DNA of 64,000 bases from Escherichia phage Murica. This document shows, one piece after another, positions 1 through 64,000 of the stretch. The notes under the pieces were generated by a model, which was not told the DNA's origin, searched no databases, and saw only the letters and a list, made by a program, of their open reading frames with translations. The position numbers were made by a program, and so were the translations under genes. Where the stretch lies: the sequence record NC_041871.1, one strand, 5' to 3'. Position 1 is the first letter of the stretch. Each line of letters opens with the position of its first letter.

Positions 1-149
1 CAGTTAATCAGTTGGCTAAGGTGAATAAGATCACCAAGGGTATGGCAGAGGCGTATTACCGAGACTGCTTTGCAGAGTGGCGTGAGCTTAGTAAAGTTCC
101 AGAATGGAAGACTGACTTTTCGTGGATAGAGGGTTACCTTGATGGCTAA
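1..149 (+). CDS. hypothetical protein, 3' end only (gene begins left of window)
   Basis: Frame open from window edge to TAA 147-149; stop overlaps next start (ATGGCTAA). Confidence 0.35.
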   Translation, partial: VNQLAKVNKITKGMAEAYYRDCFAEWRELSKVPEWKTDFSWIEGYLDG

Positions 150-432
150 GAAACCTGTAAAAGAGAAATTTGATAAGACAGCTTTTGTATTCGATACACC
201 TTTGGACGATATCATCAGAGGTATGCAAGCCTTGTATCGGAAGTCTGAATCTGAGCAGCTGTCGGAATCAGAGCTTTACTGGTTAGGTTGGTGGGAGCTT
301 AATCTACCTAAAGCTGAAAGCTCTGATCTAAAAACCGTTAAAACGTGTGCCCAAGAAAATGCTGCACTTGGAATTTACCACAAAAGAAAAAGATCAACAA
401 AAAGCTCTCCAAGAAAGACTAAAAAGTCTTGA
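142..432 (+). CDS. hypothetical protein with basic C-terminus
   Basis: ATG 142 preceded by GAGGG; C-terminus KRKRSTKSSPRKTKKS; no recognisable motif. Confidence 0.5.
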   Translation: MAKKPVKEKFDKTAFVFDTPLDDIIRGMQALYRKSESEQLSESELYWLGWWELNLPKAESSDLKTVKTCAQENAALGIYHKRKRSTKSSPRKTKKS

Positions 433-458
433 CAAATGAGTCTCTGATCTGATATTAT
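429..458 (+). promoter_or_regulatory. sigma70-like promoter
   Basis: TTGACA (429-434), 18-nt spacer, TATTAT (453-458), upstream of ATG 492. Confidence 0.5.
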
Positions 459-491
459 CAGTTAACTATTTATTAACTAGGAGAACTAGGT

Positions 492-800
492 ATGCTTAAA
501 ATTTTTATTGTTGAAGATAAAGATATCGTCCAGTTGTATGCAAACGAGAATCACAAAGGTATGATTCTGAAGAAGGCAAAAAACCTTCATGAAAACACAA
601 TTCAACCGGGTGATGTAATTAAGATCTGTGGTTATATGATACCAGACTCCTTGATGAAAATAACCCACCACTGGGGGTCTAATCCGTTCCTTTTTGAAAA
701 GTATTGGGATGTTGAGTCACTTATTGCAGAGAGTGATGATGCATTTCATTACAGCATCCAACCATCTTGCAGAATAACTAACAGGAGGGGCTTTGAGTAG
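492..800 (+). CDS. hypothetical protein
   Basis: ATG 492 with AGGAGAA SD; 102 codons. Confidence 0.5.
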   Translation: MLKIFIVEDKDIVQLYANENHKGMILKKAKNLHENTIQPGDVIKICGYMIPDSLMKITHHWGSNPFLFEKYWDVESLIAESDDAFHYSIQPSCRITNRRGFE

Positions 801-1932
801 AGAATATCCACTTATTGAATCTGTAGATTGTCTTGCTGATCTTCTCGAACCTGACGCTATAGTTTATTATGACTTCGACCAGGTTGCATATCAAGCTGCG
901 GCAAGTTGTGAAAAAAGGACAATTGAGGTAACACACAAAGCCTCCGGACGTAAGAAGATGTTTAAAACACGAACAGAGTTCTGGGGTCGGCAGAAGAACA
1001 CCGTTGGTGGTTGGTTAAAAGCTGAGAATACCAACCGTGAAGCCGCATGTAAAAAGTCTGGTAAGGAGTTTATTCCGTGGACACGTGAAGATTTTGATGT
1101 CTTGGATATACAAACACCTGACCCTGTAGAGAACTGCTTGCACACAATAAAATGTAAGGCAAATGCAGTTCTTAACTATCTTGGTATTCCGGAAGAGCGA
1201 TGCGTCGGGGTGTTGGGAGGCACAGGTAACTTCAGACTAGATCTTCCAATGCCGGAAAGATACAAAGCCAACCGTAACAATACCCTTCGACCACTGCTGC
1301 TTGGAGATGCAAGACAGTATCTCCAAAAGCAGTATAATGCTCAAGTGATCAACGGTATCGAGGCTGACGACTGGTTAGCTATCCAGCAATTTGAAGGTTG
1401 GAACCACTACCAAAAAACAGGTAAGTTCAACAAGTTTATTATCTCTATTGATAAGGACCAAAGAACACTACCGGGGCTTGTGTTCGATCCTATGCGAAAC
1501 GATAAGGGAGATTTTGTAAGGGAAACCCCTATGCTGATCGATAACGGTATGGGGAACATCTTCATGAAGCCTAATGGAGAGGTTGGTGGTTACGGAATGC
1601 TGTTCTTCGGATACCAAATGCTGTGTGGTGACTCTGCTGACAATATCAAGCCGTATCAAGGACTTATCGGTAAAGGTAAGTTCGGGGATGCCTCAGCATT
1701 CTACCTGCTGTCTCAGTGCAGCACTCCAAAAGAGATGTGGGTGGCTATTATTGATCAGTACAAGAAGTGGTTCCCGAAAGGTGTTGTTAAGTATACTGAC
1801 TTCAATGGTATTGATCGTAGAATTTCCGTAGGTCAATGGATGAGTATAATTTTTGACTGTTTGTATATGAAGCGAACATTCAATGATCAAACAAAACTTG
1901 TTAACGTTCTTAGAAATGTTGGAGCAATTTGA
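793..1932 (+). CDS. 5'-3' exonuclease / flap endonuclease, T4 RNase H-like
   Basis: Acidic clusters YYDFDQVAY, INGIEADDWLA, ISIDKDQ parallel T4 RNase H IDFSQIA, DKYEADDHIA, SSDGD; TTG start 4 nt after AGGAGGGG. Confidence 0.7.
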   Translation: MSREYPLIESVDCLADLLEPDAIVYYDFDQVAYQAAASCEKRTIEVTHKASGRKKMFKTRTEFWGRQKNTVGGWLKAENTNREAACKKSGKEFIPWTREDFDVLDIQTPDPVENCLHTIKCKANAVLNYLGIPEERCVGVLGGTGNFRLDLPMPERYKANRNNTLRPLLLGDARQYLQKQYNAQVINGIEADDWLAIQQFEGWNHYQKTGKFNKFIISIDKDQRTLPGLVFDPMRNDKGDFVRETPMLIDNGMGNIFMKPNGEVGGYGMLFFGYQMLCGDSADNIKPYQGLIGKGKFGDASAFYLLSQCSTPKEMWVAIIDQYKKWFPKGVVKYTDFNGIDRRISVGQWMSIIFDCLYMKRTFNDQTKLVNVLRNVGAI

Positions 1933-2255
1933 TGACTAAAAATTCTGTAGATAGTGCAATTATGGAAGCTGTTTTTGAGGATGATCATACAACAGGGACC
2001 ATTAAAACAAAAAATACATTTATTGTTGCCACAGGTATGTGGCGGTTGTATGAAGATGACACTATTGCATACATCTTGTATACTGATGATTACGCAGATG
2101 ATCGTGTATGGTCTGCTGTGTTAAAAGAGGATTGTGAGCTGATTGAGGGCGAGCGGCTATGCATGTTTACCAGCGTGGAAACAGACGTTAAGCTTTGCTC
2201 TCTTGTGCTGTTCAAAGACAAAGCTTATTCCCCAGATGAAGAGGAAACAGTATGA
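1932..2255 (+). CDS. hypothetical acidic protein
   Basis: ATG 1932 after GGAG; track start 1929 is TTG one codon upstream. Confidence 0.45.
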   Translation: MTKNSVDSAIMEAVFEDDHTTGTIKTKNTFIVATGMWRLYEDDTIAYILYTDDYADDRVWSAVLKEDCELIEGERLCMFTSVETDVKLCSLVLFKDKAYSPDEEETV

Positions 2256-2881
2256 GAGAAAGACTGCTGTCTATAGATCAGTCTCTTACCCACACAGCCT
2301 GCGTTGTATGGGACGATGGAAAGCCTGTTCATAAGGTTGTGTTACGAACTCAAAGCTCATCTGCAAAAGAAAAGAAACCAGGGACGGTTTCTTTTGCAAC
2401 AGCTGCTGAGCGTATTGACTGGATCTGCAAACAGGTCAGATATTATATCCACACGCACGGAGTTGACACCGTGGTTATGGAAGGGCTTTCCTTTGGATCA
2501 CGCGGGGATGCCACACGTGAACTGGCCGGGTTGTTTTACGGTCTTGAAATTATGCTTTGGGATGCCTTAGCTGATTGTGCAAATGACGGCCTGTTTAAGG
2601 TCCACACAGTGACACCAACAACTGCCAAAAAGTTTGCTCGTAGTCATCTTCCTGAAGAACTTGCTTTTGAGGAGAAGAAAAAGCTTGACAAAAAGACAGG
2701 TAAAGAGCATACTGTGAAGAAACCTGTTACAATGGATAAAAAGTTGATGGTTAAGGCCTGCGAAGTATCTGAACCTGGGTTCCTAGACGGGATCAATTTG
2801 GTACAAGGTAAGGCCGATCTCGCAGATGCTTATTGGATAGGCAGGGCTCATCTGGAGGGATTATCGCAAAGCGTAAAATAA
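2252..2881 (+). CDS. putative RuvC-like Holliday junction resolvase
   Basis: LSIDQS..ACVVWD and VVMEGLSFG resemble RuvC catalytic Asp/Glu motifs; GAGGAAA SD. Confidence 0.4.
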   Translation: MRERLLSIDQSLTHTACVVWDDGKPVHKVVLRTQSSSAKEKKPGTVSFATAAERIDWICKQVRYYIHTHGVDTVVMEGLSFGSRGDATRELAGLFYGLEIMLWDALADCANDGLFKVHTVTPTTAKKFARSHLPEELAFEEKKKLDKKTGKEHTVKKPVTMDKKLMVKACEVSEPGFLDGINLVQGKADLADAYWIGRAHLEGLSQSVK

Positions 2882-3438
2882 GAAAGAAAGCTGTCAAAGC
2901 CCCAGTTCATAACGGGTGGTTAAAAGATTCTAAGGACATAGCCAACTTTCGAAAAGAATTGTCAGAGGAGCAGGATGGTCTTGATCCGATCTTGTGCGAG
3001 CCACTTCGTAAGCCTTGTTTAGATCATGATCATCTGACTGGTCGTTGCAGGGGTGTTTTGTCTCAATGCACTAATACCTTTGAGGGGTATGTGCTTAAAT
3101 ACTGGATGAAATACTGTAACGAGTATACAGATTGCAGTTTATCAGAGGCGTTGCGCCGGATGGCTGACTATTTGGAGAAAGACTACAGCGACTTCCCACT
3201 CCACAAAAACTACAGAGATGATATGACAAAGTTCTTGAGGAGATGCTCTAAAGCTACGATTATTGCACGAGCAGAATCAGATCTCAATCTTGTCATTAAT
3301 CCGGAGTGCACCAAGCATGAGGCTATTGAGTTCTACATGCAGGAGTTTATAAAGAAAACTGAGGAGAGAGATTTCTATGGGGATGAAAAAGGTATTCAAT
3401 CCTTGCGACTCAGTCCTGATCAGGATGAAATACCGTAA
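2833..3438 (+). CDS. endonuclease VII family protein
   Basis: CLDHDHLTGRCRGVLSQCTNTFEG matches T4 endo VII LDHDH..GKVRGLLCNLCN core; start uncertain (TTG inside upstream gene). Confidence 0.7.
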   Translation: MDRQGSSGGIIAKRKIRKKAVKAPVHNGWLKDSKDIANFRKELSEEQDGLDPILCEPLRKPCLDHDHLTGRCRGVLSQCTNTFEGYVLKYWMKYCNEYTDCSLSEALRRMADYLEKDYSDFPLHKNYRDDMTKFLRRCSKATIIARAESDLNLVINPECTKHEAIEFYMQEFIKKTEERDFYGDEKGIQSLRLSPDQDEIP

Positions 3439-3598
3439 CTGGAAAGGTGTTGTTGCAGATCGCTGCGTTACTGAGCCTAATTTATGGTTTGGCTCTACAG
3501 AGTATCATAAAGAAGAGCAGTGGTTGATGCGTGCCTTCGATGTAGACAAGGGCGAATATCGTGACTTCGCTTTAAAAGACATTCTTCAGTTTTACTAA
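3377..3598 (+). CDS. hypothetical protein
   Basis: ATG 3377 after GAGGAGAGAG; overlaps 3' end of endo VII gene in another frame. Confidence 0.4.
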   Translation: MGMKKVFNPCDSVLIRMKYRNWKGVVADRCVTEPNLWFGSTEYHKEEQWLMRAFDVDKGEYRDFALKDILQFY

Positions 3599-3610
3599 GG
3601 AATCTTAACG

Positions 3611-4594
3611 ATGATGACAAAGTTAACTCTTGAGCAAATTTTAACACTAAAGCAACAGGGATACACTAATAGACAAATTGCTCGTGAATTTTTAGGCCGT
3701 GAGTCACGTGAGAGCTGGATCCGACTACAGCTTAAACGTGCACAAGATAATATGTCAGAGATTGTAGGAGAAGCAACGGAGCGCTTCCTTGAAGAGCACA
3801 AAGGTGCTAAAGTTTGGGTGTATGATACAGAGACATCCCCAACAAACGGCTGGTTCTTTGGGCACTATAAGACCAACATTCAAACCTGCGGTATTGAAGT
3901 TATGCCCTATATGCTAACTTTCGCAGGTAAGTGGTTAGACAGCCCTAGTGTGGTTGACTGCGCTCTTCCAGATTACAAAATGTGGGATGAAGATATTCAC
4001 AATGATCTCGAATTGATTCAGGATTTGTGGTATTATCTGGATAAATGCGATGTCGCAGTAGCCCACAATTCAGGTTTTGACTGCGGGTGGGCCAACCAAC
4101 GATTTGCATTTCACGGGTTGCCTCCAACAAGCCCTTACAAAGAGGTTGACACCCTTAAAATGATCAAGAAGGCATTCCGTTTGAATGCAAACACTTTGGA
4201 GTATGCATGCAAATACTTCCAACTGGCCCGACAGAAACTGATTGATCACACATTTGAAATGTGGATCAAGTGTGTCCATGGCGATCTTGAGGCATTTAAA
4301 CAGATGCGAGAGTATAATGTTGGTGATATCCTGTCTCTGGAAGGACTGTATTTGCTGGCTCGCCCGTTTGCTAAGCAGCACCCAAACATGTCATTGTACT
4401 ACCAAGACGAGGAGCCAAAGGTTCGTTGCCCACGCTGTGGTGGAGAACACTTTCACGAGGAAGAAGCTTTGGCATATACTCAGCTGAGTGCATTTAAAAC
4501 ATACCGCTGTGAAGGTTGTGGATCTGTTGTTCGTGACCGTAACAACATCCGTACCAGAGAAGAAATGAAAAACACCCTGATTCAGATAATCTAA
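3611..4594 (+). CDS. DEDD-family 3'-5' exonuclease with N-terminal HTH and C-terminal zinc ribbon
   Basis: Exo motifs VYDTETS, VAHNSGFDCGW, YNVGDILSLEGLY; HTH LTLKQQGYTNRQIAREF; CPRCGG...CEGCGS. Confidence 0.6.
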   Translation: MMTKLTLEQILTLKQQGYTNRQIAREFLGRESRESWIRLQLKRAQDNMSEIVGEATERFLEEHKGAKVWVYDTETSPTNGWFFGHYKTNIQTCGIEVMPYMLTFAGKWLDSPSVVDCALPDYKMWDEDIHNDLELIQDLWYYLDKCDVAVAHNSGFDCGWANQRFAFHGLPPTSPYKEVDTLKMIKKAFRLNANTLEYACKYFQLARQKLIDHTFEMWIKCVHGDLEAFKQMREYNVGDILSLEGLYLLARPFAKQHPNMSLYYQDEEPKVRCPRCGGEHFHEEEALAYTQLSAFKTYRCEGCGSVVRDRNNIRTREEMKNTLIQII

Positions 4595-4602
4595 CAATTA
4601 TA

Positions 4603-4630
4603 GGGAGGCTTGCGCCTCCCTTTTCCTTTT
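4603..4630 (+). terminator. intrinsic terminator
   Basis: GGGAGGC-ttgc-GCCTCCC stem then TTTTCCTTTT. Confidence 0.6.
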
Positions 4631-4639
4631 GGAGGCACT

Positions 4640-5458
4640 TTGAGCAAGAAAGAGTCCAACGACAAATATTACACAAACCCTAAGTATGCAGAATATCTTG
4701 TTGGTAAAGTAAAAGACAAGTATGGGAATTGTGCATACGTTGAGCCTTCTGCTGGAAGGGGTTCTTTTTCAAAACTATTTTCAGAGATACTGTCGTACGA
4801 TCTAGTACCAGATCCTGAATTTGAAGGACCAACACAGTGCATTCAGGCAAACTTCTTGGAGGTGCATCCTAAGGCAGATGTCTTCATAGGTAACCCACCA
4901 TTTGGCAAGAATTCATCTTTAGCTTGCAAATTCTTTAACCATTGTGCATCATTGCTAGAGCTTGGCGGGGCTATAGCCTTCATCTTGCCACGGACATTTG
5001 AAAAAATATTTTTTGCAAACAAACTGGACATGTCTATGCACCTTGTCTACAGCGAAAGGTGCCCTAAGAACTCGTTTTTACTTAATGGCAAACCTTACGA
5101 CGTGCCATGTGTTTTCCAAATTTGGGAGAAAAAGGCGTGCAATAGGGATCCTGTAGAGATTGGAGAGAATAAGTTATTTTCTTTTAGCACACCGGATGAC
5201 TACGACTTCTGTGTAAGACGTGTTGGGTATAACGCTGGAAAAGTATTGGGTGATGATGATCCAAAATCTGAAGAATCTACGTATTTCATAAAATCTTTAG
5301 TTGACGGTGTTGACAGAGTGTTTGCTGAATGCTATTCTTCTTTTCAAGAAGAAGCAGGTAAGACTGCTGGAATGAAGAGTATAGGCAAGAAAGAACTACA
5401 ATACATTTTGGAGACCTGGTATGATCAAAAGCATAGACTTGACAAAAGAACTTACTGA
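4640..5458 (+). CDS. DNA N6-adenine methyltransferase (TaqI-like motif order)
   Basis: Motif I VEPSAGRGSF then motif IV FIGNPPFGK; TTG start 4 nt after GGAGG (track start 4610 lies inside the terminator). Confidence 0.6.
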   Translation: MSKKESNDKYYTNPKYAEYLVGKVKDKYGNCAYVEPSAGRGSFSKLFSEILSYDLVPDPEFEGPTQCIQANFLEVHPKADVFIGNPPFGKNSSLACKFFNHCASLLELGGAIAFILPRTFEKIFFANKLDMSMHLVYSERCPKNSFLLNGKPYDVPCVFQIWEKKACNRDPVEIGENKLFSFSTPDDYDFCVRRVGYNAGKVLGDDDPKSEESTYFIKSLVDGVDRVFAECYSSFQEEAGKTAGMKSIGKKELQYILETWYDQKHRLDKRTY

Positions 5459-5879
5459 TGCAAAAGCTTTTGGTGAGACAGCGGTACAAAGAGGCCAGGC
5501 GATGGGACTGGCACTACCTTTCGTCTTAAAAGAGCACTTTACAGATTTTCAACTTATCAAAGGTGATAAGGGAATGCTTATCCTGGAGCATAAGTTGAGT
5601 AAGAAACGCTACAAAGTTGTTTTTAATTCTAAAGCCCCAACAAAACTTGGATTCAGAACTTACAATCTCAACCCATCCTATACTAAGGGTGTTGGAAGGG
5701 TAGAACAACAGCATTTCAGCGCTAGAGCTTCTTTAGCTCCTTTGATGCTAAATTTCTCAGGGGTGGCTTTAGGATACCTTGATAAGAAAAGAGTTCTTCA
5801 TGTCCGTTTCACAGACTTTGTAACGCTTTTAGCTAACAACGAAGTTGATGAAAAGGGACGTGTAAAAACAAACTTCTAA
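5421..5879 (+). CDS. hypothetical protein
   Basis: ATG 5421 after GGAGACC; 152 codons. Confidence 0.45.
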   Translation: MIKSIDLTKELTDAKAFGETAVQRGQAMGLALPFVLKEHFTDFQLIKGDKGMLILEHKLSKKRYKVVFNSKAPTKLGFRTYNLNPSYTKGVGRVEQQHFSARASLAPLMLNFSGVALGYLDKKRVLHVRFTDFVTLLANNEVDEKGRVKTNF

Positions 5880-5906
5880 TAACGCATAGTATGATTGGAG
5901 ACTACA

Positions 5907-6098
5907 ATGACACTAAAGTTAACAATTCCAGACAGCTTTTCAGAAAACTTTATCCCAGAAATGATGGGTAAGATGCGATCATTGCTTGATCAGATTGAGG
6001 AAGCTGTTTGGGAAGACGATGCTGTAGTGGCTAACGAGCTAGTAGATAAGTGTAAAAGTATTATTGATGCAGTTGAAGAATACCACGGAGGTTTTTGA
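5907..6098 (+). CDS. hypothetical protein
   Basis: ATG 5907 six nt after GGAG. Confidence 0.4.
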   Translation: MTLKLTIPDSFSENFIPEMMGKMRSLLDQIEEAVWEDDAVVANELVDKCKSIIDAVEEYHGGF

Positions 6099-6712
6099 TG
6101 GATATTATTGTTCTTAACGCCCCACCCAGCAGTGGTAAGGATCACATTGCAGATCTCTTGTTGGAAGCTATTCCTAACTCACACCACCGTGAGGTTAAGG
6201 AGATGCTCTTCAGTGTGGCAATTAAGGCAGCTGGTGTAACTCCTCAACTCTGGAATGCACTTTATGACCGCCACTACAAAGAAGATCCTTGCCCTTTCTT
6301 AATGATAGACGGCAAGCATGTTTCTCCGCGAGAGTGGATGATCCATTGTAGTGAAAATCTGATTAAACCTATCTTTGGTGAAGATGCTTTCGGTAAGGCC
6401 GCAGTCACATCCTTGAAGAAAGATTTCCCTAAAGGTAAAGGGGTTGTTGTTTACTCCGATGGTGGATTCAAAGAGGAGCTGGCATGCCTTAGTGAGTACG
6501 CATACAGCACAGGTGGAGATCTGTTGTTGTTCCGTATTCACCGTGTAGGATATGACTGGGGAAATGATTCCAGAACCTATCTAAGTCTGGAAAAGAACGG
6601 AATAAAAGGGGTTGAGTTTGATGTTGTAAACCCTGAAGGTGCACCTTGGGAGTGTGCATCGGAGATTGTGTGCAAGTATATTGATGCTAAAGAGGCCCAA
6701 GAAGAATGTTAA
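6098..6712 (+). CDS. deoxynucleoside monophosphate kinase (T4 gp1-like)
   Basis: LNAPPSSGKDHIAD aligns with T4 dNMP kinase LSGVKRSGKDTTAD; GGAGG SD. Confidence 0.65.
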   Translation: MDIIVLNAPPSSGKDHIADLLLEAIPNSHHREVKEMLFSVAIKAAGVTPQLWNALYDRHYKEDPCPFLMIDGKHVSPREWMIHCSENLIKPIFGEDAFGKAAVTSLKKDFPKGKGVVVYSDGGFKEELACLSEYAYSTGGDLLLFRIHRVGYDWGNDSRTYLSLEKNGIKGVEFDVVNPEGAPWECASEIVCKYIDAKEAQEEC

Positions 6713-7299
6713 TCGGAATTGATGTAGATCTGACACTGGTAGATTCAGGAACAGCATGGTGGGAGTGGTTGGAGCGTTTGTATGGTCCAGCCAGTAAGAC
6801 AGTAGCTAAACCTTCTAATGGGCTAATGTATTACGATCTGTCAAAGTATTGGCCTGATCGTCCCAAAGAAAACATCATAGGACCTTTTGATTTCTGGAGT
6901 GATCCGTTCCTCTACGACTTCCTTAAGCCTGAAGAGGGGGCTATTGAGGTTATGAAAGATTTGGTGGCTCGTGGTCACAAGCTTGCATTTATCTCGGTAT
7001 GCAAGAAAGGTCACCTTGCATCTAAATCAAGGTTCTTAAAGCGTTGGACCAGTGATTTTATGGATCTGGACGATCACACCCAAGGCCACGGCTTCTACGC
7101 CACACATTTCAAAGGGAATGTGGCTGTAGATGTTATAATTGACGACAGGCATGAATACCTGAACCAATTCGCTTCACGACCTGAAGTTATTAAAATCCTA
7201 AAAGATACACCTTATGAGCAATTCGAGGAGTTAAAGGTCAGTGTTGACTATACCGCTAATAGCTGGTATAAAATAGGAAAATTTTTAGAAGGTATTTGA
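6706..7299 (+). CDS. HAD-superfamily phosphatase, putative deoxyribonucleotidase
   Basis: N-terminal DxDxT motif (GIDVDLTLVD); sits in nucleotide-salvage cluster. Confidence 0.5.
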   Translation: MLIGIDVDLTLVDSGTAWWEWLERLYGPASKTVAKPSNGLMYYDLSKYWPDRPKENIIGPFDFWSDPFLYDFLKPEEGAIEVMKDLVARGHKLAFISVCKKGHLASKSRFLKRWTSDFMDLDDHTQGHGFYATHFKGNVAVDVIIDDRHEYLNQFASRPEVIKILKDTPYEQFEELKVSVDYTANSWYKIGKFLEGI

Positions 7300-7300
7300 A

Positions 7301-7501
7301 ATGGGCAGATGTTCTAAAGGTGGCGATCCTGTAGTCAGATACGGTGACTGGCTAGAGGTGTATGATCTAGGAGGTAAGCTAGTGTATGCCTCCAGGATCA
7401 CCCAAGACATGTGCTCCGATATGTTCAACAGATACCTTGCATTTAAGGCCAACATAAACCCAGACGAAATTTCCAAAATTAAAACAAGGAGAGCTAAATA
7501 A
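7301..7501 (+). CDS. hypothetical protein
   Basis: 66-codon ORF with purine-rich SD. Confidence 0.4.
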   Translation: MGRCSKGGDPVVRYGDWLEVYDLGGKLVYASRITQDMCSDMFNRYLAFKANINPDEISKIKTRRAK

Positions 7502-8484
7502 TGCTAAAACTGTGCACTGCAAAGATCATTGCTGACAGCATTTCCGAGAAAGGTAAGCGCATCACCACTTTTGAGCTAGAGTATCCTCGAATTATTCACT
7601 CAGAGCTTATGACGCACCGAGTGTTCAGCCGAAACGCCATGTCTTCCCGTGCAGTGCCTGTCGGAAAGATGCTGCAACAGATTGTGGAGAATCCGGCAAT
7701 GCCAGTTCGCTTCGGTGTAAATAAGCGAGGAATGGAAGATGGTGGGGAACACGATCAAAAGATCCGTGTAGAGTACACTGATATGGAGCTAACTCCGGAA
7801 GAGTTTTGGAAAGAAGCTGCAAAAAACGCCGCTTGGCATGCAGAGAAGTTTGCCCTTGCTGGTTACCATAAGCAAGTATGTAACCGCTTAGTGGAGCCTT
7901 TTCAGCGCATGAAAACAGTTGTAACAAGCACCGAGTGGAATAATTTTTTCCACCTCCGTTGCTGGCACGATGCGGATCCTACGATTCAGATGTTAGCTAA
8001 TTGTATGTGGGAGGCTCTTGTGAATAGCACTCCTGAAATCCTTAAACCGGGTCAATGGCACACTCCATATGTAGAGCACGTTTATTTGGACGGGGAGTTT
8101 AACTACGCTGTACGTGACACAGAAGGAAAGCTCTGCATTCTCGATACTAAAGAAGCTCTGTCTATCAGTGCTAGTTGCTGTGCACAAGTATCTTATCGAA
8201 ATATTGACAGCACGTTTGAAAAGGCAGACAGTGTGGCTAAAAAATTGATTGGTGGGGATCGTATTCATGCAAGCCCTTACGAGCACCAGGCAACACCTAT
8301 GGATCACGATAACGCAATGGAACGTTTAAACTACTACCTGTCTTCATGTGAAATCACACAAGACATCAGTACTTGGCAGGAAGGTGTAACCCATCAAGAC
8401 CGTGATGGTAAATTCTGGTCTGCCAACTTTTGTGGGTGGGTTCAGCACAGACAACTGCTTAATAACCACTTCGTGAAAGGTTAA
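7501..8484 (+). CDS. thyX: flavin-dependent thymidylate synthase ThyX
   Basis: ELMTHRVFSRNAMSSR fits ThyX RHRxxSxxxxSxR signature; NNFFHLRCWHDAD; AAGGAG SD. Confidence 0.75.
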   Translation: MLKLCTAKIIADSISEKGKRITTFELEYPRIIHSELMTHRVFSRNAMSSRAVPVGKMLQQIVENPAMPVRFGVNKRGMEDGGEHDQKIRVEYTDMELTPEEFWKEAAKNAAWHAEKFALAGYHKQVCNRLVEPFQRMKTVVTSTEWNNFFHLRCWHDADPTIQMLANCMWEALVNSTPEILKPGQWHTPYVEHVYLDGEFNYAVRDTEGKLCILDTKEALSISASCCAQVSYRNIDSTFEKADSVAKKLIGGDRIHASPYEHQATPMDHDNAMERLNYYLSSCEITQDISTWQEGVTHQDRDGKFWSANFCGWVQHRQLLNNHFVKG

Positions 8485-8513
8485 TCCTATCACAGCGATA
8501 GGTAACTTTTGTG

Positions 8514-8566
8514 TTGACTAATAGTATTAGATAATCTATAATAATGGCTCACTTTGTTGGTGAGCC
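8514..8566 (+). promoter_or_regulatory. sigma70-like promoter with downstream stem-loop
   Basis: TTGACT (8514-8519), 17 nt, TATAAT (8537-8542); GGCTCAC-N7-GTGAGCC at 8546-8566. Confidence 0.55.
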
Positions 8567-8582
8567 AGAAATGGAGACAGAT

Positions 8583-9044
8583 ATGAGTAATGTTATGATT
8601 CCTAAAAAGACATTTATTTCAGTTACTTTGGATTTCCTATCTACCGTTCCCGGGTTTAACGTTCGCACACGAAACGGTCTCCGAGCTGCACTCTTTGCCG
8701 TAGGGTTTGATTTAAAAAGTATTGATGTTCTTCGTGGAAAAAACGTTCGATGCAAAAATAAGCCAACACATTATCGAAAGGCAGATGTATTTGCTGGTGT
8801 CATGCGTGCAGACTTTAGATACCCGCAAATGTATAACGGTGTAGATATTTTAGATGTGGATAAAGCACCTGGTGAGGCAATGCTTGTTCAAGATCTTCCG
8901 TATGATATTCCTGTAGAGGATCGTGTTAATGTAAGAAAGTATACAAAACAATCTGAAAAGGCTGAAGATATTCATATTGTTGATGAACCTTTCAATTTTG
9001 AAGATCTGCATCGCCTGGAAAAATTATTCGGTATTGAAAGCTAA
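8583..9044 (+). CDS. hypothetical protein
   Basis: ATG 8583 six nt after GGAGA; track start 8544 overlaps the -10 box. Confidence 0.5.
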   Translation: MSNVMIPKKTFISVTLDFLSTVPGFNVRTRNGLRAALFAVGFDLKSIDVLRGKNVRCKNKPTHYRKADVFAGVMRADFRYPQMYNGVDILDVDKAPGEAMLVQDLPYDIPVEDRVNVRKYTKQSEKAEDIHIVDEPFNFEDLHRLEKLFGIES

Positions 9045-9054
9045 GGTGGTGAAG

Positions 9055-9285
9055 ATGAGTCATAACTCCAAGTGGAAGGATCTTGGTTTTGCAAGTCGGT
9101 CAGAGTATGTTGGTTGGCTTTGGTTCAACGGCCTGACAAACGATATTAAAATGTATGATGATGTTTATTATGACGAGTATACAGGCAAAATTATAAATAT
9201 CTCTGTAGAAGAGGATACCTTTATCCAGCAAGATACTGATACCTGCCTTGATAAATACGTTGATGAAGTGGAGGAAGCAAATTGA
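9055..9285 (+). CDS. hypothetical acidic protein
   Basis: ATG 9055 after AAGGTGGTGA. Confidence 0.45.
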   Translation: MSHNSKWKDLGFASRSEYVGWLWFNGLTNDIKMYDDVYYDEYTGKIINISVEEDTFIQQDTDTCLDKYVDEVEEAN

Positions 9286-11597
9286 TCACCAAGGTAATTA
9301 AAAGCAACGGATGTGAAGTGGCATTCGATCCAGAACGTTTAAATAAGGCAGCTATTTTCGGTGACGACGGTAACGGCAATTGGTCACATATTGCACTGGA
9401 TGCATACAAACGACTGTATGATGGATGTACAACCAAAGAAGTTAACCAAGCTATCATAGACTCCTGTGTTAGCCGTAAAGACGAAGCACATTCCCGTATG
9501 GCTGGTCGTGTTCTTATTGGTCAGATTTATAAAGAGGCTTTTGGAGGGTTTACAAAGATCCCTTCCTTACCATCATTTTACAACGACATGGTTGAGAAAG
9601 GGTATTGGGAGGATATGGGATATAGCTTTACCGAGCTAAACACTTTAGACGCTGTTATTGACCACAGTAAAGATCTCGGTTATGGCTATGCAGTCCTTAA
9701 ACAGTTTCGCGACAAATACGGGATCAAGGATACTCTTAAAGACACCTTGTTTGAATCTCCCCAGATGATGTTTATGGGGATAGCAATGGCTGTCATGAAG
9801 AATATGCCGAAAGAACGTCGTATCAACGATGTTGTAAAATTATACACTTATCTGTCCGACTTAAAGATCAATGCCCCGACACCGTACTTAAACGGGCTGC
9901 GCACAGGTAAGACAGGGTATGCATCTTGTTGTGTAATAAAAGCTGACGATACAGCAAAATCTATTGGTGTGGCACGTGAAGTTGCGTACACAATGACGGT
10001 TAACCAAGCAGGTATCGGCTACTATTTATCATCAAGATCTGCAGGTGATGGTGTTCGCGGTAACACTATTAAACACATGGGTAAGATTCCATATTATCGA
10101 GGTATTGACGCTGGGGTTAAGGAGAACAGGCAACAATCACGTGGCGGTTCTGCAACAGTATCATTCCTTGCACTAGACCCGCAGATTGATGAGCTAATCC
10201 GCTTGAGAAACCCTATGACTGTTGCTTCAAAAAGAATCAACACCATGGACTACTCCATCGGTATTAATAGGTCGTTTATCAACCGTGTGGCTAAGAATTT
10301 AGATTGGATGCTTGTTTCTTATAAGCACGCTCCTCAACTGCATGAGGGTATCTTCACCATGTCTATGGAGGAGTTTGATGCAGAGGTTGATCGTATTGCT
10401 AAAGATGACAGTATCCCTAAAACATGGATCCGAGCCAGAGATCTTGCTGTTGAACTGATCACGCAGCGTACTGAGGTGGGAAGGCTGTATGTATACTGGA
10501 CAGATGAGATGAATAGACATACACCTTTTAAAGATGTGATCTATTCAAGTAACCTGTGTGCAGAAATAGCCCTCCCTACAAAAGGCTATTCAGATATGCG
10601 TAATATCTTCAAGTACGATGCTGATGATGGAGAGGTTGCATTGTGCTTCCTGTCATCTCTTGTAGCTGGAAGGGTTACTCCAGAGGAGTATGAGGATGTT
10701 GCATACTACACGGTGCTTATGATTGACAATGTTATGGAAATCATGACATATCCGTATGAAAATATGGAAAGCACAGTTAAAAAACGCAGATCCATCGGGG
10801 TTGGCCTTACCAATGTTGCACATTTTATTGCCAGCCACAAGGTTACTTACGGATCTCCTGAAAGTAAACAGCTTGTTCACGATCTTGCAGAACTTCACAG
10901 CTACAGCTTGCATAAGGCAAGTTTACGGTTGGCAAAAGAGCGTGGTGTCTGCGAGTGGATGCATAAAACAAAATATCCAGAAGGTTGGTTACCAATCGAC
11001 ACCTATAACAAAGAGGTCGATAGCGTGGTGAAAGATCCTTCTCTTAAACAGGATTGGGAAGGGTTACGTAAAGAAATTATTGAAAATGGTGGGCTACGTA
11101 ATAGCGTTCTTGAAGCATATATGCCTAATGAAAGCTCTTCGCTGGCAACAAACACCACTAACGGGGTTTATCCTGTCCGTGAGCACATTATCTTTAAAAA
11201 GTCGCCACAAGGGCAGGTGCTGTTTATCGTTCCTGACTATGATGAGTTGAAAGAGTATTACACCTCGGCTTGGGACGTTGATACTAACGACATGATCGAT
11301 ATGTATGCTGTGATTCAAAAATTTACAGGTCAGGCAATCAGCGCGGATTTATACATAGATTACACCAAGTTGAAAGATGGTAAAATTTCAATGAAGGAGC
11401 AGCTAGGGTACCTTATCCGTGCCACTAAATTCGGGATGAAGACATGGTATTATTTAAACTCCAGGGTTGGTGCTGGTGACTCATTGGCAGAGGAACTTCA
11501 TGCCAAGAAACAGGCTGAAGATGAAACCAGAAAGAACTACCCTTTGATTGCAGATAGTTCGGTTGAAGATCCGTATTGCGAAAGTTGTGCACTATAA
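9282..11597 (+). CDS. nrdA: ribonucleoside-diphosphate reductase alpha subunit
   Basis: ATP-cone N-terminus; NLCAEIALPTK...EVALCFLSS and C-terminal CESCAL align with E. coli NrdA; TTG start. Confidence 0.95.
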   Translation: MITKVIKSNGCEVAFDPERLNKAAIFGDDGNGNWSHIALDAYKRLYDGCTTKEVNQAIIDSCVSRKDEAHSRMAGRVLIGQIYKEAFGGFTKIPSLPSFYNDMVEKGYWEDMGYSFTELNTLDAVIDHSKDLGYGYAVLKQFRDKYGIKDTLKDTLFESPQMMFMGIAMAVMKNMPKERRINDVVKLYTYLSDLKINAPTPYLNGLRTGKTGYASCCVIKADDTAKSIGVAREVAYTMTVNQAGIGYYLSSRSAGDGVRGNTIKHMGKIPYYRGIDAGVKENRQQSRGGSATVSFLALDPQIDELIRLRNPMTVASKRINTMDYSIGINRSFINRVAKNLDWMLVSYKHAPQLHEGIFTMSMEEFDAEVDRIAKDDSIPKTWIRARDLAVELITQRTEVGRLYVYWTDEMNRHTPFKDVIYSSNLCAEIALPTKGYSDMRNIFKYDADDGEVALCFLSSLVAGRVTPEEYEDVAYYTVLMIDNVMEIMTYPYENMESTVKKRRSIGVGLTNVAHFIASHKVTYGSPESKQLVHDLAELHSYSLHKASLRLAKERGVCEWMHKTKYPEGWLPIDTYNKEVDSVVKDPSLKQDWEGLRKEIIENGGLRNSVLEAYMPNESSSLATNTTNGVYPVREHIIFKKSPQGQVLFIVPDYDELKEYYTSAWDVDTNDMIDMYAVIQKFTGQAISADLYIDYTKLKDGKISMKEQLGYLIRATKFGMKTWYYLNSRVGAGDSLAEELHAKKQAEDETRKNYPLIADSSVEDPYCESCAL

Positions 11598-11603
11598 TTT
11601 TAA

Positions 11604-11623
11604 AGGGGCTTCGGCCCCATTTT
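11604..11623 (+). terminator. nrdA-nrdB intergenic hairpin
   Basis: GGGGC-ttcg-GCCCC then ATTTT. Confidence 0.45.
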
Positions 11624-11636
11624 AGAGGTTAGAATA

Positions 11637-12725
11637 ATGGCTGTATTTAATGCTGAGAACACCGCTCATAAAACTGGTGACTATCCGCTGTTTCTAGGAC
11701 AGCAAATGGGTATGTATGACTCTATCAACAAAAAATATCCACAACTGTTTGAACTATACAAAAAACAAAAAGAGCAAGATTGGGCAGAGGATGAAGTGGA
11801 TTTGTCGCAATCTATTTCAGATTTTGTAACATGCTCCAAGTCAACTTATGACGTGATGGTGCAGACCTTGATGTGGCAATGGGAGGCTGATAGCGTTGCG
11901 GCAAGATCGATCATCTGCCTCTTTTCACCATTCATCACTAATAGTGAGCTTTTCACTCTATTGATGAAACAGTCAGAGATTGAAGTTCTTCACGCACTAA
12001 CTTACTCAGAGATTGTTAGACAATGCCTCCCAAATGCCCGTGAGATTATAGAAGAGATTCAGGAAAACCAAAACGTTCTGAGCAGATCTGGCGTTATTGT
12101 CAAATACATGCAAGAGCTTGAGGTTATTGGTGCAAAATACCGACTGGATCCTTCTAGTGTTGAAGAAGATATTGTGCGGAAATGCATTCTTAGAGCGCTT
12201 TTTGCACTTTTAGCCCTGGAAAGTATTGAGTTTATTGCAAGTTTTGCATGCACTTTCGCAGTAGCTGAACAGGGTATCTTTGTTCAGGTGGCGCAGCTTG
12301 TTCAAAAAATCATGCTTGACGAAATGCTGCATTCGAAAGGTGATTTTGCCATCATTGATATCCTGCTTAATGATCCCGCATGGGAGAAAAGCTTCCTTGA
12401 GATAAAGGGGGAGTTAAAAGAGATTCTTGATGAAGTACGAACCAAAGAGTACGGTTGGAGTGACTATATTTTCAGCGAAGGAAGAGCGATTATAGGTCTT
12501 AACTCACCGTTGCTTAAAGAATGGGTTGACTATAACTGCTCACCGATTTATGATTACTACGACATCGACAAAGACTTTGTGCCGCCAACAAAGGACCCGC
12601 TACCGTTTATGCAGGTGTGGATGAAACCTTCATTGCAACAGACGGCAAACCAAGAAATGTCGAACACTGACTACCGCGTCAACACAACTGTTAATGACGC
12701 TGAAGAAGAAATTTGGGAGTTTTAA
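11637..12725 (+). CDS. nrdB: ribonucleoside-diphosphate reductase beta subunit
   Basis: Follows nrdA; 362 aa with di-iron carboxylate helices (EVLHALTYSE); GAGGT SD. Confidence 0.85.
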   Translation: MAVFNAENTAHKTGDYPLFLGQQMGMYDSINKKYPQLFELYKKQKEQDWAEDEVDLSQSISDFVTCSKSTYDVMVQTLMWQWEADSVAARSIICLFSPFITNSELFTLLMKQSEIEVLHALTYSEIVRQCLPNAREIIEEIQENQNVLSRSGVIVKYMQELEVIGAKYRLDPSSVEEDIVRKCILRALFALLALESIEFIASFACTFAVAEQGIFVQVAQLVQKIMLDEMLHSKGDFAIIDILLNDPAWEKSFLEIKGELKEILDEVRTKEYGWSDYIFSEGRAIIGLNSPLLKEWVDYNCSPIYDYYDIDKDFVPPTKDPLPFMQVWMKPSLQQTANQEMSNTDYRVNTTVNDAEEEIWEF

Positions 12726-12728
12726 TAC

Positions 12729-13007
12729 ATGAGCTGTGAAAAATCTTTTTTCTTTATTATTTACGGTAAAGATAACTGCCCACATTGTGTAAGAGCAAAA
12801 GAATTTGCAGTCAGTAAAGGTCTGCCTTTTGTATATAAGACACTTGGCGAGGGTTACACAAAAGAAGAGCTTATTGAGAAGTGCAGTCCAATCGTACCCA
12901 GAACGTTGCCGCAGATCTTCTTAGAAAGCAATCTTGAAAGTGTCCATATAGGCGGTGCCGACGATTTCATCTCTTTTGTTAAGAATGGTTTTGGAGAGAA
13001 AAAGTGA
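12729..13007 (+). CDS. glutaredoxin (T4 NrdC-like)
   Basis: CPHC active site; LPQIF...HIGGADDF matches T4 glutaredoxin. Confidence 0.8.
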   Translation: MSCEKSFFFIIYGKDNCPHCVRAKEFAVSKGLPFVYKTLGEGYTKEELIEKCSPIVPRTLPQIFLESNLESVHIGGADDFISFVKNGFGEKK

Positions 13008-15127
13008 AAGTTGTAAAACGGGACGGTAGAGAAGAGGTCTATAACGGAATTAAGGTGATCAAGGCGGCAGAGTCCGCCTTACTTGAGTCTGGACATACTG
13101 AAGAAGAAGCTTACCGGATCGCTTGTGCGGTTAATGAAGTTGTTGCTAACAATCTACCAACCGACCAGTGCACAATCTCTGTAAAAAATATCCATATCCT
13201 TGTTGAAGATGCTCTTATGGATATGGGTTTAAAATGTGCAGCCAGAGAATACATCCAGTATAGACAGACAAGAGATAATAACAGAGAGGCAGGTGGAAAA
13301 CTGCTTGCAGATATTAGTGGCTTCTTGGATCGAACTTGTGATGAATTTACAAAAGAAAACGCAAATAAGCCTACCAATCATGTACACACTCATCGTGACC
13401 TGCTTGCAGGCATCCTTAGCAAACACCTTGCATCAACACAGATCCTGCCAGACCGTGTCTCAGAAGAGCACAATAAAGGCTTCATCCATGTGCATGATCT
13501 TGACTACTTGATCAGTCCGTTAACAAACTGTTGTTTGGTAAATTATCCAGATATGTTGGAAAACGGATTCAACATTGGTAACGCCCATGTCAGTAAGCCG
13601 AAGTCAATAGGGGTTGCAACAACAATCCTTAGCCAAATCTCTAGTGCGGTAGCTAGTGCTCAATATGGGGGTCAGACTATGAGCCATATTGATCATTATC
13701 TGGCACAGTATGCTGAGGCGACTTATGAGAAGAACCTTAAATTTTGCCAGGAACATTGGTTGCCAGATGCTGAGACTGTTGCAATGCAGATGACAGATAA
13801 AGACGTATTTGACAGCATGCAGACTTTACTCTATCAAATCAATACGTTAACTTCTGTCAACGGGCAAACCCCATTCATCACATTAAGTTTAGGTCTGGAC
13901 ACCTCAGTCTTTGGTAGAATGATTACCAAAAACTACTTGAAAGTCCACAAAATGGGTCTTGGTGAAGAACGTATCACACCTGTGTTCCCTAAAGTGTTGT
14001 TCTTCCTAGAAGAGGGTGTCAACATGAACCCTGGAGATCCTAACTATGATTTGAAACGATTAGCTCTGGAATGCTCTGCAGAGCGGATTTATCCTGACTT
14101 TGTTTCTGTTCCACTAAATCGTAAAGTGACAGGCTCGACAGATGGCAAAGTAACGAGCATGGGTTGCCGGAGTTTTCTTAGCAAATACAGTGACTTGGAA
14201 ACAGGCGAGGAGAAATATCTTGGCAGATTTAACTTAGGCGTTGTTAGCCTTAACCTACCAATGATTGCGGCAAAAGCTAAGACGGAAGGTGTTGATTTCT
14301 TTGCAGTTCTTGACGAATACTTGGATCTTGCATACGAGGCTCACCTTGTAAGGGTTAACCGTCTAAAAGGAACAAAGGCAGGGCAGAACCCCATCATGTG
14401 GTGTGAAGGAGCTCTTGCTCGCCTGGATCCTGAAGAGAGTGTTGATAAACTCTTCTATGACGGGTACGCTTCCATCAGTATTGGGTATATTGGTGTGTAT
14501 GAAACCTGTCAGATTTTGGGTAGAGAGGGTGACAAGGCTTTAGCTCTTGGAATCCTTCAGCACATGAGAGATGCTTGTGAGCGATACAAGAAGGAAAGTA
14601 GACTAGCGTTTAGCTTGTACGGCACTCCTTCTGAGAGTCTATGCTATAAAGCTGCAACCTGTCTGGATCGTGAATATCCGGAAGTGTTGAAGCACGAGCA
14701 TGAATATCTCACCAACAGTTTCCATCAGCCAGTATGGATAAATAGCTCTCCTTTTGATAAGTGGGAGTATGAGGAAGGTTTTGCTATGATCTCCTCTGGT
14801 GGCAACATCGGATACGTAGAGACACCTAACCTGAAAAACAACTTGGATGCTTTAGAGGCTCTTGTTGACTTCGGGTATAAACACATTATGTATTTTGGTA
14901 TTAACCAACCTGTGGATAAATGTCTCAAGTGTGGTTTCTCTGGTGAGTTCAGTGCAACAGCTAAAGGGTTCTGCTGCCCTGCGTGCGGATGCCACGATGA
15001 ACAATATATCTCAGTGATCCGAAGAGTGTCTGGATATCTTTCCAGTCCTAACTCCCGTCCTTACAATAAAGGTAAGCAAGCGGAAGTTATCGAGCGAGTT
15101 AAGCACTACGGAAGTTGTGGTTGCTGA
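13004..15127 (+). CDS. nrdD: anaerobic ribonucleoside-triphosphate reductase
   Basis: HRDLLAGILSKH, NGQTPFITLSLGLDTS, C-terminal Cys cluster and glycyl-radical RVSGYLSSP align with E. coli NrdD; GTG start. Confidence 0.95.
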   Translation: MKVVKRDGREEVYNGIKVIKAAESALLESGHTEEEAYRIACAVNEVVANNLPTDQCTISVKNIHILVEDALMDMGLKCAAREYIQYRQTRDNNREAGGKLLADISGFLDRTCDEFTKENANKPTNHVHTHRDLLAGILSKHLASTQILPDRVSEEHNKGFIHVHDLDYLISPLTNCCLVNYPDMLENGFNIGNAHVSKPKSIGVATTILSQISSAVASAQYGGQTMSHIDHYLAQYAEATYEKNLKFCQEHWLPDAETVAMQMTDKDVFDSMQTLLYQINTLTSVNGQTPFITLSLGLDTSVFGRMITKNYLKVHKMGLGEERITPVFPKVLFFLEEGVNMNPGDPNYDLKRLALECSAERIYPDFVSVPLNRKVTGSTDGKVTSMGCRSFLSKYSDLETGEEKYLGRFNLGVVSLNLPMIAAKAKTEGVDFFAVLDEYLDLAYEAHLVRVNRLKGTKAGQNPIMWCEGALARLDPEESVDKLFYDGYASISIGYIGVYETCQILGREGDKALALGILQHMRDACERYKKESRLAFSLYGTPSESLCYKAATCLDREYPEVLKHEHEYLTNSFHQPVWINSSPFDKWEYEEGFAMISSGGNIGYVETPNLKNNLDALEALVDFGYKHIMYFGINQPVDKCLKCGFSGEFSATAKGFCCPACGCHDEQYISVIRRVSGYLSSPNSRPYNKGKQAEVIERVKHYGSCGC

Positions 15128-15130
15128 TTC

Positions 15131-15162
15131 TTGACAAAAGCCACAAGGATGTGGCATATTAT
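15131..15162 (+). promoter_or_regulatory. sigma70-like promoter with palindrome in spacer
   Basis: TTGACA (15131-15136), palindrome GCCACAAGGATGTGGC (15140-15155), TATTAT (15157-15162). Confidence 0.45.
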
Positions 15163-15190
15163 TGACACACAGTGAGCTAGGAGGTGCAGT

Positions 15191-15307
15191 ATGTCATCAG
15201 GTATTTATAAAATTTGCAAGTGCGGCTGTAGTTGCAATCTTCGTTGGTGCAAGGCACTAGACGATTTTATTTGGCATTGCCCTAAATGTGATGCGGAGTA
15301 TCTATGA
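15191..15307 (+). CDS. cysteine-rich miniprotein (38 aa)
   Basis: MSSGIYKICKCGCSCNLRWCKALDDFIWHCPKCDAEYL; AGGAGG SD; stop overlaps nrdG start. Confidence 0.5.
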   Translation: MSSGIYKICKCGCSCNLRWCKALDDFIWHCPKCDAEYL

Positions 15308-15777
15308 ACATTGTCGGATACGCAGAAATATCTTACACCGAAGGGCCAGGTATTAGAACTGCCTTGTGGGTATCTGGGTGCCCACACGCTTGCCCTGGTT
15401 GCTTTAATCAGGCATTTTGGTCAAAAGATAAGGGGAGGGAGTTCACTGAAGAAGACTTGCAAAAAATCTTGTCAGGTTTAGATAACCCGTCTGTGTGCGG
15501 TATCTCTCTGCTGGGTGGAGAACCCTTAGCATACTATAATGAGCCAGATATTATTAGCCTGATGGAGAAAATTAAGGAAAAATTTGGTGACAAGAAAACT
15601 ATTCTTGTATATACTGGGTTCACATTTGACCATATCTCTAGTGATGTTCTTAAACTGGCTGATATCATCATTGACGGTAAGTATGTAAAAGATTTACCAA
15701 CCAAGAAACCGTTCCGAGGCAGTGATAACCAAAGAATGTTTAAAAAAGTATCAGGCGGTTGGGTTCAGGTAGACTAG
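15304..15777 (+). CDS. nrdG: anaerobic ribonucleotide reductase activating protein (radical SAM)
   Basis: GPGIRTALWVSGCPHACPGCFN aligns with E. coli NrdG. Confidence 0.95.
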   Translation: MNIVGYAEISYTEGPGIRTALWVSGCPHACPGCFNQAFWSKDKGREFTEEDLQKILSGLDNPSVCGISLLGGEPLAYYNEPDIISLMEKIKEKFGDKKTILVYTGFTFDHISSDVLKLADIIIDGKYVKDLPTKKPFRGSDNQRMFKKVSGGWVQVD

Positions 15778-15780
15778 TTG

Positions 15781-15810
15781 TTGACAAAGCTTTGTTTAGA
15801 TAGGTATAAT
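15781..15810 (+). promoter_or_regulatory. sigma70-like promoter
   Basis: TTGACA (15781-15786), 18 nt, TATAAT (15805-15810); palindrome CAAAGCTTTG overlaps -35. Confidence 0.5.
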
Positions 15811-15841
15811 TATCGTAAAATGAAAGCAGAGGAGGTGCCAA

Positions 15842-15955
15842 ATGGCTAAAAAAGCCTTGAAGAAGGCGTACAAGAAAGAGATTGCGCTTGAGCTTAAGAA
15901 AAAACACAAGCGTGAAAAGAAACATCATGAAGATGAAGAGGGGGTGCAACAGTGA
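15842..15955 (+). CDS. lysine-rich miniprotein (37 aa)
   Basis: MAKKALKKAYKKEIALELKKKHKREKKHHEDEEGVQQ; GGAGGT SD. Confidence 0.45.
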   Translation: MAKKALKKAYKKEIALELKKKHKREKKHHEDEEGVQQ

Positions 15956-16302
15956 CACAAGAACGTATCGATTTGGCTAATAAGTTTGTAGATCTCATTT
16001 TGCCACGGTTAGTTACTCAACATGCAGATGCTATTTCTACTAATCTTGATGGCTTACGCCTAATGCTGAATCGCACAGATGACCCTCGTATTCGGGCTGA
16101 TTTAGAAGCCTCTGCCAACAAACTGGAAAAGTTCTTGCAAGTAGACACGCAAGAAGCCTTGCACAAGATTATGGTGGAAGGTTTCTCTAAAGAATTTACC
16201 ATTAAAGAGCTTAAGGAGCTGATCCACCAAGAAGAGATGAATATCCGAGTTCAGGCTGTTGCAAGCAGCATGGAAGCGGCTATTGAAAAACTGTTGCAGT
16301 AA
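15952..16302 (+). CDS. hypothetical protein
   Basis: GTG start overlapping upstream stop; 116 codons. Confidence 0.45.
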   Translation: MTQERIDLANKFVDLILPRLVTQHADAISTNLDGLRLMLNRTDDPRIRADLEASANKLEKFLQVDTQEALHKIMVEGFSKEFTIKELKELIHQEEMNIRVQAVASSMEAAIEKLLQ

Positions 16303-16340
16303 AAGTACTTGGCACATCTCAATCTGAAAGGAGTCCCAAC

Positions 16341-17129
16341 ATGGGTCGAGCTAAAGAAACAAAACGCATGCGTGATGAAGCTAGAGAGGCTCGCAAATCT
16401 GATCGCCTGCGTAAGGCTGCTGAGAAATTTGCTGACGAAAGAGAGCACACCGCTCCAGCTCTCCGACCAATGAATAAGAAGCAGCAAAAGTATCTTGATT
16501 ATCTAGGGTCACGTAAGATTATTATTGTAAACGGTGTGTTTGGATCCGGTAAGACATTCATGGCATCTGCATATGCAGGTGATCTTCTGCGTAAGAACGA
16601 GATTGATAAGATTATTGTTGCACGTCCTTACGTTCAGACAGGAAAGACTTCAGGATTTAAACCTGGAAATGCAATGCAGAAACTGTGGCCCTATCTTCGA
16701 AGCATGATGGACACGATTTGTCGTCGTGTTGGCAAAGGTGCTTTTGCCGCAATGCTGGGAGACGGTCAGAACAGCCGTATCGAGATTTGTGAAGTTGAAA
16801 GCATTCGTGGTCGTAGTTTCGATGAGCGATGCTTTGTCCTGATTGACGAGGCACAGCAAACTAACCCTGAAGAAATGTTGTCAATTATCACAAGGATCTC
16901 TGATCAAGCCACCCTTGTAATTATGGGTGATAATAGCCAACGTGACATCCCTGGTAAATCTGGCCTTGCATGGGTGACGGATTTCTTTACTCGTCATCCA
17001 GATCCTGAGGTTGGAATGATCAGCTTTGATAGTCCAGACGATGTCGTTCGTTCCGGGTTGGGTCGTCAGATCGCACTCAATCTTATTGATGATCGTGCAA
17101 ATCATATTTGGACCCCTGTTTCCGAGTAA
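16341..17129 (+). CDS. phoH: PhoH-like ATPase
   Basis: Walker A GVFGSGKTFMA, Walker B FVLIDEAQ; AAGGAG SD. Confidence 0.75.
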   Translation: MGRAKETKRMRDEAREARKSDRLRKAAEKFADEREHTAPALRPMNKKQQKYLDYLGSRKIIIVNGVFGSGKTFMASAYAGDLLRKNEIDKIIVARPYVQTGKTSGFKPGNAMQKLWPYLRSMMDTICRRVGKGAFAAMLGDGQNSRIEICEVESIRGRSFDERCFVLIDEAQQTNPEEMLSIITRISDQATLVIMGDNSQRDIPGKSGLAWVTDFFTRHPDPEVGMISFDSPDDVVRSGLGRQIALNLIDDRANHIWTPVSE

Positions 17130-17134
17130 TACAG

Positions 17135-17155
17135 AAGGGTGGTTATTCCACCCTT
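17135..17155 (+). other. stem-loop after phoH (no U-tract)
   Basis: AAGGGTGG-ttatt-CCACCCTT. Confidence 0.35.
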
Positions 17156-17173
17156 AAATATCTAAAACAGTTG

Positions 17174-17202
17174 TTGACAAATAGGTAAGCTTTAGATATT
17201 AT
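17174..17202 (+). promoter_or_regulatory. sigma70-like promoter
   Basis: TTGACA (17174-17179), 17 nt, TATTAT (17197-17202). Confidence 0.5.
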
Positions 17203-17230
17203 TATCGGACAAAACAGAGAGAAGGACAGT

Positions 17231-17542
17231 ATGGCTACAATACAAGAGAAACTGAATAAAATATACTGCCTGTTTGTCTATAACGGCGAGACAATTTTGG
17301 CAAATAAGGGATCCAAGAATGTGTGGACCAAGGACAGCGGTGGTAATATAATTAACTTAGCGTTGCTACGTGAGCGCCGACACAGATTCTTTATCGAGTC
17401 TAGAATTATTGAAAGCAGCACTTGCTACAGAACAGGCGATAAAGTAATTGTTGACAATGATACGTGGTATGTGGTAGACTGGCAATCATTGAGTTGTGAT
17501 GCTTCTGACAATCGTAAGTATTCCATAGTGATTGCTAAATAA
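17231..17542 (+). CDS. hypothetical protein
   Basis: ATG after AGAGAGAAGGA; 103 codons. Confidence 0.5.
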   Translation: MATIQEKLNKIYCLFVYNGETILANKGSKNVWTKDSGGNIINLALLRERRHRFFIESRIIESSTCYRTGDKVIVDNDTWYVVDWQSLSCDASDNRKYSIVIAK

Positions 17543-17602
17543 AGGTAAATGTGAATCAGGTTTAAATAAATAGCTTTCAACTTCCAATATTAAGGATTTC
17601 TC

Positions 17603-18652
17603 ATGAATTTAACACCTCGCAGAACCATGGTACACGGCATGAAAGAAAAACAGAACGGTTTCGAACCTATGAGTAATAAAATGTTTGGTATGCCGGGCGG
17701 TATCATGGAAACATACAGCTACCCAACACCTGTTGTTGACCACGTTCTTTATATCGACGATTTGGAAGACTTACAAGATCATATGTCTCGCCTGCAGACG
17801 ATCCGTATGGCTCAGCCTGAAGAAAGCATTCGAGTGATCATTAACAGCCCTGGTGGTTGCGTGCACATTGCGATGGCTTATCTGCAGGCATTCCGCGAGT
17901 CTCAGGCAAGCGTTGTTGCACATGCTGAAGGAATGTGCTGCTCTGCGGGAACAATCTTATGGCTGGGTTGCAAAGAACGCACTGTGGCTCCGGACACAGA
18001 GTTTATGTTCCACTACTATCAAGGTGGCACTTATGGTAACGGTGTGAACATGAATACTCAGGTCAGCTACTGGAAAAAACGTTTTGAACGCCTGATTGAA
18101 AAATACTACGGTGGGGTGCTGACAGAAGATGAGATCGCATCCATCACAGCTGGTGGCGAAGTGTGGTTGGACGGAGAAGAGCTGGCAGCACGCACTGGAG
18201 CTATTATTCTGGATGAAGGCAACATACAACGCATCCAGAACGGACAAAAACCGAAAAAGCTTCTGGCAAAAGGTGATGAAGAAGGCGTGTTAGGTGAAGC
18301 AGGTCTCCCGGAGATTCACCAGTGCACATCTTTAGATGAGTTAGTTCATGCTGTTGAATCTGCAAAAGCGGGTGGTTCGAAAGGTGATGTTCACACTGTG
18401 TTCCTGAATCTGCAGATGGAAAGTGGCGAGACCGTCAGAATTGCCCTGGGTGAGATTACTTCAGAAGATCTGCAGAGATTCTCTGTCGTTGAACTTCAGG
18501 ATATTCTGTCTCAATTGAAGACTACTCTGAACGGCGGTGAAGAGGTTAAGGTGAAAGATAAGACTCGCAAGCGTCTGGTGGACAATATTATTAAAACAGC
18601 AAAAGAGCTCAATGAAAAAATCCTGGGTGCAGGAATTGTCGAAGAAGCTTAA
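17603..18652 (+). CDS. ClpP-family serine peptidase-like protein
   Basis: INSPGG, Ser in MCCSAGT, His in FMFHYYQGG parallel ClpP INSPGG / AASMG / MIHQPLGG; about 150 extra C-terminal residues. Confidence 0.55.
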   Translation: MNLTPRRTMVHGMKEKQNGFEPMSNKMFGMPGGIMETYSYPTPVVDHVLYIDDLEDLQDHMSRLQTIRMAQPEESIRVIINSPGGCVHIAMAYLQAFRESQASVVAHAEGMCCSAGTILWLGCKERTVAPDTEFMFHYYQGGTYGNGVNMNTQVSYWKKRFERLIEKYYGGVLTEDEIASITAGGEVWLDGEELAARTGAIILDEGNIQRIQNGQKPKKLLAKGDEEGVLGEAGLPEIHQCTSLDELVHAVESAKAGGSKGDVHTVFLNLQMESGETVRIALGEITSEDLQRFSVVELQDILSQLKTTLNGGEEVKVKDKTRKRLVDNIIKTAKELNEKILGAGIVEEA

Positions 18653-18663
18653 ACATTAATTCT

Positions 18664-18688
18664 AAAGCCCTCTTCGGAGGGCTTTTAT
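18664..18688 (+). terminator. intrinsic terminator
   Basis: AGCCCTC-ttcg-GAGGGCT then TTTTAT. Confidence 0.6.
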
Positions 18689-18703
18689 GATCTGGAGATT
18701 TGC

Positions 18704-19237
18704 ATGACTTGTGCTAGAAAACCTGATGAACAACGTAACGCCTACGATGAGTATGTGACACCGGAGTGGTGTGCAGAAGGGCTGTATGACCTTATTCAGT
18801 TCCCAGAAGACTGGACCTACTTAGAGCCTTGCAGGAATAGTGCCTCAGGTGTGTTCTACTCCCGTATGCCGTTAGGATCTGCATGGGGAGAAATACAAGA
18901 AGGTGTTGACTATCTGAATACAGAATACAACCATGTTGACTGTATTATCACCAACCCACCATACAGCCTGGCTCGTGAGTTTGTAGACAAGGCGTTGAAA
19001 GATGCTGACGTAGTTATTATGCTTTTGCGTCTTAATTTTCTGGAAAGCAAAGCCAGATTTGAATGGTGGCTTGATAATGCACCTACTACTGTGATCACAA
19101 TATCTAAGCGTCCATCATTTCAATCAAACGGCAGAACTGACGGGCAAGCATATGCATATTTTGTGTGGGATAAGAAAAACCGTTTAGACTTGCCGCCGTT
19201 TATGTGGTTGGCACCCCCAGAGGTAGACCTGAAATGA
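18704..19237 (+). CDS. DNA N6-adenine methyltransferase, phage Dam-like
   Basis: YVTPEW N-terminal motif and IITNPPYSLAREFV catalytic motif. Confidence 0.65.
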   Translation: MTCARKPDEQRNAYDEYVTPEWCAEGLYDLIQFPEDWTYLEPCRNSASGVFYSRMPLGSAWGEIQEGVDYLNTEYNHVDCIITNPPYSLAREFVDKALKDADVVIMLLRLNFLESKARFEWWLDNAPTTVITISKRPSFQSNGRTDGQAYAYFVWDKKNRLDLPPFMWLAPPEVDLK

Positions 19238-19518
19238 AAATGAGTGCTAAGGACAAATTACACCATCTAGCGCTAAAACGCCCTGTAACGCTCCCTGACG
19301 AACTTAACTCCATTTATGATGCGATTGTAGGGGAGATACAAAATAAAGCGTTAGCAGGCTTTCTGGGGTGCGGATTTTCGATAAATCTACCCTCGCATCT
19401 CTCAGATTACTTCCCGCACATTGTTGGAGATTTAAGGGCAGGAGGTCTGCAGGTAGATGTTGTTGGCATCTCCCCAGAGAAAAATAATACGGTTGCCTAC
19501 TTGACAGTAACCTGGTAG
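19234..19518 (+). CDS. hypothetical protein
   Basis: ATG 19234 overlaps upstream stop (ATGA). Confidence 0.45.
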   Translation: MKMSAKDKLHHLALKRPVTLPDELNSIYDAIVGEIQNKALAGFLGCGFSINLPSHLSDYFPHIVGDLRAGGLQVDVVGISPEKNNTVAYLTVTW

Positions 19519-19554
19519 TTGTGTATTGTTGTTTTCAACAAGAGGGGGTCATTT

Positions 19555-19794
19555 ATGTACAAGTCATTTTCAATCTACTCAAGACAGGCGAAACACTACA
19601 CAGAGATCCTGATCACTCAGAAAAAATCTGTGGAAGGTGAGTGGGAATATCACCATAAAATGTTGCGTCCAGACTGGGTTTTTGATAGACTTATTGCTAT
19701 GATCCCTCTCGGAGAAGTATACCCTCTGACAGCCCATCGCGATGCTTGGGATTTAATTGATTACATAGATTCATTTAAGGAGCCTAGATTATGA
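19555..19794 (+). CDS. hypothetical protein
   Basis: ATG 19555 six nt after GAGGGGGT. Confidence 0.45.
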   Translation: MYKSFSIYSRQAKHYTEILITQKKSVEGEWEYHHKMLRPDWVFDRLIAMIPLGEVYPLTAHRDAWDLIDYIDSFKEPRL

Positions 19795-20189
19795 AGATTG
19801 AGATTACTAAAGAAGGTAAGAAAGTGTCCGGCAACTATGCAACAGTAATTCGGGATTTAATGTTTGAAGCCACCAAGATCGGTACATCTAAAGTTGGTCA
19901 AACTGTTAGTGTGAAAAGTAATATCTCCACAGGAGAGAAGGTATTCATTGTGGTCAAAGGGCAGGATCCCGTGGAAGGAACAGTGGGCCGAGGTGGCTAC
20001 CTGTGCATTTCTGAAGAGCCGCGTATGTTAGTGGCTGACGCTACTATGGGTGGGAAACGTGTGTGCGAGGCGGATGAGGTAATGATTATCCAACCTGTTG
20101 ATCCAGATGACCCAGCAACTTGGGTGGTAGGAAATGAAATCTTCTCTTTAGAAGAGTTATCCTTCCCAGCACCGCGCTCTGTTCAGTAA
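19791..20189 (+). CDS. hypothetical acidic protein
   Basis: AAGGAG SD; MKIEIT N-terminus. Confidence 0.5.
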   Translation: MKIEITKEGKKVSGNYATVIRDLMFEATKIGTSKVGQTVSVKSNISTGEKVFIVVKGQDPVEGTVGRGGYLCISEEPRMLVADATMGGKRVCEADEVMIIQPVDPDDPATWVVGNEIFSLEELSFPAPRSVQ

Positions 20190-20226
20190 TAATTTATCTT
20201 ACCAGGGACGGTAGGTAGGAGGTAGC

Positions 20227-20460
20227 ATGAAAGTTAAATTTCTTACAGATTTAGGGTACCCTTCCTTGGTTGACTGTGTTGGTAAAATTGTGGAAGCAAA
20301 ACGGCTATCTGCAAACGAGAATGTTGTCCTGGTTAAAGGGAAGGATTTACTAGCTGCAGGTGCAGAGTCTGGCAGGATCTCTCCTGATTATATGTATTAC
20401 CTATCTTTAAGTAATCTGCCAGAGCGAGGCGGTAAAGGCCTTGAAGTTGTGGAGGAGTGA
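20227..20460 (+). CDS. small acidic protein, KGxDLxAAGA paralog family
   Basis: MKVKFL...VKGKDLLAAGA...GLEVVEE; AGGAGG SD. Confidence 0.55.
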   Translation: MKVKFLTDLGYPSLVDCVGKIVEAKRLSANENVVLVKGKDLLAAGAESGRISPDYMYYLSLSNLPERGGKGLEVVEE

Positions 20461-20465
20461 CAGGT

Positions 20466-20990
20466 ATGCTTCTGATTAACTGGGAAGACCTCTATGGGGA
20501 CAAAGACCCTGTTGCGTTTGTTGATCGTAGGTGGAGATACACTGAAGAACAACTGGCGGCAAAAAATTTAACTGCAAAACGCAGAAAGATCATCCAGTGC
20601 AAGTACAAATACGCACAGTTTGCTGCAAAAGTGTCTCCACAAATCGAGAGCTTTGTGCTTAAATTGTATGACGAGTACCTCAAATTCAAATTGGATTTTG
20701 TGCAGGTGTACCGTGCACAGGTACGACCAGATACCAACATATGTAGATGGAAGGTTGTTTGTGAAGGTAAAGATTTGCCGCTCAGCTTGACAATTGAGTG
20801 GCGTTATGGGTATCATGAGTGTGGTCTGTATGATATTTGGGATGTCATTGTAGATCCTGCTAAGCATCTGAACACAGAGGAGCTGGAATATATCAATAAG
20901 GTTATTCTCGATATGTTTTTCAGCTACACACATGAAAACTCTGAGAAAGAACGGGATAATTTTCTTGACACCCTCAGCGACCATTTGTAG
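20466..20990 (+). CDS. hypothetical protein
   Basis: ATG 20466 eight nt after GGAGGAG. Confidence 0.5.
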   Translation: MLLINWEDLYGDKDPVAFVDRRWRYTEEQLAAKNLTAKRRKIIQCKYKYAQFAAKVSPQIESFVLKLYDEYLKFKLDFVQVYRAQVRPDTNICRWKVVCEGKDLPLSLTIEWRYGYHECGLYDIWDVIVDPAKHLNTEELEYINKVILDMFFSYTHENSEKERDNFLDTLSDHL

Positions 20991-21020
20991 TATACAATTT
21001 AACCTACAAAGGGAGGACCA

Positions 21021-21248
21021 ATGAGTATAAATGTTGTGCTAATAGGTTACCTGGTAATGTCCGTTATAACAGCGGTATTCTTGACAGGTGTATGCATCGT
21101 GTCCAGACGAAGGGTGAAGTTTGATGATTTTATCACCATCATCACTGCTGCACCTTTTTGGCCTGTTGTTATCTTCATCGTAATAATGTGCCTAGTTGAT
21201 TACTACAAGAATATCAGGAAGGAGAGTAGGGATGGAGACCGCACCTAA
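21021..21248 (+). CDS. small membrane protein (two hydrophobic helices)
   Basis: GGGAGG SD; hydrophobic segments LIGYLVMSVITAVFL and FWPVVIFIVIMCL. Confidence 0.5.
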   Translation: MSINVVLIGYLVMSVITAVFLTGVCIVSRRRVKFDDFITIITAAPFWPVVIFIVIMCLVDYYKNIRKESRDGDRT

Positions 21249-21384
21249 AACTATCTATACTGTTCTTAAAGAGATTGCGTTCTACGCAGATCTTAGCCAG
21301 GCACCTTTATGGGAAAAGAGCATGTATTTAAAATGGTGCGTTAATTTAGGGAGACCTTCCAGTGTTTCAAGCCATGTTTATTGA
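21232..21384 (+). CDS. hypothetical protein
   Basis: ATG after GGAAGGAGAG; overlaps upstream gene end. Confidence 0.35.
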   Translation: METAPKTIYTVLKEIAFYADLSQAPLWEKSMYLKWCVNLGRPSSVSSHVY

Positions 21385-21467
21385 GATGCTATCTGGGATA
21401 TTGTTACTAGTAGCCATCTTAGGTGGTGCAGTTCTGATGTATAACTATCTTGAAAAAGGAGACAGCA

Positions 21468-21653
21468 ATGGTAAAAAATAAATCTTTAGAGCAGGCTGAA
21501 AACCTTCTCCACGAGCTGGTAAAGGAGTGGAAAGTTGAATACTCAGATTTTAATGCACGAGAGGGTGAAGATTATTGGCCTACGGAGCGCTCAGAGGGCG
21601 AATGGTATCAAGATTTTATAGAGTGGTTATATCAGACGTGCGATGAGGGGTGA
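21468..21653 (+). CDS. hypothetical acidic protein
   Basis: ATG 21468 six nt after AAAGGAGA. Confidence 0.45.
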   Translation: MVKNKSLEQAENLLHELVKEWKVEYSDFNAREGEDYWPTERSEGEWYQDFIEWLYQTCDEG

Positions 21654-21655
21654 CG

Positions 21656-22120
21656 ATGTTTGTTAAATATGTAAAAACGTGCCTCAACAGTCTTGGCAGA
21701 GAGCATTGGTACACCTTGCTTGAAAAAGGGGAAATTTTAACAAAATCTGGAAAGATAACTTTGATACCTCTTGATAGTAAAGGTAAAGACCCGTCACGAC
21801 TTGTTATAGATGATTACGTTACAGGTGTGACGTTCGAGGTCTCTGTGGAGAGGTTAATACGCAGAGCTGGCGGCCCTTATGACCGAAGAGAGTATGTTTT
21901 CGATTCCGTTACAGAGATGGGGGAGCATCCGTCTTTAATGTTCAGGATGGTAATCAGAGATATGAGGTCATCTATAGATAGGATCGTAAAGGACATTAAG
22001 GAACCTTTTAGAGTAAAAGTTAAGAAGTTTTTCGATTCTAAGATTAACATACTCGCCGTTGCACTAGGTGTAGTTCAACTTCTGTTAATTTTGCACTATT
22101 TTGAACTACTATTTAAGTAG
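21656..22120 (+). CDS. hypothetical protein with C-terminal hydrophobic helix
   Basis: ATG 21656 after GAGGGG; C-terminal ILAVALGVVQLLLIL. Confidence 0.5.
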   Translation: MFVKYVKTCLNSLGREHWYTLLEKGEILTKSGKITLIPLDSKGKDPSRLVIDDYVTGVTFEVSVERLIRRAGGPYDRREYVFDSVTEMGEHPSLMFRMVIRDMRSSIDRIVKDIKEPFRVKVKKFFDSKINILAVALGVVQLLLILHYFELLFK

Positions 22121-22123
22121 TAG

Positions 22124-22150
22124 TTGAGATATGGCACAAAGGATGTGCCA
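22124..22150 (+). promoter_or_regulatory. promoter-like element with palindrome
   Basis: TTGAGA (22124-22129) then palindrome TGGCACAAAGGATGTGCCA (22132-22150); weak -10. Confidence 0.3.
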
Positions 22151-22182
22151 TAGTGAAATAAACTAAGAAAGAGGTAGAGAGA

Positions 22183-22530
22183 ATGCCAAAGATTAAAACG
22201 TTATTACTGTGGGTAGCTGTTTTAGCTTTTATAGGGTACTGGACTTGGGAAACTGAATTAAAAGATATCGGATATACCAGTCTTGAGAGCAAGGCGTGCA
22301 TTGGCATAACCGATGCGTTCAGGCAAAATGCTATGGATCACGAATGTGTTGATGCAGATATAGATGAGAAACTGTCTAAGGACAAAGATTTTTACCATGG
22401 GCATGCTTTACTTGATAGTGGTGACACTGTAGAGTTCTGGTCGTGGTTTCGTGAAGATGGAACAATAAAAACAGCAGTAAAGATCTCTAACAAAGAGTTA
22501 ATGCTGTTGCAGCAAAAGGAGGCTCAATGA
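22183..22530 (+). CDS. hypothetical protein with N-terminal hydrophobic segment
   Basis: AAGAGGTAGAGAGA SD; LLLWVAVLAFIGYW. Confidence 0.5.
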   Translation: MPKIKTLLLWVAVLAFIGYWTWETELKDIGYTSLESKACIGITDAFRQNAMDHECVDADIDEKLSKDKDFYHGHALLDSGDTVEFWSWFREDGTIKTAVKISNKELMLLQQKEAQ

Positions 22531-22814
22531 TCTGGATATCCTATGCTGATGGCACCATGCTGTATACTGCAGGTACCAGATATGAAGTTCAGGAGAACGA
22601 TAAAAAATTTATCGTAAAAACATTTGACAAGGACGACAACCTTTTGCTAGAATTGACTTACAAAGTTGGAGAGGTATCCAATATCCAGTTGGATTGTGGT
22701 CATAAAGATAATCCACTCAAAAAACCTGGAGTAGGTAAGGCTTCAGAAGAACGTCTGTCTCGTATTGCAGAAAGCGTTTCTCCCCAAAAATCTAAGAAGA
22801 GGACTAGAAAATGA
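22527..22814 (+). CDS. hypothetical protein
   Basis: ATGA overlap with upstream gene; AAGGAGG SD. Confidence 0.45.
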   Translation: MIWISYADGTMLYTAGTRYEVQENDKKFIVKTFDKDDNLLLELTYKVGEVSNIQLDCGHKDNPLKKPGVGKASEERLSRIAESVSPQKSKKRTRK

Positions 22815-23005
22815 AAAACTTACGTTTTAACACTTATTACTACAACACATTGAATGATTTGTATTATATTGTTCGAAGTAAAAGTCCTGAAACAGTCCTA
22901 TTCTGCCGCGAACCTTTCAAAGGGGAGGAAGTAGAGTCTGAGATGAATGTTAGCCAGATCACCTCTTTGTTGCTCTCAGGCGCAATGGAAGAAGCAATAT
23001 TCTAA
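22811..23005 (+). CDS. hypothetical protein
   Basis: ATGA overlap; AGAGGA SD. Confidence 0.4.
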   Translation: MKNLRFNTYYYNTLNDLYYIVRSKSPETVLFCREPFKGEEVESEMNVSQITSLLLSGAMEEAIF

Positions 23006-23023
23006 ACCAGGCAGGAGGGTTTT

Positions 23024-23212
23024 ATGAAGCACTATTGCCTGTCTGGTAGAATGGGTGCAGATTGTGATTGGGTTTTCTTAAAACTTGTCAGCATTCGAGA
23101 GTTCATCCCAGAGGAAGAGCAAGAAAGCGAGCTGATGTCATGGATCAACCATTACGGTAACACTTTTCGGCATGTTAAGGTAGAAGAGTTGCCAAGCGAG
23201 GCTGAATTATGA
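23024..23212 (+). CDS. hypothetical protein
   Basis: GGAGGG SD. Confidence 0.4.
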   Translation: MKHYCLSGRMGADCDWVFLKLVSIREFIPEEEQESELMSWINHYGNTFRHVKVEELPSEAEL

Positions 23213-23505
23213 AACTTTTTGAGTGGTTTAAAAAGTTTAAATATAAAGCTGTAGCCATCGTGCCGTGGTCCATTCAGTGGGTTGATGAAGGTGGTCTACC
23301 GATACCTGGTGACAAAGATACTGGGTACTGGATTATGATGGAGAACGGGTTTGGAAAGCGAAAGTATACGTGCACAAACTCTACTCGATCTGCACTTAAT
23401 AGAGTGCCCGGTTACAAACTTATGGTTGTGTGGAAAATGTCAGGCGTGCCTCCAGCCAATGCTCAATTTCTTACTGACAATCCGACCACGGTAGAGGGAG
23501 ATTGA
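23209..23505 (+). CDS. hypothetical protein
   Basis: ATGA overlap. Confidence 0.45.
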   Translation: MKLFEWFKKFKYKAVAIVPWSIQWVDEGGLPIPGDKDTGYWIMMENGFGKRKYTCTNSTRSALNRVPGYKLMVVWKMSGVPPANAQFLTDNPTTVEGD

Positions 23506-23789
23506 TAATGAAAAAGATTAACAGTAGTGAAGTAGAGTTTAAACTTGTCGGAAAAGGCACTTACTGGGAAGTTCGTCAAAAGGTATATTTGTTCGGTCTT
23601 ATTCCCTACTGGTCTAAATTCTACTGGGGAGCTAACGAGTTGGGAAGATATGCCACCAAATCAATGGCACTTATTGGTATAGCAGAGTACATTGCAGCCC
23701 GAGACAGGGTTGGAACCACTTATTACTACACTGCTGACGATATTCGTAACAGTGTTTACGTCCCACAACCACCTGATGGAGACCGTTGA
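23502..23789 (+). CDS. hypothetical protein
   Basis: GAGGGAG SD. Confidence 0.45.
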   Translation: MIMKKINSSEVEFKLVGKGTYWEVRQKVYLFGLIPYWSKFYWGANELGRYATKSMALIGIAEYIAARDRVGTTYYYTADDIRNSVYVPQPPDGDR

Positions 23790-24013
23790 TGAAAGTTAAA
23801 GTTTTAGATTCAAGCTTCTATATTGGTCAGGAGCCTTTAGTAGGAAAAGTGTTTACTGCTGTCCCTAACGAAGATTACCCTGACCTTTTAAAAATAAAAG
23901 GAGCAGATCTTATTGCCGCTGGTGCATCTCAGGAATGCTTTGACAGTCAGTGGACCTATAACTTTGCCCTAGGTGAGGATGTAGAGGTAGTGGAGGACGA
24001 TCATGAAGGTTAA
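23789..24013 (+). CDS. small acidic protein, KGxDLxAAGA paralog family
   Basis: MKVKVLD...IKGADLIAAGA...DVEVVED. Confidence 0.55.
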   Translation: MKVKVLDSSFYIGQEPLVGKVFTAVPNEDYPDLLKIKGADLIAAGASQECFDSQWTYNFALGEDVEVVEDDHEG

Positions 24014-24257
24014 AATTCTTGATTCTAACGTCTACTTGGGGCAATCCTTCCTGAATGGAAAGGTCGTTCCTGCGGTATACTTTGAAGGGTTGCCGTGGGA
24101 TGATCCTGTGCGGCAACATCACAATTATGTAGGCCACAACGTGGTGTTTATCTTGGGATCAGACCTGATCACCGCTGGTGCACCTGAATATTATTTCGGG
24201 GAAGAGTCCTACTATGCCTTTGGGGTAGGGTCAGATGCAGATATTGTAGAGCTGTGA
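24003..24257 (+). CDS. small acidic protein, KGxDLxAAGA paralog family
   Basis: MKVKILD...LGSDLITAGA...DADIVEL. Confidence 0.55.
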   Translation: MKVKILDSNVYLGQSFLNGKVVPAVYFEGLPWDDPVRQHHNYVGHNVVFILGSDLITAGAPEYYFGEESYYAFGVGSDADIVEL

Positions 24258-24269
24258 TGGGTAACCGTT

Positions 24270-24668
24270 GTGAAAAATAAACTGTTTAAAGTTACAATGA
24301 AAATTCGCGGGGCTTGGAGCGTAAAGCAAGGGCGTATTCCAGAATTTGAGAAAGACTTCTACGTAGTCTCCACCTCTGAGGAGGCTGCATGCTGGCAGGC
24401 TGGCTATGCCTATGCAAGAACCTGGTACGAAGGATACCAGACTGGGGGCTATGACGGAGAAATTATCAGCAAGGGTGTAGAAGAAATTAATGTGTTGACA
24501 AGTGAAAAAGTTTTTGTTATAGTGCATCCAGATTCCAGAGTGAAGCATTACTGGAATGCCAGAACAAAAACTTGGACACCGTTTGCAGATTCTGCTACGC
24601 CACTTTTAAACCAGAAAGCTCTTGACTCTGCCCCAAGTTATGGGGTTGTTGAAGAAAAGCTAAACTGA
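24270..24668 (+). CDS. hypothetical protein (paralog of 26479-26874)
   Basis: VFVIVHPDSRVKHYWNARTKTWTP resembles KFVMRHPHSNIAYYWDVLNNEWTP; start uncertain. Confidence 0.45.
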   Translation: MKNKLFKVTMKIRGAWSVKQGRIPEFEKDFYVVSTSEEAACWQAGYAYARTWYEGYQTGGYDGEIISKGVEEINVLTSEKVFVIVHPDSRVKHYWNARTKTWTPFADSATPLLNQKALDSAPSYGVVEEKLN

Positions 24669-24685
24669 AACAGTGAGGTGTCACC

Positions 24686-24976
24686 ATGATGGATTTAATT
24701 CTAAATATTGATAACGCAGGAGAGTTTAAAGACGATGGTGTAACAAGCATGGACAAACCCTGCTCTGCTAAGGTTGACTCAAAATGGACCTACAAGTTTG
24801 ACGGAGAGATCTTCGCAAATGATGAGAAGGTTGTAGATGCTGCAGCCATTTTAAACGCTCTAGGGTACGACCCTGTGAATTCTTTGATCAAGGATCCTGT
24901 TGAGTTTGCAGAGTATGTTCGAAAAATGGCAGATCTTGCTGTGGATATTTTAAAAACTATCGACAACAAGCTGTAA
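24686..24976 (+). CDS. hypothetical acidic protein
   Basis: GAGGTG SD. Confidence 0.45.
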   Translation: MMDLILNIDNAGEFKDDGVTSMDKPCSAKVDSKWTYKFDGEIFANDEKVVDAAAILNALGYDPVNSLIKDPVEFAEYVRKMADLAVDILKTIDNKL

Positions 24977-24982
24977 AAACTG

Positions 24983-25011
24983 TTGACACAACGCTTCAGA
25001 TTTAGTATCAT
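24983..25011 (+). promoter_or_regulatory. sigma70-like promoter upstream of hpf homologue
   Basis: TTGACA (24983-24988), 17 nt, TATCAT (25006-25011). Confidence 0.45.
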
Positions 25012-25060
25012 TGTTTTCAAAGAGAGATAGTTATTCCCTCTTCCTTAAAAGGAACACGTT

Positions 25061-25360
25061 ATGCAAATTGAAATCACTGGCAACAATGTAGAAATCACAG
25101 AAGGTATGGTATCTTTTATTTCCCGCAAAATGTCCAAGCTGGAGCGTTTACATCCCTCTGTTAACTATGCACGTGTGAGTGTAAAAGTTGAAAATGATCA
25201 CCAGGAAGTTATGGCGTTCATTTTTGACAATTCTGGAAAAGAAGTTATTGCCAAGGCTAAAGGCAGTGATGCTTACGAGGCAACTGACCGTATGGTAGAT
25301 GTTGCAGCACGTCAGCTGGCTAAATGCGGTGGAAAGAAAGGTAAGGGGAAGGCAAAGTAA
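25061..25360 (+). CDS. hpf: ribosome hibernation promoting factor homologue (HPF/YfiA family)
   Basis: MQIEITGNNVEITEGM...VSVKVE...AKGSDAYEATDRMVDVAARQLAK parallels E. coli HPF MQLNITGNNVEITEAL...VVLKVE...AIDGLIDKLARQLTK. Confidence 0.85.
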   Translation: MQIEITGNNVEITEGMVSFISRKMSKLERLHPSVNYARVSVKVENDHQEVMAFIFDNSGKEVIAKAKGSDAYEATDRMVDVAARQLAKCGGKKGKGKAK

Positions 25361-25389
25361 AGATTGACTTTGGAGAATGAGGTGCTACA

Positions 25390-25491
25390 ATGGGTGTGAT
25401 TAAGAAATTAGTCCCAAATGTAGAGATTGCATGCTTTGAAATTATGTTTGCAATCGCAGTTGTAGTTAATGTGTTAGGTTACGGCTATTAA
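25390..25491 (+). CDS. hydrophobic micropeptide (33 aa)
   Basis: MGVIKKLVPNVEIACFEIMFAIAVVVNVLGYGY; GAGGTG SD. Confidence 0.3.
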   Translation: MGVIKKLVPNVEIACFEIMFAIAVVVNVLGYGY

Positions 25492-25517
25492 TATCAAATA
25501 ATTGAGGAGACCTCTAA

Positions 25518-25787
25518 ATGAAAATTAAATTATTCCAAACTGAGCTGGCAGACAAAAATTGTGGACTGGTTGAAGGCATGATTGTTGAAGCACAACCAGT
25601 GGACTATATGAAGGTGGTTCGTGATGCCCTAGGTGAAGGTTTTGATCTGATGGAGCCAGCTCTGCGAGAAGATGTTATCGAGATGGCTAAAAAGCACACA
25701 CCTGAAGGTTTGGTGGTGTTTGTTGCACCGGGTAACGGAGAAGAGTTGATTGTAACTCCTGATGTGTATGAGATTGTAGAGGAATAA
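25518..25787 (+). CDS. small acidic protein (family-like, ends YEIVEE)
   Basis: MKIKLF...VVFVAPGNGEELIV...DVYEIVEE. Confidence 0.5.
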   Translation: MKIKLFQTELADKNCGLVEGMIVEAQPVDYMKVVRDALGEGFDLMEPALREDVIEMAKKHTPEGLVVFVAPGNGEELIVTPDVYEIVEE

Positions 25788-25878
25788 TCCTGCTTGGATT
25801 AGCATACTTCCTCGCTAAGGAAGATTTGTAATTATTTGTGGGAAAGGAGTCCCAATCTCTTACCAGAGGTGATACTAT

Positions 25879-26142
25879 ATGATTGTTTATTTTAAAACTT
25901 CAGGTGGATACCCTGATTCTCAAAGCTTGATCGGAAAAACGTGCACAGCATACTCACCTCTTGATGAGGAGGTAAGCGATATTTTACGAAATATGTATCG
26001 GATTGACCCCCAAGAAGCCTTTGATCAAAACCTTGTATTTGTCAAGGGCTCAGATATGAAGTCTTTGGGAGCATTCCCTGAAGCAGATGATGATGCCGTT
26101 TATTCGTTCATGACTCCTTTTGAAGCTATGGTTGTTGGGTGA
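25879..26142 (+). CDS. small acidic protein (family-like)
   Basis: LVFVKGSDMKSLGA resembles family KGxDLxAAGA motif. Confidence 0.45.
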   Translation: MIVYFKTSGGYPDSQSLIGKTCTAYSPLDEEVSDILRNMYRIDPQEAFDQNLVFVKGSDMKSLGAFPEADDDAVYSFMTPFEAMVVG

Positions 26143-26146
26143 TAAT

Positions 26147-26479
26147 ATGAAAGTACGCTTTATTGGTGAAACAATTCCTGTGCATCTCCGGTCGCCTGAG
26201 GATTCTGCAGATCTTGCATCTCAAAAGGCGAGAGGTTATGATAAGAAAGTAACCTCAACCGATGTAGTGCTTGAGGCTACTAGTCTACCTGACCCTGCTG
26301 CATTCTTTAATCATTATGGGTACTATTTCAGCAATCTGATGAATATCGGTGAGCTTGTGTTTATTAGTGGTGGAGAAATTGTTAGCAAGCTTGGCGGCGA
26401 TCCGGATATCTTTCATGAAACCTGTCCTTTTGCATTTGTGGTAGGTTCAGATGTGGAAGTTATTGAGGAGGTGCGGTAA
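26147..26479 (+). CDS. small acidic protein (family-like)
   Basis: MKVRFIGE...LVFISGGEIVSKLG...GSDVEVIEE; track start 26120 lies in upstream gene. Confidence 0.45.
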   Translation: MKVRFIGETIPVHLRSPEDSADLASQKARGYDKKVTSTDVVLEATSLPDPAAFFNHYGYYFSNLMNIGELVFISGGEIVSKLGGDPDIFHETCPFAFVVGSDVEVIEEVR

Positions 26480-26874
26480 TGGTAAGCCTATACCGTGTTG
26501 AGTATAGCTCAGATACTGTATACAACGTAAGAAGCAAAGATCGCAGCGACAGAGTGCAAGAAATGTATGTTCTTGCCGACAGTCCGTTATCTGCAGCGTT
26601 CAAGGCAGGGGCTCTTGCATCTCGTTGGAAATTTGAAGGTGGATCTTTCTATGAAGAAACCCTTGAAGATTCTGTTGTTATTTCTTCTGTAGAGGTTTCA
26701 GATGACTACGAAGGGAAAAAGTTCGTAATGCGGCACCCACACAGCAACATTGCGTACTACTGGGATGTTCTGAACAACGAGTGGACCCCAGATCTTCAGA
26801 AGGCTACTGTGCTAACACCGTTTTTGGCAGATAAGTTCCCACCAGAAGGTAATTTATCCGCACTGTTTCAGTAA
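26479..26874 (+). CDS. hypothetical protein (paralog of 24270-24668)
   Basis: Shared RHPxS...YW...WTP block; GAGGTG SD. Confidence 0.5.
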   Translation: MVSLYRVEYSSDTVYNVRSKDRSDRVQEMYVLADSPLSAAFKAGALASRWKFEGGSFYEETLEDSVVISSVEVSDDYEGKKFVMRHPHSNIAYYWDVLNNEWTPDLQKATVLTPFLADKFPPEGNLSALFQ

Positions 26875-26882
26875 TTTTCTTG

Positions 26883-26923
26883 CACACAGGTGTTGACAAC
26901 GCCAACCCTGTGTGAAATAATAC
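26883..26923 (+). promoter_or_regulatory. sigma70-like promoter flanked by inverted repeat
   Basis: CACACAGG (26883-26890) ... TTGACA (26893-26898) ... CCTGTGTG (26907-26914) ... TAATAC (26918-26923). Confidence 0.4.
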
Positions 26924-26953
26924 CTTCATCTTAACAAGACAGGGGACCGATTG

Positions 26954-27211
26954 ATGAAGATTAAATTGAAAAACCTTGAAACGGCAGAGATTCAGGACGG
27001 TGTTGATTTCCGTTCTAAAGATGGTGACATCTTAGAGGTAAATATTCCAACCTACGAGCTGATTAAAGGTTTTGGCAACGTTCCGGAAGAGGATATTACA
27101 GAAATTCTTATGATGTTGATTCTTGACGGAACTGTGTTTGTAGGTGAAGGTGAGAACGCTATTGCAATCCCAGGCCATTTTTATGAAGTAGTTGACGAAG
27201 AGGTGCTGTAA
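26954..27211 (+). CDS. small acidic protein (family-like)
   Basis: MKIKLKNL...HFYEVVDEEVL. Confidence 0.5.
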   Translation: MKIKLKNLETAEIQDGVDFRSKDGDILEVNIPTYELIKGFGNVPEEDITEILMMLILDGTVFVGEGENAIAIPGHFYEVVDEEVL

Positions 27212-27562
27212 ATGAAAGTAGAAATTACCGGTTTTGATGTGAATGTGGTTCCGGAAGATATTTTAGCTAAACTTCCAGAAGGTTTTGGTAACGGCGTTGT
27301 GGTGGATGCTGTTCCTCCTACCAAAGACATTCTGCTGCAGTATGGTGTAGCAGAGGAAGATGTCGATAAAGTTCTTACAATGATGGCAATCGATCGTGTT
27401 GTCGTTGTTAAAGGTCTCGATAATTTTGAGAGTGATCCCCTGATTATTCGTGGAGATGACTACAAAATCATCGATAATGAAGGCCAAGAGTTCTATGAAC
27501 CTTGTGCAGAAGATATTCTTAACTTATTACTGGAAGCAGGTACCGAAGAGGAGGACGAATAA
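27212..27562 (+). CDS. small acidic protein
   Basis: MKVEITG...; GAGGTG SD. Confidence 0.5.
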   Translation: MKVEITGFDVNVVPEDILAKLPEGFGNGVVVDAVPPTKDILLQYGVAEEDVDKVLTMMAIDRVVVVKGLDNFESDPLIIRGDDYKIIDNEGQEFYEPCAEDILNLLLEAGTEEEDE

Positions 27563-27891
27563 TGAAGATTGACCCGTTACTGAAGGCTCGTGCAGAAAAA
27601 GCGTACACCATTAAGCTGACCAACCTGGTTCCTACTTGTCATCCAGATGTAGGTTGGCCTGAAGGTCTGGTAGAGGGGACTGTAACAGCTGCATACCTCC
27701 CTAACATCAAATACCTTATGGAAATCTTGGAGCTGGATGAGGAAACGGCAGAAGAGTTCCAGTTGGACATGAAACAAAGTGGGACTCTGGTTATTCACGG
27801 GTGGTATAATACTAAAGACGCAGAAGACCCTCTTGTAACTTCTAATCTGGCATATGAAATCTTAGGACCTTTGAACCTGGGGGAAGACTAA
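27562..27891 (+). CDS. small acidic protein
   Basis: GAGGAGG SD; start overlaps upstream stop. Confidence 0.5.
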   Translation: MKIDPLLKARAEKAYTIKLTNLVPTCHPDVGWPEGLVEGTVTAAYLPNIKYLMEILELDEETAEEFQLDMKQSGTLVIHGWYNTKDAEDPLVTSNLAYEILGPLNLGED

Positions 27892-28178
27892 TGAAAGATC
27901 TGGTTAAGATTAAGATTAAAGATACCAACGGCGAACTCAGCCATTTTGGAATTAATGATGGTGACGAGCTGATCGCACACCTGCCTACCAAGGAAGTTGT
28001 AAGCAAAGCAGTTGCCGGAGAAGAAGATGCAATGCAGGCTGCAGGTGTGGATGAAAACTATGTAGCCATGTGCATGTGCCGAGACCAGGTTGTTCTGTAT
28101 AAAGCGTATCGACCAAACGGAGCCACGGAGTGGCTTGTATTCCGACCCGAAGGATATGAAATCTTAGAGGCACTATGA
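27891..28178 (+). CDS. small acidic protein
   Basis: GGGGGAAG SD; start overlaps upstream stop. Confidence 0.5.
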   Translation: MKDLVKIKIKDTNGELSHFGINDGDELIAHLPTKEVVSKAVAGEEDAMQAAGVDENYVAMCMCRDQVVLYKAYRPNGATEWLVFRPEGYEILEAL

Positions 28179-28258
28179 TAAATCTTGCCAAGGTTGCAAC
28201 GGCACTGTTAATTATTTGCTGGTCAGTAACCTTAACACTGTGTCTTGTATTTCAGTAA
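28175..28258 (+). CDS. hydrophobic micropeptide (27 aa)
   Basis: MINLAKVATALLIICWSVTLTLCLVFQ; ATGA coupling to upstream gene. Confidence 0.3.
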   Translation: MINLAKVATALLIICWSVTLTLCLVFQ

Positions 28259-28267
28259 GGTGCTTAT

Positions 28268-28531
28268 ATGAACATCCTGATGTGGGTTGTAGCAGTGGCG
28301 TTTGTTGCATGTTTTTGCTGCTGGGTTGCGGTGAGGATTTCTGTAGCTACCCTTCGGAAGTTGGGGTTCTCAGAGTGGGATATTAATATCCTTTCTTTTC
28401 GCAATGAAACAATCTCAGCCGCCCTGCTCTGTAAGAAATTCAAGTGGGAACCTTGCGAGGTCATGAACTATCTAAGAACGGGAGATATCCCTGAAAGATT
28501 TAAAAAAGTTCTTGACGACAAGGATAAATGA
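28268..28531 (+). CDS. membrane-anchored small protein
   Basis: N-terminal MNILMWVVAVAFVACFCCWVAV; AAGGTG SD. Confidence 0.5.
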   Translation: MNILMWVVAVAFVACFCCWVAVRISVATLRKLGFSEWDINILSFRNETISAALLCKKFKWEPCEVMNYLRTGDIPERFKKVLDDKDK

Positions 28532-28559
28532 TAGTATAGTGACTAACAAGAGGTGAGGA

Positions 28560-28700
28560 ATGACTGATTTTACTGAAGCTTTAATGATGGCCTTGTCTGT
28601 TTTAGCGCTATCGGTGTGTTTTGGGGCGTTATTCACATCTCTGGTTAAAGTTTTACATACAGTATTATTACCCAAGGAGCGCAGTAATGACGAAGATTGA
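28560..28700 (+). CDS. hydrophobic micropeptide (46 aa)
   Basis: MTDFTEALMMALSVLALSVCFGALFTSLVKVL...; AGGTGAGG SD. Confidence 0.4.
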   Translation: MTDFTEALMMALSVLALSVCFGALFTSLVKVLHTVLLPKERSNDED

Positions 28701-28938
28701 CTTAAATGCTGGAGACCATGTTGTTGTCAAATGCATCGGAGATTATCTTGGATTCACAATCGGCAATACTTACGAGGCGGTAGTGGCGAAGGTTTACCAT
28801 GATAAAGTCCTCAGTCTTGTATTTGACTGCGATGATGATGGGGATGACCGATACGTCTGTGAGGTGCTGGCACGAGACGATAGTGAAGACCAGAAATTCC
28901 TGGTTATTGAACTGAACGGTATTTTTGTAGAACGTTAA
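28687..28938 (+). CDS. hypothetical acidic protein
   Basis: ATG 28687 after AAGGAG. Confidence 0.5.
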   Translation: MTKIDLNAGDHVVVKCIGDYLGFTIGNTYEAVVAKVYHDKVLSLVFDCDDDGDDRYVCEVLARDDSEDQKFLVIELNGIFVER

Positions 28939-28966
28939 TTTAAAACAACATAAGGAGACTCTTACT

Positions 28967-29272
28967 ATGGCTAAATCTAAAGTTGAACTGTTCACCTCTC
29001 TTCCTTCTGACACTGCAGAGCGTGATCGCCTTCGCAAAACAATCGAAGAACTGGTAGAACTCCAACTTCAGATTAAAGATCTGAAAGATGCCATTAAGGA
29101 TATCATTCTCGTTGAGAAGCAGGATCACCTGTATTCTCCTAAATTCATCAAATCTCTGGTGGCTACCGAGTTCGATATTCGCTATGAGGCTGAAAAACGT
29201 CGCGCTAAAATCGAAGAAGAGGTTGAGCACATGTCTGAGGCAGACATTCTGTTCAAACGCTCTGTAGAATAA
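28967..29272 (+). CDS. hypothetical coiled-coil protein
   Basis: AAGGAGA SD; charged heptad-like sequence. Confidence 0.5.
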   Translation: MAKSKVELFTSLPSDTAERDRLRKTIEELVELQLQIKDLKDAIKDIILVEKQDHLYSPKFIKSLVATEFDIRYEAEKRRAKIEEEVEHMSEADILFKRSVE

Positions 29273-29278
29273 TGACAA

Positions 29279-29305
29279 AGAGAGGGGCTTGGGCCCCTCT
29301 TTTTA
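29279..29305 (+). terminator. intrinsic terminator
   Basis: AGAGGGGC-ttgg-GCCCCTCT then TTTTT. Confidence 0.65.
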
Positions 29306-29327
29306 CTATCTATGAAGGAGATTTGAG

Positions 29328-29654
29328 ATGGGTATACCAATCACTGTAAAAGAATTGAATGAGCGTGATGCAGGCGGTCTATGGCCTGCACGAAAAATCC
29401 GCTGCGTCTATATGAAAGAGAATCTTGAACATCTTGATCAACAGATCAAGGTCGGTGATATTTTTGAGGTCTTCTATTCCAATCGTCGTAACTGGGAAAC
29501 CATTCAACCTTCTGGTTTTGTTCTTGCCAAACTTGACACTGGAGAAGTGATTATCCCTGGGTTGGATATTGTCTTCGAAATTATCCAGGAGTGGGATCCG
29601 GATAAGATTAGATACGAAGAGTTATTCGGTAAAGGTATTATCAAACCTGTGTGA
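29328..29654 (+). CDS. hypothetical protein
   Basis: GAAGGAGA SD. Confidence 0.5.
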   Translation: MGIPITVKELNERDAGGLWPARKIRCVYMKENLEHLDQQIKVGDIFEVFYSNRRNWETIQPSGFVLAKLDTGEVIIPGLDIVFEIIQEWDPDKIRYEELFGKGIIKPV

Positions 29655-29662
29655 GGTGGATT

Positions 29663-29962
29663 ATGTCTACAAAGGCGGCTAAATACTCCTACATGCCATC
29701 AACCTCTGCAGAGGTAGACTTTAGTTTCGATGTGTTTCCACTGTTTGAGGTGGTTCTGGCATACCCAACAATACTATCTACTCCTGAATCACTTGTACCT
29801 GTTAAGTTGCAGAACGCTATGCATTCTATGCACTACAACAATAAATGTAGGCACAGATGGTGTCAGGACGAGGAAAAAGATTTGGATAGTTTGAGGGATT
29901 TTGACAGTCACCTTTTGACACCTTTCAGCTACTCCAACCTTGATAAGCCCTCATGGGTATAG
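29663..29962 (+). CDS. hypothetical protein
   Basis: ATG 29663 after GAGGTGG. Confidence 0.45.
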   Translation: MSTKAAKYSYMPSTSAEVDFSFDVFPLFEVVLAYPTILSTPESLVPVKLQNAMHSMHYNNKCRHRWCQDEEKDLDSLRDFDSHLLTPFSYSNLDKPSWV

Positions 29963-29986
29963 CAAAATATCAAATTTAAGACACCT

Positions 29987-30013
29987 AGGACGCTCTGTGG
30001 CGTCCTTTTCTTT
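29987..30013 (+). terminator. intrinsic terminator
   Basis: AGGACGC-tctgtg-GCGTCCT then TTTCTTT. Confidence 0.6.
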
Positions 30014-30175
30014 ATCTGGTGCACGATTGCATACCTTGGACAGATAATCTCGTTACAGAGCGTTTAAGAGCTTTCTACAAACAAGTCTCTCTTTCGAGCG
30101 TAGCGAGAACGCACGTCCGTTTTGACCAAAATCACCATACGCTCGGATTTTAACCAAACCCTCGCGGCGTTGCTG

Positions 30176-30204
30176 TTGACACATTACCGCTCCCGTGATA
30201 GTAT
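30176..30204 (+). promoter_or_regulatory. sigma70-like promoter with extended -10
   Basis: TTGACA (30176-30181), 17 nt, TGaTAGTAT (-10 at 30199-30204). Confidence 0.55.
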
Positions 30205-30236
30205 CCACACACAGTTTGGAGAATATGGAATACACA

Positions 30237-30326
30237 ATGAGAACATTGTCTGAAGTTTTAGTGGTGATCCTGATGATCATTACTTCCATAGCGGCTGTTG
30301 CCGGAATACTCACGGGTGGAACATGA
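30237..30326 (+). CDS. hydrophobic leader micropeptide (29 aa)
   Basis: MRTLSEVLVVILMIITSIAAVAGILTGGT; stop overlaps next start (ATGA). Confidence 0.3.
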   Translation: MRTLSEVLVVILMIITSIAAVAGILTGGT

Positions 30327-30535
30327 TCAACACACATGCACCTGAAGAGACATCCAAAGGAGTGACCATATGTCCCTTGGCTGAGCCAGTTAGAGAGGAA
30401 AACTTAGATTCTGAGGACTCTTCATCTTCGTCCCAGACAGATCCTGAGGCTGATGACCTGACGTGGGAGGACATCGTAGATATCTGGTTCTCTATTATGC
30501 CTGAGCACGAAGAGTTCAGAGGTGGTAGACTATGA
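30323..30535 (+). CDS. hypothetical highly acidic protein
   Basis: Ser/Asp/Glu-rich (DSEDSSSSSQTDPEADD); GGGTGG SD. Confidence 0.45.
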   Translation: MINTHAPEETSKGVTICPLAEPVREENLDSEDSSSSSQTDPEADDLTWEDIVDIWFSIMPEHEEFRGGRL

Positions 30536-30655
30536 AGCACCGAGCCCACACAGGTTCCTCATGCTAAAGCATGGCCTGAAGAGGCAAACGTGTATAATTC
30601 CTGTGCATTGTGACGTATAAAACCCGTTCACACTCTCATTTCCAGAGGAGATTTT

Positions 30656-30871
30656 ATGAAGATAGAAATATTTGGTGGAGCTGACAACACTCGTGGCCTG
30701 ATTTACCTGGAATTCGATGAATCATACCTGCCAGAGGTGTTAAATATAGACTCTGTTGCTGAGGCTTTGGGAGTAAACCCTAAAGAACTCCACTCTTGTG
30801 CTGAGATCGATGGTTGGGAAGAGACCATGAACATTGATTTCAGTGAAGTAGAGGATGAACCGCTGGACTGA
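30656..30871 (+). CDS. small acidic protein
   Basis: MKIEIFGG...; GAGGAG SD; last + strand gene before the noncoding region. Confidence 0.5.
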   Translation: MKIEIFGGADNTRGLIYLEFDESYLPEVLNIDSVAEALGVNPKELHSCAEIDGWEETMNIDFSEVEDEPLD

Positions 30872-30962
30872 CACACAATTAGCTGCCCGGCTAAAGTGCT
30901 GGAGCACCTACAATACATCTTTCAACTAAATTTCCCACCACCACAATCACTTACCTTCCACA

Positions 30963-31025
30963 CATGACTGTTTGCTTGTTTAGTGAGCAGTCATGCCTTG
31001 ACATTCTTGCCTATCCTGATAAAAT
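30963..31025 (+). promoter_or_regulatory. sigma70-like promoter with upstream inverted repeat, firing into ORF-free region
   Basis: CATGACTG (30963-30970) / CAGTCATG (30988-30995); TTGACA (30998-31003), 16 nt, TAAAAT (31020-31025). Confidence 0.45.
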
Positions 31026-32349
31026 TAAGTTCTTCTCTTTTCTTTTACCGAGTAATTCGGGTTTTCTGTTCTCTTCGGTTTGAAGGGGTATGGAGATACA
31101 CCTGAGTGAACATGGTGAACAACCGAACATTTGGCTATGGCATTAGCATGGCGAAGCGGACGGGTGACGAAAGAGGGGCCGGAGGACACCAGTCACTGCC
31201 ATATGATATATGGGTGATAACCTGAAGAGTCTGAATAAGTGTTTAAGTACCAGTCAGAGGAAAAGGTGAATGGTAGCCGAAGGGGGAGGGGGGTTTCTTG
31301 TATCTTTAATTTGTATATTATGTATACACTCGTAAACCAATCTCATCTGAATCTGTTTACCACACAAAGTAGATAGGGACAAATATCACCTATTAAACTT
31401 GAATTATTTATAGAAAATACCACAACACCACTTAAGTCTTTGATTTTACACACAAATCCTACAGATATTCAACCTCTATATTTAACATATTCATAACATA
31501 TTCCATACTCTACCTGTCTGATCAATTTACCCAACCACATCCTCCATATTTTCCCTGTCTGTACCACCCCTGCCCCGCCGGGAGTCCCGTCATATCTGGC
31601 TTTCCAGCAAATATCACACCCACAAATATCATTGCCTGAAGAGGGTTTCATCCCATAGTACATGCCTTACCTGAAGAGCGCTTCATACACCACGTAAATT
31701 TTTTAATTTACCCCCCCTCCCCGCCGCCGGAGTGGTCGGCTTTTCCCACACAGGCCTGAAGAGTCAGCCAGAAATATCTGAACAGGTCCAGTTATACCAC
31801 GATTTTGACCTGACCGACAGGAGTGCTGCCAGGCGGACGGAATGGGAATACTTCTCATTCTTATAATAATTCTCAAATATCGAGGCAGTGAGGCAAATTA
31901 ATAGGTGAGGCCGTTCACACAGTGGCACAACATTTGCAATCTATTTTGTGAGGGTGAATGAGAATACCTATCATTGTGAGAACTGTTATCATTACGGGCA
32001 ATTTAACATAATACCCATTATGCGCACCACTGGCGATCCATACAGGGATTGATAACATGAGTTACAGTTTACGCATATAACAATCATATTTCTTACTATT
32101 TGTGTGGGATATAGTTAGCAGCCGATAGATTAGATATTGACCTGTGGACTTCCAACCGTCTAGACGTCTAAACGCCCACACAACAAGGATTATACATACA
32201 TTACTGAATGTAAACAGGGCCGCAAAAATGCTACCATACCAGATTGTAAATTTTTCATGCAGCACTTGACAAAGAGGAGAAAAACTTGTCTGACACAATA
32301 TGACATACTGGGCACATTAAACACACTTTAGACTTAATTGACATGCCTG

Positions 32350-32469
32350 ACTGTTTACGCTGTCACTATTCACGCTATTACTATTCACTCCCTTTACTGT
32401 TCACGCTCTTACTGTTTACATGCTTAATGGTTTACATGACCAATAGTTTACATAGCTAACTATTTACAT
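32350..32469. repeat. iteron array: 8 direct 11-bp repeats at 15-16 bp period
   Basis: actgtttacgc, actattcacgc, actattcactc, actgttcacgc, actgtttacat, atggtttacat, atagtttacat, actatttacat starting at about 32350, 32365, 32380, 32396, 32411, 32427, 32443, 32459. Confidence 0.8.
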
Positions 32470-32481
32470 GGAAATGATAAG

Positions 32482-32762
32482 CCATGCCATTCGTTTGCAT
32501 GATAACTATTAGCAAGTTAATAATCTTTCGCTGGCTATGCCAGGTGACCTTTGGTCACCCCTTCGGGTGTTTCTATGACATAATATAAAAGCAGGGCAAC
32601 TATTAGAAGATCTATAGTTGCCTTGCTTGTTATGTCATGATTAACTAAATACAAGGCAACTATGATCTGATTAATAGTTTGCAAACAAACTATCACGGGG
32701 GGTGATGGTTACTGCTTTTATATTATGTCGCGACTCCGTCGCGCCATGCCATTCGTTTGCAT
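32482..32762. repeat. nested direct/inverted repeat complex
   Basis: 19-bp direct repeat CCATGCCATTCGTTTGCAT (32482 and 32744); 18-bp inverted repeat TGACATAATATAAAAGCAG (32576) / CTGCTTTTATATTATGTC (32712); palindromes GGTGACC-ttt-GGTCACC (32543-32559) and GGCAACTAT-N10-ATAGTTGCC (32595-32622). Confidence 0.75.
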
Positions 32763-33388
32763 AGTTGCCTTATTGTTACAGATAAAATAATTGTATTGTT
32801 AATTATTTCTTATCTTTCTCTTAGTCATCTAATGATTCCAGTCAGTATAGTAATGTACAGTAAACATTAGACGACTAAAGATTTATATGCTTATAATAAC
32901 TTACAGTGACAATTTCGGACTGTTTACGAAAAATGTTGACACCTGAGCCGATTTATGTTATGCAGTTTACACGAATAATTATTTTATGCAGGTATTGACT
33001 ATTCCGTTATTCTATGGTCGGAATAAATACTTAGCAGTCTATAGAATGGTGACGCTACGTGAATTCTGGAATTTAGTGGCTATAGTTATACCCGATTTTT
33101 CACGTAGAACACGCTTTTGTGGTTATGTAAGTGTATGACTTATAAAGATTTTTAGTTGTTGACAAGACACTGAAGATATGCATCAGGTTAAATTTTGTGC
33201 AATAGCTGCATTACGTGCAATTTTGGAAGGAAAAACGTGTAAAAATGGCCCTGCTACCACACAATGAAAGATTATGCAATAGCTATTTTATATGTATGTT
33301 TGTACAGTGTGTGGGATTGATGGCTAGTCAATTATTCCACTTGCCAGGTGGGGACGTTTGTGGTAGGAGAAATACAGACAAAAAGAAA

Positions 33389-33406
33389 GGGGCCTTTTAA
33401 AGCCCC
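33389..33406 (-). terminator. terminator closing the - strand arm
   Basis: GGGGC-cttttaaa-GCCCC with U-tract on - strand (complement of AAAAGAAA 33381-33388). Confidence 0.5.
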
Positions 33407-33425
33407 TGATAGTTTAGTTAAGAAA

Positions 33426-33845
33426 TTATAATGATTCGTATATTTCATAGATTCGATTTGCCAGGTCGTTACGGTAGCGGAATTTTTCCTCACGTTTGAT
33501 CATCAGATCTTTAAAGCCATATTCTTTAAGCACTTCATTAACTTTATGGCGGCATACCTTCATATTATCCTGTGCGTCACCAATAAACTTGTTGCTATGG
33601 TGCATGGCTTTAATTTCTTCTTCCAGGACCAGGGCAACTATGCGGACCGGATCAAGCTGATAGGCGGTAACATCAATGCGGCATTGTAAACGGCTTTTTA
33701 CGTCTGCCACCGGATATACTGCAACCTCTTCCCCGTCAACATTGACAATAATTAGTTTACCATCGATTTCGAATCCTTTCGCCGCCGGACCGTGACAAAA
33801 AGCGTTATCAAAGCTATATGCCGGATTATTAGATTTAATGTTCAT
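33426..33845 (-). CDS. hypothetical protein
   Basis: ATG with AAGAGGT SD; 139 codons. Confidence 0.5.
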   Translation of the reverse strand: MNIKSNNPAYSFDNAFCHGPAAKGFEIDGKLIIVNVDGEEVAVYPVADVKSRLQCRIDVTAYQLDPVRIVALVLEEEIKAMHHSNKFIGDAQDNMKVCRHKVNEVLKEYGFKDLMIKREEKFRYRNDLANRIYEIYESL

Positions 33846-33894
33846 GGTGTTTTTACCTCTTAGTTAATTTTCTTACAACTTCCCTTCAAAAAAG

Positions 33895-33923
33895 AATATA
33901 GCAAAACTGCCGATCCTTGTCAA
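33895..33923 (-). promoter_or_regulatory. sigma70-like promoter (- strand)
   Basis: On - strand TTGACA (33918-33923), 17 nt, TATATT (33895-33900); -35 sits in palindrome CCTTG-gttga-CAAGG. Confidence 0.45.
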
Positions 33924-33990
33924 CCAAGGATAGCATAATTTTTATGTGATCAAGGGGCTTTATTGCCCCCTGATCGTGCAACTTGTTGTA

Positions 33991-34254
33991 TTATTTGTTA
34001 CTCATCCAGTTTTCCCAGGCTGCCTGATAATCTGCCTCACTGCGGCGGATCTCTTCTTGCTCTTCAAGTCGGATCTCTTCTTCCAGGTACCCCAAGATAT
34101 CGGCTTTCTTGGTCTGGCGTAACATCCAATCATCTTTTTTACGGGTAAAGATCTTATATGCTTTCTCGCAAACCTCTTTTTTGCTACCTTTTTGGACTTC
34201 AAGAACTTTGTAGGCCATGTACTGAACTAGTTTAAGCTGATCAAGACGTTTCAT
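33991..34254 (-). CDS. hypothetical charged protein
   Basis: SD AAAGAGGT; 87 codons. Confidence 0.5.
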   Translation of the reverse strand: MKRLDQLKLVQYMAYKVLEVQKGSKKEVCEKAYKIFTRKKDDWMLRQTKKADILGYLEEEIRLEEQEEIRRSEADYQAAWENWMSNK

Positions 34255-34314
34255 GATGTTTACCTCTTTGTGTGGTTCTGATTAGTGGGCCTCCCGGCCC
34301 GTGTCATTATCTTA

Positions 34315-34587
34315 TTACTTACGGCGGCAGAATTCAAGCGTTTTTAATTGATAATCTTCCTCAGCCTGGAGTACAACCGCCTCGATCATTTCGTTGGCAT
34401 TGTTGAAGCCATACCCTTTAGCGAACTCGTCCGCACCACCTTCGTGATCATGTTCTGCGTTCATCGCTTCCACAAAATGGAATTCCAAATTGTTGAGGTA
34501 GGGGCTTGATGTGCCGTCTTCTTTTTCGATGAGATCCCAAATAGCATTAAAACGTGATTCGACTTCTTGATTAATCCAGCTTGACAT
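34315..34587 (-). CDS. hypothetical acidic protein
   Basis: SD AGAAGAGAGGAAA; 90 codons. Confidence 0.5.
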   Translation of the reverse strand: MSSWINQEVESRFNAIWDLIEKEDGTSSPYLNNLEFHFVEAMNAEHDHEGGADEFAKGYGFNNANEMIEAVVLQAEEDYQLKTLEFCRRK

Positions 34588-34641
34588 AGTGTTTTCCTCT
34601 CTTCTGGTTGTTGTGTGGGCACCTTTGCCCCTTCAAGATAA

Positions 34642-34670
34642 ATGTTACCCCACCCCATGGCAGATGTCAA
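34642..34670 (-). promoter_or_regulatory. sigma70-like promoter (- strand)
   Basis: On - strand TTGACA (34665-34670), 17 nt, TAACAT (34642-34647). Confidence 0.4.
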
Positions 34671-34693
34671 CGGTTTTTATAGTTCTTATATGA

Positions 34694-34718
34694 CAGGCAG
34701 GCCTGGTGATTGTCTCCC
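34694..34718 (-). repeat. copy of GGGAGACAATCACCRGGCCTGCC motif
   Basis: 24/25 identical to 44166-44190 in inverted orientation. Confidence 0.7.
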
Positions 34719-34805
34719 CCTGTTCCCAAGTGCCGCCCGTTTAATAAGAATAGCAAAAGGGGCCGAACAAGTCAACCCCAAAATCAGTACCAAAACACTT
34801 TTTAT

Positions 34806-35117
34806 TTATACGGTCCGGTCATTGGCCTTTGTCCAGGACCTGGCGATCCGTTTCCCAGTCACCTGGAACGGAGACTGCATTGTGTGTAATGAATCCAGCG
34901 TAAGGGAGGACCGTTTACGGCGTATCTTCAGGATCGCCAATGTATTGTCCATCTCACGGCCAGGTCCTGGGCGGTATGGAGTGCCTCCAGCGTTAAGGTT
35001 GATGATCTCATGTATTGAGATCCGGCGTTGTTTTGCTTCCGCATCTTTGAAGATAGCCAGCGGTGGCGCTATACGTTGCCGATACCAATCTAAAACGGTT
35101 GGCGTAATAGCGATCAT
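34806..35117 (-). CDS. hypothetical protein
   Basis: ATG after AGGGGT; 103 codons. Confidence 0.45.
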   Translation of the reverse strand: MIAITPTVLDWYRQRIAPPLAIFKDAEAKQRRISIHEIINLNAGGTPYRPGPGREMDNTLAILKIRRKRSSLTLDSLHTMQSPFQVTGKRIARSWTKANDRTV

Positions 35118-35305
35118 ATTTTACCCCCTATGTAGTCAGGTCGGTTTTTCTCTGTCATGCGCTTTAGCAATTCGTGCATGTTACTTATAGCTTGTAGTGT
35201 ATCCTCTTCCAGGCTTGAATCAACATAATCAGGATCGTCTATGACCTTTCTATGATTATGATAACGCAGTACCGCCAATACCTTTCTAACTTGTTCAGTA
35301 TTCAT
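35114..35305 (-). CDS. hypothetical protein
   Basis: 63 codons; stop overlaps downstream start. Confidence 0.45.
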   Translation of the reverse strand: MNTEQVRKVLAVLRYHNHRKVIDDPDYVDSSLEEDTLQAISNMHELLKRMTEKNRPDYIGGKI

Positions 35306-35321
35306 TTTACATCTCCCTTAC

Positions 35322-35612
35322 TTATTGTTGGCGGTTTACGTAAGCTTTACCGTTTACCGTCATCGGCAAATCTTCCAGGTCTGGATCTTCCTTAAGGTCG
35401 CGAGCAAGTTCACCGCACCGGATACCCTCGAATCCGTAGTACTCTGTTGTACCGTCATTAAAAGTTTTAGTGGCAAGGCATAAGCGATAAGTAACCCCGA
35501 TTCGATTGACGGCATGAATATCCGTTAGATTAACCTCTTTTGCCAGCTCATTAGCCATTGCAGGCGCACTAAGTCCAACAACCAGGGCAACCACTGCGAT
35601 CATCTTTTTCAT
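35322..35612 (-). CDS. secreted small protein with Sec-type signal peptide
   Basis: MKKMIAVVALVVGLSAPAMA then NE: basic n-region, hydrophobic core, AxA cleavage motif. Confidence 0.55.
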   Translation of the reverse strand: MKKMIAVVALVVGLSAPAMANELAKEVNLTDIHAVNRIGVTYRLCLATKTFNDGTTEYYGFEGIRCGELARDLKEDPDLEDLPMTVNGKAYVNRQQ

Positions 35613-35703
35613 TGTGCCTATCCTCTTTCTGCTACGTTTAAGGCGGCGGTAACCGCCTGTTTATGATTTGTTGGTTAATTTTCGGGTATCGGTATAAATT
35701 AAA

Positions 35704-35919
35704 CTATGCGGTACGCTCAACTATAACAACGGTTTGGGGGATCTCCCCTTCCACCACTAGTAAGGCCTTTTTCTGCGTGATAGATATCTTTACCCGTTGC
35801 AGCGTGGCGGTGAAGTCTTTCATTTCGTCACGCGGTGTTTTAGTGCAGTACCAGATCTCAGGCTTGCCGATCTGTAAGTTGCGTAAAAATTCTGTTTTGC
35901 CCGTTTTGTTAGTGATCAT
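35704..35919 (-). CDS. hypothetical protein
   Basis: ATG after GAGGTTGG. Confidence 0.45.
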   Translation of the reverse strand: MITNKTGKTEFLRNLQIGKPEIWYCTKTPRDEMKDFTATLQRVKISITQKKALLVVEGEIPQTVVIVERTA

Positions 35920-35928
35920 TTGCCAACC

Positions 35929-36033
35929 TCACCCGATACCGTTGGAAGACAAGATCATATTAGACATGGTTGCAATCAGGCCAATACCCAGGGCAATAAT
36001 CAAGATCGCTGCATCGATTAATTTCTGTTTCAT
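35929..36033 (-). CDS. hydrophobic micropeptide (34 aa)
   Basis: MKQKLIDAAILIIALGIGLIATMSNMILSSNGIG. Confidence 0.35.
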   Translation of the reverse strand: MKQKLIDAAILIIALGIGLIATMSNMILSSNGIG

Positions 36034-36110
36034 GGTGTTTATTCTCTTCTGTTAGTAACCTTATTCATGGGGCCGCTACCACAGCCCCAGGGTAAGGCGG
36101 CTATGTGCTT

Positions 36111-36356
36111 TTAGTGTTTCATTCCAACCATCGCGGCACGGATCGCCGTAGTGCTGTACTTGAAGCCGTCCGGGGTCTTATCTTGTCCGGTTAGCTCCAG
36201 AAAAAGCATCATATCCCGCGCCGCATCATTACGATTAGCATTAGCGTTAATAAAGCCTTGGGCCAACCGGTACAATGACTCATCGTTATTAATCCAAAGG
36301 CTTACATTCCAATGAGTTTTGTTTTTGTAACCGTTATAACCTTTATTGCTTTTCAT
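36111..36356 (-). CDS. hypothetical protein
   Basis: SD AAGAGGT; 81 codons. Confidence 0.5.
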   Translation of the reverse strand: MKSNKGYNGYKNKTHWNVSLWINNDESLYRLAQGFINANANRNDAARDMMLFLELTGQDKTPDGFKYSTTAIRAAMVGMKH

Positions 36357-36448
36357 GGTGTTTACCTCTTCTTTGTTCCGGGGTGGCGGATCATTCTACC
36401 ACCTTATGTATTATGCTTTGTTAGATGGTTGTTTGTTGTCAAACTATT

Positions 36449-36628
36449 TTAACGATAATCATCGTACGCTTTATTAACCTGGCGAATATAACATTCAAAA
36501 GCTAGATCAATAGATTCATATTCACGGATATACTCACCATAGGAAACCACATACATTTCTATAGCTTCCTCATATGCGAGGAGAATAGAATCTAAGCCTA
36601 CGATCTCGGTCTTTGCAATAATAGCCAT
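36449..36628 (-). CDS. hypothetical acidic protein (59 aa)
   Basis: MAIIAKTEIVGLDS...; AAGAGGA SD; below track length cutoff. Confidence 0.4.
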   Translation of the reverse strand: MAIIAKTEIVGLDSILLAYEEAIEMYVVSYGEYIREYESIDLAFECYIRQVNKAYDDYR

Positions 36629-36713
36629 GATTTTTATCCTCTTTGTGGTTGGTGGGGCTTGTTGCTCCCTTTGATTTATATATTACAGTTTTATATGGTC
36701 ATGTCAACTATTT

Positions 36714-36941
36714 TCAAAAAAAAAATTTTTCTGCTGTGATATTCTTCCCGGTAGGGTTCGCTACTTTCAAAATTTTATCATGCACTGGACGCCCAAAAGA
36801 ATAAGCGCCGTACACAGTAAACCAATAATCGCCGTCAGGTTGTACTATTACCGCCGCATATGGTACGCCTTTTTCGTTTTTGCTGACAAAATAGATCACA
36901 TTGCCATTAATAGCCTCAGCGCGTTTAATTTGTTCCATCAT
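36714..36941 (-). CDS. hypothetical protein
   Basis: 75 codons; 3' end runs through an A10/T10 tract encoding FFF. Confidence 0.45.
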   Translation of the reverse strand: MMEQIKRAEAINGNVIYFVSKNEKGVPYAAVIVQPDGDYWFTVYGAYSFGRPVHDKILKVANPTGKNITAEKFFF

Positions 36942-36995
36942 GATGATTTACCTCTCTTTATTTTCATAATTGGGGCCTTTTCGGCCCCGCCAGGT

Positions 36996-37280
36996 TTATT
37001 TATTGATAGCGTGCAGCGGGAAAGCTACGCCAGGTTGATAAATAACCTTTACAACCTCATCAGGACAAAAGAAGTTGCAGAACTCACCGCAGTAGGCCTC
37101 ATCCTCTTTCAACTCTTCATTAACATACTCAAAAAAGTAGTCGATGCTTGGATAATCCTGGCCGGGATTATAGTCAACCATCGTTAATAATAACTCTTGA
37201 TCATTCCGTAGGATATGCATACCCGCTTTTAAGTATTTTGCTTCCATTTCTACTACATCGCCAGCGGTAACAATAGCCAT
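36996..37280 (-). CDS. hypothetical acidic protein
   Basis: 94 codons with SD. Confidence 0.5.
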   Translation of the reverse strand: MAIVTAGDVVEMEAKYLKAGMHILRNDQELLLTMVDYNPGQDYPSIDYFFEYVNEELKEDEAYCGEFCNFFCPDEVVKVIYQPGVAFPLHAINK

Positions 37281-37482
37281 GATTTTAACTCCTATCTATC
37301 TGGTCAATGATTGGGGGCCTCCCCCCTCGACAACTCTTATTATCCATATTGTCGGGAATGATGCAAGTACTTCTTTAAAAATTTTTTAAGCGCCTTAGGG
37401 CCGTTGTAACGTCAAAACAATAAAGGCTATGCGATTGCATAGCCTGCTAGTGTTTAGGTCGCTGTAGGCCCTGCCTGGGGCC

Positions 37483-37833
37483 TTATTTTGCATTCTTGCC
37501 TGTATTGCCGCCACGGTACCAGCGTTTGCGGTGAAAATGGTAATAATCCCCCTCGGCATTAAACATCAGATGATTTTCAATAACCAGCTTACGAAGGTGG
37601 GCCGGATCTTGTTCCATTCTTGCCAGATTCCGGCGGCTGTTACGTAAACGGATAAATTCCATATTCAGGCCGTTGATTGCAGCATGGATGTTAAAGTAAC
37701 CACCTTTGAGACGTTCACGCATGGCGTTAAGCTCAACACAATATACAGATTTCTCACAAATCAAGGTATTAGCTAGGGCGCGGACCTGGGCAAGGGGGTT
37801 AAGCTCATTAAGGTAATATAATTTAACTTTCAT
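37483..37833 (-). CDS. hypothetical basic protein
   Basis: 116 codons. Confidence 0.5.
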   Translation of the reverse strand: MKVKLYYLNELNPLAQVRALANTLICEKSVYCVELNAMRERLKGGYFNIHAAINGLNMEFIRLRNSRRNLARMEQDPAHLRKLVIENHLMFNAEGDYYHFHRKRWYRGGNTGKNAK

Positions 37834-37850
37834 AAAATCACCTGTTGAAA

Positions 37851-38159
37851 TTAGTTTGAGAAAACATCGTTCACAATAGCGATCACAATGCCGCTCACCT
37901 TGTCACGGTCAACAATGCACAAATCACCATAGATCATGTGGTAGTCTGGATGATCTTTCACAGAATAGTCAATAAGTGTTTTCTTGTCATCCAGCTTCGT
38001 AACTTCCATTCTCATAACGATATGAGAATCATCAAAGGCATTATTCCGAAAAGTCATAGCCTGACCGCCAGGGCACCCAGTGATCTCCACTTCCACACCA
38101 TCTACGATCTGACCATCAAAGAAATAAAGATTATTAGCCTGGATAAACATGTCTATCAC
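37851..38159 (-). CDS. hypothetical protein
   Basis: AAGGAGTGA SD; downstream of 44-bp repeat copy A. Confidence 0.5.
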   Translation of the reverse strand: MIDMFIQANNLYFFDGQIVDGVEVEITGCPGGQAMTFRNNAFDDSHIVMRMEVTKLDDKKTLIDYSVKDHPDYHMIYGDLCIVDRDKVSGIVIAIVNDVFSN

Positions 38160-38196
38160 TCCTTGTTAACTGCGTGGTATTTTAACAGGGTTTAAA

Positions 38197-38240
38197 TTTA
38201 CTTTATTGATGGCCCTGGAGTCAAGGCCATCTAAAAATAA
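38197..38240 (-). promoter_or_regulatory. 44-bp repeated intergenic cassette, copy A
   Basis: TTTACTTTATTGATGGCCCTGGAGTCAAGGCCATCTAAAAATAA; on - strand carries TTGACT inside palindrome GATGGCC-N10-GGCCATC, then TAAATT 18 nt downstream. Confidence 0.55.
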
Positions 38241-38243
38241 ATT

Positions 38244-38444
38244 TTACAGGCCTACAATCTCTTTGATTCGTTTAACCGCTGCCTCAGCGCCTTGGGGGTA
38301 AAAATTATGGTAACCAATCACGCGAGTGATACTAATCGCCGTTTGATGATCTTCATAGTCGCCCTTGAAGATTTCTTGACCGTCAATCAGCACGGCAATT
38401 TTTTCTTCTTTTTTGAAGTTAATAACGCGGATATTGTTGCTCAT
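38244..38444 (-). CDS. hypothetical protein
   Basis: 66 codons; SD AAAGGAGAAA. Confidence 0.5.
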   Translation of the reverse strand: MSNNIRVINFKKEEKIAVLIDGQEIFKGDYEDHQTAISITRVIGYHNFYPQGAEAAVKRIKEIVGL

Positions 38445-38545
38445 TTTGTTTCTCCTTTCTGGTTTTTGTGGTGGTGGGGATTAGCTCCCCCCGTTGATTG
38501 TTATTATCCACATTCCGGACCGGATTGCAACACCCCGGAAGAAAA

Positions 38546-38559
38546 TTTTTTTTTTTTTT
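38546..38559. repeat. T14 homopolymer tract
   Basis: 14 consecutive T on + strand beside hairpin GGCCCCC-atgatc-GGGGGCC (38567-38586). Confidence 0.8.
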
Positions 38560-38590
38560 AAAGATAGGCCCCCATGATCGGGGGCCGTTA

Positions 38591-38710
38591 TCAGTTACTT
38601 ACAGCGATAAAATACATCCCTACGCCTAACAATATTTCAAGGGCGATGATCTCAAGCCATACCATAGCACGGCGCGCCTTATCGGTGCGGGGCTTATCCT
38701 TGGTTGTCAT
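38591..38710 (-). CDS. hydrophobic micropeptide (39 aa)
   Basis: MTTKDKPRTDKARRAMVWLEIIALEILLGVGMYFIAVSN; SD AGGAGGGAAGGGGGAG. Confidence 0.4.
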   Translation of the reverse strand: MTTKDKPRTDKARRAMVWLEIIALEILLGVGMYFIAVSN

Positions 38711-38730
38711 CGTCTCCCCCTTCCCTCCTG

Positions 38731-38952
38731 TTAGCAGTTACGTGGTTTGCAATGGCCCCCAGGAGTATTATCACCACGCACATTGCAAGAAAAATTATCT
38801 CTGTCGTTGTTCGATCCATTGTTATAAAATTCCTCAAGATCAGGCCTGAAAATAAAGCGTTCGTTATTGAATCCGTCACGCCAGGCGGCTGGCTTCAAAT
38901 CTTCACTAAAGGGATTAATTAACGTGGCATTATTTAAACGGTTGGCCCACAT
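38731..38952 (-). CDS. hypothetical protein
   Basis: ATG after GAGAGGAA; track start further upstream. Confidence 0.4.
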   Translation of the reverse strand: MWANRLNNATLINPFSEDLKPAAWRDGFNNERFIFRPDLEEFYNNGSNNDRDNFSCNVRGDNTPGGHCKPRNC

Positions 38953-39301
38953 ATTTTCTATTCCTCTCAAATAGGCGATCCGCCTCAGTTAAACATATCT
39001 CATGGGCTTGATCTCTGGTTTTAGCCTCATCAAAAACCTGTTGTGCCAGGCTGCAGCGTAGGGAGACTGGAAGATCACTATAATAGGCGTTGACAAACGT
39101 TTGAGCGTCGTACAGGTCTGAAAATACTTTACCCTTTCTATTATTCCCCTTGTCAACAATTGCAAGGATAACCAATACAATAGTTGCGACTACCCCCAGG
39201 AAAATAGATATAATAAACCATAAAAAGGCGGATCTTCCCATCTTGCCAGCGATCCAGGCGTTAAACAAGGCAACCAATACAGCCAAAATAATAAATTCCA
39301 T
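38930..39301 (-). CDS. small membrane protein (two hydrophobic helices)
   Basis: MEFIILAVLVALFNAWIAG and FLWFIISIFLGVVATIVLVILAI; AAGAGG SD. Confidence 0.5.
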   Translation of the reverse strand: MEFIILAVLVALFNAWIAGKMGRSAFLWFIISIFLGVVATIVLVILAIVDKGNNRKGKVFSDLYDAQTFVNAYYSDLPVSLRCSLAQQVFDEAKTRDQAHEICLTEADRLFERNRKYVGQPFK

Positions 39302-39337
39302 TCTATGTACCTCTTTTACAGTTCTGATTAACAATAA

Positions 39338-39355
39338 GGCGGCAAATATGCCGCC
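39338..39355 (-). terminator. intrinsic terminator (- strand)
   Basis: GGCGGC-aaatat-GCCGCC; on - strand followed by UUAUUGUUAAUC. Confidence 0.45.
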
Positions 39356-39365
39356 TGTTACCTGA

Positions 39366-39746
39366 TTAAAAATTATCGCCGTAAATCTTTCCGCTTTCTA
39401 CCCATACCACCACGCGAGGCATACTATCCCACACGTCTTGTTTTAGATTGAGCGCGTGCAATTCTTCGGTGGTGCTCATACCGGGCACGGGCTGATTGTA
39501 TACTGCAAAACGACCGCCTGCATAATCATAGGCCAGGGTTAAATCACACTGGATCATCTTTTTGATCATGGCATTAAGCATGGCGTTAGCCGCATATTGA
39601 TCACGTTTTAAAGGCAACTCTTTGATTAGTTTGCGATAGTTTTCGATATGGTCGCACACTGTTTCACGTGGAAGATCTTTCATATCCTCGCGAAAGGTAA
39701 CCAGGTTAAACATAACGGTGTCAATGGCTTTAGTGGTGCTTTTCAT
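39366..39746 (-). CDS. hypothetical protein
   Basis: 126 codons. Confidence 0.5.
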   Translation of the reverse strand: MKSTTKAIDTVMFNLVTFREDMKDLPRETVCDHIENYRKLIKELPLKRDQYAANAMLNAMIKKMIQCDLTLAYDYAGGRFAVYNQPVPGMSTTEELHALNLKQDVWDSMPRVVVWVESGKIYGDNF

Positions 39747-39834
39747 GATGTTTTCCTCTTTGTTTTGTGTGGGGCAAACGTCTTGCCCCTTGAGTTTTAA
39801 TATAGCAGGTTTTTAGGTTATTGCAACACTTTAT

Positions 39835-40458
39835 TTATGAAAAAGTCATCTCGCCATATTCATCCACATCAAACCGCCAATCATTGGCCTCGATAAGGCC
39901 GATCAGGTTTTCGGTAGTAAATTGTTCAAGATAAGCTTGCTCCAGGTCTACGTAAACCTTGCGGGATAGCTCCCGTACCGTCTCGGTGATCAGCTCTTCC
40001 AGCTCTTCAACTTTGTCCTCTTGCTTGGTGGTCAGGTCTAGCCAATTAGTATCGATGCACCCTCCTATTGTGTTTTCGTGGTGATAATGGCTAAACGGGA
40101 TACGTTCAACACTGGCTGATAGTTCGCCATCGTGCATTGTGCCGAACAAGTGACGAATTGATCGGAACTTGGTCAGGGCCTTTACTTTACGCAAGAATTT
40201 TTCTAAATCCACGTTTTCCGCACTGATTGACGCGCCGTCACCCTGGCACCAAAAGCCTGACCAATGTACTTCGGTATCTTCAAGGCCATACTCTGGAAAA
40301 ACATATTCTTTATAGTATTCAATTACACTTTCTGCAAAAAAGTTATCCCCGCTGTGTTCTTCTCTTTCGCGTACCATTTCAATGGCTTTTTCTTTTTGTT
40401 CGTCGGTCAGCACGTCGAAAGATAAATTGTAACCTGTGGTAATGTTAACGGTGGTCAT
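39835..40458 (-). CDS. hypothetical acidic protein
   Basis: 207 codons; GGAGAAAA SD. Confidence 0.5.
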   Translation of the reverse strand: MTTVNITTGYNLSFDVLTDEQKEKAIEMVREREEHSGDNFFAESVIEYYKEYVFPEYGLEDTEVHWSGFWCQGDGASISAENVDLEKFLRKVKALTKFRSIRHLFGTMHDGELSASVERIPFSHYHHENTIGGCIDTNWLDLTTKQEDKVEELEELITETVRELSRKVYVDLEQAYLEQFTTENLIGLIEANDWRFDVDEYGEMTFS

Positions 40459-40533
40459 GATATTTTCTCCTGTTTTCTTTGTTAGTGGCGGGAAGTTTTC
40501 CCGCCTATGTTTTTTAATTATACTTATTGAGAT

Positions 40534-40794
40534 TTACTTGTCAACACTATTTTTTAAATTATTGTGGCGCAAAATGTTTAAAATCTTCTCAACGTCATCA
40601 ACACGGCGGCAATTTTTAAACGCTACCAATTGCCCCATGATTTTAATCACTGGGCGGCCTTGCCAGTGCCCCTGAAGAAAGCGCGCCTTGACTTTATCGG
40701 TGGAACTATCACGCCACCAAATAGCCTTGTTGTTGCAGTAGTAAAAATTATTCAGGATAACATCAACTTTATCAAAATTTTTTAATTTACGCAT
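40534..40794 (-). CDS. hypothetical protein
   Basis: 86 codons. Confidence 0.45.
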   Translation of the reverse strand: MRKLKNFDKVDVILNNFYYCNNKAIWWRDSSTDKVKARFLQGHWQGRPVIKIMGQLVAFKNCRRVDDVEKILNILRHNNLKNSVDK

Positions 40795-41012
40795 GGCGTT
40801 TACTCCTTTCTCTCTTTGATGTGGTTAGTATAGCTAACCTGTTGACGATGTCGATGATATTTTTAACGCCACAAAACGGCCCTGGGCGATGTTTTCAGGT
40901 TAAAGGGGGCGATTGCATAGGTGGGGGCCTTTTTGGCACTTATAGGGCCAACCAGGGGCGCTATTCGTAGGATAGAAATAAAAAGCCCCGCACAATGGCG
41001 GGGCGTTGGTTG

Positions 41013-41210
41013 TTATTTGTCTTTATGGCGGTATCGTTCTGCCTGTCGTTCACGTTCCAAAAGCAGGCCCGGTAATTTGCGATCATAGTGATTCCTCCAG
41101 ATCTTCCCGAACCTTTTCGGCTTATTCAGTTTATTGTTACGCTGGCGGCGTTCCGGCAGCTCTTCGGAATCGTGGGGGCGCTTTACAATTTTTTCGAAAT
41201 TAATTTTCAT
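41013..41210 (-). CDS. hypothetical strongly basic protein
   Basis: Arg/Lys-rich 65 aa. Confidence 0.45.
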   Translation of the reverse strand: MKINFEKIVKRPHDSEELPERRQRNNKLNKPKRFGKIWRNHYDRKLPGLLLERERQAERYRHKDK

Positions 41211-41554
41211 AAATTTCCCCCTTTACTGATTTCAATATTTGCCTGAATCGCCCGGATACGCCGTTTTATAACCTCCTGATCCTTGCAATCATATCCCCAA
41301 AAGTCTACGATCTTTGCGCCTCCGGCCTTTAGGCGGTATAGTGTTTCTTGCATCTTGTAAGCTGGGATCGGTCGCGGTGTTACCTGGTCGCCTCTCTCAT
41401 CTTTGTACTTGATTATGTAGTCTTCGTTGTCGTTGAATACCCAAAATGGGTATTCTGTGAGCGCGTTGCTATCTTTTTCGTTTTTAGATTGGATCTTGTT
41501 TACAATTAAAGCCGTAGCAATAGCGCCAATAATAAAACTAGCCCCGCTGATCAT
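41207..41554 (-). CDS. membrane-anchored protein
   Basis: N-terminal MISGASFIIGAIATALIV hydrophobic helix. Confidence 0.5.
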   Translation of the reverse strand: MISGASFIIGAIATALIVNKIQSKNEKDSNALTEYPFWVFNDNEDYIIKYKDERGDQVTPRPIPAYKMQETLYRLKAGGAKIVDFWGYDCKDQEVIKRRIRAIQANIEISKGGNL

Positions 41555-41628
41555 GTACTTTCTCCTTTCATGGTGTTAATAAATTATCTTTATAGATGGC
41601 CCTGCAGCCAGGACCACCGAAAAAATAA

Positions 41629-41874
41629 CTATTTCACAATGCCTACAAAACAGATCCCGCCTTCACCTATATAAGCAATATCGGTCACTTTGTAGTTGGT
41701 CAAGATCTGTTTATTCAGATCATTAATAAAATCGGTCATTGCGTTGGTGTAGTTGTCTTCCGTATCTAAGGCATAATCCCAGGTGTAAACCTTTTTACGT
41801 CCGAAGCCTTTTACCATGATACGGGCGCTTTTGGTGTTGGTAGGGGCATAATATTTGGTGATTAGTGCTGCCAT
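41629..41874 (-). CDS. hypothetical protein
   Basis: 81 codons; downstream of 44-bp repeat copy B. Confidence 0.5.
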   Translation of the reverse strand: MAALITKYYAPTNTKSARIMVKGFGRKKVYTWDYALDTEDNYTNAMTDFINDLNKQILTNYKVTDIAYIGEGGICFVGIVK

Positions 41875-41917
41875 GGTTTTAACTCCTATGCATTAGTTCA
41901 GTGTTAACAGTATAAAG

Positions 41918-41961
41918 TTTACTTTATTGATGGCCCTGGAGTCAAGGCCATCTAAAAATAA
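41918..41961 (-). promoter_or_regulatory. 44-bp repeated intergenic cassette, copy B
   Basis: Identical 44-bp core to copies A and C. Confidence 0.55.
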
Positions 41962-41963
41962 TC

Positions 41964-42305
41964 TTACTCGTTTTCTTCCAGCTCCGCAAGCTCTTCTTTT
42001 GCTTCTTCCAACTCTGTCTGCAATTCCTGGTATTCTTCATCGTCCTCAATATCCAGGCTGTCGATGTAGTCGCTAAATCCGCAGCGGTAAGCGATAGGAT
42101 CTAGCTCCTTGAGGATACGCGACGGAAGAAAAGAAATGTTTCCGATCATAATTTCGCCGTAGATCTCGTCCAACCATTCATCATAGTTTTCGTCGTACTT
42201 GTCCTCGTCGATTTCAAAGTTATCGATCTTGTCCTCAAGGTCTGCGATCTGTTTTTTCAGTGCGGCAACCTGAATAGCTTTTTCTGCGGCGGTCATAGTA
42301 GTCAT
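41964..42305 (-). CDS. hypothetical highly acidic coiled-coil protein
   Basis: Very Asp/Glu-rich (EDKIDNFEIDEDKYDENYDEWLDE ... ELEEAKEELAELEENE). Confidence 0.5.
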   Translation of the reverse strand: MTTMTAAEKAIQVAALKKQIADLEDKIDNFEIDEDKYDENYDEWLDEIYGEIMIGNISFLPSRILKELDPIAYRCGFSDYIDSLDIEDDEEYQELQTELEEAKEELAELEENE

Positions 42306-42384
42306 GGTGTTTTTCTCCTTTTGTGTGTTCTGGGAAGTTTTCCCGTTTATGTGTTTAGTATACTGATCTAAGTTAGCTTGTCAA

Positions 42385-42504
42385 TTAAAAGTTTAAGAAA
42401 AATTTTGCGACACTGTTGGCGCTACCCATCAACATTTGCGCCAGGATGTAACCAATGATGCAAACGATAATAGTTACCTTTGTGTGCTGGCGTGTAGTAC
42501 TCAT
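42385..42504 (-). CDS. hydrophobic micropeptide (39 aa)
   Basis: MSTTRQHTKVTIIVCIIGYILAQMLMGSANSVAKFFLNF; AAGGGGG SD. Confidence 0.35.
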   Translation of the reverse strand: MSTTRQHTKVTIIVCIIGYILAQMLMGSANSVAKFFLNF

Positions 42505-42538
42505 CTTCAAGCCCCCTTTTTAGCTTAACTGGGATTAG

Positions 42539-42582
42539 TTTACTTTATTGATGGCCCTGGAGTCAAGGCCATCTAAAAATAA
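42539..42582 (-). promoter_or_regulatory. 44-bp repeated intergenic cassette, copy C
   Basis: Identical 44-bp core. Confidence 0.55.
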
Positions 42583-42584
42583 AC

Positions 42585-42980
42585 TTAGTAAGTTTTCAGT
42601 ACTTTCCCGTCCAGTCTGTCAAGCTGGATCTCGATAGCTGCAGAAAACCTATTATAAACCACATCGCCCATGGAGTCCAGCCAATCTATGACGTTATACA
42701 CCTGCTCTTTATTCTTGCAAGTCCGGATCCGTTTCATTACGTAAGACGGATCAATATTAGTGCTCTCGTTGTTGTGGTCATGCGCCTGGCCTGCTGCATT
42801 AGTTATAGATTTTACAACCACCTGAAAGGGCTTTAAGGTGCCTTTTGCGTTCATCTCACGCGCTTTTGCGGCGCGGTTGTTATATGTTACACAACGGCGG
42901 CAAATGTTGACCAAATGCATATCAATAATTTTTTCATCGTTTGCCAGTTCGTTCATGATGCGGCGTACGTTCTTATTCAT
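42585..42980 (-). CDS. hypothetical protein
   Basis: 131 codons. Confidence 0.5.
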   Translation of the reverse strand: MNKNVRRIMNELANDEKIIDMHLVNICRRCVTYNNRAAKAREMNAKGTLKPFQVVVKSITNAAGQAHDHNNESTNIDPSYVMKRIRTCKNKEQVYNVIDWLDSMGDVVYNRFSAAIEIQLDRLDGKVLKTY

Positions 42981-43062
42981 GATCTTTTTCCTTTGTGTTG
43001 GCGGGAAACATTCCCGCCTTTTGTGCCTAGTTTACTTGAATTTTGCAGCGTGTCAATGATTT

Positions 43063-43461
43063 TTATTCGTGGGCGCATGTTACAATGTGCTTTTTATAGC
43101 CTAGATGATCAGCAAGTGCCGACAAAAACTCTTCTTCATAGATCCAGCCGTTGGCAGTGATCCCCATAGCATTTAATGCGCTCTCAAGTGCTGCGTTAGC
43201 TTTATCATAACCGTATCCGCTGGCCTTGCCGCCAGTATAACCGTACTTATTGTTCTTGCTGTCGTGCATCCAAAAGACGCAATAATGAGTATTACCGCTG
43301 GAGGCGGCATAATACCGGATCTCAGCTACTTCGTGCAAATTATTGTCATCGTCCAGGCCCACCAGATTATAAGCCTTATAAAATCCACGATCACGGCGGC
43401 AGTTCTTGACATCAGAAAAAGAAAAGTCCGCATTATCAAAATTAAAGGTGGTGGTTTTCAT
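43063..43461 (-). CDS. hypothetical protein
   Basis: 132 codons. Confidence 0.5.
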   Translation of the reverse strand: MKTTTFNFDNADFSFSDVKNCRRDRGFYKAYNLVGLDDDNNLHEVAEIRYYAASSGNTHYCVFWMHDSKNNKYGYTGGKASGYGYDKANAALESALNAMGITANGWIYEEEFLSALADHLGYKKHIVTCAHE

Positions 43462-43525
43462 GATTTTATCCTCTTAGTGTCTTTTGTGCTTTTAGTGTAT
43501 TTGGTGTCGTACTATATGTCAATAC

Positions 43526-43723
43526 TTATTTTTTATTAAACCAGTGGTTGATCTGGCCTTTTGTCAGGGCGCAACGATTAAGCTGTTGCCGGGTATAGCT
43601 CTGACCACGACGGAATTTATAAAGGCCTTGCCCGTTGTTGATGGTTACATCCACCCGGCAAATCACTTGATCCGTGACCACCTGGCGAGTGTTGCGACGT
43701 ACTTTGATTCCGTAGGCGTTCAT
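43526..43723 (-). CDS. hypothetical basic protein
   Basis: 65 codons. Confidence 0.45.
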   Translation of the reverse strand: MNAYGIKVRRNTRQVVTDQVICRVDVTINNGQGLYKFRRGQSYTRQQLNRCALTKGQINHWFNKK

Positions 43724-43967
43724 GATTTTTTATCCTCTTTGTTAATTAGTGCGGTGTTGTTCACCTTGCGATAATAAGAATAACAAGAACTGCCCGAGCT
43801 GTCAACCATTATGTAAAATTATTTTTTTGGGTAGAATTCTCCAGCCGCCACCCCTGCCAGGTTTGCAAGCTTTCACTCTCCCACCTGGTCAGTTAGGTCC
43901 TGCTAGGGCTGGCCCCGCCAGGTTGCAGCAGTTGACGCACTATGTTAGAAAAATTTTTTGAAAAGTG

Positions 43968-44098
43968 TTGACAACGGCCCCACCAGGTGGCACAATATAC
44001 CTATCGAAAGGACGGCAGGCACCGGTGACGGGGGAGACAACCACTGGGGATGGGCGCTGCATAAAATGAGAACGGTTATCATTATCATTTAAAAATTT
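43968..44098 (+). promoter_or_regulatory. promoter plus GC-rich motif unit A (candidate small RNA locus)
   Basis: TTGACA (43968-43973), palindrome CCACCAGGTGG (43980-43990), GGGAGACAACCACTGGGG (44032-44049), then AAATGAGAACGGTTATCATT. Confidence 0.35.
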
Positions 44099-44111
44099 AT
44101 GCAAAAAATCC

Positions 44112-44230
44112 TTGCTTTCTTTGTCCTGTGTGATACTATAATAACAAGCCGGGGCAACAGGGGCCGGGAGACAATCACCGGGCCTGCCCGTTATTCTGCA
44201 AACGAGAATGATTATCATTCAAAATTCTAA
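44112..44230 (+). promoter_or_regulatory. promoter plus GC-rich motif unit B (candidate small RNA locus)
   Basis: TTGCTT (44112-44117), TATAAT (44137-44142), GGGAGACAATCACCGGGCCTGCCCG (44166-44190), then AAACGAGAATGATTATCATT. Confidence 0.35.
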
Positions 44231-44824
44231 ATGAGAACTCCTCGCATTTAATAAATTTAATTAGCACGCTAATTACACTCCGTAACAATTTACTATAAAA
44301 TAGTATCCACTAAAATATTCCCATATAGAAATTTTAAAAATCCATTTCTGAAAACGAAAAATCGATTTCGTCCCTAAAAATTTCAGGCCTAGATCCGGAA
44401 CGATTTCCAGAAAATCCGATTCAGAAAACGAAAAACAGATCGAGTACTGAGAAATTTATCGAGAAAAATTTTCAGAAAATCCAAGCCCTGAAATGAAAAG
44501 TAGATCGAGTACCTGGAAAGCTGCACCGCAACTTCAAGATAGTGGTTAGATTGTTACCATAGAAGGTCAAGGGTAAGTGGAGGAAGTTCTAGTAGAGGGA
44601 GGTTAGCATGTGTGGGAAATCTATAATGGTGGCCTGGAATATGGTGCAAACGATAGGATGAGTTATTCAGCTTGTCGCGCCTACTCTGAAAAATCCATTT
44701 TAGTTTTCGATCCATTTTCTGATTTTCTAAGAATTTTAAAATATCCGGCCCGGTGAAATATCAAAAGGAGGAAATCCATTTTAGAAATCCTCCTTATACT
44801 TGATATGCCAGGAATTTTCAAGTA

Positions 44825-45154
44825 TCAGCTGTCTTTGTTTTTAGGTTTGTACATGCGCAGAGGTATGGTCTTTGTAACATTCCATTTCCTCAACCCTTCC
44901 CAGCTCCAGTTGTGGGCGTGATACCCGGTTATGCATGCACTGCTGGCGTGATCATAAGCATAAGAGAACGCTATGTGCACCAGGTGGGGCCAGTCCTTCC
45001 ACGGCTGTGGACCGTAAGCCTTTCTCCAACACCGACACAAACTAATTGTCTCAAGAATAGGGAGAATAACAATTCCATATACCACCACCAGAATGGTCAG
45101 TGCAATGATTGTCAGGAAGACATACCCTGCAGTTGAAATGATGATCTCTGTCAT
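44825..45154 (-). CDS. small membrane protein
   Basis: Hydrophobic IISTAGYVFLTIIALTILVVVYGIVILPIL. Confidence 0.5.
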   Translation of the reverse strand: MTEIIISTAGYVFLTIIALTILVVVYGIVILPILETISLCRCWRKAYGPQPWKDWPHLVHIAFSYAYDHASSACITGYHAHNWSWEGLRKWNVTKTIPLRMYKPKNKDS

Positions 45155-45354
45155 TTGTCGTCCCCTTTCTTACGAATATAGATGTGAGAGCCTGCCTGTA
45201 TATAAATTTCTCGACCATCCTCTGCAAAGATATGAAATACACGATCACCTTCGTACTCGATACGAGATATCTTCATAATGGTCTTTCCACCTGGGATACG
45301 GATCTCGTCCCCCACAGCGATGTTCCATGCAGATTTAAGCTTAAACATCTGCAC
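45151..45354 (-). CDS. hypothetical protein
   Basis: 67 codons; overlapping start/stop. Confidence 0.45.
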   Translation of the reverse strand: MQMFKLKSAWNIAVGDEIRIPGGKTIMKISRIEYEGDRVFHIFAEDGREIYIQAGSHIYIRKKGDDK

Positions 45355-45586
45355 CCTCCTTTGGGAACTTGAACTCTGGCATAGCCATATACGCTACAAC
45401 AGGGTTGTGATCAAAGTAGAACTGACCGTTAATTATCCCGGTTTTGTCCACATAGTTACCAGATCCTGCAAGAACAACCTCGCAAGCTCCGAAATCCACA
45501 TTGCCATCCTCATCAGCCATGGCTACGATATACTTTCCAAGAGGCATGTTTTTAACGCCGTCTACAAATGTCCACTCTGTGTTCAT
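45341..45586 (-). CDS. hypothetical protein
   Basis: 81 codons. Confidence 0.45.
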   Translation of the reverse strand: MNTEWTFVDGVKNMPLGKYIVAMADEDGNVDFGACEVVLAGSGNYVDKTGIINGQFYFDHNPVVAYMAMPEFKFPKEGADV

Positions 45587-45595
45587 ACTTTACCC

Positions 45596-45928
45596 TTAAG
45601 GTAGCCAGTAAACAATCTCACCTTTCAGCTTCATATCGTTTCCAACATAAATTTCCCAGCCATCCATCTTAGCAACTGTAGGCCCAAAGTCATCCGCACC
45701 CCTTACCTCTTTCCAGGCTCCGTAGTCAGGTTGCCAGATATAGAATCCACCTTCTTTGTCCCATGCTCCGTACACTACGTTTAACAAGTTTCCCATTGCA
45801 ACAATGGTGGGCCGTGGGAATAATACATCTACAGATGCGCCACAATTTCGGGTATCTTTTAAGTTGCAATCCCAAAAGATGTCTGCCAGTGTGGCGGCGA
45901 TAGCTTTACGTCTTTCCAAAGTTACCAT
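45596..45928 (-). CDS. hypothetical protein
   Basis: 110 codons. Confidence 0.5.
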   Translation of the reverse strand: MVTLERRKAIAATLADIFWDCNLKDTRNCGASVDVLFPRPTIVAMGNLLNVVYGAWDKEGGFYIWQPDYGAWKEVRGADDFGPTVAKMDGWEIYVGNDMKLKGEIVYWLP

Positions 45929-45938
45929 GGCACGATAC

Positions 45939-46130
45939 TCACTTGTTGTTAAGAAGTTCTAAAACTTTCTGTTTTACTTTATCAAGATCTGTTGATTCAA
46001 AAACTGTGCGATATCCCCAACTTTGCCCGTAGGAGTGACTGCAATCCCCGTAGCACCATTGCTCAATTTGATAGTATTCAAGGAAGGGGTGCTGTCTAAC
46101 TATGATACCATCCCGGTTAAAAATTACCAT
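45939..46130 (-). CDS. hypothetical protein
   Basis: 63 codons. Confidence 0.4.
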   Translation of the reverse strand: MVIFNRDGIIVRQHPFLEYYQIEQWCYGDCSHSYGQSWGYRTVFESTDLDKVKQKVLELLNNK

Positions 46131-46193
46131 AATACATCACTCTCTGTTAGTTTATGCATATATTATACACTGCAGTTTTCAGATGTCAATCTT

Positions 46194-46388
46194 TTACAGG
46201 TTACTCCAGTATAATCGGCATTTACATTTTGGGCAATGAGGTTCTTTTATGTAATAACCATCAGTCTTTGGAACACTTTTTGGTGCAGTTTTAAGATTGT
46301 ACCTGGTAAAACATCGGAAGCAGGTTACCTCTCCCACCTGTTGATCGTTGATCCACTCACCAGAGTAAAGCTCTTTCTTGTTTCTCAT
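46194..46388 (-). CDS. zinc-ribbon miniprotein
   Basis: CFRC...CPKCKC; ATG after GGGAGAG; track start further upstream. Confidence 0.45.
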   Translation of the reverse strand: MRNKKELYSGEWINDQQVGEVTCFRCFTRYNLKTAPKSVPKTDGYYIKEPHCPKCKCRLYWSNL

Positions 46389-46640
46389 AATTCTCTCCCA
46401 AATCCTCTGCAATCTTATACCAAAATCTCCAGCCAGAAAGCACACGGGAACACCTTGAGGATTGAATATTTACTTGGCTCGGAAGTTCTTTTTCCGTATG
46501 GTAGGTAGAAATACCCCCCCTGCAGATTCGAATATAGCTCCTTCGGTTGTATCTACCACAGCAAGAATTAAGATTTTAGTCTCCACAGTGCTCTCCTCTC
46601 TTAGTTGTTGTGGAAACTATATCACCTCAGAAGATGGTCG

Positions 46641-47099
46641 TCAACACTTTTTGTACTCTACTACAACCACATCAATATCTGTGGTTGCAAGATTAATTAC
46701 ATCTTCTACATGTTCCCACTTTAGACCGCCAATACCGCATCCAATTTTAGGAATGTAGAACGGCAATGACACACCTTTGAATACCTCGTTGACTCGCTCA
46801 AAACCTTTCATTATTGAGAAGTATTCAGCATTGGGCCCTGGGTAGAACTGGGTATACAGGTTGATTCCATATACGACCCTGTTCTTGGCAAAATGCTCCC
46901 AACAAGAAAACATACCCAGCTTGTCCAGATTACCATAGGCAGTCTCTTTGTCGGCTGCCAGTGCTTGAGGGAACTCACGGGCAATATCTTTCGCTATGCC
47001 TGCACCCATTGTATGAAAGCAGTTACAACCGTGGATCAGGTGACCAGCACCGCTCTTAAAAAGGGAGATTAAATCTCCCGCTACAGTATCAATAATCAC
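46641..47099 (-). CDS. macro domain protein (ADP-ribose binding / hydrolase fold)
   Basis: HGCNCFHTMGAGIAKDI fits macro NxxxxxxxGxGVAxAI motif; YIPKIGCGIGGLKWE fits second glycine-rich IGxGxxG motif. Confidence 0.75.
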   Translation of the reverse strand: MIIDTVAGDLISLFKSGAGHLIHGCNCFHTMGAGIAKDIAREFPQALAADKETAYGNLDKLGMFSCWEHFAKNRVVYGINLYTQFYPGPNAEYFSIMKGFERVNEVFKGVSLPFYIPKIGCGIGGLKWEHVEDVINLATTDIDVVVVEYKKC

Positions 47100-47514
47100 G
47101 GTATGTCAGCTCCTCTTCCGCAATTTCAAAAAACTCATCCCAACCTTGTGGCATATTTGAGTTGCCGAAGTGGCTTTCATAGTAAAGGTTCTCACCACTT
47201 GGGAGATAGAAATCTGTTACCTCGTAGAATCCACAATCGTCGCACTCGCCTTCTTCAAACTTGGCCTCAACCTTAATACCTAGGAAGGTGAAAAGTTTAT
47301 GGATATCTTCAGTTTCGAACTCCCAGTAGATATTGTTTTCCGCATCGGTGTAGAACTGGATCAGCAGACCATTATCCAGTTTACCAAAATATTCTGTGAA
47401 GTAACTACCTTCCCAGAAATCTTTATGACAAATAATATCCATGCGCTTGCCCATGATAAAGGTGTGGGCGTTTTGGGCATCGTCACGAATCAGTTTTGGC
47501 ATTTCATAGATCAT
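47089..47514 (-). CDS. hypothetical acidic protein
   Basis: 141 codons. Confidence 0.5.
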   Translation of the reverse strand: MIYEMPKLIRDDAQNAHTFIMGKRMDIICHKDFWEGSYFTEYFGKLDNGLLIQFYTDAENNIYWEFETEDIHKLFTFLGIKVEAKFEEGECDDCGFYEVTDFYLPSGENLYYESHFGNSNMPQGWDEFFEIAEEELTYRDY

Positions 47515-47582
47515 CTTAGTTCTCCGGGTTCAACAGGTGGTGGTGCTACAGGAAGATCATAAAACATAGCTATCACAGTCTC

Positions 47583-47780
47583 TTACACAGGAATTGCTTC
47601 AAACAGGCCGTTATCTATACCGTCCTTCAGATAGAGATTATATTCTATGTCGGTATCTGTATAAAGGGCAGCATCCAGCATTCTATCTGTGAGTCCATCC
47701 ATTGGGTGGAGAAACCACCACCCACGCCAGTCAAAGTAACAGCCTGGTGCATCTTCTCTTACACGGATTCGATAAATCAT
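47583..47780 (-). CDS. hypothetical protein
   Basis: 65 codons. Confidence 0.4.
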   Translation of the reverse strand: MIYRIRVREDAPGCYFDWRGWWFLHPMDGLTDRMLDAALYTDTDIEYNLYLKDGIDNGLFEAIPV

Positions 47781-47876
47781 GGGCAGTGGCCTCCTGTTAG
47801 TTATACATCCCAGTTTTCTTCGTTCATCACGTCCTCCCGTTCTATGAAGTTATAATTGCACACCTTTCCACCTGTG

Positions 47877-48293
47877 TCAACAGAAAACTTCAACAAACTC
47901 TTCCACAGTTTTAATGTCGTGGGAAAAAGGTTTACGGCTATAACGGGCAATAGCACTATCAACCACCGCCCGGTACTCCAAATCTTCAGAATATTTCATG
48001 AAGCATTGCAGCGTCTCTGGGCAGATAGCTAAATAGCTCCACCACCCTTCTTCAGATTGGTAGTCGAATCCCATACTTTCCAACCATGAAGCATATACTC
48101 CTGCACCCTCAAGCCAGTGAGTATTTTCATCCAGAAACTTGTTAATAGACATGTGAGCTTCTAAGCATTTATCCAGCTCTTTTCCGTTAACCAGCCACGC
48201 ACTGACCGTGGCGCATCCAAGGTCTACAGATTGAGTTGACAGGTTGTATTGGTCATAGTTCTCAGGTTTAACAATGATATCTTCTAATGTCAT
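47877..48293 (-). CDS. hypothetical protein
   Basis: 138 codons. Confidence 0.5.
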   Translation of the reverse strand: MTLEDIIVKPENYDQYNLSTQSVDLGCATVSAWLVNGKELDKCLEAHMSINKFLDENTHWLEGAGVYASWLESMGFDYQSEEGWWSYLAICPETLQCFMKYSEDLEYRAVVDSAIARYSRKPFSHDIKTVEEFVEVFC

Positions 48294-48310
48294 TTTTTAG
48301 ATCTCCTTAT

Positions 48311-48340
48311 ACAAAAATGCCCCACCCTTTCAGGCAGGGC
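48311..48340 (-). terminator. intrinsic terminator (repeated sequence, copy 1)
   Basis: GCCCCACCCTTTCAGGCAGGGC on + strand; on - strand GC stem with G-U pairs then UUUUUG. Confidence 0.5.
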
Positions 48341-48355
48341 TATGTTAACTAAATG

Positions 48356-49582
48356 TTAAAATGGGATGTCATCATCAAAGACGTACTGTGCTGGATTCTG
48401 ATCCATTGGGTCATCTTCCGCATCATTTACAGGAGGAGCGTCTACAGTGTTTTGCTGTGGAGCTGCTTCCTGTTTGGCAGCCTGAGGTTCTTGATGGTCA
48501 GTGGACTCAGCACCGTTCTTGATCCAATCGTACAACGGCTCAGCTAGATTAGTCAAGACATCTTTTGCTTCTGCAGTAATTGCCACTGCAAAATCATCAA
48601 CTTTCGTTTTCTTGTCAATACGGCGACAAGCGTTCAACACCGCATTACCGACACTGGCACCTACTTCATCTTCAGTTCGGTTGGTGGCTTGAGCATACTC
48701 TTTCTTAAGCTCAATGGTGACTACGTGCAGTGTTTTAGCCACGCCCAGTGGGTCGTCTACCTTAAACCCGCGATCCAGGATGATCTGCAACGCATTGATG
48801 CTATGCCCCGTTTCCACACCGATAGGGTCGTAAGAGGATTTACGCTTGCCACCAGAGCCTTGAGTGCCGTTCTCTGCCTTAGGAGGATAGGCCTTGAAAC
48901 CACTGATAATGTTTCCGGTGTCTTTGTCAACAATGGCTGCAACACGACCACCTACCACCAGGTCTTTAAGCTGCTCATCAGTTACAACCATAGCACCTTC
49001 GCCAATCTTGTGGTCATTAACAGTAACCACGTTGCCAACAATCTGAGTCACATCACCATAGATGCGTAAAACGTCCTGATTGGCATTCTGCTGAGGTTTC
49101 TGCTTCTGGCCTTGTGATTGTGCACCTTGTTGCTGTTTTTGCTGCTGAGTCGCTGCTGGAGCCTCTCCTGCACCCAGCTTGACCATCTTAGCCAGTGAGC
49201 CTTTGTAATAGGTCTTACCGTTATGCTCGTTTGCCTTCAAAGGAATATTTACGATCCATCCCGGCGTTACGGTTTCCCACTTGTCATCAATTTTAACAGA
49301 GACAGAGTCTTGATGACCAGGTTTAAGCAGCTTATCACCCATGCTGATCCAAACTTCTTCACCACCTTGAAGCAGGTTATCAGAGGAATCCAGTTCAGAA
49401 ATCAGTAAAGAGATGGTGTGGCTGGATTCAATTTTCTTACCTTGCCACACAGTGGTTTTAATACCTGTTGTAGGATCAGCACCTTTGATAGGCTTGATGC
49501 TGACACGTTTAATCATGCCGTGAGCCAGTAAAACAGTTTCACGCGGATTCATCGGGTTAGCGAATTGTTGAATAACGCTCAT
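48356..49582 (-). CDS. SSB-like protein with bacterial SSB-type acidic C-terminal tail
   Basis: C-terminus ...YVFDDDIPF identical in form to E. coli SSB DDDIPF; Gln/Gly-rich linker; next to replisome genes. Confidence 0.5.
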   Translation of the reverse strand: MSVIQQFANPMNPRETVLLAHGMIKRVSIKPIKGADPTTGIKTTVWQGKKIESSHTISLLISELDSSDNLLQGGEEVWISMGDKLLKPGHQDSVSVKIDDKWETVTPGWIVNIPLKANEHNGKTYYKGSLAKMVKLGAGEAPAATQQQKQQQGAQSQGQKQKPQQNANQDVLRIYGDVTQIVGNVVTVNDHKIGEGAMVVTDEQLKDLVVGGRVAAIVDKDTGNIISGFKAYPPKAENGTQGSGGKRKSSYDPIGVETGHSINALQIILDRGFKVDDPLGVAKTLHVVTIELKKEYAQATNRTEDEVGASVGNAVLNACRRIDKKTKVDDFAVAITAEAKDVLTNLAEPLYDWIKNGAESTDHQEPQAAKQEAAPQQNTVDAPPVNDAEDDPMDQNPAQYVFDDDIPF

Positions 49583-49947
49583 TATTTGTCTCCTTGTTCT
49601 TCGTTAGTGTTTGCCGTGTGTGCAAACCCTGCTTGAATTAATTTGTCCTGAACTTGAGCCAACAGCCCCATTGCAAAACTTGTGGTCCCAGAGAGGGCCA
49701 TCAGCATATCTCGTTGTTGAGCTACCCAACCTAAGGCATAGTCCAAACGACGATATTTTTCTTCTTCACGCAGAGCTTGAAATAATTGTTCAGCCTCTGG
49801 TTGTTGTGTGAGCTCCTGAAGTCTTCCCATGAAAGAAGAAAGCACTAGTAGAAGAGACACTTGATCTTTACTTAACCCTAAGAAAAATTCTTGAGGTTGT
49901 TCTTGCTCGTTCATCGCAACCGACGCTTGATCGTTCATTTGTTCCAT
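49582..49947 (-). CDS. hypothetical protein
   Basis: 121 codons. Confidence 0.45.
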   Translation of the reverse strand: MEQMNDQASVAMNEQEQPQEFFLGLSKDQVSLLLVLSSFMGRLQELTQQPEAEQLFQALREEEKYRRLDYALGWVAQQRDMLMALSGTTSFAMGLLAQVQDKLIQAGFAHTANTNEEQGDK

Positions 49948-50030
49948 TATGGAATCTCCGATTTTATTTGAACAACATAGAAGGAGACACTATTTTAGCA
50001 TCCCCTTCTGCAAATTACAATAGGTATTTG

Positions 50031-50276
50031 TTAGCCAATCACTTCGAAAGTTCCCCAATTCCCGTCCAGCAGGCAGGTGATCGGATCCCCATCGTCGTCA
50101 AAGATTTCAAAGTTTTCAGCATCCAGGATGTGGCCCTCGAACACAATACTTTCGTCGCCACCACCAGAAATAACAGCGTATTCCTTACCTTGAGTCAAGT
50201 TTTGACACCCTTTGCCACCAAAACCTACTTCAACACAACGTACTTTCTGTCCTGCGCGAGCAACTACTTCAGTCAT
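50031..50276 (-). CDS. hypothetical protein
   Basis: 81 codons. Confidence 0.45.
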   Translation of the reverse strand: MTEVVARAGQKVRCVEVGFGGKGCQNLTQGKEYAVISGGGDESIVFEGHILDAENFEIFDDDGDPITCLLDGNWGTFEVIG

Positions 50277-50293
50277 CTTAAGGTCTCCTGATA

Positions 50294-50596
50294 TTAATCG
50301 TCAAGTTCAAAATAGATTTTAACAGCTTCATCAAAGATTGGAATCCCAATGTTGTTGATAAGCTGCCAAACTACCATATCTTTACCTGGATCTGGGAGAA
50401 TGTCAACCTTTCTCCATGCGCTGTATATCCAGTTCGGACCACCTTCTGCACTAACTGGCAGATTTTCACCAGCCTCCTGCAGATACTTATACAGCAAAAG
50501 ATATTCTGGATACTCTAGAACACTGTCCTCTGTAGTATATAGCAGTTCACGGTATACTTTTAAGAACCCTGCTGGGGTAATGTTTTCAGTCTTCAT
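50294..50596 (-). CDS. hypothetical protein
   Basis: ATG after GGAGAAG; track start 50614. Confidence 0.45.
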   Translation of the reverse strand: MKTENITPAGFLKVYRELLYTTEDSVLEYPEYLLLYKYLQEAGENLPVSAEGGPNWIYSAWRKVDILPDPGKDMVVWQLINNIGIPIFDEAVKIYFELDD

Positions 50597-50978
50597 TTGC
50601 CGCTTCTCCTGCATTCATCAGGTCTGCCATAGCGTCACCTACGAAGAGAACAACCACATCGTTGACAGCGTCAGCATCATCTTTATTGACGTTGCTGAAT
50701 TTAGGACACACCGCAATGATCATATAGACACCGTTACCAACCTGAACTGTCCGTGTGGTGCACATCATGGCGGTATTTGTGCCTTCTTTGAAGGCGAAGC
50801 CTTGAAGACGCTCCTCTAAAGTGTTACCGGTAGATTTCAGAAGCGCCAGCTCGTCCAAGGCATAGATGATATCTCCGGAAGTTAGTGTTGCCTTTCCATC
50901 AGACACCATAATAACTCCATCAGCACCGTCAAGCTTAGAGGCTTCAAAGATATCAATATCCCAAATATTTTTCATCAC
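50586..50978 (-). CDS. hypothetical protein
   Basis: 130 codons. Confidence 0.45.
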   Translation of the reverse strand: MMKNIWDIDIFEASKLDGADGVIMVSDGKATLTSGDIIYALDELALLKSTGNTLEERLQGFAFKEGTNTAMMCTTRTVQVGNGVYMIIAVCPKFSNVNKDDADAVNDVVVLFVGDAMADLMNAGEAANED

Positions 50979-51295
50979 GCTTCCTCGTCGTCTAAAGAGT
51001 TGAAGATTTCACCGAAGTATTCTAAGACTTCTAGCTCCCGTGTGGTGCAGAAAACACAGTCACCGTTGTCATCCTCGATAACGGCCTCTTTACCCAGCAC
51101 ATCTACTTCAAGTTTATCGTTCAACAGGACAGCCCCTGTGTAAACTTTGTCGGCTGTGCAGTCCCGAAAAGCAGAGTCTTTCTCCAGATAGTCTGGCTTA
51201 ACCTTGGCTTTAATTCGTTGGTATTGTTTGGTCATTGCTGTGGTCCCCTTTCGTTTTGATAGGGCCATTATATTAGGCTCCATCACTGTTGTCAA
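50975..51295 (-). CDS. hypothetical protein (paralog of 51299-51553)
   Basis: Shared AFRDCT / AFKDCT and DDNGDCVFCT / DDEGDSVWCT blocks. Confidence 0.5.
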   Translation of the reverse strand: MTTVMEPNIMALSKRKGTTAMTKQYQRIKAKVKPDYLEKDSAFRDCTADKVYTGAVLLNDKLEVDVLGKEAVIEDDNGDCVFCTTRELEVLEYFGEIFNSLDDEEA

Positions 51296-51298
51296 GTA

Positions 51299-51553
51299 TT
51301 AATGTTCAGGTTTTACAAAAACTACTTCATTAACAGTGCACCAGACAGAGTCTCCTTCATCATCTTTAAAGGTAAGGCACTGTGCTGAGTTTTCCAGCTC
51401 ATCGATCTCTTCTTGTGATAAAGGGGCCCCTTCTTCCAGGAGGGCTTTTACCAGAGGGTTCTCACAAAACTCTGCTTCATAAATTGCACCGACTGTGCAA
51501 TCTTTAAAAGCTCGGTCATTTGCAACGCATTCTGACTTCAAAGTAATTTTCAT
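51299..51553 (-). CDS. hypothetical protein (paralog of 50975-51295)
   Basis: See paralog. Confidence 0.5.
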   Translation of the reverse strand: MKITLKSECVANDRAFKDCTVGAIYEAEFCENPLVKALLEEGAPLSQEEIDELENSAQCLTFKDDEGDSVWCTVNEVVFVKPEH

Positions 51554-51629
51554 CTTAGCAGTCTCCTTAGTTATTTAAAAATCAACACTCTGTTTGTGCG
51601 AAGCATCTTATATCTAATCTTACTTCTTG

Positions 51630-52001
51630 TCAATGGCTATTTTCAATCAGCCACACAGGGTCTAGGTAAATTTGTTGGCGTGTTGCCCAATGACAAACTT
51701 CATTGTACATCTGAATCTCTTTGTCAGTCAGTTCACGAATAGGCTCATCTATACCCTCATTTTTGTGGTAATCCCAGTCGGCATCGATTTCCCACAACCA
51801 TGACTTGTTGTCACCACGCTTACGCACACAGAAGTCACCGGGACGGCCTGCCAATGCATTTAAGAACTCGTTCTCCGCTCGCTCCTGAAGAATACTAAGG
51901 AGCAAAACGTTGGAGCATGACCGTAAAATATGCTTCAGCTCACAATCATCAATCTCAACTTCAATACGTTGTTTGACTGTGTGGGTACCTTTTACTAACA
52001 T
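51630..52001 (-). CDS. hypothetical protein
   Basis: ATG after AGGAGGT; track start 52028 lacks SD. Confidence 0.45.
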   Translation of the reverse strand: MLVKGTHTVKQRIEVEIDDCELKHILRSCSNVLLLSILQERAENEFLNALAGRPGDFCVRKRGDNKSWLWEIDADWDYHKNEGIDEPIRELTDKEIQMYNEVCHWATRQQIYLDPVWLIENSH

Positions 52002-52011
52002 CCTACCTCCT

Positions 52012-52206
52012 CTAAACGAACTCTGCAAGAGTTGTGTTGTTCACTGCACCGCAGTAAATGGAGTATCCCAGCCCATTAGAGTGCAGAAACCACGGCGTGC
52101 CGAAATTATCTTTCACGTAGACATCACCGTTGTTTGTAAAGGGCCAATATTCTTCCCCAAGGGTAAAATACCTATTCATACCTTCAGCAAGATACTTTAC
52201 TTTCAT
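52012..52206 (-). CDS. hypothetical protein
   Basis: 64 codons, coupled start. Confidence 0.45.
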   Translation of the reverse strand: MKVKYLAEGMNRYFTLGEEYWPFTNNGDVYVKDNFGTPWFLHSNGLGYSIYCGAVNNTTLAEFV

Positions 52207-52430
52207 AGGTCCTCTTCAACAACTACAAACTTGGCAAGCAAAGTGGTTCCGTAGATATGATACTCACCGTTTGCCAGGTGAGAGATATACCAGGCAACCC
52301 CTTCCTCGTCTTTAATCATTTTGTTTGCACGAGCTTTATCGTAATAAACCTCGTAGGTCTTTCCTTCTTTAAAGAAGGACAGGTCTGTCATCTTTTCTTC
52401 TACAAAAGTAGCTTTAACCAAAGTTGTCAT
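52203..52430 (-). CDS. hypothetical protein
   Basis: 75 codons, ATGA coupling. Confidence 0.45.
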   Translation of the reverse strand: MTTLVKATFVEEKMTDLSFFKEGKTYEVYYDKARANKMIKDEEGVAWYISHLANGEYHIYGTTLLAKFVVVEEDL

Positions 52431-52711
52431 TGATCGGTCTCCTTCTTGTTAAGTCTGAATACTGCAATAATAGCATTCCCAAGGTGCAGTGTCAAATCAT
52501 TTCCAAGATACCACAACATTCCACGGTCATCTTTAATGAAAGGGTAACAATCTGGTGCCTTCCAGACATTGTACACTTTCCCAACCTGAAAGAAATCAGG
52601 CCCTGTTGGGATTTTGGTGCCAGGCCACACTTGAGATACCTGAACACACTCCACCTGCATAATAACAGGGATAGTCATAGATGTAAATGTTTTTGTTGGT
52701 TCTACTACCAT
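52427..52711 (-). CDS. hypothetical protein
   Basis: ATG after AAGAGGGGA just past polymerase stop; track start 52801 overlaps polymerase. Confidence 0.45.
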   Translation of the reverse strand: MVVEPTKTFTSMTIPVIMQVECVQVSQVWPGTKIPTGPDFFQVGKVYNVWKAPDCYPFIKDDRGMLWYLGNDLTLHLGNAIIAVFRLNKKETDQ

Positions 52712-52760
52712 AAAAATCCCCTCTTTGCTCAACAGCACCTCCCTGTGCTGATAGTTTACA

Positions 52761-55538
52761 TTAGTGACAATCACCCCAGTTCCGACCACACAAGTATTCA
52801 CCTGTGATCTGGAATGGAACGCCCATCATTTTAGAAGCTTGCCAGAAGCAATGCACCACCATTTCACCCACAGGGCTCCAGATAAGTTCAAGCTTTCCGT
52901 CATCGTTCAGGATAGGATCGTACACCGTGTTTCCGTCTCTGTCAACCACTTCGTTTCCGTTTTCATCCTTGCGTGCCTTTTTGTACTTATGACCGTCAAA
53001 CACATGAAGTTTGGCCTCCTGCTCTGCCTTAAATGCTTCCAATTCTTCAATTGTGTCGAAGGTGTACACAGTCTTATACTTAGGCGTGTCAGGGACCTGA
53101 AGTTGGTACTCATCATGGTAATAAATAATACGACGAACACCTTCATCGTACCACCCACGCTTCACCATTTGGTGGTGCATGAGTATCCCAACTAAGTCAC
53201 ACAACGATGCACCACCATTTTGTTGGTATGCATTAAGTAAAGAGTGTTTAGATCGGGTCCAGATAGCATGACCATCAAAAGAGTAGATAAACTTCTTACC
53301 CGTTGCTTCCCAGAATTTCTCCAGATCCTCTTTACGCCCTTTAAGACCAGGGTTGGCATCCCAAAGCGCATCGATTACCCTTTGCCCCAACTCTGGGGAG
53401 ATATCCAGCATGTCTGCAACTTTATCTTTTTGTGCCCCATACATAACCCCGTACGTGATAGGTTTACCGTCGTTACGAGACACCTCTCTACCTGCTACTT
53501 TCGTATATGCCTCAGCATTGTTTTGGTGGGCATCCCCGTTACTTACAACATCGTAATACAGGCCGTTGTCGAACTCAAAGGCACCCCAAGCCCCGATAAG
53601 CTGCTCTAAGTTGGACCCGTCAATACCGATCTCAAAGTATCCTGGAGGAACACCCCACAGACTGCGCATCTCTTTACCCATAACCACTTTAGGAGATGGT
53701 TTAGGCATGTTTGCACAAATACTGTGTTTCTGTCGGGAAGTGTTTGTTAATCCAGAACTTTTAGCAGGAAGCTTATGGTCAATCTTCAAACGTGGGTGAT
53801 TAAGAAGACCAGTATCAACCTTATCCTCCTTGATTGGATCAAGGACCGATCTGCGGTTTCGCAATGATAACCACAAGACAATATCTTTAGCCATCTCTCC
53901 GTTCAATTTTTCAAGATTTGGGCATAGGTGTCCAAACGTATCTTTCAGCTGCGGAGAAGTAATAAGTGCTCTGGCTTTTCTACGTATTTTCCCGAATACT
54001 TCCTTTTTAATCCTTTCGGAGTTAGGAAAGCTTCGGAACTTGTGCACGGTTGTCTGAAACTTAGCATCAGTTTTGTTCCAGAAGTTGATAATCAGGTCAC
54101 AATACTCTGACTCTAAAAGCTCGTCCATGTATGCATATACTCGTGCATCAACATCTGCATCAGGTAGAGCTTTCTTCTTGCTGTCTTTAGTTACATCCTT
54201 AGTTCTCCACATTGTCGGAAGCCAACCAGCACTGATCAGGTATCGCTTAATGTCGTCCTGATTGCTGATTTTCATAGGTATCTTGCAGTCCGGCATTCGC
54301 TTCTGCTGTAGATCACTTATTGCCTGATCCATCAGCTCTTTAGGTAAAGGTTGTGGTGTGGAAGTGCCCTTAATATAGCCTCTCAAGAAATCAGCCATCT
54401 TATCAGGGTCTTTGCAGCCCATCTCTTCACACCATTTTATCCCCATCTTGCTGACATCTCCTGTGGAGGTAAATGCTCGCTTAGGCGGGGCTTTGAACTC
54501 CAAAGCACTCATGTCCACAGGATAGCCAAGCTTATCTTTTAACCATTTCCAACCATTGTTGGAGATTGTCCCATCTTGGTTAAACGGCTTTTCAGGGAAC
54601 TTGGGCCGCTGAGACATTGACAGCTCTTTTAAAGGAAGTTGAGGTTCAACACGATCAGCGATTTCTTTCATCCACGCATCGCAACGGTCACGTAAAGCAA
54701 TAGCTCCATCTATGTCGAAGTATACACCCTGACGGGCCTGCAGCTCCATCAGGAAGTGCTGCAGCATGCCTCGGCGTAATGCGTTCTTCCAGGTGATTTT
54801 CTTGAACCCTTTCGGCTTCTCTTTGGCTGGATCGTACATAAAGTTCTGCATGTCAGATTTGCCGTAGAATACACCTTTTGATTCCGCTACCAGCTCTTTC
54901 CAGAGCAGCTCCTGGATGATAACGTCCTCGAATACACGATCCACATACTTCCACAACGGAAGATCGCGCCAGTCATCAATTTGAACTTTCTGGTTACCAA
55001 GGGCGTAGCCCCATGCCATAAGGCCGTGAGGACCAACAGGCTGCATTTTCTTAGTAACCGGGTTGAATACAGAGTCCGGACAACCTTTTGGTAAAGGGCG
55101 ATCAGGCCACAAGATTCTGCTCATCGCCAACGTATCAAACAGGTTAACCTGGTGGTCGTTGATAGTCCCCATGCATTTAGGATCACGGAACATATCAAAA
55201 TGAATACCGGATAATCTTTCCATCAGCATAAAGTCATAACTGTAGCAGTTATGGCAGTTCAAAGCTGTTGGTGACCAGTCGGAATTGCCTGTAAGCCAAC
55301 CTTCCAACTCCGAAAAATCTGCTATGCGAACTTCAAAATCTTTATGAAGAGTTTTCTTTGCCAGAATAAAGTTCTTAGCCTTCTCTATATCCTCTTCGGA
55401 GTAGTGTGTGCGGTCATTTAGAGGAAGGAACAGCATAAAACGGTTCTTATTCAGCTCTTTAAACAGGCCGCAGTGATAATAAAGATCTGGATCTTCCAGC
55501 AAACCGGATGACTCAAAGTCGAACGACCACATGCTCAT
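52761..55538 (-). CDS. family A DNA polymerase with 3'-5' exonuclease domain
   Basis: Exo I FDFESSGL; pol motif A EIGIDGSNLEQL, motif B RNDGKPITYGVMYG, motif C YYHDEYQ; AAGGAGA SD. Confidence 0.85.
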   Translation of the reverse strand: MSMWSFDFESSGLLEDPDLYYHCGLFKELNKNRFMLFLPLNDRTHYSEEDIEKAKNFILAKKTLHKDFEVRIADFSELEGWLTGNSDWSPTALNCHNCYSYDFMLMERLSGIHFDMFRDPKCMGTINDHQVNLFDTLAMSRILWPDRPLPKGCPDSVFNPVTKKMQPVGPHGLMAWGYALGNQKVQIDDWRDLPLWKYVDRVFEDVIIQELLWKELVAESKGVFYGKSDMQNFMYDPAKEKPKGFKKITWKNALRRGMLQHFLMELQARQGVYFDIDGAIALRDRCDAWMKEIADRVEPQLPLKELSMSQRPKFPEKPFNQDGTISNNGWKWLKDKLGYPVDMSALEFKAPPKRAFTSTGDVSKMGIKWCEEMGCKDPDKMADFLRGYIKGTSTPQPLPKELMDQAISDLQQKRMPDCKIPMKISNQDDIKRYLISAGWLPTMWRTKDVTKDSKKKALPDADVDARVYAYMDELLESEYCDLIINFWNKTDAKFQTTVHKFRSFPNSERIKKEVFGKIRRKARALITSPQLKDTFGHLCPNLEKLNGEMAKDIVLWLSLRNRRSVLDPIKEDKVDTGLLNHPRLKIDHKLPAKSSGLTNTSRQKHSICANMPKPSPKVVMGKEMRSLWGVPPGYFEIGIDGSNLEQLIGAWGAFEFDNGLYYDVVSNGDAHQNNAEAYTKVAGREVSRNDGKPITYGVMYGAQKDKVADMLDISPELGQRVIDALWDANPGLKGRKEDLEKFWEATGKKFIYSFDGHAIWTRSKHSLLNAYQQNGGASLCDLVGILMHHQMVKRGWYDEGVRRIIYYHDEYQLQVPDTPKYKTVYTFDTIEELEAFKAEQEAKLHVFDGHKYKKARKDENGNEVVDRDGNTVYDPILNDDGKLELIWSPVGEMVVHCFWQASKMMGVPFQITGEYLCGRNWGDCH

Positions 55539-55596
55539 ATACAGTTCTCCTTAAAGGGGAGGCGGTTGTACTACCCCTCCCACTCTTTGTTAAACA

Positions 55597-57675
55597 TTAA
55601 AAAGGTGTTTCATCATCCTCAAAACCAGGGACCGGATCAGAGGATGGATCATCGTATTGGAGGTCTTCCTGCGTGTCAATAGGCTTGACAGTGGGTGTTA
55701 CAACCTTATCAGCCACAACCTTGCCCATAGGTGTTTCTACAACTGCATGCTCCTGATCCTCAAACATAGCCTGAGGTCTCCAAACAACCTCCCCACCTTC
55801 TCCGTCTGTAAACATCTGCATTTCTTTGTCCCAGTACCAATTACTGGCATCATGGAACTTACCTGTATGCGGATCCATAACTAAAGTGTCAGCAATACCT
55901 AAAGTTTTTGCTGGACGGTTTTTAAGACCTACCAGACGGACACGTCCACGAGAACGATCCACCATTTCTTCGGCCTCGACACCTATGACTACCCAACTCA
56001 ACTGTTCAAGCCCAGCCGATCCTCGCAAATTCTCTTTTCGCACAGGATACCAGAAAGGTAATGGGTTACCATCCTTGTCCTTAGGGGGCACAATCTCTGT
56101 ACGTTTGAGGTGAGCGATCACCAAGATAAACACGTTAAACTGCTTACAAAACGCAGCCAGTTGGGTCATAGCCATGTCCAGTTCTTTTCGCTCATCCTTA
56201 ACATTAAGCCCTGAAATTACCATGGACAGGTGATCCAGCACAATATAACGACAATGGTACAGGCAAACCATTTGCTTAAGCTTGGTAATCAACTCGTCCA
56301 CTGGAATAGACCCGAAATGTTTGAACACTTTGATTTTTCCAGCTTTTGCCCATGATTGGTGAATCTCTGCGTGTTCTTGATCAGTTAAAAACTGGCTAGG
56401 ATCTTCAACAAACTCTTTAACATCAAACCCTAACTGGTTTGCATACAAGGAGTTAATTGCTTCCTCTGGGTCCTCCTCAAGATGAATCATGCATAGACGA
56501 TCATCCTCTTCATAGTCATCGGCCTTCGGGCATGTCGGGTCCATTAGGTATCTTGCAATACAGTGTTCCAGTTTTTTAGCCACGGTTGTTTTACCGCCGC
56601 CTGATGGACCTGTAAGCATTACAAGTGTCCCTTTGTGCAAGCCTTTTAGCATTTTTTGCAGTTTTGGGAACTCTGCACTGATATCTACCCCGTTGGAAGT
56701 CTTTTTCCGCAAAGACTCGATAGAGAAGTCTTCTAAATCCGACACAGCATCAGGCACATATTTAACAGGGTGCCGGAACATGTTGACAATATCTTCCAGC
56801 TTTTTAGCCTTCAGCATGTCTCGGATATCTTTTACACCGTCAGGGTCATTTACTTCACCAGGGTATTCTACGTGGTAAACGTTATCAGCCATCAAAAATG
56901 CTGCGATATTGTGCGTGGCCTCAACACCTTTAATGACGTGTTTTTGCTTCTCTACCTCGTTAGCTGCATCGTTATCCATTGCCAGCACAACTGTTCCATA
57001 GCTACGGATAAACTTCTCATTGTTTGCAAAAGTATCTACTGCGTTTGCACATCCACAGTTAATTCCAACAAAAGGCAGGCAGGGTTTTCCTGCCAGATCA
57101 CCACCGTTGATAACTGCGTCGATCCCGTCCTGGACCTCTTTAGCCCACTGCTTCACCTTTGCCGGGGCTTTAGCGTTGGTGAGAATCCCTTTTACTTGTA
57201 TCTGATATGCAGCCTGCCATGCTGCAATAACATCACCTTCTCCCTCACAAACGTTAATCTGCTTACGGTTGTTGGAAGATGCACACAGCTTTTGACCAAA
57301 CATCTGGGAGTTGGCCTTTACGATGCCAACAACGGAGAAATGGCCCCTTTGCTCTTTAGGAATAGTCCAGTCACGCTTTTTGAAACCAGACAGATTTCCG
57401 TAGCGGTCGTAATATGGGAAATATGTTGCAGTGACTGTCACACCGTCTTCTTGGGACAATGCTGATCGCACACCAAAATATTGTGCAGCCATCAGACCGA
57501 TATTTTGTTGTGGGACAGGGACAATTTTAGTATTTTCTAAAACAGTCTCTACAGTTTCAACTTCTTTTTCATCACGATAGTCTCGTTTCACACTTCCCCC
57601 ACTTTTATACTTAGTTGCTTTCGGGTTTGGCTCACCGAAACGGTTGTATGCAGATGCCATAAATTTACTTCCCAT
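55597..57675 (-). CDS. primase-helicase (TOPRIM + DnaB/gp4-type helicase)
   Basis: TOPRIM VCEGEGDVIAAW and LAMDNDAANE; Walker A LTGPSGGGKTT; Walker B YIVLDHLSM; C-terminal acidic tail ending EDDETPF; no N-terminal zinc finger. Confidence 0.8.
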   Translation of the reverse strand: MGSKFMASAYNRFGEPNPKATKYKSGGSVKRDYRDEKEVETVETVLENTKIVPVPQQNIGLMAAQYFGVRSALSQEDGVTVTATYFPYYDRYGNLSGFKKRDWTIPKEQRGHFSVVGIVKANSQMFGQKLCASSNNRKQINVCEGEGDVIAAWQAAYQIQVKGILTNAKAPAKVKQWAKEVQDGIDAVINGGDLAGKPCLPFVGINCGCANAVDTFANNEKFIRSYGTVVLAMDNDAANEVEKQKHVIKGVEATHNIAAFLMADNVYHVEYPGEVNDPDGVKDIRDMLKAKKLEDIVNMFRHPVKYVPDAVSDLEDFSIESLRKKTSNGVDISAEFPKLQKMLKGLHKGTLVMLTGPSGGGKTTVAKKLEHCIARYLMDPTCPKADDYEEDDRLCMIHLEEDPEEAINSLYANQLGFDVKEFVEDPSQFLTDQEHAEIHQSWAKAGKIKVFKHFGSIPVDELITKLKQMVCLYHCRYIVLDHLSMVISGLNVKDERKELDMAMTQLAAFCKQFNVFILVIAHLKRTEIVPPKDKDGNPLPFWYPVRKENLRGSAGLEQLSWVVIGVEAEEMVDRSRGRVRLVGLKNRPAKTLGIADTLVMDPHTGKFHDASNWYWDKEMQMFTDGEGGEVVWRPQAMFEDQEHAVVETPMGKVVADKVVTPTVKPIDTQEDLQYDDPSSDPVPGFEDDETPF

Positions 57676-58429
57676 TAATTCTGCTCCTTACTACAGGCTC
57701 GTTTGCTAAGAATACGGCTTTTGCCCAGCCACGTGGTGTGAGGCTTCGGATCATCTTCGTTCTTGCACTCTTTCCACCCAGCTTGGCGTGTTGCATGGAA
57801 TACCCGCTAACCGCGTCAACTATTTGCTGGACAGGTTTTGTGGCCGGGATTATAAATCCATTACCTATCCAGCCGCAAGTTATTTTTGGATAGGCATCAC
57901 GTGGAGCTATAAATTCAGGAAACCAGGGGTTTACATCATCCTCCGGTAAATACCCGCCATAGTCAGAAGGATGAAAACGGTAATCAGGTTTGCGCCACAG
58001 TGTGGACATAACACCAACAGGATTCTCTACATGCCACGGGCAATCGTAAATCTCTCCCAGCTCTTCCGCAACCCGAGCATCCTTTACAGCATTAATTTGG
58101 ATCAAAGGATCCTTAGCCAGCTTTTTCTTAAAATGTGCAGCACCTGATACCGCTAAATGCGTGCACGGAGGAAATGCAAGAACAAAGTCCGGAGCTGGGT
58201 ACATGCAGAAAGTTTCCTGAGGGAACCATGGATCAATCCAATAATCTACATAGTGAATATTTGGATGATCGGTGATCACCTCTGCATAACTGCCGTGGTC
58301 AGCACCTTCTGCGTTAAAGCACAGGCACAGATATCCAGCTTTTGCCCAGTCAATGACTGCACCGCCAGATCCGTCAAATAGACTCCACACAACACCTTTG
58401 TGGTAGTGTTCTTTATAGATAAATTTCAA
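57665..58429 (-). CDS. putative DNA (cytosine-5)-methyltransferase
   Basis: Motif I LFDGSGG, motif IV FPPCTHLAVSG, motif VI HVENPVG; TTG start 7 nt after GGAGA (track GTG 58459 lies in terminator). Confidence 0.6.
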   Translation of the reverse strand: MKFIYKEHYHKGVVWSLFDGSGGAVIDWAKAGYLCLCFNAEGADHGSYAEVITDHPNIHYVDYWIDPWFPQETFCMYPAPDFVLAFPPCTHLAVSGAAHFKKKLAKDPLIQINAVKDARVAEELGEIYDCPWHVENPVGVMSTLWRKPDYRFHPSDYGGYLPEDDVNPWFPEFIAPRDAYPKITCGWIGNGFIIPATKPVQQIVDAVSGYSMQHAKLGGKSARTKMIRSLTPRGWAKAVFLANEPVVRSRINGK

Positions 58430-58445
58430 TTTGCTGTCTCCTAAT

Positions 58446-58474
58446 GCAAAAAGCCCCACCCTTTCGGGCAGGGC
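58446..58474 (-). terminator. intrinsic terminator (repeated sequence, copy 2)
   Basis: GCCCCACCCTTTCGGGCAGGGC, one base different from 48319-48340; U-tract on - strand. Confidence 0.5.
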
Positions 58475-58480
58475 CTAGTG

Positions 58481-58963
58481 TTAAACCCGGATACCTATTG
58501 TATACTCGGTGGATACCAATGTCAAATCTAAATTTAAAATTTCTTGCATCTCATAGTATGCATCCAGGGTGAGATACATTTCCCCATCCTTTTCTACATA
58601 CTTGTCAAGGTGTTTGAGGCACTTTGGATAACTATTAAGGGCAGCCTTTAGGCACTCAAACTCTGTGCTGTTGATGAATCCTTCCATCTTGGCTACCCGT
58701 TCTGGGGTAACGATAGCACTGTAGTGAGATTTAGCTTCCTGAATGCAATGGGTCCAAGCATCAACTTTCTCTTCGAAAAGTCCGAAGAACTTCTTTTTGG
58801 TGAGCTTCAGATTCTTTAAGTGCTTAAGCACTCGGTTGCCGATCACAGATACATCACGAAACTTAAAGATCACTTTGTCAATATCCTCGCGGCCTATTTT
58901 TACAAAGCAAGCCTCGCACATTTCAGGAGAGGCATAACCTACTTTCCACATAAAATCTGACAT
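58481..58963 (-). CDS. hypothetical protein
   Basis: 160 codons. Confidence 0.5.
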   Translation of the reverse strand: MSDFMWKVGYASPEMCEACFVKIGREDIDKVIFKFRDVSVIGNRVLKHLKNLKLTKKKFFGLFEEKVDAWTHCIQEAKSHYSAIVTPERVAKMEGFINSTEFECLKAALNSYPKCLKHLDKYVEKDGEMYLTLDAYYEMQEILNLDLTLVSTEYTIGIRV

Positions 58964-58975
58964 AACACTCTCTCC

Positions 58976-59371
58976 TTATTCCTGAAAAGCAACGATATCA
59001 TATGCACTTACCAATGATTCCGGTGAAGAATGACTCCAGTCCAGGTTATCAGAGTATCCAGCGTGCTGTGCACCGCTACGTAGTTTGTATTTTACCCACT
59101 TACCTGGTGCAGGGTTTTCACCACCTTCCCATGCTTCCCAGTCTTCTGACAGGCCGTCCTGAGAGCAGTCATCCACTTCACTGATAATCTTAGGGTTTGG
59201 CACCAAGATCCCTGCAGGCTCCTCCTTCCGGATAAGTGTCCACACAGCGTAGGTGTCTGAGCAGGCGCATGATAGCAAAGTATATCCACTATTTAGAACT
59301 TCTGCAAGCTCTTGTTCAGCATCTTCCAATTTGGTTAAGTGGTATTGGATAATCTTCACACCTGTAATCAT
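58976..59371 (-). CDS. hypothetical protein
   Basis: 131 codons. Confidence 0.5.
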   Translation of the reverse strand: MITGVKIIQYHLTKLEDAEQELAEVLNSGYTLLSCACSDTYAVWTLIRKEEPAGILVPNPKIISEVDDCSQDGLSEDWEAWEGGENPAPGKWVKYKLRSGAQHAGYSDNLDWSHSSPESLVSAYDIVAFQE

Positions 59372-59715
59372 CAGAAACCTCCCACTTCTTCAGCAAATGC
59401 AGCTGCTGTCGTCGCTGCATCCAGATAGGACTCTAGTTCACGGGCTGCACGTTTGTAAATTGAGTGGCGCATATCGTTTGGCAATTGGTGGAAGTCCACC
59501 TCTTCACCGTTGTGGTAAACATGCACATCGGTAATTTGTCTAAATCCGTAATAGTCAACATCAGAATCACGGCACTCTGGGTCTGGCAACTGGACAACTG
59601 CCTGAGCTTCCACAGTGAACATATCGTCAAGTTCGAAATCGATTTCAAAAGTGTATGGTTTATAACATTTCATCATTTGATTGTACTCTTTATTGATCAG
59701 ACTTATCTTTCGCAA
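59371..59715 (-). CDS. hypothetical protein
   Basis: 114 codons. Confidence 0.5.
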   Translation of the reverse strand: MRKISLINKEYNQMMKCYKPYTFEIDFELDDMFTVEAQAVVQLPDPECRDSDVDYYGFRQITDVHVYHNGEEVDFHQLPNDMRHSIYKRAARELESYLDAATTAAAFAEEVGGF

Positions 59716-61015
59716 TTAAGGTCGGGGCAAGTTTGTAATAACGGAAGCCACCACCACCTTGCCAGTTTACAGACTTAGAAATACCACCTTGATCTTCACC
59801 ATCGATCACTTTTTCCAAGCGCGGAATAATATGGGTATGACAATGATCACCTAGCTCGATTGAGATCCAACGTCTTTTCATCTTGTGAGCTACAGCAGCA
59901 GTAGTTCCCGAACCACCGAATGAATCCAATACCAAATCGCCTTCTCGCGTACACATTTCGAAAATTCGCTTCAAAAGCGCTTCTGGTTTTTTCCCATTTT
60001 TGAAACTAACGCCGCCTTCATTTGCTATTCCATTCCAACTAATGTCTGTCCAAACATCAGTTATTAGTTCCGCAGGTTGCATATCACCGTCAATTTCCAA
60101 AAGCCTGTTGGAGTAAAAGACCATTTGCCTACCATTTACGATATAAAATCCTTCAACATCTTCATTTGGATGTACATAAACCTTATCCCTATCTTTCTTT
60201 GACTTCTCGATAGTTTCTTTTCTCTTTATTTTAGCACCACCGCCGATTGCAACAGATTGAAATACACGTTCTGCATTATCAATTGCGAATTGTGCTAATT
60301 CATCATCGAATGTATCAGGCAGTTTTTTCTTGGCCTCTTTTGCATCTTTATAGCCATTGGCCTTTGCAAACGCATCGGCAATACCGCACCACGTCCAATT
60401 TTTATAATGGTCATCCGGGTTTAATAGGTATTTGTTATATCCTGTATCATACCCTTTAGGTATATAGATTTTGTTAAGCGGTTTCTGGGTGCGATCTTTT
60501 GCATATACAAGCAAAAAGTTTGCTGTGGAGAAAACTGTGGCTCCTGTTGCCTTAAATCCCGAAGGGGAATTTGTGGTCATCGATATGGTATTTAACTGAT
60601 TTGCACGACCAAAAATCTCGTCCATCAAAACTTTTAAATACGCCATTTCGCAATCATCTAAGTGAACGAATATTACCCCATCATCACTTAGAAGATTACG
60701 AATTATTTCTAACCTATCCCTCATTAAGCCCAGCCAAATGGAATGCTCAAGGCTATCATCGTAGTGCTCAAAAGCCCTTCCAGTATTGAATGGTGGGTCT
60801 ATGTAAACACACTTCACTTTGCCTGCATACTCTTGCTCTAGCGCCTTCAATGCTAATAAGTTATCTCCAAAAATCAGTTTATTATCAAAAATATCGTTTT
60901 CAGTCACTTTCTGGCTGTGGTAAGACTTGCTAGAATCTTCTAACAAAATGTGCGGCTCTAACTTTTTGCGCTCGTTTTTACCTATCCAGGTTAGTTCTAA
61001 TTTGGTTTTACTCAT
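59690..61015 (-). CDS. DNA N4/N6 methyltransferase, type III Mod-like
   Basis: YIDPPFNTG (motif IV) precedes FGGSGTT (motif I); N-terminal ELTWIGK; AAGGAGAG SD. Confidence 0.75.
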   Translation of the reverse strand: MSKTKLELTWIGKNERKKLEPHILLEDSSKSYHSQKVTENDIFDNKLIFGDNLLALKALEQEYAGKVKCVYIDPPFNTGRAFEHYDDSLEHSIWLGLMRDRLEIIRNLLSDDGVIFVHLDDCEMAYLKVLMDEIFGRANQLNTISMTTNSPSGFKATGATVFSTANFLLVYAKDRTQKPLNKIYIPKGYDTGYNKYLLNPDDHYKNWTWCGIADAFAKANGYKDAKEAKKKLPDTFDDELAQFAIDNAERVFQSVAIGGGAKIKRKETIEKSKKDRDKVYVHPNEDVEGFYIVNGRQMVFYSNRLLEIDGDMQPAELITDVWTDISWNGIANEGGVSFKNGKKPEALLKRIFEMCTREGDLVLDSFGGSGTTAAVAHKMKRRWISIELGDHCHTHIIPRLEKVIDGEDQGGISKSVNWQGGGGFRYYKLAPTLIAKDKSDQ

Positions 61016-61076
61016 CGTTTGGTGCTCTCCTTAGTTTTTGTGGGGAGGAGTGCCTCCCCTTTATACTCACATCTTA

Positions 61077-61418
61077 CTACTCAAGGTCTTCAGAGTCAAG
61101 CTCAAAAAGAATCAAACTGTGCATACCTGCAGAGAGATTAACACACCCTGCAACAATAAGGGTTTGATAGTAAGGTTCAGCACCCTCGATGTCTTCGTTA
61201 AAATCCACAACAAGATAGTCACCTTTGTTAAAGGTGTATTTGTCCGATGTAAACGCAAAACCTGCCCAGTCCCCTACTGCAGGATCTTTATCAGTCACCT
61301 TTGTCAGCAGTAGATCTTTTTCACGAGATCTTTTAGTAAAATCGTGAATCACAACATCCTTCTCTTCAGGAGTTGGATTGCCACACACGTAGTTAACTAT
61401 ATTTCTCCACAAACTCAT
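61077..61418 (-). CDS. hypothetical protein
   Basis: 113 codons; stop coupled to helicase gene. Confidence 0.5.
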   Translation of the reverse strand: MSLWRNIVNYVCGNPTPEEKDVVIHDFTKRSREKDLLLTKVTDKDPAVGDWAGFAFTSDKYTFNKGDYLVVDFNEDIEGAEPYYQTLIVAGCVNLSAGMHSLILFELDSEDLE

Positions 61419-62785
61419 ACGTCCCCCTCTTCTGCTCTGGTTTCAAAATCTTTCCTGACAATTTTGTCTAAGTCAGGAAAGGTTGTATTGTAAAACTCTA
61501 CTACTCGCGGGTCAACAATAATGTCAACTTCTCTTAGTGGACGCAACAAGTTTATTCCTTGTATTGTCTTAACTCGACTCAAAGCAACATACGTCATCCC
61601 AGGAGAGAAAGCTCCGTTCTTTCCAAGGTCCAGGTTGTAACAATCTAGCGTAAGTCCTTGACTTTTATGAGATGTTACGGCGTACCCAGATTTCAGAGGG
61701 AGTTGCTTGTATGATCCAATCACTACCCTCTCTATAAACTTCTCCATCTTCCTTTCTGCAATGTTGTATCTCTGAGATGGCTTATACTCGTTATTCTCCC
61801 ACAACCTCTGCTCTATGTCAACCTGTGTTCCATCTTCAAGCTCTACCACCACCGCCTTGTTCTTAAATTTAACAATTGTGGCACGTGTTCCGTTGACATA
61901 ATAAGGTACTTTGTGCGTCGGGTCAACATCGTTGGCGGTTATCATAACTTTCATGCCAATTTTCAACTTCATCTCCTGCTCTACTGGCAGGGTGGAGGGA
62001 AACTTACCCTTCATTTCACCAGTGTATACCTTCTCTGGGGCGTTGATGGCATCATAGAACCTCCTGTTCACCTCTTCTGCTTGTTTGTTGGTGGCGCAAA
62101 TTGTGAGAGCATCGGTTGGTACACCACCTTTGTAACAGCGAGCATTAAGTTCTGCTACAACCTCTTTTATGCGACGACCCTCACGAACACAGTTGAGCAT
62201 TGTGGCAAATCGAATAGACTCCTGTCGGAACTGATCTATTAGGGCTATGTTGTGGAGGTCAAGCTCTTTCCAAGATTCGGTGTAGCAACACAGGTCCGTA
62301 TGGTAGAAGTTGAAGTAGGCTTCCTTCTCCATAGAAGAGACAACAGGAGGTGCCTGGTAAAAATCGCCAAACAATATGACCTGTATGCCTCCGAAAGGTT
62401 TGTCATTTTTTCGAAGGAAGCGGAGTTTCCTATCCATCTCTATAAACTTATCAGCACGGATCATAGAGATTTCATCGATAATTAGGATGGTAAATGCCTT
62501 GCTTTTCAAAGGCTTTGCTGTTTTTGCCCTTATTGCGGTCCAGTCCGACTCCATGCTCACACCTGCTGCAAGATCGAATGTTCGGTGTGCTGTTGCTCCA
62601 TTAACGTTTAAAGCGGCTACCCCTGTCGGGGCAACCGTTATGCAAGAGTCTCCATACATTGACTGGATCATGTTGATGAGATACGTCTTCCCACAACCTG
62701 CAGGTCCTGAAACGAAGACATTCTCACCGCTCATGATTGCAATGAGGGCAGCATCTGTGCCTACGTCATACTGCCCTTTTTCCAT
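61415..62785 (-). CDS. SF1 DNA helicase, Dda/RecD-like
   Basis: Walker A VSGPAGCGKTY, motif Ia VAPTGVAALNV, Walker B IIDEISM; GAGGAGG SD. Confidence 0.8.
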   Translation of the reverse strand: MEKGQYDVGTDAALIAIMSGENVFVSGPAGCGKTYLINMIQSMYGDSCITVAPTGVAALNVNGATAHRTFDLAAGVSMESDWTAIRAKTAKPLKSKAFTILIIDEISMIRADKFIEMDRKLRFLRKNDKPFGGIQVILFGDFYQAPPVVSSMEKEAYFNFYHTDLCCYTESWKELDLHNIALIDQFRQESIRFATMLNCVREGRRIKEVVAELNARCYKGGVPTDALTICATNKQAEEVNRRFYDAINAPEKVYTGEMKGKFPSTLPVEQEMKLKIGMKVMITANDVDPTHKVPYYVNGTRATIVKFKNKAVVVELEDGTQVDIEQRLWENNEYKPSQRYNIAERKMEKFIERVVIGSYKQLPLKSGYAVTSHKSQGLTLDCYNLDLGKNGAFSPGMTYVALSRVKTIQGINLLRPLREVDIIVDPRVVEFYNTTFPDLDKIVRKDFETRAEEGDV

Positions 62786-63990
62786 TACGCCTCCTCGTAG
62801 ATAATGTCGATGATGTTACCATCACGGTCAACTACGTATTCAATCGGATCGCCATCTTTGCGTGATTCCGGTGCTGCTACGATTTCGTAGCGGCATGCAC
62901 GGCACTTAGCACTGTTGTGTTGGTATGGCACACTAACCACATCCGCAGGGTCAACCATAACCATCATTACAGTGCCATAGCCCGCTGCATACTCTTTGCT
63001 GGCGCAGTGCAGGCCATAAGAACACGCAGCTTCCGGATCATCTTCTACAAAGTTACGAGGCATGGACACAAAAGCACCCTGGTATTGTGGAACTTTACCG
63101 CTGTGCCAATCCACCCACCTGCTCCCGTTAAACTGAACCCCCTTATAGCAAATGATTCGACCATCTTCTGCAACCTGAATGTCATTAGCCTGCATGAAAT
63201 CGTAGAGCATGTTCACAGATTTTGCAGACGGGTTGCGTAGCAGACGGACAAGGAATTTAACATATCGGTCGTCCAGTGTTCCATCTACATAATCTTCCTC
63301 AATTTTCTTTGCAATGGTGGATCGCATCTCTACACCGTAGTAGTAGAGCTTACCATCTTTCATGATCAGGTTGTCTGCAAGTGTGGTGAACTCATTCTTG
63401 CGTTCCAGCCAGACAAGGATTTCACCAATTGCCTCATCATATTCCTGAACAGAAATATGGTCGAAGACTTTCTGGTAAACTTCCTCACTTTCGCTGCGGC
63501 GAATTTCAAAAATGCCTTCGTTGCAGGTGATCTGGAGGAGTTCCCCGCAAATAACTACCAAAGGCTCGATGCTTCGAGACTGTTGCTGAGACACACTGCT
63601 CACTACTTCCAGCACCGGATCTTTGACTTCTACTAAAGGTTCTTCTGACTTGATTGCTACCCCAGTGAACCCCACACCGTGAACAACACACAGTGGGTAT
63701 ACCACGCCCCAACGTTTAACGGAACCTTCACCTGAATCTAAGATCATGGCGTACTTACCGTTGTCTTCCAGTCCGTAGCGGAATAAACGGGCCTCTTCGC
63801 GGGTTTCAAAATCCTCACGGGTATAGCAGACACTGTCTCGGTCAGGATCAAACAGCTCTGGGGCACCTACTGCCAGTGTCCATGTTGTAGTACCTTTCTC
63901 AATAGCACATGTGAAACCCTTCTTCTCAAGTTCTGCACGGCGGTCGCGTGCTTCTTTACGAGTTTTGAAATGTTCGTAGATGAAAATCAT
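62785..63990 (-). CDS. hypothetical protein (401 aa)
   Basis: GGAGA SD; first gene of - strand arm in window; C-terminal CRACRY; no motif recognised. Confidence 0.5.
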   Translation of the reverse strand: MIFIYEHFKTRKEARDRRAELEKKGFTCAIEKGTTTWTLAVGAPELFDPDRDSVCYTREDFETREEARLFRYGLEDNGKYAMILDSGEGSVKRWGVVYPLCVVHGVGFTGVAIKSEEPLVEVKDPVLEVVSSVSQQQSRSIEPLVVICGELLQITCNEGIFEIRRSESEEVYQKVFDHISVQEYDEAIGEILVWLERKNEFTTLADNLIMKDGKLYYYGVEMRSTIAKKIEEDYVDGTLDDRYVKFLVRLLRNPSAKSVNMLYDFMQANDIQVAEDGRIICYKGVQFNGSRWVDWHSGKVPQYQGAFVSMPRNFVEDDPEAACSYGLHCASKEYAAGYGTVMMVMVDPADVVSVPYQHNSAKCRACRYEIVAAPESRKDGDPIEYVVDRDGNIIDIIYEEA

Positions 63991-64000
63991 AGCTGTCTCC

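Follow-up and report, generated by a model that had tools for sequence, protein, structure and literature searches.

A conserved one-strand family of 9-bp repeats precedes the 459-bp terminal repeat of an rV5-like coliphage

Five non-coding copies of the 9-mer CCTGAAGAG, every one on the same strand, make up a conserved short-repeat family that stands before a 459-bp direct terminal repeat in an rV5-like coliphage (Vequintavirus). The DNA analyzed is a stretch of 64,000 nucleotides from Escherichia phage Murica (NC_041871.1; hereafter the window), in which positions 30300-32300 are 95-97% identical to about 120 Vequintavirus genomes. The repeats exist, are enriched beyond chance, are conserved and have a defined position relative to the genome termini, and in three genera the motif keeps to one strand and one side of the terminal repeat. 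Judging from sequence comparison and from analogy with other phages, we consider them most likely to be terminus-associated protein-binding sites that would serve concatemer maturation and packaging, a reading to which we assign a probability of about 0.4. A preliminary description of this DNA had pointed out the 9-mer but could not see the adjoining terminal repeat, and that adjacency is the key to the repeats.

The repeats, the gene-free gap and the genome ends

ORF maps place + strand genes from the start of the window to 30871 and - strand genes from 33426 to its end. The gap between these convergent blocks holds copies 2-5 of CCTGAAGAG, a G-run, a C-run and the terminal repeat, while copy 1 sits earlier, between + strand ORFs. 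The features are as follows, in order of position.

30575-30583, + strand: CCTGAAGAG copy 1, exact match, between the ORFs 30323-30535 and 30656-30871
30872-33425, 2.5 kb: gene-free gap between the convergent + and - gene blocks, from ORF maps and the annotation of relatives
31221-31229, + strand: CCTGAAGAG copy 2, exact match, within the ultra-conserved block 30925-31295
31282-31293, + strand: G-run GGGGGAGGGGGG, with TTTCTT after it, closing the same block on its 3' side
31635-31643, + strand: CCTGAAGAG copy 3, first member of a 35-bp tandem pair (repeat family D12)
31670-31678, + strand: CCTGAAGAG copy 4, second member of that pair (D12)
31711-31722, + strand: C-run (C7TC4), about 120 bp left of the terminal repeat
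31755-31763, + strand: CCTGAAGAG copy 5, within the conserved stretch GGCTTTTCCCACACAGRCCTGAAGAGTCAGCCAGAAATATCTGAA, 77 bp from the left boundary of the terminal repeat
31832-32290, no strand assigned: direct terminal repeat, 459 bp, genome termini, starting with GGCGGACGG and ending with AAAAACTTGTC

The rV5 genome paper draws this gap as a grey "non-coding" box, found no terminators in it and handled the genome as circularly permuted (PMC3606486). In our analysis, six ORFs inside the gap had no PHROG match, and a search for tRNA and tmRNA found nothing. A hidden gene in the gap was rejected, its ATG at 31112 reading AGG in most relatives.

The five positions listed in the preliminary description (30575, 31221, 31635, 31670 and 31755) were each confirmed exactly, all on the + strand and outside any supported gene. 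They are sparsely and irregularly placed, with spacings of 646, 414, 35 and 85 bp, and the terminal repeat begins 1.26 kb from the farthest one; two of them lie in or beside transcribed early-gene spacers. The extended similarity noted earlier for the two copies 35 bp apart also held, these having 20 nt in common at 85% identity.

To assess the abundance of the motif, we compared its count with dinucleotide shuffles. The window contains nine copies of CCTGAAGAG, against a shuffle mean of 0.48, and none of 100 shuffles reached nine. The other four lie within ORFs: an additional nearby copy at 30341 (+), unlisted in the preliminary description, and the copies at 6928 and 14429 (+) are in frame in listed ORFs, where their codons read Pro-Glu-Glu, and a copy at 61362 (-) is likewise within a listed ORF. 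For a genome-wide count, we assembled the whole genome of SophiaRose (139,943 bp), the closest relative. It carries 8 copies on one strand and 1 on the other, compared to about 0.6 expected per strand, with five of them inside 1.2 kb, and among all 9-mers CCTGAAGAG ranks first for local clustering (5 per 1.5 kb; the runner-up has 3). In both the window and SophiaRose, copies away from the cluster are all within coding sequence. The 9-mer is thus locally enriched rather than evenly frequent along the genome, and the excess over chance first noticed in the window holds genome-wide and across genera. A literature search for the 9-mer returned unrelated primers only, and a pattern scan of viral contigs with CCTGAAGNGTCAGCC was unspecific, with at least 120 unrelated matches.

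The terminal repeat was located from deposited records. The first base of the EdH4 record corresponds to window position 31832 and its last base to 32290, the annotated 459-bp repeat_region of the Gotham record maps onto 31832-32290, and four deposited records terminate at 32290; therefore, the direct terminal repeat is 31832-32290. The terminal redundancy of EdH4 and HdK5 has been given as 458 bp (Korf et al. 2019; PMC6563267). The CCTGAAGAG copies occupy the unique DNA directly left of this repeat, and to its right lies a separate array of eight tandem units of 15-16 bp, ACTGTTTAC-like, at 32350-32470. For KPP-1, a Klebsiella phage of the genus Mydovirus, PhageTerm assigned T7-type packaging with a 514-bp terminal repeat (PMC9862379), and this published repeat falls in a similar convergent gap. 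Similarity to the KPP-1 repeat led us to those of PVP-SE1 and GAP31 (Seunavirus). The sequences of the repeat ends are kept in KPP-1, PVP-SE1 and GAP31, with G[A/G]CGGAC[A/G] on the left and CTTGACA..GAG...TTGT on the right.

Conservation of the motif within and beyond the genus

We aligned the window with 17 related loci, giving 18 sequences. Copies 2 and 3 of CCTGAAGAG were invariant in 18/18, copy 4 was intact in 15/18 (with single-base variants in L005, L007 and L018) and copy 5 was lost from one sequence. Copy 1 was retained in 16 of the 17 related loci, L017 reading CCTGAAGGG, and in L008 a palindromic insert of about 46 bp lies inside it. The in-ORF copy at 30341, on the other hand, was missing from most relatives. 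The five non-coding copies have the exact 9-bp core in common, whereas similarity including the flanks reaches just 11-20 nt; since the flanks drifted while the core stayed exact, the core has been kept, which suggests selection on it. This within-genus footprint is by itself weak evidence, because overall identity among the aligned sequences is about 88-97%.

When 30880-32400 was used as the query of a distant DNA search, all matches were in Vequintavirus, and short-word BLAST against the KPP-1 gap yielded nothing above chance level. The flanks of PVP-SE1, GAP31 and KPP-1 are unalignable with the window, yet in each of these genomes CCTGAAG[A/T]G is present in 3-5 copies, with strand and side relative to the terminal repeat as in the window. 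We counted CCT[GA]AAG[AT]G on both strands of the 1500 bp left of the terminal repeat in four genomes, with the following result.

Window: 6 on the + strand, 0 on the - strand
PVP-SE1: 5 on the + strand, 0 on the - strand
GAP31: 4 on the + strand, 0 on the - strand
KPP-1: 3 on the + strand, 0 on the - strand

Summed over the four genomes, this corresponds to 18 copies on the + strand and none on the - strand, where simple composition predicts about 0.02 per strand (4 variants x 1500 / 4^9). Conversely, the 1500 bp running from the left end of the repeat, i.e., the repeat and about the next 1 kb, contained no copy on the + strand and 0-1 on the - strand. A swap shuffle that preserves neighbors mixed poorly, so that its means were inflated, and the observed counts still lay above every such shuffle. 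That the motif returns on one strand and one side in DNA that cannot be aligned is the strongest evidence that it has a function.

KPP-1 and GAP31 have CCTGAAG[T/A]GTCAGCC left of their own terminal repeats, comparable to the stretch around copy 5 of CCTGAAGAG, and PVP-SE1 is denser, with three motif copies in 60 bp, and also carries the variant CCTAAAGAG. In KPP-1, GAP31 and PVP-SE1, some copies lie in the loops of intergenic terminator-like hairpins (GGGAGCC-TGAAGA-GGCTCCTTT). The structural context differs by copy, however, being a hairpin loop, half in a stem or unpaired, and this variety argues for recognition of the sequence and against a common fold.

Candidate functions of the repeats

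The closest likeness that we found is to the ends of T7. There, the first 340 bp contain 11 copies of CCTAAAG and the last 270 bp contain five; all 16 are on one strand, with none on the opposite strand, and they lie within and next to the 160-bp terminal repetition. We take these end arrays to be the short-repeat arrays SRL and SRR, reportedly described by Dunn and Studier in 1983, and we know of no function established for them to date; a literature search found no open-access paper on them. The T7 motif CCTAAAG(AG) is nearly identical to CCTGAAGAG, and one T7 copy is CCTAAAGAG, i.e., one base off the motif of the window and identical to the PVP-SE1 variant. Both systems have a short motif (7-9 bp) repeated many times on one strand in non-coding DNA beside a short direct terminal repeat (here the last copy ends at 31763), and the distance from the last right-end copy to the repeat is 78 bp in T7 and 77 bp here. 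In contrast, the T7 arrays are dense, with 13-30 bp spacing, flank the repeat left and right and extend into it with three copies, whereas the five copies here are spread over 1.2 kb at spacings that do not form an array of tens of bp, on the left side only, and with none inside the repeat. The right side here bears the different, ACTGTTTAC-like array of eight units, where T7 has CCTAAAG on both sides. This repeat family differs from the known T7-type arrays in being sparse, one-sided and absent from the repeat itself. Unlike T7, the phage harboring it is a 137-kb myovirus, and for the related genus Certrevirus the lack of an RNA polymerase of its own has been stated (PMC7344957).

In SP6, an array of (C)CTTAGT begins directly after the terminal repeat on the same strand. 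It resembles the present case as a same-strand array of a short motif beside a terminal repeat, and differs from it in its motif and in being dense. With the arrays of T7 and SP6, an element made of short repeats on one strand next to a short terminal repeat is thus of a known kind, and the different SP6 motif shows that, among such elements, the sequence of the motif is specific to the lineage.

Several short repeats beside a terminase cut site are also found in the R-sites of lambda cosB, the pac hexamers of P1 and the pacL/pacR boxes of SPP1, all of which are repeated terminase-recognition sites. In those systems a binding protein has been demonstrated and the repeats are no more than about 200 bp from the cut, whereas the copies here, as putative recognition sites, reach 1.26 kb away.

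We favor the packaging reading because of the strand and side specificity relative to the cut site, because of the T7 parallel together with the T7-type assignment of KPP-1, and because packaging specificity in T3 and T7 maps near the termini, the DNA required being placed within 5% of the termini in work cited in PMC3276506. In replicating concatemers, the repeat region is the left flank of the junction where genomes are separated. The repeats may then be double-stranded DNA recognition sites for a phage maturation or packaging protein, most likely the DNA-recognition component of the terminase; several bound copies in the same orientation would load or orient the complex, leading to a cut at the repeat boundary, and the oriented complex would begin packaging from this end. 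Since the T7 arrays have no known function, the analogy places the repeats and does not explain them. The preliminary description had proposed that the sequences mark protein sites. That proposal survives as the best reading of the repeats, and it is from the invariant core with its diverged flanks, the strict strand and side bias and the T7 parallel that we infer binding of CCTGAAGAG by a protein, as we also infer the process that it would serve, packaging. Among the genes beside the large terminase subunit gene, no small subunit was recognized, the neighbors being spanins. Counting against packaging are the sparse, irregular copies out to 1.26 kb, the copies in hairpin loops, which would also fit a role in RNA, and a study that infers headful packaging for one Vequintavirus from PhageTerm (PMC13211470).

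The strongest rival, which we nevertheless judge unlikely, is that the 9-mer acts in rightward transcripts as an RNA signal at the 3' end of the early operon, i.e., as a ribonuclease site, a termination or antitermination signal or an RNA-binding site. Every copy is on the sense strand of the rightward gene block, copy 1 and several KPP-1 and GAP31 copies lie between + strand genes, and the GC-rich hairpins with copies in their loops are followed by T-runs. In addition, copy 2 is downstream of a very well conserved sigma-70-type promoter (30998-31025), and 31300-31760 is C-rich and G-poor (GC skew -0.43 to -0.54), as are Rho loading sites. Against this reading stand the inconsistent structural context of the copies and the absence of the motif from the many other intergenic spacers of the same operon. 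Rfam gave no family match either: searches of the whole window at the gathering threshold and of 30200-33600 at E <= 10 returned chance-level matches, none of them on the repeats. The T7 parallel points the same way, since SRL lies upstream of the early promoters A1-A3, so that host RNA polymerase does not transcribe it rightward. Two related candidates were rejected. A hammerhead-like CUGANGA match inside the motif found no support, and a class of phage promoters was discarded because the copies have no consistent -10 element downstream and none lies upstream of other genes.

Less probable again is a replication origin, in which the 9-mers would be initiator boxes around an AT-rich unwinding stretch. 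RNA from the promoter at 30998 would end in GGGGGAGGGGGG plus a U-tract and form an R-loop primer, for which ColE1 RNA II, mitochondrial CSB II and the promoter-plus-AT-rich origins of T7 and T4 offer comparisons. The order of elements is as this idea expects: a promoter, a near-invariant transcribed block of about 260 nt, the G-run with TTTCTT and then a stretch of 28% GC (31300-31500), with one copy on its left and three on its right. Quite apart from the 9-mer, this near-invariant, promoter-driven block ending in G5AG6 and a U-tract might represent a new early phage RNA, or else an R-loop primer, located beside the genome end. The gap also has further iteron-like arrays, and a repeated 9-bp box flanking an AT-rich stretch matches the format of DnaA-box and iteron clusters, DnaA boxes themselves being repeated 9-bp elements. 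Unlike in such clusters, though, the boxes here all point in one direction and are widely and irregularly spaced. Moreover, the G-run block was undetected in other genera that still carry the 9-mer, DNA searches having matched the region in Vequintavirus only, and left of the repeat in PVP-SE1, GAP31 and KPP-1 the only long G/C runs found are C-runs. No initiator gene was identified, and the GC skew merely tracks the direction of transcription, as the rV5 paper also concluded (PMC3606486).

That the copies have no function, being leftovers of local duplications or of decayed coding sequence (CCT-GAA-GAG, Pro-Glu-Glu), is already disfavored and seems to us very improbable. Copies 3 and 4 are indeed a 35-bp tandem duplication (D12), and three + strand ORFs of the window read the same 9-mer in frame as Pro-Glu-Glu, but the core is exact in five copies while the flanks diverged, the copies are retained across the genus, the ORFs of the gap lack PHROG matches and three genera whose flanks cannot be aligned have the motif again, on the same strand and side.

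The G-run and C-run of the same region

The preliminary description had also reported a 12-bp inverted repeat formed by the G-run and the C-run, which might pair over about 420 nt in RNA. A complement does exist, but the exact match is 11 bp (31283-31293 with 31712-31722; pair I24) and is specific to the window rather than conserved: in the 17 related loci it shrinks to 6-10 bp with no compensating changes. Across the 18 aligned sequences the G-run is almost invariant, while the C-run varies (CCCCTCCCC, CCCCTGCCCC) and is sometimes displaced by insertions. Folding the RNA of 31200-31800, a check proposed with the original observation, gave z = 0.01 and a minimum-energy fold that leaves the G-run/C-run pairing unused, whereas in the minimum-energy fold of 31030-31310 (z = -1.85) the G-run pairs locally with the pyrimidine tract 31030-31046. 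Thus, neither a conserved or compensated helix nor a fold more stable than shuffles was found, nor was there an Rfam match, and pairing of the two runs in RNA, or as a cruciform in DNA, is scarcely credible in spite of the exact complement in the window.

The G-run and the C-run seem to be parts of different elements. In PVP-SE1, GAP31, KPP-1 and the window alike, a C-run is found 91-145 bp left of the terminal repeat, and by inspection this C-run and the bases after it can form a short hairpin with the C-run as its 5' arm. We also observed that the G-run and both C-runs match GGGNAGGG and that a neighboring 87-aa ORF is labeled "DNA translocase FtsK" in some records. A lead toward FtsK and KOPS was not supported, as Pfam found no FtsK domain in this ORF and PHROGs lists it as "unknown function."

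Returning to the packaging reading of the 9-mers, the presence of a terminal repeat and of conserved one-strand repeats inside the 2.5-kb "non-coding" box, which was left unexplained in the original rV5 paper (PMC3606486), suggests that the box likely serves genome maturation. Since the motif is nearly identical to the T7 end repeats, rV5-like phages offer an independent test system. It is improbable, in our estimate, that CCTRAAG is a recognition element common to T7-group podoviruses and rV5-group myoviruses, two unrelated groups of enterobacterial phages with short terminal repeats, through a common host factor or a conserved DNA-recognition module of the terminase; if true, however, this would give the 40-year-old SRL and SRR arrays of T7 a testable function. 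rV5-like phages have a use in typing and are therapy candidates, and their true termini and cis-acting sites matter for genome engineering, rebooting and correct annotation.

A conserved block in the gene-free gap

Within the gene-free gap between the convergent gene blocks (window 30872–33425), positions 30925–31295 were found to be almost 100% identical across 18 Vequintavirus sequences, a level of conservation exceeding that of the flanking genes. Three elements follow one another in this block:

first, an 8-bp inverted repeat, CATGACTG...CAGTCATG
second, 30998–31025, a sigma-70-type promoter, TTGACA-16-TGaTAAAAT
third, a stretch of about 260 nt whose 3' end is GGGGGAGGGGGG followed by TTTCTT

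In the most divergent locus, from a metagenomic relative (L008), the promoter hexamers were retained while the spacer was altered. The ATG at 31112 is replaced by AGG in most relatives, and no match to the block was found in Rfam or PHROG. The block is a candidate for an early RNA, either non-coding or serving as a primer.

Short motifs shared between genera

Several short motifs of the window recur in KPP-1 (Mydovirus) or in PVP-SE1 and GAP31 (Seunavirus), the positions in these three phages being those of their own loci:

C-run, C4-7 T(T) C4-5: window 31711–31722; PVP-SE1 1957; GAP31 1905; KPP-1 2872
AAATATCA[C/T]: as CAAATATCA, window 31380, 31607 and 31622; KPP-1 2914–2942 and 3058–3070
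palindrome ATGCTAAAGCAT: window 30561–30572; as CAATGCTAAAGCATTG, KPP-1 3610–3621 and PVP-SE1 about 2640

The C-run lies 91–145 bp left of the terminal repeat, the 459-bp direct repeat at the genome termini (window 31832–32290), in all four genomes, which represent three genera. By inspection, each C-run and the bases after it can fold into a short hairpin, the run being its 5' arm. The E. coli KOPS pattern GGGNAGGG was matched, on one of the two strands, by all four C-runs as well as by the G-run at window 31283. Besides the repeated 9-mer CCTGAAGAG, a second short motif, AAATATCA[C/T], recurs left of the terminal repeat in both the window and KPP-1, and in the complete genome of the closest relative, SophiaRose, it ranks among the most clustered 9-mers, with three copies within 1.5 kb. 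The palindrome, which has a CTAAAG core, stands in the window immediately ahead of copy 1 of the 9-mer CCTGAAGAG; in the other genera, it is located right of the terminal repeat.

Indels and repeats beside the terminal repeat

Directly left of the terminal repeat, at 31811–31822, relatives carry variable inserts of about 35–50 bp bordered by the direct repeat GACCTACAGGAG; this site is an indel hotspot, 10–20 bp ahead of the genome end. The following features lie on the right side:

32350–32470, eight tandem units of 15–16 bp, ACTGTTTAC / ACTATTCAC plus 6–7 nt
32481–32500 and 32743–32762, exact 20-bp direct repeat GCCATGCCATTCGTTTGCAT
32527–32570, palindromic element of about 40 bp, GCTGGCTATGCCAGGTGACCTTTGGTCACCCCTTCGGGTG, within the right-hand portion of the gap
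32577–32594 and 32712–32729, perfect 18-bp inverted repeat, arms 117 nt apart
32589–32778, several palindromic copies of GGCAACTAT / ATAGTTGCC

The tandem array, which is iteron-like, begins 60 bp right of the terminal repeat and is less conserved among relatives than any other part of the aligned stretch (30500–32500); in T7, the corresponding place is occupied by the SRL array. In L008 (about 3873–3930), a reverse-complement copy of the ~40-bp palindrome interrupts CCTGAAGAG copy 1 and is flanked at either side by AAGAG, and this palindrome may be a small mobile element. The 20-bp direct repeat, the 18-bp inverted repeat and the GGCAACTAT / ATAGTTGCC palindromes together make up a dense repeat set.

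Database labels of relatives

The 87-aa ORF at 33991–34254 (minus strand) is annotated in some relatives as 'DNA translocase FtsK', a label that looks unfounded, since the ORF has no Pfam domain and its PHROG is of unknown function. Among the DNA search matches, 19 records named 'Campylobacter phage' were 90–96% identical to rV5-like coliphages, and the two of these that were inspected, A142 and A12a, bear an UNVERIFIED mark. These records probably represent mislabelled or co-isolated Vequintavirus coliphages.

Follow-up and report, generated by a model that had tools for sequence, protein, structure and literature searches.

The window analyzed here, a 64,000-nucleotide stretch of Escherichia phage Murica (NC_041871.1), contains an inter-arm gap of ∼2.5 kb (30872 to 33425) without a conserved ORF. 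The phage is a Vequintavirus (rV5-like coliphage), and 120 phage records match at 84 to 95%; nearly all are Escherichia phages of this genus, with 19 labeled "Campylobacter phage." In rV5 (NC_011041), gp158 and gp159 flank an unannotated 2.6-kb gap, which the published genome map draws as a "non-coding" box (Kropinski et al. 2013, PMC3606486). That paper gives no function for the homologous gap and does not place the genome ends there. The original prediction had described an ORF-free region of ∼2.5 kb between arms ending at 30871 and 33426, with an outward-facing promoter, iterons, and a repeat complex inside it. All of these held up: the gap shows no coding signature, the promoter is real as a consensus match with a TG upstream of its −10 element, and both the iterons (8 matches to ACTRTTYAC in the window versus 2.3 expected, with 6 of the 8 in 32350 to 32467) and the inverted-repeat complex (which folds far better than shuffled sequences, z = −10.6) are present.

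Table 1. Features of the inter-arm gap and its flanking ORFs (window coordinates)
Feature	Position	Strand	Basis or remark
Last + strand ORF	30656-30871	+	Counterpart of rV5 gp158
Hairpin CATGACTG-N17-CAGTCATG	30963-30995	+	Read from sequence; 3' of last + strand gene, just upstream of promoter
Sigma-70-type promoter TTGACA-16-TAAAAT, extended −10 TG	30998-31025	+	11/12 consensus match; faces right genome end
M1, ∼270-nt candidate structured RNA	31031-31300	+	Conservation, putative helices, no Rfam match
AT-rich spacer, GC about 0.33	31301-31530	.	Composition
M2, C-rich right-end block	31531-31831	+	Skew, motifs, sister-clade conservation
CAAATATC motif in M2	31608, 31623		
CCTGAAGAG motif in M2	31635, 31670, 31755		
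C-run ACCCCCCCTCCCC in M2	about 31711-31725		Complement of M1 G-run
Predicted direct terminal repeat, one collapsed copy	31832-32290	.	Identity to relatives with determined ends
18-nt tandem repeat inside terminal repeat	31960-31995		
Palindrome CGTCTAGACG inside terminal repeat	about 32157-32174		
Promoter-like site inside terminal repeat	32272-32243	-	
∼10-bp TGACAYAAT-like repeat array	32291-32349	+	Alignment of 11 phages; starts at first base after terminal repeat
Eight ACTRTTYAC-type iterons (ACTGTTTAC array), 15- to 16-bp spacing	32350-32467	+	Pattern search
Perfect 20-nt direct repeats GCCATGCCATTCGTTTGCAT	32481-32500 and 32743-32762		
Two-hairpin terminator-like module	32525-32576		
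153-nt inverted-repeat complex	32577-32729		18-nt perfect outer arms
AT-rich stretch, GC about 0.33	32763-32900	.	Composition; adjoins inverted-repeat complex
Promoter-like TAGACG-18-TATAAT	32868-32897	+	Inward-facing
Promoter-like TTGACA sites	about 32937 and 33159	+	Inward-facing
Cross-clade conserved block GTGACGCTACGTGAA...AAAGATTTnTAGTTGTTGACA	33049-33185	+	
Intrinsic terminator, 8-bp stem, 5 GC pairs, T-run	33388-33407	-	Ends - strand arm
First - strand ORF	33426-33845	-	Counterpart of rV5 gp159

A 459-bp terminal repeat at this place is already known for close relatives. The Gotham repeat, published as 459 bp (PMC7471380), occupies positions 1 to 459 of its record, recurs exactly at 136567 to 137025, and aligns without gaps to window positions 31832 to 32290 at 95%. 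The repeat of EdH4 and HdK5, published as 458 bp (PMC6563267), is the same sequence at 95%, with the same boundaries and inter-arm position; in EdH4, it was found at two places. The records of bov10K2/11CS3/22_2/25_3, EdH4, and Pr121LW begin at the repeat boundary. Seven listed records start at the equivalent of 31832, ECP2303 ends at the equivalent of 32290, and these shared ends come from several separate submissions. Conservation falls from 0.97 to 0.55 exactly at the 32290/32300 boundary. KPP-1, a Klebsiella phage of another genus, carries a 514-bp repeat, defined by coverage and PhageTerm, in the same inter-arm gap; its left boundary, GACGGACAG, is homologous to GCGGACGG of the window, and its right boundary, TTGACAAGGAGAGAGAATTGTGT, to TTGACAAAGAGGAGAAAAACTTGTC. 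The 555 extra bases of the I29 record were considered as a second repeat copy and rejected, as they represent an odd duplication of 31504 to 32048.

The Gotham repeat, the shared record ends, and the position of the KPP-1 repeat point to a concatemer junction. It is very likely that the gap is the terminal non-coding DNA of the linear Vequintavirus chromosome displayed as such a junction, with a predicted layout of right-end unique DNA (30872 to 31831), one 459-bp repeat, and left-end unique DNA (32291 to 33425). Judged from the 95%-identical relatives, the left physical end of the virion DNA would be 31832 and the right end 32290. The presence of the same sequence at both ends in Gotham and at two places in EdH4, together with fixed boundaries common to independent isolates, is consistent with T7-type ends. 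Compared with Gotham, EdH4, HdK5, and KPP-1, the window displays one collapsed copy in a circularized assembly, and its ends are placed by sequence comparison. With the repeat at this position, the arms would therefore lie at opposite ends of the virion DNA, with transcription of each running outward to the nearer end; their convergent look arises only where the assembly has linked both ends via the single collapsed copy.

The convergence noted in the original prediction thus describes the assembly but not the virion. Its reading of the region as an origin, terminus, or noncoding-RNA locus survives in part: the terminus is that of the packaged chromosome rather than of replication, and a noncoding-RNA candidate (M1) is present. 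The concern that the region might be an assembly artifact of a genome terminus applies to its contiguity, which comes from assembly and concatemers, but not to the non-coding DNA itself, which is real and conserved. Most of the ∼120 deposited Vequintavirus records are permuted, with the true ends mid-record. Reading the "convergent arms" as two chromosome ends would fix the gene order, injection polarity, and packaging type across a genus that has been widely put forward as a therapy and biocontrol agent.

Both flanks of the repeat carry short motifs. On the left, the GC skew of M2 reaches −0.46, its motifs are locally enriched, and the sister clade has retained it; similar motifs (a C-run hairpin, AAATATCA repeats, and CTGAAG) occur left of the KPP-1 repeat. 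Directly adjoining the repeat, M2 is a candidate terminase recognition or processing region. An alternative role of CCTGAAGAG as a −35-like phage promoter element was discarded, as neither the window nor the sister clade showed a −10 at a constant spacing from it. Within the arms, some copies of CCTGAAGAG seem to encode Pro-Glu-Glu in frame, a reading derived for the 30341 copy only. On the right of the repeat, the copy number of the TGACAYAAT-like array differs between phages, as does that of the ACTRTTYAC-type iterons (3 to about 12 in relatives). The order of elements is conserved across two genera and the sister clade. The junction offers a compact set of candidate cis-elements in conserved order (cut sites, motif arrays, inverted-repeat complex, and promoters), which opens the packaging and replication signals of rV5-like phages to direct testing.

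The T7 concatemer junction consists of a 160-bp terminal repeat with adjoining short-repeat arrays, the promoters phiOR and phiOL, and pac elements. The present locus resembles it in that non-coding DNA with short-repeat arrays lies on either side of a short terminal repeat, in a right-end promoter pointing at the repeat, and in an implied sequence-specific end formation. In contrast to T7, this phage is a myovirus and relies on the sigma-70 RNA polymerase of its host, its arms are transcribed toward the ends rather than inward, and the two junctions share no sequence similarity; any pac elements here would be putative. By analogy with T7-type phages, replication would yield concatemers with one repeat copy per junction. 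Terminase would then recognize sequences flanking the repeat, the candidates being, left of the repeat, the block that holds CAAATATC, CCTGAAGAG, and the C-run and, right of it, the TGACAYAAT and ACTGTTTAC arrays, and would cut between GCCAG and GCGGACGG (31832) and between AACTTGTC and TGACAC (32290). The repeat may be duplicated via strand-displacement synthesis. The junction would also carry a transcription unit in which the 30998-31025 promoter drives a ∼270-nt folded, G-rich RNA ending in GGGGGAGGGGGG-UUUCUU, followed by the AT-rich spacer, while the inverted-repeat complex and AT-rich DNA at the left end may form a second, dispensable element of origin-like or structural nature. The functions assigned to these elements (packaging signals, origin, and primer or regulatory RNA) are inferred.

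The one item of the gap not described before is M1 with its promoter. The hairpin preceding the promoter is probably the end of the plus-strand arm transcript, and a different hairpin (ATACCTAC...GTAGGTAT) occupies this place in the sister clade. The promoter is invariant or nearly so in Vequintavirus, with a sister-clade counterpart at the same position (TTGCAA...TGcTATAAT). M1 comprises a pyrimidine-rich 5' leader, putative helices H1 to H5, the conserved motifs CTGAGTGAACAnnGTGAACAnCCGAA and GTTTAAGTACCAG, and a 3'-terminal G-run, GGGGGAGGGGGG (31282 to 31293), followed by TTTCTT and AT-rich DNA; no canonical terminator was found after the G-run. It is the best-conserved sequence of the neighborhood, being 97 to 100% identical in 117 phage records and, in 50-nt bins, showing 99 to 100% identity versus about 95% for the flanking genes. 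In one sister-clade locus, an HNH endonuclease gene has been inserted into the AT-rich spacer that follows, its 256-aa ORF matching HNH_3 (E = 1.6e-18).

Among the sequences searched, homologues of M1 are confined to Vequintavirus and a single sister clade. A "distant" BLAST search of phage records returned Vequintavirus only, and pattern scans of viral and metagenome contigs, with nhmmer on the fetched loci, recovered just the two known clades. The remaining pattern matches in the contig scans are chance matches. M1 is absent from the KPP-1 locus and is therefore not needed for the general end-forming mechanism. Across the two clades, RNAalifold predicted 52 pairs, 9 of them compensatory (versus 1 to 3 for slid partners), and hand-checked helices contained 8 compensatory pairs; because the covariation comes from only two clades, each compensatory pair represents one event. 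Cells were paired in 99.2% of cases versus about 52% with slid partners, for a structure derived from the same sequences. Single-sequence fold z-scores were modest (−1.8 and −1.6). Part of the covariation falls in pyrimidine/purine strands, for which pairing is promiscuous. Between the clades, M1 differs by indels of 1, 5, and 19 to 25 nt that break the reading frame, and coding by M1 is therefore ruled out. With its own promoter, conservation above that of its neighbors, and a frame that is not conserved, M1 is a candidate non-coding RNA. The Rfam 15 scan of 29500 to 35000, whose models cover ToxI, ribozymes, 6S, tmRNA, and phage sRNAs, gave no covariance-model match to M1, and we found no literature report of transcription across the locus. 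A hammerhead-like reading of CUGAAGAG / CUGAGUGA was also rejected, given the lack of an Rfam match and a stem II that does not close.

Origins that use R-loops or primer RNAs include ColE1 RNA II, T4 ori(uvsY) and ori(34), and mitochondrial CSB II (G5AG7). The right end resembles them in layout, with a promoter and a structured, G-rich transcript that would end in G5AG6 and a U-tract ahead of an AT-rich stretch, although there is no homology to any of them and the likeness is one of sequence arrangement. Our preferred reading is that M1 may be a cis-acting RNA, either forming a persistent RNA-DNA hybrid that serves as a primer or origin activator or coupling transcription to junction processing in the manner of T7 phiOR. 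The more specific proposal that M1 represents an undescribed class of end-acting phage RNA, whose G5AG6 run forms a persistent RNA-DNA hybrid or G-quadruplex beside the AT-rich spacer and thereby primes or licenses either replication or processing of the junction at the right end of Vequintavirus genomes, is put forward tentatively, and we consider it unlikely. Should M1 serve as a primer, R-loop, or packaging RNA, the mechanism would be new for a large myovirus, and an end-acting M1 RNA would be the counterpart, in a bacterial virus, of ColE1 RNA II or mitochondrial CSB II.

Alternatively, M1 may act in trans as a regulatory, anti-defense, or packaging RNA and lie near the genome end by chance, which we regard as doubtful but tenable. 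The consensus promoter with its extended −10, the conservation of M1 above neighboring genes, the compensatory helix changes between clades, and the unconserved frame would all suit such an RNA. There is also precedent for non-coding RNAs at intergenic or terminal loci of lytic phages in phi29 pRNA and in PhiTE, an rV5-like phage whose intergenic pseudo-ToxI RNA counters ToxIN. However, M1 lacks ToxI-like 36-nt tandem repeats and matches no Rfam model, those of ToxI and pRNA type included; no canonical terminator marks its 3' end, and its confinement to two clades, with KPP-1 lacking it, likewise argues against this role. A ToxI-like antitoxin mimic was rejected for want of the 36-nt repeats, the annotated "repeat_region" (in navn, nomo, and Alma) being an 18-nt × 1.9 tandem inside the terminal repeat.

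An origin within the gap is plausible from the sequence, built either from the iterons, inverted repeats, and AT-rich DNA or from the promoter, G-run, and AT-rich DNA at the right end. A stronger version would make the gap mainly an iteron-type lytic origin, in which an initiator binds ACTGTTTAC and/or GGCAACTAT and melts 32763 to 32900, the terminal repeat being incidental; this we judge somewhat unlikely. The eight iterons, the dyad-symmetric sites, and the adjoining AT-rich stretch are the features shared with origins such as lambda ori and plasmid oriV, and the AT-rich stretch would be a candidate DNA-unwinding element if the inverted-repeat complex is an origin. The interior of this complex contains GGCAACTAT palindromes and a CAC-GGGGGG-GTG hairpin. 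The layout of 32481 to 32762 recurs, with other half-sites and a similar direct repeat, in KPP-1 and in the sister clade, where the AT-rich stretch at the position of 32763 to 32900 is longer and three perfect DnaA boxes (GTTATCCACA) are present in addition. A skew change at 104425 to 105475 of rV5, inside the gap, also favors an origin, but the authors ascribed the skew changes to changes in transcription orientation (PMC3606486). Against an iteron origin, the gap in the window has no perfect DnaA box, no adjacent initiator gene was identified (the flanking proteins lack Pfam matches), and, as further departures from lambda ori and oriV, the iterons are spaced at 15 to 16 bp and hypervariable in number. 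Nor does the complex appear to be needed for growth: the viable phage FV3 retains one direct-repeat copy and lacks 262 bp (32481 to 32742), and with them the whole inverted-repeat complex. An iteron origin is, moreover, compatible with the terminal repeat and would be at most an additional function of the junction.

It is very unlikely that the terminal-repeat calls are coverage or assembly artifacts, with headful packaging from a pac site and the gap serving as the pac site or origin of a permuted genome. For the Vequintavirus BpE1AUH, one paper gives headful packaging and partial permutation as its PhageTerm result, and earlier papers described circular permutation in the rV5-like phages PVP-SE1 and PhiTE. 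These calls are outweighed by the recovery of the same 458/459-bp repeat in two independent laboratories (PMC7471380 and PMC6563267), by the identical ends in records from several other submissions, and by the homologous boundaries of an independently determined repeat in a different genus (KPP-1).

The coding potential of the gap was assessed in 11 aligned Vequintavirus sequences. Variable columns in the flanking genes fell mostly at codon position 3 ([9,5,30] and [10,6,52] for positions 1 to 3), whereas none of the 18 internal ORFs of at least 39 aa showed third-position bias, and no coding signal spanned the region. The longest ORF within the gap is ≤78 aa. Most internal ORFs are broken in relatives (intact in 0 to 5 of 10), and the few kept intact lie in near-invariant stretches; none combines a conserved frame with position-3 substitutions, as a protein-coding gene would. 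JLBYU08, I29, Alma, PMBT16, and other records annotate small "hypothetical proteins" of 35 to 60 aa here, but rV5, FV3, ECP26, and the BASEL record annotate nothing in the gap, and the only intact ORFs sit within M1, an invariant element that carries frame-breaking indels in the sister clade, so that short or unusual protein genes overlooked by annotators are scarcely credible.

ARAGORN found no tRNA or tmRNA in the whole window. When the gap was compared by BLAST with 5,426 E. coli genomes, the matches were limited to a 52-nt hairpin module and a marginal one of 40 nt, and host mimicry by the gap was rejected on this basis. Promoter-like sites in the whole region (n = 12) were not in excess of shuffled sequence (9.1 ± 3.0). 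At the left end, the block at 33049 to 33185 retains 83 to 87% identity to the sister clade amid otherwise unalignable DNA. Transcripts from the inward-facing sites in 32868 to 33190 would be 200 to 500 nt long and stop at a shared terminator, as the hairpin that ends the minus-strand arm also faces plus-strand transcripts. In the Rfam 15 scan, no family reached E ≤ 1 except for a suhB match on this hairpin, below threshold at 22.5 bits versus a gathering score of 41. The same terminator is annotated in the Alma and Gotham records.

The region between the two gene arms proved to be ORF-free, as originally predicted: the + strand arm ends at 30871, the - strand arm ends at 33426, and the longest ORF in the gap between them spans at most 78 amino acids (aa). 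The window was aligned with ten other Vequintavirus sequences, and variable columns were counted per codon position. The flanking genes gave counts of [9,5,30] and [10,6,52], a coding signature that was found in none (0/18) of the internal ORFs of ≥39 aa in this 11-sequence alignment. Given this lack of codon-position bias and the disruption of most of these ORFs in relatives, the small ORFs annotated within the gap by some GenBank records are unsupported. FV3, nomo, Alma, and Gotham lack the adjoining 139-aa gene (33426-33845, - strand; gp159 of rV5), whose product has no Pfam domain. Its homologue in Phapecoctavirus (phAPEC8-like, ~150-kb) phages, with ~91% amino acid identity, again lies near record ends and adjoins an ORF-poor, inverted-repeat-rich stretch (L010 4920-6466).

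In total, 121 phage records match the 3.1 kb around the gap at 80-99% identity, nearly all from Escherichia phages of the genus Vequintavirus (rV5-like myoviruses of ~137 kb). Nineteen GenBank records (MG0656xx) named "Campylobacter phage," with Campylobacter jejuni as the stated host, are 88-97% identical to the Escherichia coli Vequintavirus region; these labels look like contamination or misassignment. The corresponding part of the rV5 reference record (104014-106617), flanked by gp158 (+) and gp159 (-), is without annotation. The authors of the rV5 genome paper showed this stretch as a grey, "non-coding" box, stated that it "contained no ORFs," and attributed a GC/AT-skew change at 104425-105475 to changed transcription orientation (PMC3606486).

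Within the gap, two positions recur as the start or end points of several phage records. The Gotham record annotates identical repeat regions at 1-459 and 136567-137025, and this repeat aligns gaplessly to window positions 31832-32290 (95% identity). For the vequintaviruses EdH4 and HdK5, another laboratory independently described "short terminal redundancies of 458 bp" (PMC6563267). The bov10K2, bov11CS3, bov22_2, bov25_3, EdH4, and Pr121LW records start at the repeat boundary, while the ECP2303 record ends at the equivalent of 32290. Across eleven genomes, identity falls from 0.92-0.98 within the repeat to ~0.55 in the first 50 bases past 32290. In Klebsiella phage KPP-1 (Mydovirus, same subfamily), a 514-bp repeat at 116316-116829 was determined by two-fold coverage and PhageTerm (PMC9862379); it falls in an ORF-poor gap between the KPP-1 convergent arms. 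The KPP-1 boundaries (...ggtgcta|GACGGACAG and TTGACAAGGAGAGAGAATTGTGT|) resemble those of the window (...gtgctgccag|GCGGACGG and TTGACAAAGAGGAGAAAAACTTGTC|); thus, two independently determined sets of ends fall on homologous sequences.

From these comparisons, we infer that the physical ends of the genome lie within the gap and that the window represents a concatemer junction, in which the repeat is collapsed to a single copy. The original prediction is therefore partly supported: a terminus was among its options, but the arms would not converge in the virion: in a linear molecule they would lie at opposite ends, with transcription of each arm running toward the nearer terminus. Features of this class are already known: the non-coding gap was published in 2013, and terminal repeats of 458/459 bp were described for the genus in 2019 and 2020. 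Added here are the explicit link between the two, the mapping of the repeat boundaries in the window, the extension of boundary homology across genera, a description of the conserved cis-element layout, and the identification of M1, a candidate structured RNA. What remains novel is M1, together with the candidate packaging/origin elements. Two irregularities were seen near the repeat. In ECP26 and nomo, an insertion of ~33 nt duplicates ACAGGAGTGCTGCC directly outside the left boundary (left of 31832). In I29 (ON286975), window 31504-32048 is unusually duplicated at 229-4084, together with a short inverted segment, which probably reflects misassembly at the genome ends.

The analysis shows the repeat and both boundaries, a gap devoid of genes, and a conserved element order. 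In T7-type phages, each concatemer junction carries a single repeat; the terminase recognises sequences on its flanks and cuts at both boundaries, and the second copy arises by strand-displacement synthesis. In T7 itself, arrays of short repeats adjoin the terminal repeat, and the phiOR promoter, close to the right end, points through the junction; the window likewise has such arrays and a right-end promoter. By analogy, junction concatemers with one repeat each would be cut at both boundaries and the repeat duplicated by strand-displacement synthesis, with the motif arrays abutting both boundaries as candidates for terminase recognition.

Positioned features of the gap and helices of M1 in the two clades
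Feature	Position	Strand	Window	Sister clade	Remark
Hairpin	30963-30995	+			Precedes promoter
Promoter	30998-31025	+			11/12 consensus, extended -10
M1	31031-31300	+			~270 nt, 3' of promoter
M2 (C-rich block)	31531-31831	+			GC skew down to -0.46
Terminator	33388-33407				Closes left-end region
M1 helix H1			CCGA / UCGG	CCAGAA / UUCUGG	Hand-verified
M1 helix H2			UUCGGUU / AACCGAA	UUCGGAU / AUCCGAA	Hand-verified
M1 helix H3			GUAU / AUAC	GAUA / UAUC	Hand-verified
M1 helix H4			UAUGGCA / UGCCAUA	UAUCGCA / UGCGAUG	Hand-verified
M1 helix H5			GUGAC / GUCAC	GUUGG / CCAAC	Hand-verified

The predicted outward-facing promoter was confirmed as a near-consensus site in the right-end unique region. M1, immediately downstream, is 97-99.7% identical in 117 records and 99-100% identical per 50-nt bin, versus ~95% in neighbouring genes. 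Searches of viral and metagenome contigs, by pattern scan and then nhmmer, retrieved homologues only from Vequintavirus and one sister clade of 120-140-kb contigs; no Rfam family matched M1. The clades differ by indels of 1, 5, and 19-25 nt, and M1 is therefore not coding. Both retain the promoter, motifs CTGAGTGAACAnnGTGAACAnCCGAA and GTTTAAGTACCAG, and the terminal G-run, which ends M1 as GGGGGAGGGGGG-TTTCTT (31282-31299). The two G-runs at 31282-31293 differ in length between records (G4AG6, G5AG6, G6AG6, G5AG7, and G5AGAG5), possibly through genuine homopolymer polymorphism or through errors in sequencing. The 9-mer CCTGAAGAG at 31221-31229 sits on a ~25-nt hairpin that is precisely absent from some sister-clade members and present in others; with further copies at 30341 and 30575 and three in M2, it behaves like a small repeated or mobile motif.

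RNAalifold predicted 52 pairs in M1, 9 with compensatory changes, for a structure derived from the same sequences of two clades only. When tested on the sequences it was derived from, this structure had 99.2% of cells paired, versus ~52% with slid partners; compensatory pairs numbered 9 versus 1-3, and because only two clades were compared, each represents one event. Helices H1 to H5 contain eight compensatory pairs between the clades, several of them transversions. Pairing is also possible, in both clades, between the 3' G-run and the 5' leader, which is rich in pyrimidines. Single-sequence fold z-scores are only -1.8 and -1.6. M1 is an ultra-conserved candidate transcription unit, hitherto unreported and probably structured.

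We favor a cis-acting role for M1. Its layout (strong promoter, predicted folded G-rich transcript, G5AG6-U tract, then AT-rich DNA) resembles that of R-loop/primer origins such as ColE1 RNA II, the T4 origins, and mitochondrial CSB II, the last with a strikingly similar G-run; this resemblance serves as a lead, not as a test. About equally possible is that M1 acts in trans, for which the pseudo-ToxI noncoding RNA in an intergenic locus of the rV5-like phage PhiTE offers precedent.

An AT-rich spacer of ~230 bp separates M1 from M2, which contains CAAATATC (two copies), CCTGAAGAG (three copies), and a C-run, ACCCCCCCTCCCC, that is the complement of the M1 G-run. M2 is kept in the sister clade, and its motifs have recognisable counterparts directly left of the KPP-1 repeat (a C-run hairpin, AAATATCA repeats, and CTGAAG); M1 is absent from KPP-1. 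In sister-clade locus L009, a 256-aa HNH_3 homing-endonuclease ORF (7216-7986; + in the locus, - in window orientation) is inserted in the AT-rich spacer, between M1 and the C-rich block, at the equivalent of window ~31300-31500. Other sister-clade contigs have 550-850 extra bases there, and Vequintavirus has no ORF at this position.

In the left-end unique region, the predicted iterons and repeat complex are both present. An array of ~10-bp TGACAYAAT-like repeats starts at the first base past the terminal repeat (32291), followed by eight ACTRTTYAC iterons spaced 15-16 bp apart; copy number in both arrays differs among otherwise near-identical phages. Two perfect 20-nt direct repeats (32481 and 32743) then enclose a two-hairpin module and a 153-nt inverted-repeat complex, which folds at -41 kcal/mol versus -12 for shuffles (z = -10.6) and has an extra 35-bp insertion in rV5. 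Beyond lie an AT-rich stretch and several inward-facing promoter-like sites, together with a block at 33049-33185 whose sequence is conserved across clades. The sister clade and KPP-1 share the direct-repeat/inverted-repeat architecture with different half-sites, which suggests co-evolution of the sites with a binding protein or a structure.

An iteron-type origin at this end is possible, but it is weakened by FV3, which lacks the inverted-repeat complex, by the lack of perfect DnaA boxes in the window's gap, and by the lack of an adjoining initiator gene. FV3 has one direct-repeat copy and is missing the 262 bp between copies (32481-32742); therefore, the complex is either dispensable or was lost via recombination between the repeats. 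L009 carries three tandem perfect E. coli DnaA boxes, GTTATCCACA, at ~6350-6420 (- strand), in the counterpart of the terminal-repeat region, where the window has one-mismatch boxes only.

The 52-nt two-hairpin module (32525-32576) is terminator-like (GGTGAC..GTCACC, then CACCC-CTTC-GGGTG and a T-run) and represents an indel between Vequintavirus genomes. Its match (86-88%) lies in the non-coding part of circular E. coli "plasmids" of ~13.6 kb (e.g., pE275a_13); these encode a major capsid protein and are possibly satellite-like elements.

Follow-up and report, generated by a model that had tools for sequence, protein, structure and literature searches.

A periodic array of short direct repeats next to the inferred terminal-repeat boundary of Vequintavirus genomes

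The junction region

We have analyzed a window of 64,000 nucleotides (the whole stretch of DNA studied here, from Escherichia phage Murica, NC_041871.1). It belongs to Vequintavirus, a virulent group, and codes for a family-A DNA polymerase and a DnaB-like helicase. The central region of the window, which we call the junction, matched 118 phage records. Practically all were Vequintavirus (rV5-like E. coli myophages), and JLBYU08, with 96% identity, came closest. According to two independent reports, vequintavirus genomes end at defined points and carry short terminal repeats there; in one report those of HdK5 and EdH4 measure 458 bp, and the published direct terminal repeats (DTR) of HdK5, EdH4 and Gotham range over 458–459 bp. 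When the ends of the HdK5 record were mapped by blastn, the left physical end fell at position 31832 of the window and the right one at 32290. The first 25 bases of the HdK5 record recur 459 bp before the end of the record, the Gotham record starts at the same point as that of HdK5, and the start of YN3 maps to about the same base. The position of the DTR in the window is thus carried over from relatives by homology. Since the HdK5 ends map to these two positions, what had been noticed in a sequence-only reading as an "ORF-free centre" corresponds to a concatemer junction, and the window would read through the place where the terminase cuts. The features found there are collected in Table 1.

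Table 1. Features of the junction and their positions in the window
Feature	Position	Strand	Description
DTR equivalent, 459 bp	31832..32290	.	HdK5 record start and end mapped by blastn
Isolated unit TTACAGTTTACGC	32062..32074	+	Inside the DTR; matrix score 15.7
Leftward sigma-70-like promoter, TTGTCA-18-TACAAT	32243..32272	-	Consensus match only, 10/12
Array 1	32291..32349	+	About seven TGRCAY-type units, step of about 10 bp
Array 2	32350..32469	+	Eight direct units, core A-Y-T-R-TTYAC-R-Y, steps of 15/16 bp
Box 1	32481..32500	+	Left copy of a perfect 20-bp direct repeat, GCCATGCCATTCGTTTGCAT
Palindromic block	32577..32729	.	18-bp perfect inverted repeat at its outer ends
Box 2	32743..32762	+	Right copy of the 20-bp direct repeat, GCCATGCCATTCGTTTGCAT
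A+T-rich stretch, 28.6% G+C	32781..33000	.	Contains sigma-70-like hexamer pairs
Isolated unit GGACTGTTTACGA	32917..32929	+	Beyond the palindromic block; matrix score 13.3

In rV5 the homologous stretch is an unannotated gap of 2.6 kb between gp158 and gp159, drawn as a "non-coding" box in the rV5 genome paper, in the text of which the word "repeat" does not appear. The genes to the left of this gap read rightwards and those to the right read leftwards, so that both arms converge on it, and the cumulative GC skew has its maximum at the junction gap. Terminator-like hairpins flank the junction (31048-31060 on the + strand and 33407-33388 on the - strand) and could insulate it from the transcription of the arms. 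No protein-coding gene was found in the first 1.1 kb from the left end. The replisome genes do lie on the adjacent arm, as the sequence-only reading had pointed out, but at about 20 kb from array 2.

Two arrays of short direct repeats start from the inner boundary of the DTR. Array 1 begins exactly at this boundary (...AACTTGTC / TGACA..., position +1) and leads directly into array 2, whose first unit begins at +60, that is, 60 bp inside the inner DTR boundary, in the unique DNA by the left genome end. In concatemers array 2 sits immediately beyond the inferred right-end cut of the terminase, from which these 60 bp separate it, and its position is therefore the one expected of a terminase pac or cos site. 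The number of array 1 units varied between 3 and 10 among relatives. The 5' half of each TTYAC unit of array 2 (TnACTG) looks like the TGRCAY motif of array 1.

Downstream of the arrays, boxes 1 and 2 enclose GC hairpins, which are optional, and a palindromic block with hardly any variation. The interior of this block contains several GGCAACTAT/ATAGTTGCC sites, among them operator-like palindromes of the form GGCAACTAT-N10-ATAGTTGCC, and its fold was far better than those of shuffled sequences, with z-scores of -7.4 and -8.3 on the two strands. It is this palindromic block, rather than array 2, that gives the impression of being the conserved core of the junction. The GC hairpins are three in a row (32525-32570) and end with a terminator-like CACCCCTTCGGGTG plus TTTCT. 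The window, rV5 and I29 have this module and JLBYU08, isim and Alma lack it; it is thus optional, an insertion into the space that separates box 1 from the palindromic block. The A+T-rich stretch sits about 310 bp from array 2.

Structure of array 2

Array 2 has all its units on the + strand. In order they are ACTGTTTACGC, ACTATTCACGC, ACTATTCACTC and ACTGTTCACGC (units 1 to 4), followed by ACTGTTTACAT, ATGGTTTACAT, ATAGTTTACAT and ACTATTTACAT (units 5 to 8). The TTYAC cores follow each other at 15, 15, 16, 15, 16, 16 and 16 bp, and Tandem Repeats Finder splits the array into two abutting ones, with period 15 (32350-32416, score 69) and period 16 (32414-32453, score 52). As a null model we used 300 dinucleotide-preserving shuffles of the window, in which the longest chain of cores at steps of 15/16 bp was three, versus eight in the real sequence. 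The array described in the sequence-only reading is therefore real, steps included. Its 11-mer, A-Y-W-R-T-T-Y-A-C-R-Y, is exact in six of the eight units, with units 3 and 6 off by one base, and had two further matches in the rest of the 64 kb (3.0 were expected in the whole window). The two supposed site subtypes, with endings CGC/CTC in the first four units and CAT in the last four, are a true description of the window, but relatives mix ACAC and ACGC endings.

No ORF of at least 40 aa overlaps array 2, which bears out the ORF-free setting claimed before. The fold of 32291-32480 gave z-scores of +0.78 and +0.85 for the two strands, nothing beyond shuffles, and a Rfam scan of 30000-34500 with E values up to 1 produced three chance-level matches, none of them on array 2. 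A structured RNA was rejected on these grounds. An array with no fold, ORF or Rfam match fits a set of sites in duplex DNA.

Several candidates for a protein that would bind such sites were considered. The core resembles the half-sites of some host response regulators, namely PhoP (TGTTTA), CpxR (GTAAA, reverse complement TTTAC), OmpR (TTTACAT) and TorR (CTGTTCATAT). They were rejected because these regulators bind tandem sites at 10–11 bp, not 15–16 bp. A Pfam scan of the ten flanking small ORFs gave no matches at or above the curated cut-offs, and no initiator-like or DNA-binding domain was found in the neighboring ORFs scanned; a GapR-like match (E 0.04) in the homologue of the rV5 'transcriptional regulator' was not significant. 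These scans bear on the partition site that had been suggested as one possible role. A centromere-like site for a ParB/ParR-type protein would have some likeness to array 2 in form only, while the phage is a virulent myophage with defined terminal repeats and the ten neighboring ORFs gave no match to Par-type Pfam families. We consider this explanation very unlikely, bordering on negligible.

Conservation among relatives

The segment going from the DTR boundary to box 1 was read in 26 relatives; an extra search in IMG/VR and metagenomes provided only three additional distinct loci. With the exception of V18, units of the array 2 type were found in all 26 relatives at the same place and in the same orientation, in numbers that went from 0 to about 11. 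In V18 there are no units, and a poly(A) run stands where array 2 and box 1 would be. FFH2 has one or two units and LL12 has two; isim, Alma, HdK5, nimi, FV3 and a human-gut metagenome contig have four to six; and rV5 and JES2013 reach about 11 if decayed units are counted. At least three spacer lineages could be distinguished in the arrays of the relatives.

To describe the conservation of the unit we used 58 distinct units from 21 genomes. Among the positions that were not used in selecting the units, -4 was A in 56 of the 58, and -3, -2, -1, +5 and +6 were also biased, versus only 0.06–0.28 bit at the spacer positions. The steps between units were 15 bp in 40 cases and 16 bp in 44, together 84 of the 99 intervals. 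The rest were multiples of the step, which mark places where a unit has decayed. Because core and step are kept while the spacers vary as freely as random sequence would, the comparison indicates selection on the motif and on its spacing. A neutral minisatellite, i.e., a functionless array kept by slippage or unequal crossing-over, would be in line with the wide variation in copy number between close relatives and with the lack of the array in some of them. However, neutral repeats homogenize whole units, whereas here the spacers look random and belong to three lineages, and isolated units outside the array are conserved as well (see below). We take the pattern as a signature of selection on core and spacing, and consider a neutral minisatellite quite improbable. 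To this extent the earlier proposal of an array of protein-binding sites has held up: the signature is there, with core and spacing kept and spacers free, but the ten neighboring ORFs scanned showed no initiator-like domain.

A weight matrix was built from the relatives only, leaving out the window and JLBYU08. It recovered all eight units of the window. Nine sites in the 64 kb scored 13 or more, eight of them within 31832-33000, and to the left of 31832 there were none at this score. Two isolated units (Table 1) are conserved: the one at 32062 was kept in all 20 relatives for which an alignment anchor was found, and the one at 32917 in all 23 genomes compared, V18 included in both cases. It appears from this that the factor recognizing the units is conserved even where array 2 has been lost. 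A TGACAC motif follows the isolated unit at 32917 by 9 bp, and a weaker TTYAC-type unit is found at 32963-32972.

The isolated units bring up the possibility that the array is made of transcription-factor sites, with a protein that regulates junction promoters from the single units and an array that acts as a high-avidity reservoir or silencer. The conserved units at 32917 and 32963 flank a conserved stretch containing TTGACA, there is a leftward promoter-like site at the DTR edge, and a dispensable array of variable number would suit a modulatory element. Yet the 'promoter' between these units has a poor -10 element, TATGCA, and what reads as TTGACA there may be nothing more than a TGACAC unit of the array 1 type; in general, TTGACA hexamers close to the arrays make better sense as TGACAY units. 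The sigma-70 promoter scan of the region found no enrichment (11 sites versus 10.8 expected). Neither is there a convincing gene downstream, only ORFs of 50 and 61 aa, the former with no recognizable RBS. All considered, a role in transcription seems unlikely to us. By analogy with T7 gp4, TGACAC (complement GTGTC) could also be a primase recognition site. The putative promoter at 32243-32272 is located at the inner edge of the DTR and points leftwards into it.

Two more distant comparisons indicate how far the array extends. A divergent relative of 140 kb (L004) has the same order of junction elements as the window. Its array 1 is made of AGGCATAC units in place of TGRCAY, with a step of 11 bp, and neither its 20-bp boxes nor its 18-bp inverted repeat has the sequence found in the window, the arms of the inverted repeat being, in our reading, still complementary. 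Only about two degenerate units are found at the position of array 2, and two good units, 16 bp apart, lie inside the DTR equivalent, at the place of the isolated unit at 32062. In Phapecoctavirus (Mt1B1_P17) the corresponding place holds a terminal repeat of 328 bp, and there is a box-palindrome-box module that appears analogous to that of the window; no periodic TTYAC array was found in its junction. Because both keep the layout and not the array, array 2 would thus be an expandable accessory, specific to Vequintavirus, of a junction architecture that is more widely conserved. The array has apparently not been described in these phages before.

A separate observation in L004 is a set of three perfect DnaA boxes, TTATCCACA, within 40 bp (6845-6884, - strand), inside the DTR equivalent. 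They recall those in the non-coding region of the T5 terminal repeat. There were no DnaA boxes in the junction of the vequintavirus relatives checked, and no exact one in the junction of the window.

Comparison with known systems

The closest analogue of array 2 that we have found is the short-repeat array at the left end of T7, a likeness that we regard as architectural and not as homology. Reading the T7 genome directly (NC_001604), about 12 CCTAAAG units with a 13-bp step are found at nt 175-340, after the 160-bp terminal repeat. They start at +15 from the terminal repeat, and the leftward E. coli promoter A0 is annotated inside the array. We take these to be the arrays named SRL and SRR, which flank the 160-bp terminal repetition and were reportedly described by Dunn and Studier in 1983. 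Our literature search found no usable descriptions of SRL/SRR or of pacB in T7, and we know of no established function for the SRL array. T7 and Vequintavirus share a short exact terminal repeat and an array of short units, all in the same orientation, that starts within tens of bp of the inner boundary of the repeat, in unique non-coding DNA, and has a strict step of less than two helical turns. The A0 promoter inside SRL parallels the leftward promoter-like site at 32243-32272. T7 also uses a family-A DNA polymerase with a DnaB-like helicase, as the window does. The differences are equally clear. CCTAAAG and ACTRTTYAC are not related in sequence, the T7 step measures 13 bp instead of 15–16 bp, and T7, a podovirus, has further copies of its motif within the terminal repeat and towards the right end, whereas in the window, a myovirus, the right-end side carries a different repeat, CCTGAAGAG.

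The sequence-only reading had put a replication origin first. Array 2 would then be a set of iterons to which a phage initiator binds cooperatively in order to open A+T-rich DNA or the palindrome and load the DnaB-like helicase. As in the iteron origins of lambda (ori), P1 (oriR), P4 (ori/crr) and the plasmid Rep systems, the array consists of direct repeats (at least three) with a conserved core and regular spacing. An A+T-rich stretch that might serve for unwinding lies within a few hundred bp, preceded by a structured palindromic block and provided with promoter-like sites. The T7 promoter phiOL is annotated just past the SRL array, and secondary replication origins of T7 are linked to phiOL and phiOR; one relative, L004, has the three DnaA boxes in its junction. 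The typical step of Rep iterons, about two helical turns (some 21–23 bp), is in contrast not that of array 2, and the array also departs from these origins in having no adjacent initiator gene among the ORFs scanned (a small unrecognized initiator is conceivable), no DnaA boxes in the junction of the window, and no fixed presence in all close relatives. The sequence-only reading had expected to find the array in close relatives that replicate normally, and this is where V18, with no units, and FFH2 and LL12, with one or two, speak against an essential origin. Besides, the arms converge and the cumulative skew has its maximum at this place; for the rV5 authors changes in skew only track transcription. 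The origin has therefore lost its leading position among the explanations, and we consider it unlikely, to the same degree as the transcriptional role. These objections concern the array as classical iterons; an origin somewhere in the junction stays plausible in view of the palindromic block, the A+T-rich stretch and the phiOL promoter near the left end of T7.

A looser analogue than T7 is the 'repeat region 3' of T5, with its injection-stop signal at the inner end of a 10-kb terminal repeat. There too a non-coding region of more than 1 kb lies over the inner boundary of the terminal repeat, with direct repeats (DRD, 9 copies), palindromes and inverted repeats that are kept across relatives. 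The T5 direct repeats are irregularly spaced (25–344 bp apart), unlike array 2; T5 has paired DnaA boxes, whereas the window junction has none; and its terminal repeat, of 10 kb against 459 bp in the window, carries pre-early genes. By analogy, array 2 might be a DNA-entry element, a nucleoprotein or stop structure at the left end that is met during the ejection of the genome, as has been proposed for T5. The similar layout of both junctions and the DnaA boxes of L004 would agree with it. Nevertheless, the first 1.1 kb offers no protein-coding gene to be expressed during a pause, the injection-stop model of T5 is itself in silico, and V18 dispenses with the array. We consider such a role improbable.

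Repeated short motifs are also typical of terminase sites, such as the R sites of lambda cosB, pacL and pacR of SPP1 and the pac hexamers of P1. Like them, the arrays of the junction lie by a cleavage position, at 0–60 bp from the right-end cut. The sites of lambda, SPP1 and P1 are, however, essential and fixed in number, whereas array 2 varies between 0 and 11 units.

A possible role at the genome end

Our best explanation, which we hold tentatively and at somewhat less than an even chance, is that array 2 is an accessory platform of binding sites at the DTR boundary. Its units would be docking sites in duplex DNA for a sequence-specific protein, probably encoded by the phage, with each core of 11–13 bp binding one protein unit. 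At an average step of 15.5 bp, neighboring proteins would sit on opposite sides of the helix and alternate ones in phase again (31 bp, three turns), so that a regular multi-protein complex could form by the DTR boundary. Together with the TGRCAY array of 10-bp step, this complex might assist the terminase in docking, or in halting and cutting, at the correct edge of the repeat. Another possibility is that it organizes the newly formed left end. The sequences themselves show the sites with their period, their pattern of conservation, their variable number and their place relative to the DTR. We infer both the binding and the kind of protein from the pattern of the units, and what points to packaging or end processing is the position of the array.

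The packaging site that had been proposed before is therefore retained in part. Its location fits, since the array is found at the concatemer junction and 60 bp from the inner DTR boundary, but the lack of array 2 in V18 argues against an absolute requirement for packaging, and with the nearly complete loss in FFH2 and LL12 the array cannot be an essential pac signal. It would rather act as an accessory element of the dosage type. For the same two reasons, that the array adjoins a physical end and that some viable relatives do without it, an accessory genome-end or packaging element is more likely than an essential replication origin.

A bolder version of the platform, about which we are rather doubtful, is that arrays 1 and 2 jointly form an undescribed nucleoprotein complex that marks the boundary, showing a terminase of the T7 type where the repeat ends. 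Such a complex would dock the terminase or stall the packaging motor so that the cut is made exactly at 32290/32291. If this were the case, the register of 1.5 turns would be a new mode of cooperative site arrangement, vequintaviruses would be a tractable system to study how a phage measures and duplicates a short exact terminal repeat, and the purpose of the T7 SRL array would be concerned as well. To our knowledge, the recognition and duplication of such repeats are still poorly understood, even for T7.

Irrespective of its role, array 2 is a strictly periodic array of sites that is selectively maintained and yet dispensable, placed right at a repeat boundary, within a "non-coding" junction of 2.5 kb that the rV5 genome paper left as an unexplained box. 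It provides a concrete cis element to delete or transplant, with V18, FFH2 and LL12 as natural deletion variants for comparison, and a practical marker to orient and terminate Vequintavirus assemblies. The case also advises caution: genome ends should be located before any phage repeat array is called an origin. The rV5-like phages are common therapeutic and typing phages.

Other repeats and records

On the right-genome-end side of the DTR, the 9-mer CCTGAAGAG appears in six irregularly spaced copies at 30341-31763 (+ strand), with three more elsewhere in the 64 kb. L004, the divergent relative, has it repeated as GGCCTGAAGAG in the equivalent position. These repeats may correspond, at the right end, to the arrays of the left end.

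Within the DTR, a palindromic stretch, ctAGACGTCTaaacg, is found at 32157-32175. It contains the octamer AGACGTCT, which we take to be the consensus met-box of MetJ and which may be a coincidence. In the DTR regions of Phapecoctavirus (L005, about 6430-6650, and L034, 55-75 and 235-255) there are sequences, for example GAGAATAATTATCATTATC, that presumably resemble the Fur-box consensus, and a weaker version is present in the vequintavirus DTR at about 31958-31995.

I29 (L028, 301-1259) carries about 550 bp of extra DNA within or beside the DTR equivalent. It is located upstream of the arrays, and an array expansion was rejected for this reason. Finally, 18 records named 'Campylobacter phage' (UNVERIFIED and unannotated) were about 90% identical to E. 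coli vequintaviruses across the junction, and are probably mislabelled or contaminating coliphages.
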